From: a virus
Lineage: Duplodnaviria; Caudoviricetes
Reading direction: 5' to 3' (one strand)
IMG/VR virus record: IMGVR_UViG_3300033516_000035
Coordinates: 1 to 25,787 of that record
DNA length: 25,787 bases
Part shown: positions 1 through 25,787 of the stretch, one piece after another
Position numbering within the stretch: position 1 is the first letter of the stretch
Layout: each line of letters begins with the position of its first letter
Notes under the pieces: model-generated
What the model saw: the letters and a program-made list of their open reading frames with translations, nothing else
Told to the model about the DNA's origin: nothing
Databases searched by the model: none
Program-made: the position numbers and the translations under genes

Positions 1-1
1 C

Positions 2-1267
2 GAAGCTTATTATGATGTAAATTCATTAGAACTTGGTCAATCACCAAAAACATTAGTTAGAGTTATCGATGTTAAAAATGATACTACAAATCAAAATTGG
101 AAATATTTAACAACTGATGGTCCAATTAAGATAAATACTGATAATAATGATTATCAAACAACATCTTATTCACAAATTGATGAATATGTTACAGAATATA
201 AAGGAATGAAAATTAAACCATTCAAAATGAGTTTAGATTCAATTCCAAATGGAACAGATGAACGTCAAAATGAGATATTATCTGTAATTGATAAATCAAC
301 AAATTTATTTAAAGCTTTGGCTAATAAAAACAAAATTCAGTGGAGATATTTAATTGATTCATTTGGATTAGGTTTAAATTCTAATGCTTATCCTGGTGGA
401 TCTAAACAACAATTGGTAGATTTATGTGGAAAGAAAATGAATTGTTTAGGATTTATTAGTATGCCAAGTTTAAGAGATTTTAAAAATTCATCAAATCCAA
501 GTTTTGTTAATGATGATGGAACTGTTAATTTAGAATTCATATCAAAAGGTGGAGATGAGGATAAAAATCCAAATTATTTATATCAATTTGGCGATGTTTC
601 AACAGATGGTGTTAATAAAATTAATGGTCCAGCTTGTGTTGGATATTTCTTCCCATATGTTAGAATTGATGATAATGGTATTCCTAAATGGGTTCCACCA
701 GCAGCGTATGCAGCAACTACTTATATGAGAAAATTTGTTATTGGATCACAACCTTGGACAATAGCAGCAGGTTCTGAAAGAGGTCGTATTGATGGAATTG
801 GTGGTGTTGAAATTGATTTTAATGAAACTGATTTAGAATATTTATATCAAATGGGTGCAAATCCTTTTGTAAAAACTCCATCTGGTGTATATTATATCAA
901 TAGTGAAAGTACTGCACAAGTATTCCCATATAGTTCATTGAGTATAATACATTCAAGAGAAGTATTAATTGAAATTGAAAATGAAATATACAATATGTTA
1001 TTATCATATCATTGGAAATTTAATACTCCTGAAAATAGAGCTGAAATAAAATATAAAGCTGATGAAATTTGTAAATCTTATTTAGATGCTGGTGCATTAT
1101 ATGATTTTAGAAATGTTTGTGATGATACAAATAATACTGATTATATAATTGATCTACAAATTGGAGTATTAGATACTTATTTGGAAATTGTAAAAGGTAT
1201 GGGTATTATTATTAATAATATTACAATCCTTAAAAAAGGTGCAATTCAAAGTGGTGGATTTCAATAA
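2..1267 (+). CDS. Contractile tail sheath protein, C-terminal part (5'-truncated by the window)
   Basis: The frame is open from position 2 through the listed ATG at 206. It carries sheath C-terminal motifs (YFFPYV, VPPAAY, PWTIAAGSERG, GANP, LSIIHSREVL, F.NVCDDTNNT, IGVLDTYLE) and lies upstream of a tube-like gene. Confidence 0.9.
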   Translation, partial: EAYYDVNSLELGQSPKTLVRVIDVKNDTTNQNWKYLTTDGPIKINTDNNDYQTTSYSQIDEYVTEYKGMKIKPFKMSLDSIPNGTDERQNEILSVIDKSTNLFKALANKNKIQWRYLIDSFGLGLNSNAYPGGSKQQLVDLCGKKMNCLGFISMPSLRDFKNSSNPSFVNDDGTVNLEFISKGGDEDKNPNYLYQFGDVSTDGVNKINGPACVGYFFPYVRIDDNGIPKWVPPAAYAATTYMRKFVIGSQPWTIAAGSERGRIDGIGGVEIDFNETDLEYLYQMGANPFVKTPSGVYYINSESTAQVFPYSSLSIIHSREVLIEIENEIYNMLLSYHWKFNTPENRAEIKYKADEICKSYLDAGALYDFRNVCDDTNNTDYIIDLQIGVLDTYLEIVKGMGIIINNITILKKGAIQSGGFQ

Positions 1268-1284
1268 AATTTATCAAATATAAT

Positions 1285-1315
1285 AAAAATCCCAAAAGAA
1301 ATTTTGGGATTTTTT
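1285..1315. terminator. Intrinsic terminator, probably bidirectional, between convergent genes
   Basis: AAAAATCCCAAAA-GAAA-TTTTGGGATTTTTT: 13-bp stem with GAAA loop, A-tract before and T-tract after. Confidence 0.85.
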
Positions 1316-1317
1316 AT

Positions 1318-1734
1318 TTATAATTTTTTTCCAATAGAATTTGCTAATATTTTAGATTTTTTAGATATGTTTTGCAAACCTCTACCTTTACCTTTTTCAT
1401 ATGGAATTTCAATTCCAAGTTCTGTATATTGTTTAGATGTAATATCTAATATAGTATTATTTTCTTTATTAAATAAGAAATAATGTGGTCCATCATCAAA
1501 ATCTTCTTTTGAAATTCTTTTTAGTGTCCAAAAATCTTTTCCACCAAATAATCTATATATAACTTCGCTTGCATAAAAACAAAATCCAGTTTCATCAATT
1601 TTTGTTTCTTTTGATTTTTCTAACCATATATCATCCAATACTTGCAATTTAACATCATCATCTTTAAATGCATTTTTTAAATCATCAATAACTGAATATA
1701 ATTCTAAATAATTAATTTTTTCCATTTTCATCAT
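1318..1734 (-). CDS. Hypothetical protein with possible papain/transglutaminase-like Cys-His-Asp triad
   Basis: 138-aa ORF with GFCFYASE ... GPHYFL ... ILDITSKQY. Overlaps the upstream gene by 23 nt. Confidence 0.6.
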   Translation of the reverse strand: MMKMEKINYLELYSVIDDLKNAFKDDDVKLQVLDDIWLEKSKETKIDETGFCFYASEVIYRLFGGKDFWTLKRISKEDFDDGPHYFLFNKENNTILDITSKQYTELGIEIPYEKGKGRGLQNISKKSKILANSIGKKL

Positions 1735-2572
1735 TATTTTTTATAAAAGTAAAAACATTATTTCCTAAATTAAAAACTTTAACATATCCATTATTTCTCA
1801 TATTATTATGAGCACTAACAGATGGATCAAAATTTTCTAATTTTTTATCTAATTCATTTTTCCAAAATCCTCTTCTATGATATATTAAATTTGTTTTTGG
1901 ATAATACCAATTAAAACCAGGTCCAGTATCTTCGTTTCTAATAAATCCTAATTTTTCATAAAAATTCCCACCACCAATCATCATATCTGAATATGATATT
2001 ACTGAATTGAATGTATAATTATTTATAAAATGTTTAAATATTTTAGTTGCACCACCAGATATTTTATATCCAGATTTACTACAATATCTCGCTAATTCAA
2101 TATCATAATTTTTAGAAAATCTTGGAACACTAAAACTCATTAATGATACTAATTCATTATTATGATATAAACCCAATTTTATTTTTGCTGCAACATAACC
2201 TTGTAGATGGTATTTTTTTAAAAATGATTTATATTCATCATTTGGAATTTCTTTAACTTCGCATTTTCTGGCATGAATTGAACAATTTGAAATATTGAAT
2301 TTATATAAAAATCTATTCCAATATATATCATAATTTTTTGACAATTCTGGTTGAAATATAAATAATGAATCAATTTTCAATTCATCTAATTTTTTCCTTA
2401 TATTATATAAGAATTTTATATTTATTGTTTTTTCATTGTATATGTTTGGATTTATTATAAATATTAAATAATTATATTCTTTAAAATAGAATTCAAATGT
2501 AATATCATCCAATATAAGATTTTCATATTTTATATTTAAATTATTTAAATCATCTTTAAATTTTTCTATCAT
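1712..2572 (-). CDS. Hef-like homing-endonuclease-family protein: degenerate Vsr/DUF559-like N-domain plus GNAT (Mom-like) C-domain
   Basis: C-domain motifs ARKCEVKEI, FL..YHLQG, LGLY...ELVSLMSF, ELARYC, GGATKIFK.F, ISYSD, YEKLGF are typical of phage Hef-like proteins. Confidence 0.75.
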   Translation of the reverse strand: MIEKFKDDLNNLNIKYENLILDDITFEFYFKEYNYLIFIINPNIYNEKTINIKFLYNIRKKLDELKIDSLFIFQPELSKNYDIYWNRFLYKFNISNCSIHARKCEVKEIPNDEYKSFLKKYHLQGYVAAKIKLGLYHNNELVSLMSFSVPRFSKNYDIELARYCSKSGYKISGGATKIFKHFINNYTFNSVISYSDMMIGGGNFYEKLGFIRNEDTGPGFNWYYPKTNLIYHRRGFWKNELDKKLENFDPSVSAHNNMRNNGYVKVFNLGNNVFTFIKNNDENGKN

Positions 2573-2716
2573 TTTTAAGTTTTTTAATTTATATATAATT
2601 AAAACTTGGTTTTTAATTTTTCAAAGATATAAAATCTTTTTAAGATAAAAAATCAAAAAATGATAAAAAATCAAAAATATATATTAATATATAATAGAAA
2701 AAATAATTTAAAGATT

Positions 2717-3286
2717 ATGTTAGCACATTTTTCAAATGTTAATACAAGCACAAATAAATATGAAATTTTATATGGAAATCTATTTGAAGTAACAGTAATA
2801 TTACCAACATTAGTTGCAGCAATACATGCTAACGCTACACCAAGAGTAGAAACTTTATTATTGGAAAACATAACAAATGCAAAATTTCCAACATATCCAG
2901 AGTTACAAAAAATTCAACAAAGATTTAAATATTCTACAAGACAATTCTTGGGAACACCAGATTCAACATCTGCTGATTTTGATTTAAATTTAAATTTAAA
3001 TCAAAATGAAAACAATCAAGTATTTTGTTGGAGAGTTTTAAAAGATTGGTATGATTTAGGATGGAATAATGAGGATGGATCACTACATTATAAAAGAAAT
3101 ATGTTAGGTGATGTTATAGTTCATCATCATGATAAAGAAGGTCATATCATTAGACGTGTAGTTTATCATAATGTTCAAATGACTAAAATTTCAGGTTGGG
3201 AAGATTTAGATTTTTCTAAGGGTTCAGAAACATTCACATTAACTGTAGGATTTGTTTGTGATTGGTTTGAAGATTTCTACTACTAA
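2717..3286 (+). CDS. Tail tube protein (T4 gp19-like); start moved from 2660 to 2717
   Basis: About 189 aa downstream of the sheath, with NLFEV, LKDWYDL, YKR, LDF and F.CDWFE patterns. An ATATATA promoter-like motif at 2687-2693 lies inside the 2660 extension, which favours ATG 2717. Confidence 0.8.
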   Translation: MLAHFSNVNTSTNKYEILYGNLFEVTVILPTLVAAIHANATPRVETLLLENITNAKFPTYPELQKIQQRFKYSTRQFLGTPDSTSADFDLNLNLNQNENNQVFCWRVLKDWYDLGWNNEDGSLHYKRNMLGDVIVHHHDKEGHIIRRVVYHNVQMTKISGWEDLDFSKGSETFTLTVGFVCDWFEDFYY

Positions 3287-3307
3287 GTTATTGATAATAA
3301 GACATTT

Positions 3308-3339
3308 AAAAAAATCATCAAGAAATTGATGATTTTTTT
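3308..3339 (+). terminator. Intrinsic terminator after tail tube
   Basis: AAAAAAATCATCAA-GAAA-TTGATGATTTTTTT perfect inverted repeat. Confidence 0.85.
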
Positions 3340-3442
3340 GTTTTAATGTTTATTCTTTTTTCAGATTTTATTCTTCCAAAAATAAAAATTATTTTTTCTT
3401 TGGCTATAAATTGTTAAATATATAAAATAAAAAAATAACAAT

Positions 3443-4399
3443 ATGGCTAAGAAACAATCAGAAGAATATTTAAATAAATTTATTGGAGAGCAAACATCTC
3501 ATTTATCTGATATTAATGAAAATATAACTGATATTAGAGATAATATTATAAACAATAGTAATATAGAAAATAAAAATACACTTGGATATTTGACAATTGA
3601 TATGTCATTAATTCCAGGTAGTATTTTTTATAAAACTGGAACACAAATAAAAATTAGAGCAGCAACAGTTTCTGAAGTTCAAGCATATTCAGTGGTGAAT
3701 AATAATTCTGAATATGATATCACAGAAAAAATGAACCAAATTTTATCATCATGTATTAAAGTTATTTATAGTAATGGTAATGTTGGATCATATAGAGATA
3801 TTAAAGATTGTGATAGAATGGTATTAATTTTTATGATTAGAGAATTAACATTCCAACAAGGAAATACTTTGGCAAAAGATGTTAAATGTAAATCATGTGG
3901 TCACGAATTTAAAATTCATTATAGAGCAACTAAAAATGACCAATTTGATAGATCATTTGAATTTTATGAATTGGATCCAAAATTGGAAAAATATTTTGAC
4001 AAAGAAACAAGAACAATAAAAATAAAAATTGGTGAAATTGAATATAGATTATCTCCACCAACAATTGGATTACAGGAATCATTTTTTACTGAATTGAAAA
4101 GATTGGCAGCAGCAGAAAAAATTCCAAATGTTTCATTTATGAAAATTCAACCATATTTATTATATGATAGAAATTCAATAACAGAAGATGGATTGATTAA
4201 AAAGGAAGATGAATTTAAAAATATGAACATGGAAACATTTCAAGTATTAAATGCGGTAGTAGATAAGATGAAATTTGGAGTTAAAAATTTAAAAAATAAT
4301 TGTCCTAAGTGTGGTGAGGAGGTCCACACTTTAATGAGCTTTCCCAGAGGTGCATCATCTATTTTCACTATTTCAGATCCATTGGAATACCTTGACTAA
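3443..4399 (+). CDS. T4 gp26-like baseplate hub / tail assembly chaperone
   Basis: IKIRAATVSE, DR..LIF.IRELT, two CxxC pairs (CKSC, CPKC) and SPPTIG. Position directly after the tube gene. Confidence 0.65.
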   Translation: MAKKQSEEYLNKFIGEQTSHLSDINENITDIRDNIINNSNIENKNTLGYLTIDMSLIPGSIFYKTGTQIKIRAATVSEVQAYSVVNNNSEYDITEKMNQILSSCIKVIYSNGNVGSYRDIKDCDRMVLIFMIRELTFQQGNTLAKDVKCKSCGHEFKIHYRATKNDQFDRSFEFYELDPKLEKYFDKETRTIKIKIGEIEYRLSPPTIGLQESFFTELKRLAAAEKIPNVSFMKIQPYLLYDRNSITEDGLIKKEDEFKNMNMETFQVLNAVVDKMKFGVKNLKNNCPKCGEEVHTLMSFPRGASSIFTISDPLEYLD

Positions 4400-4631
4400 A
4401 AATAAATTTGAATTTTTAGATCAAAAAAACCAACACCCAAATTCATGGGATAATTTACCATATTATGAATTTGAAGAATATGTTAAATTATTAAATCAAA
4501 GGAATAAAGAAATAAATGAAGAAAGGAAAAAACAAGATACTCAACAACAATCTAATATTCCAAACATGAACTCATTTAAACCAAGCAATTTTAAAACACC
4601 AGTGTTCAAAACACCAAATTTTAAAAGATAA
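4350..4631 (+). CDS. Small tail/baseplate assembly chaperone-like ORF; start uncertain, possibly the frameshift extension of the upstream gene
   Basis: WDNLPYYEFEEYVKLL resembles the small ORFs that follow gp26/gp51-like genes. Only GTG (4350) or TTG (4392) starts are available, and it overlaps the upstream gene by up to 50 nt in the +1 frame. Confidence 0.6.
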   Translation: MHHLFSLFQIHWNTLTKNKFEFLDQKNQHPNSWDNLPYYEFEEYVKLLNQRNKEINEERKKQDTQQQSNIPNMNSFKPSNFKTPVFKTPNFKR

Positions 4632-4634
4632 AAT

Positions 4635-4667
4635 AAAAACCACAAAATTTAAATTTTGTGGTTTTTT
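4635..4667 (+). terminator. Intrinsic terminator
   Basis: Perfect palindrome AAAAACCACAAAATTT/AAATTTTGTGGTTTTT followed by more T. Confidence 0.85.
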
Positions 4668-4700
4668 GTTTTTTATATATACAAATAAAAAAAATTAAAT

Positions 4701-5570
4701 ATGAATTCAATTCATTTCTTTGATTTAGATGATACATTATGGGAAATAGATAATAATATTTGGATAATAGATAAAAATAAACCAGAATTATTCATTTTAA
4801 AAATATCCAAAAATGAATATTCAATGATTAAACATAATTTTTTTAGAAAAGATGGATTTAAAATTGAATATAATGGAGAAATAAATTATATAAGTAAAGA
4901 ATTATTTGATAAAATACAAAAAACAAAAATAATTCCAATTGAAAATATTGGAATATCTTTAATTGAATTATCAAATAAAGAATATTTAGAAAATTCTAAA
5001 TTAAAAATTCTAATAAATAACATCAATCATTTGGTTGGAAAAACAGATAAAATTTGTTTATTAACTGGAAGATGTGATAGAAAAAAACATGAAAATTTAT
5101 TAAATCTTTTAAGATTGAAATTAAAAGAAAAAGAATTAGAAATATTTAAAATTTATTTTGTTGGAAAACAATTTAAATACTTTTCAGATTCAAAAATATC
5201 TTATAATAAATTAATTATAATATTGGAACATTTAATTGGTGTTAAAATAGAAGATAATAAATTCATATCTAAAAAACAAGATAGTTTTGAAACTGTTTAT
5301 TTTTATGATGATTTAATTCAAAATATTGAAATGTGTCATGATATTCAAAATATATTTGATGATATTTTTAGAAATACTAATGATGATTATTTGAAAAAGA
5401 TAATATTGGAAAGAATTGAAAAAAATAATCTCAAACTTATATTAAATTTAGTTGGAAGCAATCATTTAAATAAATTTAAAACAAATATATTAAATATAAA
5501 AAAACCTAAATATTTTCCTATAAAAGAAAGTCTAAAATATATTAAAAATTTTAATTCATTTTTAAAATAA
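4701..5570 (+). CDS. HAD-superfamily phosphatase-like protein
   Basis: Motif I FFDLDDTLW, motif II LLTGR, motif IV FYDD...N. Confidence 0.7.
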   Translation: MNSIHFFDLDDTLWEIDNNIWIIDKNKPELFILKISKNEYSMIKHNFFRKDGFKIEYNGEINYISKELFDKIQKTKIIPIENIGISLIELSNKEYLENSKLKILINNINHLVGKTDKICLLTGRCDRKKHENLLNLLRLKLKEKELEIFKIYFVGKQFKYFSDSKISYNKLIIILEHLIGVKIEDNKFISKKQDSFETVYFYDDLIQNIEMCHDIQNIFDDIFRNTNDDYLKKIILERIEKNNLKLILNLVGSNHLNKFKTNILNIKKPKYFPIKESLKYIKNFNSFLK

Positions 5571-5612
5571 TTTTCAACCCATTAATTTTTAATATATAAA
5601 ATAAAAAATTTA

Positions 5613-8600
5613 ATGGCAAAGGAAACTTTAAAATTAGGAATAACAAATACTATTAAAGTAGATATAGATGAAATAATTAATAATTTTAAAACTACATTAT
5701 ATGATTTAAATAAATTAAATCCAAAAGAAAAACAAGCATTATTAGATGAATTACCAGATAAAAAAGGAAATTCAAAAAAATCTAAAATAAAATCATCTGG
5801 TGGATTGGATAGTTTATTAGATGCATTTATTAGATTTTTTTATAAAATATTTGGATTCTATGTTGAAAAATTTTTAATGTTAATATCTGATGTATTTGTT
5901 ACATTAATAAATAATTATCTTTTAAATGTTGATTTCCTAAAAGGAAAGATACCAAATGGTGAAGGAAATCCAACACCAATGTCAAATTTAATATATTCAT
6001 CTGTTTTATCGAGCAATCCTGCAACTTTAACACTTGGAATTGCTACACAATTAGCCTCAATATTAAATACTATAAAGAAAATTAGAAATTTATTTAAAAA
6101 TATAATTCAACCAGTTATTCAATTTTTAACAAAAACAAGAACATTTATAATTGAAAAATTATTGGGTGATGTTTTTAAAAATTTAACAATACCATTTCCA
6201 AATTTACCATTTGGATTTTTAGGAATTCAACTACCAGGATTGGATCAAAATAATTTATTTGAAACAATTTTTAAATTACCAGAATTAAATATTGATATAA
6301 AAAAATTCAAAGATTTAAAATCAATTATAACAGAATTAAATAAATTATATCCAGATTTAAAATTAAAATCAACTGAATTGAATATTGAACCAAATATAGA
6401 TTTATCTGATGTTGAATTTTATCAAAAATTACAAAGAGATCCAATATTTCAAAGATTTTATGTGAATAAAATAAATGAATTTAATAGGACACCAGAATTT
6501 TATAAAGAGAATTTTAGAAATTCAGATAATAGAAAAGATTTAGAATCATTATCAAAACCAGATGTGAATGGTATTTATACTTACACATTCGATTTTTTAA
6601 AGAATTTTAAATTAAATGATGAAAAGATTGTTATAAATGGAAAAGAAGAAAATATAAAAGGATTGTTATCATTTTTCGAAGAATCTAATTTAATATACGA
6701 TAAAAATTTCATACAAACATTTTTCAATTATCTTAAATCATTAGCACCAAGTGGATATATTAAAAAAGATGAAATATTATCATATCAAAATATTCCAAAT
6801 AATTTAAGAGAAAAAATAAACAATTATGATTTTAATACTAAAAAATTGGTATTTGATTCATCAAATTCAATATCAAATTCCAGTGTAATTGATGTGGATG
6901 TTAGAACATTAAATAATGTATATAGTGGAAGAAATCCAAGAAAAAATGAATTAGAACAAGAAGATTTATATGAAAATTCATTGGAACAATATTCTATTGA
7001 TAATAAAATAAAAAATAATACAATAATTGGAAATTCAACTATTGGTTATTATTTAATTGTAAATAATTCAGTAGTTGCAAAAGGATTAAATATAGAAATT
7101 TTAATTAAAAATTATTTATATTATTTAAATTTGAATAATATTGGAGATGATATAATTATAGGTAATGATGAAATTGGATATTTTTTTATTCAAAAAAAAT
7201 CAGTATATTTATCCGCAAATACATATATTGAATTAATGGAAAATTATATATCATTGGAAGATAATGGTGTGTATATAAGTGGAAGTGAAAAACTTGGAGT
7301 TGTTTATTTATATAAAGATGGTCAAATTATTTCTTCTGGAAAAACAATAAATGAATTAAAAACATATGAAAATATATTTGATTTATTGTTATTTGATTAT
7401 AATTTTAATACTGATAAGAATAATTTAATTGAGGTTTTGAAAAAAACATATGAATATAATTTTTGGAATACTGAAACATTTAATGGAAAGCCAATATTAT
7501 ACAAAAATGGTGAAAATATAAATGAAAAATTATCATTTGAAAAGGTTGAATATTTAATAACCTCATATAATTATAAATTGTTTAAATTAAATTTTTGGAA
7601 TTTAATTCCAGATGATAAACTAAAATATTTTAATTCATATAATAAATATGAATATAAAAAATATATTCTTAATTTTGAGGAAGTTGAAGAAGAAGTTGAT
7701 GAATATATTGATGGATTAACTACAAATGTGTTTGATATTATTAGATTATCAAATGATAGAATAAATGAAAAAGAAATAATTGGAATAATATCTGATAATA
7801 AATTTAGAACGGCTGTTAATCTACCAAATTCAGAAAATAAAAAGATGTTTGGAGATAATTATGATTTAATATCTGGATTGCCAAATTTTAAAGCTTTATC
7901 TTTAATGGGATTAATTCCACTTTTAAAAACAAAAGATGCAAGAATATCATATTTAATAACAATAATGGAATTTTTAATGAATTTATTAATGTTTCCTATA
8001 AATATGCTTCTTGGTTATATTGAAAAAATGTTCAATATTGTTAAAAAATTAATAACATTAAATATTCCAGGTGCTTTAAAAGATGTTGCAGATTTATTGT
8101 TAAGTTTAGTTCCGACAATATCCTTATTTAAAAAAATAATAAAAGGATTAATGCTTCCTATCATTATTCCTTATATTAAAAATTTAAAAGAACAATTTAA
8201 AAAATTTTCAAATAATAAAGTAGATGATAATATAGAAGATTTATTTTCAAAAATGCTTGATCCAAATAATGGAAGTGGATATTTTGAAAAATATATTTTG
8301 GATTTTAAAGTTAATTTTGATTATTATCCAAATAAATCAAATTTTGATGGTTCTGATGACAATTTTGATGAGTTTAATCAGTTGGATGATATCTTAGATG
8401 ATATATTTAATGAACCTATTTTTGATGGTTTAAAATCATTTTTAAAATGGATTCCAAAAATATTAAAAGCTATAGTTTTATTTTTTGTTGATTTGATGAT
8501 TCCAATAGGAATAAAAGTATTAGATGATGTTGGAATTAAAACATATATATTAAAACCAGTGACAGATGTTTCTATATCTACAATAGAAGGAAATTTAAAA

Positions 8601-8624
8601 ATAAAATTAAATAAATTGCGTTAA
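5613..8624 (+). CDS. Large hypothetical protein (1003 aa) with amphipathic/hydrophobic helical N- and C-terminal regions; possible virion protein
   Basis: Long ORF with an upstream ATATATA motif, hydrophobic helical stretches at both ends and three internal ~38-aa repeats. Confidence 0.6.
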   Translation: MAKETLKLGITNTIKVDIDEIINNFKTTLYDLNKLNPKEKQALLDELPDKKGNSKKSKIKSSGGLDSLLDAFIRFFYKIFGFYVEKFLMLISDVFVTLINNYLLNVDFLKGKIPNGEGNPTPMSNLIYSSVLSSNPATLTLGIATQLASILNTIKKIRNLFKNIIQPVIQFLTKTRTFIIEKLLGDVFKNLTIPFPNLPFGFLGIQLPGLDQNNLFETIFKLPELNIDIKKFKDLKSIITELNKLYPDLKLKSTELNIEPNIDLSDVEFYQKLQRDPIFQRFYVNKINEFNRTPEFYKENFRNSDNRKDLESLSKPDVNGIYTYTFDFLKNFKLNDEKIVINGKEENIKGLLSFFEESNLIYDKNFIQTFFNYLKSLAPSGYIKKDEILSYQNIPNNLREKINNYDFNTKKLVFDSSNSISNSSVIDVDVRTLNNVYSGRNPRKNELEQEDLYENSLEQYSIDNKIKNNTIIGNSTIGYYLIVNNSVVAKGLNIEILIKNYLYYLNLNNIGDDIIIGNDEIGYFFIQKKSVYLSANTYIELMENYISLEDNGVYISGSEKLGVVYLYKDGQIISSGKTINELKTYENIFDLLLFDYNFNTDKNNLIEVLKKTYEYNFWNTETFNGKPILYKNGENINEKLSFEKVEYLITSYNYKLFKLNFWNLIPDDKLKYFNSYNKYEYKKYILNFEEVEEEVDEYIDGLTTNVFDIIRLSNDRINEKEIIGIISDNKFRTAVNLPNSENKKMFGDNYDLISGLPNFKALSLMGLIPLLKTKDARISYLITIMEFLMNLLMFPINMLLGYIEKMFNIVKKLITLNIPGALKDVADLLLSLVPTISLFKKIIKGLMLPIIIPYIKNLKEQFKKFSNNKVDDNIEDLFSKMLDPNNGSGYFEKYILDFKVNFDYYPNKSNFDGSDDNFDEFNQLDDILDDIFNEPIFDGLKSFLKWIPKILKAIVLFFVDLMIPIGIKVLDDVGIKTYILKPVTDVSISTIEGNLKIKLNKLR

Positions 8625-8726
8625 ATATTTTTATTTTTAAAAAATTATATTTATTATTGTAAAATAGATTATTTTAAAAACTTTTAAATCAAAATAAATA
8701 TAATAATAAAAAATCAATTACAACTT

Positions 8727-10040
8727 ATGAACAAAATTGAAAATATTTTAGAAAAAATTCAAAAAACATTATCATCAAATGCCAGAAATAAAGACTTATC
8801 TGATTTTAATTCATTACAATACTTTATTGAAAAATTTGGTTATTGGCCAAGTATTAGCAATTATGGTTCAAGTGATAATAAATTTATAGAATATAATAAA
8901 TTTATAGAATTATTAGATAAAACTTTTGTAGATAATAAAAAGGTTTTCAAAAAAACATATTATGATAAACAGAATAATGATTTTATTACACAAACATTAA
9001 TAGTTGAAATTAAAAATGAATATGTATTTTGTATAGATGTTTGTTTTTTATCTGATATAATATCTCTTGATGTTAAATCAAATTCTGAATTTAATGAAGA
9101 TTTAGTTGATGAATTTGATTATGTTGATGTAATTAAACAAACAATAAAAAATAAACCAAGAAATCCAGATGATAAATGTGTAATTTCTGATATTACAATT
9201 TTATCTCCAGTGGTTACTGAAGCTGAACTTATTAAAAAATTATTTAATATTGTAACCGAAAGTAGTTTTTATTTTGAAAATAAAACAATTTCAATTGAAA
9301 TGGTCGCAACATCCAGAGGTGAATTATACACAGAAGATTTTGTTTTGGATGAAAAATTTGTAAATTTGAACAATTATGATTTACATTATGGTGATGGATT
9401 TTTGGATTTTTATCAAGAATTAAAGAAAAAATTAAAGGAATCAACAAAAGGATTAGTATTATTACATGGTGAGCCAGGAACTGGAAAAACACATTTTATT
9501 AGGCAAATTATAAAAGATTTAACTACTGAAAATGTTAAAATATTATATTTTCCACCAACAATGGTTGATTCAATAATTGATCCAAGTTTTATTAATTTTA
9601 TTTCAAATTGGTCATCATCAAATGATGGTAAAAAAGGTGTTATATTAATAGAGGATGCAGAACCATTATTAGAAAGCAGACAAAATTCCAGAAATATTGG
9701 AATTACAAATTTACTTAATGTTACAGATGGTATTTTGAATGATATATTAAAAATACAAATAATTGCAACATTCAATACTAAATTGGAAAATTTAGATTCG
9801 GCTATTTTAAGAAGTGAAAGATTAATTGCAAGAAAAGAATTTAGCAAATTAACAAAAGAACAAATATATACTTTGATTGAAAAAATTGATGTTCCAAAAG
9901 AAAAAATTGATGATTTTTTAATTAAAAATAAAACATCATTTATGAGTTTGGCTGAAATATATTCTATAAAAAAGAACAATCAAATAATAGAACATACTGT
10001 TCTTAAAAAGGAACAAAATAAAGTTGGCTTTAAAAAATAA
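8727..10040 (+). CDS. AAA+ ATPase
   Basis: Walker A GEPGTGKT, Walker B ILIEDAE, LLNVTDG, ATFN and arginine-finger region AILRSERL. Ends in VGF. Confidence 0.9.
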   Translation: MNKIENILEKIQKTLSSNARNKDLSDFNSLQYFIEKFGYWPSISNYGSSDNKFIEYNKFIELLDKTFVDNKKVFKKTYYDKQNNDFITQTLIVEIKNEYVFCIDVCFLSDIISLDVKSNSEFNEDLVDEFDYVDVIKQTIKNKPRNPDDKCVISDITILSPVVTEAELIKKLFNIVTESSFYFENKTISIEMVATSRGELYTEDFVLDEKFVNLNNYDLHYGDGFLDFYQELKKKLKESTKGLVLLHGEPGTGKTHFIRQIIKDLTTENVKILYFPPTMVDSIIDPSFINFISNWSSSNDGKKGVILIEDAEPLLESRQNSRNIGITNLLNVTDGILNDILKIQIIATFNTKLENLDSAILRSERLIARKEFSKLTKEQIYTLIEKIDVPKEKIDDFLIKNKTSFMSLAEIYSIKKNNQIIEHTVLKKEQNKVGFKK

Positions 10041-10046
10041 AAATAG

Positions 10047-10073
10047 AAATCCAGAAGAAATTCTGGATTTTTT
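10047..10073 (+). terminator. Intrinsic terminator
   Basis: AAATCCAGAA-GAAA-TTCTGGATTT then TTTGTTTT. Confidence 0.85.
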
Positions 10074-10100
10074 GTTTTATATATATCATCAAAAATCATA

Positions 10101-11429
10101 ATGAAAAAGAAATTTGATGTAATAGAAATATTGAGAAAAAATAATATTGATTATAGAAATATAATAATTAAGGGTGGTCATTATGAAACATATATTTTAT
10201 TCCAAAGTGGAAATACATTAAATATAATAAATAATGATTTATATAAAGAAAATGTAGAAATCTTTGTTCAATCAGTTTTTTATCCAACTGAAAGTGGAAT
10301 TACAATTTTTGATATTGAACAAACAAAAACATTATCATTGTCTGGTATCACTGATTTAAAAAATATAAATGGTAAATTATATGTAAATGGAATAAATTTA
10401 AATAGAAATGATATTTTAAATATAAATAATATTACATATACATATTTAGGTGAATCTTCAGTTGGATTTTCTTTTAAAATTGATGGTGATTTTTCATCAG
10501 AAGATTTGGAAATTTGGGAAGTTGCATTAAATAATACAACATTTAATAGTCCATTTGAACCATATACAGCAAATTATTCATCATATAAAGATATAATAAT
10601 AGTTGGAATATTTGATAATACATATGGAGATTATTATAAAATATCATATGATAATGGTGATAATTGGATAGAATCACAATTTAATGAGAATTCAATACAA
10701 TCAATTTCAAATAAAACTGGTATGTATTCAATATGTGATGGCATACAAACAATATATAAATCAATTGATAGTGGAAATACATTTAATATCGAATATGATT
10801 ATTCACCAAATAATTCAATTATATTTAAAACTTCAGATGATATTATTTTAGGTTCTATTAATAATGGTGATGATAGTATTTTATTATATTATAGTGGAAA
10901 TACTTGGTTCAATAAAACAATACCAAATAGTTTTATTTTTAATTTATTTTTTAATAATGAAAGTAATATTAATATGATTGATTTTTTTGTTCAACAAAAT
11001 AAATTGATAATTTATAACTATGATTTAAATACAGATATAAAAACAGAATTAAATGAAATTAATATAACAAATTCATTTGATATTATTAAATATGATGAAA
11101 ATAAATATATAATAATTTGTGGAACTACAAATAATACTATTTCAATATATAATACAAATAATTATTTTTCATCTATTGAATTTATAAATGAACTGAATTT
11201 TAACTGGAATGCATGTTCATTTTATTATAAATCAAATAGATTTTATGTGATGTCCGCAAATACATTTTTATATAGTGACGATTTTATCAATTTTAACAGT
11301 ATTGATATTGGATTTTCAAATTTTTCAACCTATTCAGTATCAAGTTATAATTATTTTGAAAATGAAAATTATATTTTTTGTTGGATTTTAGAAAATGGTG
11401 AAAAAAAATTAATACGAAAAGAAATTTAA
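10101..11429 (+). CDS. Putative virion protein with BNR/Asp-box beta-propeller
   Basis: Asp-box motifs SYDNGDNW, SIDSGNTF and SDDFINF. Beta-strand-rich and adjacent to a tail fibre-like gene. Confidence 0.6.
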   Translation: MKKKFDVIEILRKNNIDYRNIIIKGGHYETYILFQSGNTLNIINNDLYKENVEIFVQSVFYPTESGITIFDIEQTKTLSLSGITDLKNINGKLYVNGINLNRNDILNINNITYTYLGESSVGFSFKIDGDFSSEDLEIWEVALNNTTFNSPFEPYTANYSSYKDIIIVGIFDNTYGDYYKISYDNGDNWIESQFNENSIQSISNKTGMYSICDGIQTIYKSIDSGNTFNIEYDYSPNNSIIFKTSDDIILGSINNGDDSILLYYSGNTWFNKTIPNSFIFNLFFNNESNINMIDFFVQQNKLIIYNYDLNTDIKTELNEINITNSFDIIKYDENKYIIICGTTNNTISIYNTNNYFSSIEFINELNFNWNACSFYYKSNRFYVMSANTFLYSDDFINFNSIDIGFSNFSTYSVSSYNYFENENYIFCWILENGEKKLIRKEI

Positions 11430-11576
11430 AATAAAAAAGACTAATATTATTTAATATATAGATTTAATATTTTTATAAAATTCTTAATTGAATATTTATA
11501 TTAAAATTCTGGATAATGAAGGGATGTAATATAAAAGTTTTATCTTTTCCTTATTCATAAAAATTAAAAGAATTTA

Positions 11577-14500
11577 ATGAGTAGAGAATTTATTGCCAAA
11601 AATGGTCTTATTGTTCAAAATATATCAGGATCAACATCATTCAACACAAATTTTGATGGTATTCAAATTCCAAAAGAAAATTCATATATTAATTTCAATC
11701 AAACTATATCTTTTAGTGGTTATGGTTTTAGAGATAATTCTGGAATATTAGAATTTAAAAATTCTGGAAGCACTTGGAATCAAATGTTATCAAAAACAAA
11801 TGTAGATTTATTATATTTATCATTATCTGGTGGTACATTATCTGGAAAATTAAATTTACCAGCATCATCATTATCTGGATCACCATTAAATATTGCATCT
11901 GGTGATTGTCCAATAATTAAAGAAAATGGTGATATTTGGGTTAGTCCATTTGGATTTATGATTAAAAATAATGATTATGTTAGACAATTAGATTTTGATT
12001 CAAATACAGTAGGTCCAATTTCAAAGGCAAATATTCAAAATAATGGTGATGGAACAATTTCAGTTTCTGCTGTAACTGTTTTTTTATATAGTCAATCTGG
12101 TTGGTCTGGTGATTATAGAGAATGGGTTATACCATATAAAGAAAATTTAACATTAACTGATTTATCAACAAATTATTTAATAGTCATTTATAGTGGAACA
12201 ACATCTGAATTCTCAATAACAACAAATCCATCATTAATAAATAATTCTAATATATGCTTAATTGCAACATTAAGTAGAGAAGGTTTTGATATACATTGGA
12301 TCTCTGTTGATTGGGGTTTGGCAACTGCAGTTAGAAATAATAATAGATTAATAAACACACAAAGATTTGTTAGAACATCTGGATTATTATTAGGAGAAAA
12401 TCCAAGTCAAATAATAACAATATCATCTGGAGTTATATATTATGGAATTAGTGCATTTTCTGAATCATTAACAACATCAGTTTCTGGAAATTCATATTTT
12501 TATTATCATGTTGGTGGAGTGTGGAATAGAATAACAGCATCTACATATAATAATTTGAATTATGATGATGGAACAAATTTACAAGACTTAACAAATAATA
12601 AATATGCTGTTAATTGGATATATAGATATTTAGATGGTGATAATTTACCTAAAATTGCTTATGTTTTAGGTGGTGGTGATTATAGTATAATTGAAGCAAA
12701 AGAGTCATATCCACCAACAATACCATCATATTTAGATAGAACTGCAATTTTAGTTGGTCGTATTATTGTTAAGAAAAGCGACACAACAGCAACACAAATA
12801 GATTCTGCATTTGAAATGACATTTGCTGGAAGTTCAGTATCATCTCATAATGAATTAAATGGATTACAAGGTGGTGATATGACTAATAGTGAATATTATC
12901 ATTTAACATTAGCACAATATAACTCATTGACATTTTACAATGATTTAAAAACATATTATATTTCATTAAATGGTAATGATATAACAAATGATGGAACTAT
13001 AAATAAACCATATAGAACAATATCAAAAGCATTAACAACAATTGGTGATGCACAAACACAAGATGAATTTAGAACTTATAGTGCTACTACATATATAGTT
13101 AATATATCACCAGGTGAATATGTAGAAGATATAACAATACCAAGAAGACAATTAATAGATTTGAATTTTTATAATTCAAGATTATCTGGAAGTGTTTATT
13201 ATACTTGTGATACTATATATGGAAGCGATATTCAAGTTTCACATTTGAAAATAAATGCAAATTCATTAAGACCTGGTGTAATGGGTAATTCTATACCAGC
13301 AGTTGGAATTATGGGAAATGTATTTTTTGGTTCATCTGCTTTTACAAATAGAATATGCTTATTAGAATTGAATAGTATATACATAAATGGAAAAGTATTA
13401 TGCCATTCATCTGGAAATTCATCATCTCATTTACAATTATATGCAGAAAATGCAGTTTTAAATGGTGGTATAGATATAGATGATAATTTTGGAATGTCAA
13501 ATGGAGTTTATTTATATTTAAATGATTGTGATAGAGGTGGTTCTGGAATTAGTGGATTAGGAAATAGTGGTGCTACAGCTAATAATAAATTTAGACTTAG
13601 AACATTAAATAATGTTAATTTTGGAATGCCTGTTTATATAAAAGGAAGTGTTGATGTTGGTAGATTGAAAAATGTGAGATTTACAAATGGTAGTAGTTTT
13701 TCTGGTTCAACATTTTCAATAGATATGGATTCAATTTCATATGATTCATATTTTAATAATGTAATAAAAGGAAATGAAATAATAACATTAATAGATAATG
13801 CTAAAGGTATAGCGACATCTGGATTCACTGGAATTTTGAGTGGAAATACCAATGTTCAATCATCATTGTTGGTTTTAGATAAATTAAAAATATCTGGATT
13901 AACTGATGTTAATATAAATAATTTATCAAATGGTGATATACTTGTATATTCAGCAACTACTCAAAAATGGTATAACCAAACACCAACAGATATATCAACA
14001 TTATTTTATACAAAAACACAAACTGAGAATTTATTTGTTACAACTGGGACAACACAAGATATAAGTGGAATTAAAAATTTCAGAAATTCAGTTAATATTT
14101 CTGGAAATACTAATATAATTGGTGAATTATCATTATCTGGATATTCAGTAAATAATTTAACATATATACCAATTGATACATCTGAACCAACTGGATTTAT
14201 TGACAGAACATCATCACAAATGTCATTTAATTCATCAACAAGAGAATTTACATTATCTCCAACAAGTGGAAGTTTTAATTATTGGGTTAGTGGTAATCGA
14301 TATAGATTATCATCATCTACTGGATTAACAATTCCAAATATATTAGAAAATAATTTTATATATTTTAATAATACAAATCAATTTATTTGGCAACCAAATG
14401 CTTGGACTTTTAAAGGTAATGCACAAATAGCATTTATATTTTGGAATCCATCTGGATTAACAACTGGTTCAGTTGCAGCACCAACATATTCAGCAGATGG

Positions 14501-16496
14501 ATTCATGTTAGAGGAAAGACATGGAATAGATATGGATTATGCAACACATCAAAGATTGCATAATTATGATGGTACTGTTTCTACATCGTTATTTTCATTA
14601 TCTGGTTTTTCTGTAACTCCAGCCACACCAACACAAGCTACAAATACATTCAGTATTCAAGGTGGTACTATTTCAGATGAAGATATTATAACTACATTAC
14701 CATCTTTACCTGATGGTGGTCCATACACTATATTTTATCGTTCTGGATCGAATGCATCAGATTGGAGATGGTTTAAAAATGTTTCATTACCATATTTATC
14801 ATCAACAACTTATATTACATATAATCAAAATGTTGGAGGTTCTTATCAATTAACTCAATTATCTAATAATCAATATGTAAATTATTACATATTAGGAGTA
14901 CCTTCTGTTGATACTGGATATAGTTATATCATAATACCTGGACAACAAGTTTATGCATCTGTTGCATTAGCAAAAGCAGAATCTATTTATTCATTATCAC
15001 TTGGAAATTTACCATTTTCAGAAGTTGCATTATTATATCAAATAACATGGAGAGCAAATAATACTTACACTTCAGTTGGTGGTAGATGTAGGATTGAAGC
15101 AAATCCAGTTAGAACATTCAATCAAAAAATATCTGTTTCTGGATTAGCAACAACAACAGATCATCAATTATTGGCAAATAGAAATGCAACTGCAGCACAT
15201 CCAGCAATATCAATAGATGTAAATACATCATTATTTACTAATGTATTAAATTCTGCACATACTGATGTTCAATTAGCATTAAATGAAATAGATAAAATAC
15301 CAAAGACAAATACAATTGTATTAACAATCAAAGATATTGATTCATATAATACACAAAACAATAAAGGATATTTCACAATTCCATCCTATTTAAATGGTAA
15401 AAAGTTGTTAGATGTAAAATATAATTATTATTCATATGATAGTATATATGATGATGAATCATTAAAAAATTATGGATTATTAGCATATGATTCATATTAT
15501 TTTCCAGTTACTGGATTTACATCTTTACATAAAAAATCAACTGGATTTGGATGGTTTGAATATCATTCTACTCAAAATAGTACAACTGGTAGTAGTACTG
15601 GTTTTTCTATTGTTGATTTTAGTGCAATGACAATGGATAATTTACTTTTTGATGATAGAACACATGCTGTTGGTGGATTTTCTTTTCTGAGAGCAAAAAG
15701 AGTTATTGATCATTTGGGAATATTTAAAACAAAAAGATATACAATTAATGATACTTTAGTAGGAGAACAAATTGGAAATACAAATAAAAAACTTTATATA
15801 AGTGCATTAATAAGAAAAGATATAAATAACGATAATGGAATGTATTATAATTTTTCTACTAGTGATAGTCCTTTTGCTGGTTCAAATTATAGATTTTCTA
15901 TTGGTTATTTTCCAATACCTGGAAATACTGGAAATACATTCAGAAAATGGGGTTTCAGAATAAATAGACAATCATTAGAAACATCTGATACTCCAGAATA
16001 TTTCTTAACATCAACACCAGTAATAACTGAAAATGCAAGTCTATTAGTTTTAGAAATTGATCATAAATATAATATTTGCACATTTAAAATGAGTGCTTAT
16101 AATACAATAAATTCAGCAAATACATATTTTATTCCACAAATATCAGCAACAACAGCAATAACATATGGGACATATGGAATTGGATTTAAATGTGTTGCAT
16201 TTGTTCCACCAAGTTCAGAAGGACAATGTTCAATATCCGAAATTAGGATTGGTGAAACATATGAAAGTGTTGCAATGATAAAAACTGGTGCAAATATTAA
16301 ATTAAATAGAATAAGAAGTAATATATCATCATCAATGATAGATAGTGATATTTATATTCCTTATGGTGCATTAACTGGAAATACATCAATAAATACATCA
16401 AATAATGATATACAAACAAATGATATAATTGAAATTAGTGAATATATATCAAATCCACTTAGTAGAGGTGCAAGTGCAACTTTAACATTTGGATAA
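11577..16496 (+). CDS. Large tail fibre / receptor-binding-like protein with beta-helix region
   Basis: 1639 aa, S/T/G/N-rich. Contains LSLSGGTLSG, YYISLNGND..DGTINKPYRTISKAL..ISPGEY (typical entry into a pectin-lyase-like beta-helix) and LTDVNI..LSNGDILVY...KW linker, plus internally duplicated modules. Confidence 0.75.
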   Translation: MSREFIAKNGLIVQNISGSTSFNTNFDGIQIPKENSYINFNQTISFSGYGFRDNSGILEFKNSGSTWNQMLSKTNVDLLYLSLSGGTLSGKLNLPASSLSGSPLNIASGDCPIIKENGDIWVSPFGFMIKNNDYVRQLDFDSNTVGPISKANIQNNGDGTISVSAVTVFLYSQSGWSGDYREWVIPYKENLTLTDLSTNYLIVIYSGTTSEFSITTNPSLINNSNICLIATLSREGFDIHWISVDWGLATAVRNNNRLINTQRFVRTSGLLLGENPSQIITISSGVIYYGISAFSESLTTSVSGNSYFYYHVGGVWNRITASTYNNLNYDDGTNLQDLTNNKYAVNWIYRYLDGDNLPKIAYVLGGGDYSIIEAKESYPPTIPSYLDRTAILVGRIIVKKSDTTATQIDSAFEMTFAGSSVSSHNELNGLQGGDMTNSEYYHLTLAQYNSLTFYNDLKTYYISLNGNDITNDGTINKPYRTISKALTTIGDAQTQDEFRTYSATTYIVNISPGEYVEDITIPRRQLIDLNFYNSRLSGSVYYTCDTIYGSDIQVSHLKINANSLRPGVMGNSIPAVGIMGNVFFGSSAFTNRICLLELNSIYINGKVLCHSSGNSSSHLQLYAENAVLNGGIDIDDNFGMSNGVYLYLNDCDRGGSGISGLGNSGATANNKFRLRTLNNVNFGMPVYIKGSVDVGRLKNVRFTNGSSFSGSTFSIDMDSISYDSYFNNVIKGNEIITLIDNAKGIATSGFTGILSGNTNVQSSLLVLDKLKISGLTDVNINNLSNGDILVYSATTQKWYNQTPTDISTLFYTKTQTENLFVTTGTTQDISGIKNFRNSVNISGNTNIIGELSLSGYSVNNLTYIPIDTSEPTGFIDRTSSQMSFNSSTREFTLSPTSGSFNYWVSGNRYRLSSSTGLTIPNILENNFIYFNNTNQFIWQPNAWTFKGNAQIAFIFWNPSGLTTGSVAAPTYSADGFMLEERHGIDMDYATHQRLHNYDGTVSTSLFSLSGFSVTPATPTQATNTFSIQGGTISDEDIITTLPSLPDGGPYTIFYRSGSNASDWRWFKNVSLPYLSSTTYITYNQNVGGSYQLTQLSNNQYVNYYILGVPSVDTGYSYIIIPGQQVYASVALAKAESIYSLSLGNLPFSEVALLYQITWRANNTYTSVGGRCRIEANPVRTFNQKISVSGLATTTDHQLLANRNATAAHPAISIDVNTSLFTNVLNSAHTDVQLALNEIDKIPKTNTIVLTIKDIDSYNTQNNKGYFTIPSYLNGKKLLDVKYNYYSYDSIYDDESLKNYGLLAYDSYYFPVTGFTSLHKKSTGFGWFEYHSTQNSTTGSSTGFSIVDFSAMTMDNLLFDDRTHAVGGFSFLRAKRVIDHLGIFKTKRYTINDTLVGEQIGNTNKKLYISALIRKDINNDNGMYYNFSTSDSPFAGSNYRFSIGYFPIPGNTGNTFRKWGFRINRQSLETSDTPEYFLTSTPVITENASLLVLEIDHKYNICTFKMSAYNTINSANTYFIPQISATTAITYGTYGIGFKCVAFVPPSSEGQCSISEIRIGETYESVAMIKTGANIKLNRIRSNISSSMIDSDIYIPYGALTGNTSINTSNNDIQTNDIIEISEYISNPLSRGASATLTFG

Positions 16497-16512
16497 AAAA
16501 TAAAAATAAATA

Positions 16513-17190
16513 ATGAAATTAATTTATAATAAAGATTTATTAAATACTTATCCATATAATGGATTAAAATTATGTAAGAATGATTATGTTTTGCAAGAAG
16601 GTGAATATGAAAATAATTCATTTGATATATTAAATAATGAATTGAATGAAAATTCTTTAATTAAAATGAATTTAAAATATACACAAATAAAAGATATATT
16701 AACAACAATTGGAACAAATTTCAATTCATTGGATGAGCAAACAAAAGAAAATGTAGTTAAATTTTGTTGTATAAGTAAAACTGGTTGCACAAATTATTAT
16801 TCACAAAAAGGATTTTCAAATGATGAATGTGAAATAAAATATATTGAAAATAAAGCAGATGATTTATATTATTTAAAAAAATGCACACAATTTAATATAT
16901 CATCTAAAGAATTTACAAAAATTCTATTAACATATTTATCATATGAAAATTATGAAAAATTCATTTTTGAAATAAAAGATTTATTATTTTTATATAAAAA
17001 TTTTGAAATATATGGTAAAAAATATGGAAATTATGTTAATGGTATAATGGATTTCATAGAAGATTATGATATATATGATAATGTTGGATTATCAAAATAT
17101 TCAATCTTAAATGGAAAAACATTAAATAATTTAATATTAGAATTGAAAATAGTATTATTAAATGATGCAGATAACGATATTTTATATTAA
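16513..17190 (+). CDS. Hypothetical protein, possibly fibre-associated
   Basis: 225-aa ORF starting 16 nt after the fibre gene. No motif recognised. Confidence 0.6.
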   Translation: MKLIYNKDLLNTYPYNGLKLCKNDYVLQEGEYENNSFDILNNELNENSLIKMNLKYTQIKDILTTIGTNFNSLDEQTKENVVKFCCISKTGCTNYYSQKGFSNDECEIKYIENKADDLYYLKKCTQFNISSKEFTKILLTYLSYENYEKFIFEIKDLLFLYKNFEIYGKKYGNYVNGIMDFIEDYDIYDNVGLSKYSILNGKTLNNLILELKIVLLNDADNDILY

Positions 17191-17589
17191 TTCTAACAAT
17201 TCATTAAATCTCCAAAATATTTTATCCTTTGCTTCTTCTTTTGTTATGAAATCAGCATAATCTAATTCAGATGTTTGTAATTTCATACCATTTTGAAATA
17301 ATTTAGTTTTTTGCTCAATTGTTAATCTAACAATAAAATAATAAACTTTTTTAGTTATCTTATCATTTTTAATATATTCTACAAATCTTTCAGTTTTATC
17401 TATTAATTCTAATGGAATTTTTATTCCAATTTCTTCTTGTGTTTCCCTTATTGCAGCTTCTAAGACAGTTTCATTTAATTCAACTCCACCTTTTGGAAAT
17501 GAATATGTTCCATGCCAAGATGTATTTGTTGGATGTGCTAATAAAATTTTATTTTCACAAATAATAACCAAACCAGATGATATTTTCAT
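17182..17589 (-). CDS. NUDIX hydrolase
   Basis: Complete Nudix box GGVELNETVLEAAIRETQEEIGI. Confidence 0.92.
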   Translation of the reverse strand: MKISSGLVIICENKILLAHPTNTSWHGTYSFPKGGVELNETVLEAAIRETQEEIGIKIPLELIDKTERFVEYIKNDKITKKVYYFIVRLTIEQKTKLFQNGMKLQTSELDYADFITKEEAKDKIFWRFNELLELI

Positions 17590-17591
17590 AT

Positions 17592-18110
17592 TTAAAATTT
17601 TATTACTGAGTATTTTTTATAATTATTTGATAATTTTGTATTCAAACATTGCAATTCTAATATAAACGATAATGAAACTACATTAGCATTCAATTTTTCT
17701 ACTAATTTGCAAGCAGTTTCTGCTGTTCCACCAGTGGCTAATATATCATCATGTATATGGATATTCATACCAGGTTTTATTATTTCAGATGATAATGTTA
17801 TGATATCACTTCCATATTCTAATTCATATTCAATCTCAACATAAGGTGGTGGCATTTTTCCTTTTTTTCTAACCATGCAGAAACCAACATCTAAACCATC
17901 TGATATTCTTGATCCTAAAATGAAACCTCTTGCATCCAATCCAATAACTATATCAATATTATCATTTTTAATATTTTCAATGATATCATTAACTACAAAT
18001 CTACTTGCTGTTGGATTTGATAGTATTTTTGAAATGTCTTTAAAAATAATTCCTTTTTTTGGAAAATCCTTAACATCAACTAATAATTCTTCTAATATTC
18101 TTTTGTCCAT
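17592..18110 (-). CDS. apt: Adenine phosphoribosyltransferase
   Basis: DFPKKGIIFKDI, GLDARGFILG, VRKKGKMP, YELEYG and PRPP-binding HDDILATGGT. Confidence 0.95.
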   Translation of the reverse strand: MDKRILEELLVDVKDFPKKGIIFKDISKILSNPTASRFVVNDIIENIKNDNIDIVIGLDARGFILGSRISDGLDVGFCMVRKKGKMPPPYVEIEYELEYGSDIITLSSEIIKPGMNIHIHDDILATGGTAETACKLVEKLNANVVSLSFILELQCLNTKLSNNYKKYSVIKF

Positions 18111-18163
18111 ATTTTAAAATTATTTTTCAAATATATGATATTAATTTTAAATAAAAAAATAAT

Positions 18164-18970
18164 TTAAGGTATTTGTAATAATGTTTTTATTTGATTATAA
18201 TTATCTGTTGCTTCCGATGGAGTTAATACACTACCAAATTCATAAAATCCATATTGTCTAAGAGTTGTTACACCTATTCTTAAATTAGTATTTGGTAATC
18301 CTGTACTTATTTTATTACTTGTAAATGTATTTCCGTCATAATAATTTGTATATTTCATAATAGATGATGATTCTCTTTGAATTTCACTGATTCCAATATT
18401 TCCATAATAATTATAATCTAAACTAGCTTGATCATTATTTACTGTAAATATAATAGCGTCTCTATCTTCACCAGAAAATACACTTAATGATATTGATGGA
18501 TTTATAGTTGATGATAATATATCAGCACCACCGTTAAAAGTTGATGTCTTAATGTATATCATACATCTTGCATTATTTTGAGTAAATATTATACCTCCAT
18601 CTGTAGATGGATTAAAGTTAGTAACTATTTCACCTGTATATGTGCACGTAACACCATCTGTACTCCATGTTGGCGAGTTCATAAAGGTTGGATTATTAGC
18701 ATTACCTATCATATTTAGTAATGAACCTTGTTGTGTTTCGCCTTGTAATATAACTACTACTTTCTTTTTAGTCCATAAACCTGATGTTTTCTGTGCTCTA
18801 ATAAATGTATCAACTCTATCTTTAAATCCAGTAGATGGTTGAGTGGTCATTCTTGCAAAATATGCTTCTGCATCTGCATCATATGTAGGTGATGGTGCTG
18901 AATCATCAAATGCAATAAATGATCCATTGTATGATAATATATTTCCATTAAATACTGAAATTTTAAGCAT
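18164..18970 (-). CDS. Hypothetical, probably virion-associated protein
   Basis: YDADAEAYFAR ... DTFIR..K.SGLW.K motif recalled from phage structural proteins, followed by a beta-rich region. ATATATA motif 15 nt upstream. Confidence 0.55.
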   Translation of the reverse strand: MLKISVFNGNILSYNGSFIAFDDSAPSPTYDADAEAYFARMTTQPSTGFKDRVDTFIRAQKTSGLWTKKKVVVILQGETQQGSLLNMIGNANNPTFMNSPTWSTDGVTCTYTGEIVTNFNPSTDGGIIFTQNNARCMIYIKTSTFNGGADILSSTINPSISLSVFSGEDRDAIIFTVNNDQASLDYNYYGNIGISEIQRESSSIMKYTNYYDGNTFTSNKISTGLPNTNLRIGVTTLRQYGFYEFGSVLTPSEATDNYNQIKTLLQIP

Positions 18971-19016
18971 ATTAATTTTTAATTTTATATATTAAAATAA
19001 TATGATTTAAATTTAG

Positions 19017-19091
19017 TAGTTCCAGTTGGATTCAAACCAATGATATTTTGCTTGTAATGCAAATGCTTTTGATCAACTAAGCTATGGAACT
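19017..19091 (-). tRNA. tRNA-Val(UAC)
   Basis: AGTTCCA/TGGAACT acceptor, anticodon arm TTTGC-AT TAC AA-GCAAA, T-loop TTTGAAT, discriminator A, followed by CTA. Confidence 0.85.
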
Positions 19092-19097
19092 ATTTAG

Positions 19098-19169
19098 TGG
19101 AGCTTGCGGTAATCGAAACCGCGTCTTCAGAATGCAAATCTGATATAATAGCCACTATATTAAAACCCC
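19098..19169 (-). tRNA. tRNA-Ala(UGC)
   Basis: GGGGTTT/AAGCTCC acceptor with the G3:U70 Ala identity pair, TCAGA-TT TGC AT-TCTGA, T-arm GCGGT-TTCGATT-ACCGC. Confidence 0.92.
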
Positions 19170-19178
19170 CCAAAATAG

Positions 19179-19249
19179 AACACCTAATTGGATTCGAACC
19201 AATATCTTAGAATCCGCATTTCTAAATTCTTCCATTGAACTATAAGTGC
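19179..19249 (-). tRNA. tRNA-Arg(GCG)
   Basis: GCACTTA/TAGGTGT acceptor, D-loop AATGGAA (A20), TAGAA-AT GCG GA-TTCTA, T-arm ATTGG-TTCGAAT-CCAAT. Confidence 0.87.
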
Positions 19250-19260
19250 ATTAAAAATAG

Positions 19261-19331
19261 AACACCCAATTGGATTCGAACCAATATCATAAAATTAGAA
19301 GTTTCATATTCTTCCGTTGAACTATGGATGC
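19261..19331 (-). tRNA. tRNA-Arg(UCU)
   Basis: GCATCCA/TGGGTGT acceptor, D-loop AACGGAA (A20), TGAAA-CT TCT AA-TTTTA, T-arm identical to the neighbouring Arg gene. Confidence 0.92.
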
Positions 19332-19337
19332 AATTAG

Positions 19338-19421
19338 AGCTGGATGTAGGATTCGAACCTACGGTGTGAAAAATCATGTAGATTACAAATCTACCTCAAT
19401 CGACCACTATGAGAATCCAGC
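19338..19421 (-). tRNA. tRNA-Thr(UGU) with long variable arm
   Basis: GCTGGAT/ATCCAGC acceptor (G1-C72, C2-G71), GTAGA-TT TGT AA-TCTAC, 15-nt variable region ATGATTTTTCACACC, T-arm GTAGG-TTCGAAT-CCTAC. 84 nt. Confidence 0.85.
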
Positions 19422-19430
19422 AAATTTTAG

Positions 19431-19503
19431 AGCAGAATATCAGATTCAAACTGATGCCTTCTGGTTGGAAGCCAGACATGCTAATCACTAACACCAATTC
19501 TGC
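19431..19503 (-). tRNA. tRNA-Gly(UCC)
   Basis: GCAGAAT/ATTCTGC acceptor, U73, TCTGG-CT TCC AA-CCAGA, T-loop TTTGAAT. Confidence 0.9.
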
Positions 19504-19511
19504 ATAATATT

Positions 19512-19545
19512 AAAACAAAAAAACCTCAACTTTTGGTTGAGGTTT
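19512..19545 (-). terminator. Intrinsic terminator (attenuator) immediately upstream of the first tRNA
   Basis: Minus strand AAACCTCAAC-CAAAA-GTTGAGGTTT-TTTTGTTTT: 10-bp stem plus U-tract, ending 8 nt before tRNA-Gly. Confidence 0.85.
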
Positions 19546-19566
19546 GTATTTTTTTATTTTTTTATT

Positions 19567-19650
19567 TTAAAAAAGACAATAATCAACCAGTATGGTGTTT
19601 TTTCCACGACCATTCACTCTTGTTCTCACTGTTGTTGTCATTTTTTTCAT
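19567..19650 (-). CDS. Putative attenuator leader peptide MKKMTTTVRTRVNGRGKNTILVDYCLF (27 aa, below the ORF-track cutoff)
   Basis: ATG AAA AAA ATG ACA ACA ACA GTG AGA ACA AGA GTG AAT GGT CGT GGA AAA AAC ACC ATA CTG GTT GAT TAT TGT CTT TTT TAA. Has an A-rich UTR and an ATATATA motif 21 nt upstream, like the other genes here. Confidence 0.75.
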   Translation of the reverse strand: MKKMTTTVRTRVNGRGKNTILVDYCLF

Positions 19651-19671
19651 AATTTTAATATTTTTATTAAT

Positions 19672-19680
19672 TATATATAT
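19672..19680 (-). promoter_or_regulatory. ATATATA promoter-like motif upstream of the leader/tRNA operon
   Basis: Same motif and spacing as found before most gene starts in this window. Confidence 0.55.
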
Positions 19681-19763
19681 TTATAATTTTTATTCGTTTT
19701 TTGCTATTTTTAATTTAGAATTCAAAAATAATAAAAAGTTTTCAAATAAAAAAATTATTTTAT

Positions 19764-20471
19764 TTAAATTTCAAAAAAATTTCTTAATGTATCTTCTAAT
19801 TCATTTATAATTAAATATTTATCAGAATATTGATCAATTAAATATATTGAACTATTTTCTGAATTGTAGAATATTTGAACCTCAAATGAATTATTTTTAT
19901 TATTAAATTTAAAATTTGATTTATTTTGAGTTATGTTTAATTTAAGATATTTTGCTAATTTATATAATGAATTTTTAATTTCATTAAAATAATCATATGG
20001 AAGTTCAAAATATATTTTTTCATCTGGATCATAAGGTTCAGAAATTTTTAAATTTAAATTATTATTTTCTTTTTTGAATATTTTTACATTGTCTGATATT
20101 TTTGAATTTTTATCTATGTTACATTTTATAAATTCACCACCTCTAACATCACCTTTAATATTTCCATTTATAAATTTTCCATTGAATATGATACCAGATT
20201 TGAATGTTCCATTATTCCAAAGTCCATTATACCAAACACCATTTTGCCAAATTCCAGCTTTCCAATTTCCACTTCTAAATACACCATAATGCCAATCACC
20301 ATTGAACCAAGTTCCAGCATTCCACACAAGAGTATTTTTAATTATTTCTAATCTTGCATTTTCTATTTCGGCTTCTATTAACCAAGTTATGTTGTTTTTT
20401 ATTAGAATTTCATTTATTTGATATTCTTTTTCATATGTATTTCCTTGAAATTTTAATTCTTTATATCTCAT
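19764..20471 (-). CDS. Hypothetical protein with (W/F)xxGx pentapeptide repeats
   Basis: WNAGT WFNGD WHYGV FRSGN WKAGI WQNGV WYNGL WNNGT FKSGI IFNGK FINGN. Confidence 0.7.
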   Translation of the reverse strand: MRYKELKFQGNTYEKEYQINEILIKNNITWLIEAEIENARLEIIKNTLVWNAGTWFNGDWHYGVFRSGNWKAGIWQNGVWYNGLWNNGTFKSGIIFNGKFINGNIKGDVRGGEFIKCNIDKNSKISDNVKIFKKENNNLNLKISEPYDPDEKIYFELPYDYFNEIKNSLYKLAKYLKLNITQNKSNFKFNNKNNSFEVQIFYNSENSSIYLIDQYSDKYLIINELEDTLRNFFEI

Positions 20472-20531
20472 ACTTTTAAATTTTTTTAAACTTTTATATC
20501 ATTTATATATAAAAAACAAAAAACCAAAAAT

Positions 20532-21632
20532 ATGCAATATTATAGAAATTATAAAACTGGTGAAAAAGTTTATGTAGTTGATGATTCTAATGATGTTTTT
20601 TTAAAATTAAACAATGGAGATCAGATTAAAAGGGATTCATTTTTTAAATTATATGGATTATATGCAGATGAACAAAATCAATTATTAAAAGAGATAAATG
20701 AAAGTAGAGAAAAGTTAGAAACTCAAATAAATAGAAATTTAATTCCAAATATTTCAAATACTCCAAATTATGTAAAAACTGATAGAATTGATCTAGATGA
20801 TTTTTTCAATCAATCATCAAATTTGGCTAATATGGCTAATAAACTTTCAAATGTGGATACAAATAAAATTGTAGATTTACCAGATTCAATGGCAAAATCA
20901 ATTAAAGTTATTGATCCTGGTGAAAATGTTAGTTATGATAATTTATCATCATTGGATGAAAAGAAGTCAAATTTAATAAATAATTATAATGCAGTTGCAA
21001 GTCAAACTGGACAGAAAACAATACAAAATCAAAGATTAACAGATGATGATATAAGAAAAAAATATATGCCAGTGGATGAAAATTCAGACAATATTCCACT
21101 AATGAATAAGAACATTAGGAAAGATGAAATTGATAATGAAACTGGATTAAATGGAAGACAATTAATGATTAGACAGCAAGCAATAGAGGCTGGACAACCA
21201 GATCCATTTATAGATAAAATAAATAAATGGAGAGAAGATAAAGGATTATCAAATGTAAAAATAAATCCACAAATATCAAATAATATCATTAAAAGTAAAA
21301 CAGATGAACACGATGTTATGAATATGATATTGAGTATGTTTGAAAATGATTTTGTTGTTAAAATAAATGTACCAATTCAAACTACAATAACTGATCCAAT
21401 TATATTAAAACCACTTTTGAAGAAAATAAAAGGAGATGTTGTTGATTATTATACACAAGAAGCATTGAATCAATTATATGGAAATGTATCAGAAATAAAA
21501 GATATGTTATATAATGAAATATATGAAAAAATTCATGGTGAAAAATTAGTTAAGAAGTCAGTTAAAGTTAAGAAAGCAGTTAAGAAAAAAGTAGAAAATA
21601 ATAAAATAGAGAATGAGGAAAATAATATCTGA
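20532..21632 (+). CDS. Hypothetical protein
   Basis: 366-aa ORF with upstream ATATATA motif and a Lys/Val-rich tail. Confidence 0.7.
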   Translation: MQYYRNYKTGEKVYVVDDSNDVFLKLNNGDQIKRDSFFKLYGLYADEQNQLLKEINESREKLETQINRNLIPNISNTPNYVKTDRIDLDDFFNQSSNLANMANKLSNVDTNKIVDLPDSMAKSIKVIDPGENVSYDNLSSLDEKKSNLINNYNAVASQTGQKTIQNQRLTDDDIRKKYMPVDENSDNIPLMNKNIRKDEIDNETGLNGRQLMIRQQAIEAGQPDPFIDKINKWREDKGLSNVKINPQISNNIIKSKTDEHDVMNMILSMFENDFVVKINVPIQTTITDPIILKPLLKKIKGDVVDYYTQEALNQLYGNVSEIKDMLYNEIYEKIHGEKLVKKSVKVKKAVKKKVENNKIENEENNI

Positions 21633-22035
21633 TAATTATTTAGAGAAATTTTACAATTATAGAAAAGATTATTTTAAATATACACATTTAATAATTGGAA
21701 AAGAAGAATTGGTAAAAAGTCATAAAGAGAGTGTAGATGATATAATTAAGAATGTAAAGGAATATAATTTTGATGGATTTTCAGAAGAAGAAATAAAAAA
21801 ACATTTAGATGAAAAATTTATTTTAATTTCAAATAAAGTGGATGAATTATTAACAGAATTGAAACCATTATATGAAAAGATAACAAATATAAAAAGTGAA
21901 TCTGATAATTTATATCAAGCAGTTTTAGAAAAATATCCAGGAATTGATATTAATGATATGAAACTACAAATTATAAATTATATTGGAAAATTTGAAAATG
22001 ATATAAATGATTACAAAAATTTTGAAACTTTTTAA
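21613..22035 (+). CDS. Hypothetical coiled-coil protein
   Basis: 140-aa helical ORF overlapping the upstream gene by 20 nt. Confidence 0.65.
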   Translation: MRKIISDNYLEKFYNYRKDYFKYTHLIIGKEELVKSHKESVDDIIKNVKEYNFDGFSEEEIKKHLDEKFILISNKVDELLTELKPLYEKITNIKSESDNLYQAVLEKYPGIDINDMKLQIINYIGKFENDINDYKNFETF

Positions 22036-22082
22036 TATGAATAAAAAAAAATAATTAAAAAATATGTTAAATTATAGAGAAA

Positions 22083-22886
22083 ATGTTGGATTTAGAAAAC
22101 CTAATATATTATCACATTATACAAATGAGGAATTACCAAGAGTATGCAAAATGCAACATTGATCCTATATATTTCTTTGAAAAATATTGTGAAGTTCTAA
22201 CTGAGGATGGAATACAACCTATAAAAATTCGTTCTTTTCAAAAAGAAATTATTAAAGATTATTTTACTAATAGATTCAATATAACTGCAAATTCCAGACA
22301 AACTGGTATAAATACAGTTATTAATTTATTAATGTTATATGATGCAATTTTCAATACCGTTAAATCTATTATGTTGATAGAAGATAAATTTACTGAAGAA
22401 ATGGATATTATAATGAATATATATTTAAAACTTCCTCATTTTTTAAAACCAGGAATAGTTGAATATAATCACTCATATATACAATTTGATAATGGAAGTA
22501 TAATAAGAACGATGAGAAAAAATTGTGATCTTTCAATTGGATTTGGTGTAGATTCATTATTTTTGAATGATTTTGCTTATATTCATCCGACAATGGCGAA
22601 AAACATCATGAATTCAATGTTTCCAATAATGAAAGAATTAAAAGATTGTAAAATCTTTATATCATCTTCACCAAATGGAATAAATCATTTCACAAAACTT
22701 TTAATGGATGCAGAAAGAAAAGATGGAGATCCAAAAAAGAATGAATTTAAACCACACAGAGTGTATTGGTGGGAGGTTTCTGGTAGAGATGAACAATGGA
22801 AAAATAATGAAACATTGAAATTGGGATCATCAGATATATTTGATCAAGCATATGATTTGATGTTTTTCAAGTACAATGATATATAA
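22083..22886 (+). CDS. Terminase large subunit (T4 gp17-like) ATPase-domain-only paralog with degenerate Walker motifs
   Basis: DPIYFFEKY, RSFQKEII, SRQTGINT, LPHFLKPG, FDNGS.I, LFLNDFAYI, SSSPNG.NHF, VYWWEVSGRDEQWK. Ends where the nuclease domain would begin. Confidence 0.8.
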   Translation: MLDLENLIYYHIIQMRNYQEYAKCNIDPIYFFEKYCEVLTEDGIQPIKIRSFQKEIIKDYFTNRFNITANSRQTGINTVINLLMLYDAIFNTVKSIMLIEDKFTEEMDIIMNIYLKLPHFLKPGIVEYNHSYIQFDNGSIIRTMRKNCDLSIGFGVDSLFLNDFAYIHPTMAKNIMNSMFPIMKELKDCKIFISSSPNGINHFTKLLMDAERKDGDPKKNEFKPHRVYWWEVSGRDEQWKNNETLKLGSSDIFDQAYDLMFFKYNDI

Positions 22887-22947
22887 ATTACAAAAATTTT
22901 GAAACTTTTTAATATAATATAAATATAAATAAAAAATAATTAACATT

Positions 22948-23148
22948 ATGCCAAAATCAAAAAATAGAAAAGACCAGAAGAAAAAATCAAAATTAAGAAC
23001 GCAAAGCATCAAAAATGCAAATGATAAATTCCAAAAAGATTTTATATCAATGATGCAAAAACAACAACAAACACAAATTGATAATAAAATAAAAGAAAGT
23101 GAAAATTCAAATATTGTAGAAAATGTTGATGTTGGAGATATTATTTAA
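22948..23148 (+). CDS. Small hypothetical protein with basic N-terminus
   Basis: MPKSKNRKDQKKKSK... with A-rich UTR and promoter-like upstream motif. Confidence 0.6.
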   Translation: MPKSKNRKDQKKKSKLRTQSIKNANDKFQKDFISMMQKQQQTQIDNKIKESENSNIVENVDVGDII

Positions 23149-23181
23149 AAATATTTTTATATATAATAATAAAAATTATTT

Positions 23182-23499
23182 ATGAAAAAAGAAAATATTA
23201 AAAATTTTAATTTATTTTTAAATGAGAATTCATCTGAATTAGAAAAATTTGTTTATTTATTAACAAATGATGGACATAGAGATAGTGTCAATTTACAAAA
23301 ATGTGCATTGGATGATGATGGATTAAAGAAAATTCTAATAGAAGAAGCTTCAGAAATTGGTGAAATTGTTGTAGAAAATTCTATTGAAATTCAACATTCA
23401 AAAACTGGAACAGGTGGTTGGATATATTACAAATATATTGATTCTGATGATGAATTAGAAGATGGAAAATATGGATTTTTTAAATTAAAAATTGTTTAA
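23182..23499 (+). CDS. Hypothetical acidic protein
   Basis: 105-aa ORF with ATATATA 16 nt upstream and N-terminal IKNFNLFLNE. Confidence 0.65.
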   Translation: MKKENIKNFNLFLNENSSELEKFVYLLTNDGHRDSVNLQKCALDDDGLKKILIEEASEIGEIVVENSIEIQHSKTGTGGWIYYKYIDSDDELEDGKYGFFKLKIV

Positions 23500-23531
23500 T
23501 TTTAATTAAACAATTTTTATTTTTTAATAAA

Positions 23532-24008
23532 TTATATTGTACTAATATTTAATGTTTTAGAAGTACTTCCTGAGCGATTATAAGCATCAATTTTAACAGT
23601 ATATTGTGTAGATGGTGCTAAATAATTAATAATTATATTATTTGTATTTCTAATATGATAATTATTCCATTTATCTACTGTTTTTCCATTTTGATTATAA
23701 ACTGAAACATTATATCTGGAAACTCCTGATAATGGTGTCCAATAAACATGAATTGTTGAATTTGATGCACCAGTATTGGTGATTGTTAATGTAGATGGAT
23801 GTTGAAAACAAAATTGTCTTTCAATCCACTTACTATCAAAACCACCATCATTATTAGCATATTCATAGTATTCTTCAGTTCCAGATTTTATATATTTTCT
23901 AATCAACCATTTTGGATCATATATTGTGGTTTCTGGTGTTGCATATCCATAATATGTTAATCCTGTATTTATAGTTTCTTTTCTAAGCCAATTTTCATTA
24001 TTTATCAT
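23532..24008 (-). CDS. Fibronectin type III domain protein (probable virion decoration)
   Basis: PSTL ... STIHVYWTP ... YNV ... LAPSTQYTVKIDAYN.SG is the FN3 pattern. Confidence 0.8.
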   Translation of the reverse strand: MINNENWLRKETINTGLTYYGYATPETTIYDPKWLIRKYIKSGTEEYYEYANNDGGFDSKWIERQFCFQHPSTLTITNTGASNSTIHVYWTPLSGVSRYNVSVYNQNGKTVDKWNNYHIRNTNNIIINYLAPSTQYTVKIDAYNRSGSTSKTLNISTI

Positions 24009-24033
24009 AATATTTTATTTTATTTTTATATAT

Positions 24034-25395
24034 TTATTTTAAATTTTCTTTTTCTAAATTAAAATCATTATCTATTTGATTTTCATCTTTTTTAGTTTCG
24101 TCTTTTTTATTGGATGATTTCTTGTCTTTTGAATTTTCAGTATCATCAAATTCATCATAAACATCTGGATATATTTCACCTTTTAAATCTGTATTATATT
24201 TTATTTTCCAGAATTCTTCAAAATTTTTAATATCTGATTTTTGGTAATTATATTCTAAATTTATATTTAGATTGGATTCAATATGTTTATTTATATCATC
24301 AACTGTTTTATTGAATAATACTACGGTTTGTTCATTGAATATACCAATAGATTTATTTTTTCTTTTGTTGAATGATCCTAAGATGCATTTGAAAACATAT
24401 TCATATTTTGAATTTGTTTTTATGAAATCTTTTGTTTTTTCGTTTTTTATTAAATCTATATTGATTTTAAATTTTTCATTTTTAAAAAATTCTGGAATAT
24501 CAATTTCCATTTTCAATATATCTTTTTCCATATTTTCCATATATTCATTATATACCAAAGATATTAATTCTACATACATATCATCTTTATTTAAAGATTT
24601 TAATTTTTGAATTTTTAAATTAATTAATTGAATATAATTTAAAAAACTTAACAATATTAATGTATATGTATCTACATAATCTGTATAAGTATTCATATTT
24701 AATTTTTTATACAATGGATTTAATAATTCAAAAGATAATTCTTCTTCATCAATCTTTAAAATTAATTTTTCAATATTATCATTATAATTATTACTATTCA
24801 TTAGGAATGAATTTTTCAATTGTGGATTTAATATTTTATAAAAGAAATAAGTGAAATTTTTTTCACCAAATATAAAATTTGAATCTTTTTCTGATGTTCT
24901 TAAATATAATTCAATAATTTCTAATTGTTTATTAGATAAAATTCCTTTATATAATACTGGTAGTGGATCAACATCAAATAAATTTGAATATTCTATTATT
25001 TCATTATAGTTATATTTATATTTAGTTCCTTTTAAAATACAAGTCAATATTAGATTATTTTTAGGTAATCTTTCATAATTAATGTTGGCTGGTTGATTAT
25101 CTGGAAAATATTCAAAACAAAACCACCAAGTTTTATTTAATAATTCTGTTACATAAGTTGGTAATGAATTAAAATATTTAAAAGCAGAATTATAAAAAAC
25201 TTGCATTGTTAAATCTATGAAATTTAAAGGTTCATTGTTTATTGATTTTGGTTTTATTATGAATTTTTCACCATCCCAATTAACATATATTTTACTACCT
25301 TGTATATCTTCATATATAATCAATTCTTTATCTTTTATTGATAAAATAAATTCTGATATATTTTCAACATCATTTAATTTTTTAATCTTTACCAT
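24034..25395 (-). CDS. Hypothetical protein with degenerate RNA-ligase (nucleotidyltransferase)-like N-domain
   Basis: IYEDIQGSKI (cf. motif I EKxDGS), FCFEY (motif III), FDVDPLPVLYKG and IEKLILK (cf. motif IV EGxVxK). Confidence 0.55.
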   Translation of the reverse strand: MVKIKKLNDVENISEFILSIKDKELIIYEDIQGSKIYVNWDGEKFIIKPKSINNEPLNFIDLTMQVFYNSAFKYFNSLPTYVTELLNKTWWFCFEYFPDNQPANINYERLPKNNLILTCILKGTKYKYNYNEIIEYSNLFDVDPLPVLYKGILSNKQLEIIELYLRTSEKDSNFIFGEKNFTYFFYKILNPQLKNSFLMNSNNYNDNIEKLILKIDEEELSFELLNPLYKKLNMNTYTDYVDTYTLILLSFLNYIQLINLKIQKLKSLNKDDMYVELISLVYNEYMENMEKDILKMEIDIPEFFKNEKFKINIDLIKNEKTKDFIKTNSKYEYVFKCILGSFNKRKNKSIGIFNEQTVVLFNKTVDDINKHIESNLNINLEYNYQKSDIKNFEEFWKIKYNTDLKGEIYPDVYDEFDDTENSKDKKSSNKKDETKKDENQIDNDFNLEKENLK

Positions 25396-25497
25396 AATTT
25401 AAACTTTAATTATTTTTAAGTTTTAATACATATATATTAAATTTTTTCATAGGATTATTTCATTATTATATATAATATAAAATTAATCCAAAAAGAT

Positions 25498-25787
25498 ATG
25501 AATAAGATACAACAATTTATTAAATTATTAATTTTGTCTGGCATAAATAATCCAGATGATTATGAATATTTTGATTCTGATAAAGATGGTTTTATATACA
25601 TTAAAAATAAAATAAATAGTAATATTTATAAATTGCATATATCAAGAAAATTTCCATTACAAAAAGTTGATACTGTAAATGATACTGTAAATGATACTGT
25701 AAATGAGACTGTAAATGATACTGTAAATGATACTGTAAATGATACTGTAAATGATACTGTAAATGATACTGTAAATGATACTGTAAA
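25498..25787 (+). CDS. Hypothetical protein, 3'-truncated, with (DTVN)n repeat
   Basis: MNKIQQFIKLLILSGINNPDD...LQKV(DTVN)n is open to the window end. ATATATA at 25468-25474. Confidence 0.7.
   Translation, partial: MNKIQQFIKLLILSGINNPDDYEYFDSDKDGFIYIKNKINSNIYKLHISRKFPLQKVDTVNDTVNDTVNETVNDTVNDTVNDTVNDTVNDTVNDTV
25669..25787 (+). repeat. 12-bp tandem repeat GATACTGTAAAT, 9 full copies plus 11 nt
   Basis: Read directly. One variant copy GAGACTGTAAAT at 25705-25716. Confidence 0.97.

Follow-up and report, generated by a model that had tools for sequence, protein, structure and literature searches.

Attenuators and the control of tRNA supply

The multivalent thr and ilvGMEDA leaders and the pheST leader are leader-peptide attenuators, and T-box riboswitches bind tRNA directly, without translation. 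In the Salmonella his leader the default of the untranslated RNA is termination (PMC4046918, excerpts), and the trn operon of an Anabaena plasmid is controlled at its promoter by the ribbon-helix-helix repressor TrcR (PMC10272220, main text). For 50 years it has been disputed whether phages carry tRNAs for codon compensation or for the replacement of depleted host tRNAs (PMC10264068, excerpts). The replacement idea, as presented in those excerpts, gives a rationale for tRNA arrays and concerns the sequence of the tRNAs, not their regulation; the string "attenuat" is absent from the main text of both PMC10264068 and PMC7162821. An earlier reading of the present locus, made from the letters only (the sequence-only reading), had supposed that a ribosome-mediated attenuator of a phage tRNA operon was undescribed, and searches of the open-access full-text literature yielded none and no account of leader-peptide attenuation of tRNA genes.

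The DNA analyzed here, referred to as the window, is the entire IMG/VR record IMGVR_UViG_3300033516_000035, of 25,787 nt. Upstream of six tRNA genes it carries a short element that, judging from comparison and modelled folding, is very probably a ribosome-mediated transcription attenuator by which tRNA supply feeds back on these genes.

The phage and its host

The window encodes tail sheath, tail tube, baseplate hub and terminase-like matches and reads as part of a large T4-like myophage genome. The tail sheath fragment shares 61% identity with its counterpart in the 735-kb phage LR756501 and 52–53% with those of three 634–642-kb phages; among cultured phages, those of Tenacibaculum and Flavobacterium match it best. 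LR756501 and the 634–642-kb phages are, we presume, genomes of the megaphage study that predicted Bacteroidetes hosts. That prediction covers the five genomes of more than 634 kb in PMC7162821 (in part), and the host of the window phage is probably a member of the Bacteroidota, because of these tail sheath relatives and their predicted hosts.

Several other features of the window deserve mention. A homing-endonuclease-like gene (1712–2572, minus strand) sits between the tail sheath and tail tube genes, and a NUDIX hydrolase gene adjoins a phosphoribosyltransferase (adenine PRT-like) gene downstream of the tRNA block (17182–18110, minus strand). The terminase-large-subunit-like ORF (22083–22886, plus strand) is short (267 aa) and perhaps a partial paralogue, and a 12-nt tandem repeat encoding (DTVN)n at the contig end (25498–25787, plus strand) may be an assembly break. 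Contigs from two public runs are identical to the window from 19576 upstream, and either run may be the source sample. A 333-nt contig of a relative shows 31 differences over 19208–19539, with the terminator 3' arm unchanged and the Gly-Thr-Arg order kept.

Anatomy of the cassette

The sequence-only reading had placed on the minus strand, in this order, an ATATATA motif, a 27-codon ORF, an intrinsic terminator and six tRNA genes, and every element was found where it had been placed. The cassette begins with an AT-rich, promoter-like motif (TATAAATA overlapping ATATATATA; 19672..19685, minus strand, with ATATATATA at 19680–19672), and 22 nt further on lies the ATG (19650) of the leader ORF (19567..19650, minus strand), whose product is MKKMTTTVRTRVNGRGKNTILVDYCLF, followed by a stop. 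The sequence upstream of this ORF is A-rich and has no Shine-Dalgarno, and the ORF had no match in Pfam or PHROG. Next comes the predicted intrinsic terminator (19512..19545, minus strand), with a 10-bp stem, a 5-nt loop and a U tract; its hairpin (19545–19521, U tract reaching 19512) has a stability of −12.4 kcal/mol, equalled by 0 of 200 shuffles.

The six tRNA genes, supported by ARAGORN and Rfam and all on the minus strand, are tRNA-Gly (TCC; 19430..19503), tRNA-Thr (TGT; 19337..19421, 85 nt with a long variable arm), tRNA-Arg (TCT; 19260..19331), tRNA-Arg (GCG; 19178..19249), tRNA-Ala (TGC; 19097..19169) and tRNA-Val (TAC; 19016..19091). The Thr-TGT entries of other cassettes measure 73–76 nt in 17 of 19 cases, and the remaining two measure 84 and 90 nt. 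The bodies of Arg-TCT and Arg-GCG (19178–19331) are near-identical, which suggests duplication with a change of anticodon. Position 32 is A in Arg-GCG and Val-TAC, and none of the six genes encodes CCA.

ATATATA, called promoter-like by the sequence-only reading, stands no more than 60 nt upstream of the leader and of 11 of the 23 window genes (for one gene the upstream sequence is missing), and a sigma-70 scan stayed at chance level (53 vs 49.0). Transcription of the cassette is likely to start at this motif. In two related megaphages AATATATA stands upstream of most leaders, and TAnnTTTG, which we take to be the Bacteroidota −7 element, precedes 23 of the 57 leaders (families, among the loci listed), where 2.3 would be expected; a Shine-Dalgarno-like word precedes 4 of these 57, again among the loci listed.

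Codon matching in the leader

Leader codons 5–16 (19603..19638, minus strand) are, as originally read, ACA ACA ACA GTG AGA ACA AGA GTG AAT GGT CGT GGA, that is, Thr four times, Val twice, Arg three times, Gly twice and Asn once. The claim that ten of these 12 are decoded by the downstream tRNAs was borne out when the anticodons were read with standard wobble, and 11 of the 12 match the array at the level of the amino acid. It was also correct that Ala-TGC is the sole array tRNA without a leader codon: the leader contains no Ala codon despite the presence of this gene. The scarcity of GTG and CGT in the neighborhood, guessed by eye, agrees with the counts for the window genes, where GTG makes up 18 of the 328 Val codons and CGT 7 of the 191 Arg codons.

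The background share of codons read by the array tRNAs is 0.126 (7,841 codons, 23 window genes). When free choice of the 12-codon stretch is allowed for, a match of at least 10 of 12 arises in 2 of 2,000,000 simulated ORFs, and simulation with the codon mix of other leaders yields 25 of 2,000,000 that reach the match of the window leader. Over the entire ORF, 10 of 26 codons are read by array tRNAs (p = 8e-4). None of the 138 other leaders among the loci listed, scored for the tRNA set of the window, exceeds 8 of 12.

Predicted folding and the proposed switch

An element absent from the sequence-only reading, an antiterminator, was predicted in the follow-up analysis. Codons 21–27 (19569..19589, minus strand) would pair with the spacer and the 5' arm of the terminator (19555–19534) at −11.5 kcal/mol, and none of 200 shuffles was as stable. 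With the ribosome modelled as a mask that extends 12 nt beyond its codon and the nascent RNA folded, the antiterminator has a probability of 0.92–1.00 as long as the ribosome is at codons 8 to 17; once it is at codon 18 or beyond, this falls to 0.00 and the terminator forms instead; a 13-nt mask moves the predicted switch point to codons 16/17. The switch point directly follows the matched stretch, which ends at codon 16. In the equilibrium fold of the full-length RNA the terminator is favored at every ribosome position (0.96–1.00), so the switch must be kinetic, and in nascent RNA without any ribosome antitermination is predicted. A 1:2 protector pairing is present in the full-length fold; it is no stronger than in shuffles (z 0.19), and when the nascent RNA is folded the antiterminator prevails over it.

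Of the features that define an attenuator, the control-codon-rich upstream ORF is present (10 of 12 codons here, and in-frame only in 69 other families among the loci listed), a predicted intrinsic terminator lies between the leader and the genes it would control, and mask folding predicts an exclusive antiterminator that is freed or covered according to the position of the ribosome. The trp/his/thr-type layout proposed by the sequence-only reading stands for the leader, the terminator and the predicted antiterminator; a protector hairpin is not clearly evident, and the targets are tRNAs. The attenuator reading itself is strongly supported by computation, through the correct placement of the antiterminator and the covariation of leaders and tRNAs described below. 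The anatomy of the cassette and this covariation can be read in the sequence; the switch is a prediction of folding.

In the mechanism that we propose, transcription would start at the AT-rich motif and the leader would be translated, with translation coupled to transcription. A ribosome that stalls before or at codon 17 would allow codons 21–27 to capture the 5' arm and block the terminator, and slow decoding of Thr, Val, Arg and Gly codons would in this way let RNA polymerase enter the six tRNA genes; a ribosome beyond codon 18 would cover the antiterminator strand, and the terminator would form. Once the tRNAs are made the same codons would be read faster and the switch would close, with negative feedback on tRNA supply as the outcome. 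As the tRNA genes would be switched by the slow reading of their own codons, the tRNAs would be made on demand. Candidate causes of slow decoding during infection include demand, tRNA breakdown, host nucleases and starvation, and the remaining amino acids may be covered by sister cassettes elsewhere in the genome, like those seen in relatives.

Leaders of other viruses

The survey for short ORFs and terminators before phage tRNA arrays that had been suggested for this locus was run, and many other phages proved positive. Pattern scans of viral contigs covered at least 654 loci, and selection was blind to tRNA identity, asking for a hairpin and U tract no more than 60 nt away from a tRNA; the leader had to be an ATG ORF of 10–75 codons ending near the hairpin, and the most A-rich start was chosen if there were several. 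Among the loci listed, 207 sites were found (window included), 169 of them with an ORF, which gave 139 unique leaders after the 38 sites without an ORF and the duplicate peptides were left out; arrays cut by locus ends were retained. The leader stop codon lies 19–39 nt before the hairpin in 122 of these 139 (among the loci listed). Families are peptide clusters and not derived from a tree, so some shared ancestry remains in the statistics, and prevalence cannot be read from the sample because the patterns select terminator-preceded tRNAs.

The suggested check for covariation between leader codons and array tRNAs gave a positive result at the amino-acid level. In 69 families among the loci listed, not counting the window cassette, a share of 0.262 of the leader codons specify an amino acid for which the array has a tRNA, as against 0.159 for permuted pairs (0/10,000). 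Frames +1 and +2 of the same families stay at or below the null (0.127 and 0.123 vs 0.146 and 0.139), and the outcome is the same under other clusterings into 61 and 46 families among the loci listed. All 20 amino acids are commoner in leaders when their tRNA is present, 14 of them individually with p ≤ 0.05, uncorrected (loci listed). The excess of matches is nil in the last 7 codons of the leaders and highest 13 codons ahead of the stop (43 families, loci listed), a position at which a stalled ribosome would leave the 3' end of the leader free.

The leader end pairs with the arm of its own terminator at −11.1 vs −7.1 kcal/mol (0/10,000) in the 57 families among the loci listed that have a 19–39 nt gap, 12 families being dropped from this test. 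The own terminator is the best partner in 18 of the 57 and among the top three in 30 (loci listed), and a control segment further upstream shows a smaller excess of pairing (−7.2 vs −5.9; same 57 families, loci listed). The leader strand covaries with both terminator arms across six related Cys/Val/Leu cassettes.

Bacterial and archaeal loci, a small sample, had a terminator before the tRNA in 14 of 120 cases and one leader, the same as a viral one. A 7.8-kb contig in a Succinivibrionaceae bin (locus L482) carries a Cys/His/Trp leader cassette as in the viral locus L037, and is probably phage DNA in that bin. For the window leader itself no homologues were found, the nearest of the leaders listed being 30% identical. 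When the cassette was compared by Blastn with 50,697 phage records, short tRNA matches alone were returned, in 10 records; a scan for its own family gave no cassettes in 46 metagenome loci and, in 119 viral loci, seven terminator-before-tRNA sites with one leader, none homologous to that of the window. The upstream 235-aa gene has no confirmed relatives in viral contigs, and 63 homologous proteins exist.

Megaphages and cultured phages

The genomes of LR756501, LR745206, phi4:1 and phi19:1 were chosen independently of the pattern. LR756501, with 66 tRNA matches, has a matched leader and terminator before five of its seven tRNA regions, in blocks for Met/Gln/Glu/Ile; Ile/Cys/Asp/Asn/Tyr; Leu; Trp/His/Phe/Lys/Ser; and Arg/Thr/Val/Ala/Gly/Pro, and the true assignment of leaders to blocks ranks first of 120. 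The strict rule passed one of the five leaders; in the other four the terminator and the first tRNA are more than 60 nt apart, and they were accepted under a limit loosened afterwards. The last of these blocks belongs to the amino-acid class of the window, but its leader has a different sequence. In several blocks tRNA-like sequences uncalled by ARAGORN lie between the terminator and the first called tRNA (L825–L830), and three leaders have almost the same LIG motif at their ends, paired with near-identical terminators. LR745206 has seven matched cassettes across four of the five regions examined, three isolated tRNAs being left out, and its assignment ranks first of six with three testable blocks. 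No convincing cassette was seen in LR756500; CTA-anticodon tRNAs without a leader cassette, possible amber suppressors, occur in this genome (L844) and in LR756501 (L831).

Among cultured phages, Cellulophaga phage phi4:1 has three matched cassettes and phi19:1 has one. The phi4:1 leader before Pro/Glu/Gln/His/Leu/Arg tRNAs matches in 11 of 11 codons, the one before Ala/Lys/Ile/Gly/Met/Asp/Thr/Val/Arg tRNAs matches in 16 of 16 amino acids, and the third is a Tyr/Ser/Asn/Trp/Phe leader; the second has a GTG start, was found by eye and is missed by the strict ATG rule. The three blocks (L821, 5908–9769) are roughly sorted by first codon letter (C; A/G; U). Two of the leaders are unannotated and one is annotated, with a longer start, as hypothetical gp075. 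In the first leader TAnnTTTG is followed after 4 nt by ATG, as in leaderless mRNA, and block 3 ends in a pseudo-tRNA with a GCA anticodon; the leader of this block contains two TGT codons. No cassette was found in crAss001 (23 tRNAs), and PTm1 and MaF61 had no tRNA match.

What the proposed switch may sense and why

Whether the leaders respond to an amino acid or to a tRNA species can be approached through codon boxes. Where arrays read one Ser, Arg or Leu box, the leaders favor that box (21.2:10.0 vs 26.7:54.8, family-weighted codons, pooled; p = 0.0012, loci listed); under single-linkage families, which merge 32 and 80 leaders into one, the test is not significant (loci listed). Box matching is present for Ser, Ile and Leu-TAG among the loci listed, and one Leu leader has six different Leu codons ahead of five Leu tRNAs. 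The preference relative to neighboring genes (z 4.75) is overstated, because unmatched leaders are also richer in CGN, and is not relied on. It is likely, not established, from these codon counts that the leaders sense tRNA species and not just the amino acid.

The simplest alternative, that the terminator merely ends an upstream transcript while a separate promoter serves the tRNAs and the ORF is chance or a small-protein gene, may draw on the similar hairpin-plus-U-tract terminators that also follow ordinary window genes; it is nevertheless highly improbable, since it leaves unexplained the codon match, the frame specificity, the positional profile and the covariation of the antiterminator. 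The U tract is separated from tRNA-Gly by 8 nt without ATATATA, and between terminator and tRNA this motif occurs in 0 of 57 families and TAnnTTTG in 2 of 57 (loci listed). A tRNA promoter after the terminator was rejected, and a chance ORF likewise. A response to amino-acid starvation, in which the switch senses uncharged tRNA like the thr/ilv leaders and the tRNA genes are the starvation response, agrees with the amino-acid-level matching, which is the firmest signal, and with the report, in excerpts of PMC4046918, that a stalled ribosome reads the level of charged tRNA; moreover, CGN already makes up 16.2 of 29.4 Arg codons (55%) in leaders without an Arg tRNA in the array (among the loci listed), which weakens isoacceptor specificity. 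We consider this reading unlikely, for tRNAs, the genes that would be controlled, make no amino acids, and the box matching and the mixed Leu leader speak against it.

Another proposal keeps the same switch and holds that it was selected as counter-defence, detecting the nuclease cleavage of particular host tRNAs and supplying resistant replacements; it refines the attenuator reading and does not replace it. In its favor, infected hosts deplete tRNAs and the anticodon loops of phage tRNAs are altered (PMC10264068, excerpts), position 32 is A in two window tRNAs, and the leaning of leaders to the box of their own tRNAs fits the sensing of tRNA species. On the other hand, the matched cassettes span all 20 amino acids, unlike nucleases with one or few targets, phi4:1 and two megaphages split whole tRNA sets into blocks, and the switch would be blind to the difference between cleaved, uncharged and scarce tRNA, so that this purpose, plausible by analogy, is for us possible and somewhat doubtful. 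A general homeostat, which would also answer nucleases, is favored over an answer to a single nuclease because all amino acids are covered and whole tRNA sets are partitioned. With slightly more confidence, still short of an even chance, we suggest that large Bacteroidota phages may carry a modular tRNA homeostat in which blocks are gated by mini-genes of their own codons and refill whichever class the host has cleaved or run down.

If the homeostat is real, the tRNAs that fail during infection could be read off from the leader sequences, and the system would amount to a programmable, self-limiting counter-defence against tRNA nucleases. Block read-through and its timing would show which tRNAs become limiting in infection, and the question can be tested now because the cultured Cellulophaga phages phi4:1 and phi19:1 carry cassettes.

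Comparison with known systems

The nearest functional analogue is the Anabaena trn operon, a tRNA array held down and induced by translational stress (PMC10272220, in part). TrcR control acts at the promoter and has no codon specificity, the string "attenuat" is absent from the main text of that paper, and no ribbon-helix-helix repressor family was found among the window proteins scanned, which come from a 26-kb genome fragment. T-boxes (RF00230) share with the window cassette the control of an intrinsic terminator by tRNA status via an antiterminator; in the window the specificity resides in an in-frame ORF, and in T-boxes in direct tRNA binding. A T-box was rejected here, as RF00230 has no match at E up to 10 in 18900–19900, and so were the Rfam leader-peptide families, the best being Phe_leader with 25.6 bits against a cut-off of 55 (E 0.087).

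Amino-acid operon attenuators such as his (PMC4046918, excerpts) are closer in mechanism, with a short control-codon ORF, alternative hairpins and, as predicted for the window, read-through upon slow decoding. The his leader differs, in the same excerpts, in its protector hairpin and its untranslated default of termination, neither of which is evident in the window. The window leader samples four amino acids at once and those of phi4:1 up to eight, unlike amino-acid operon leaders. A strict his/trp-type attenuator controls genes that supply or activate the amino acid, and the next genes here are six tRNAs: the window cassette is phage-borne and would control tRNA genes, whereas amino-acid operon attenuators control biosynthetic enzymes or synthetases. 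On this evidence it would work like the his/trp attenuators but is not classed as one. Leader-peptide attenuation itself is known; what would be new, as far as the open-access literature shows, is tRNA genes as its target, and the attenuator reading would extend it to a closed loop on these genes.
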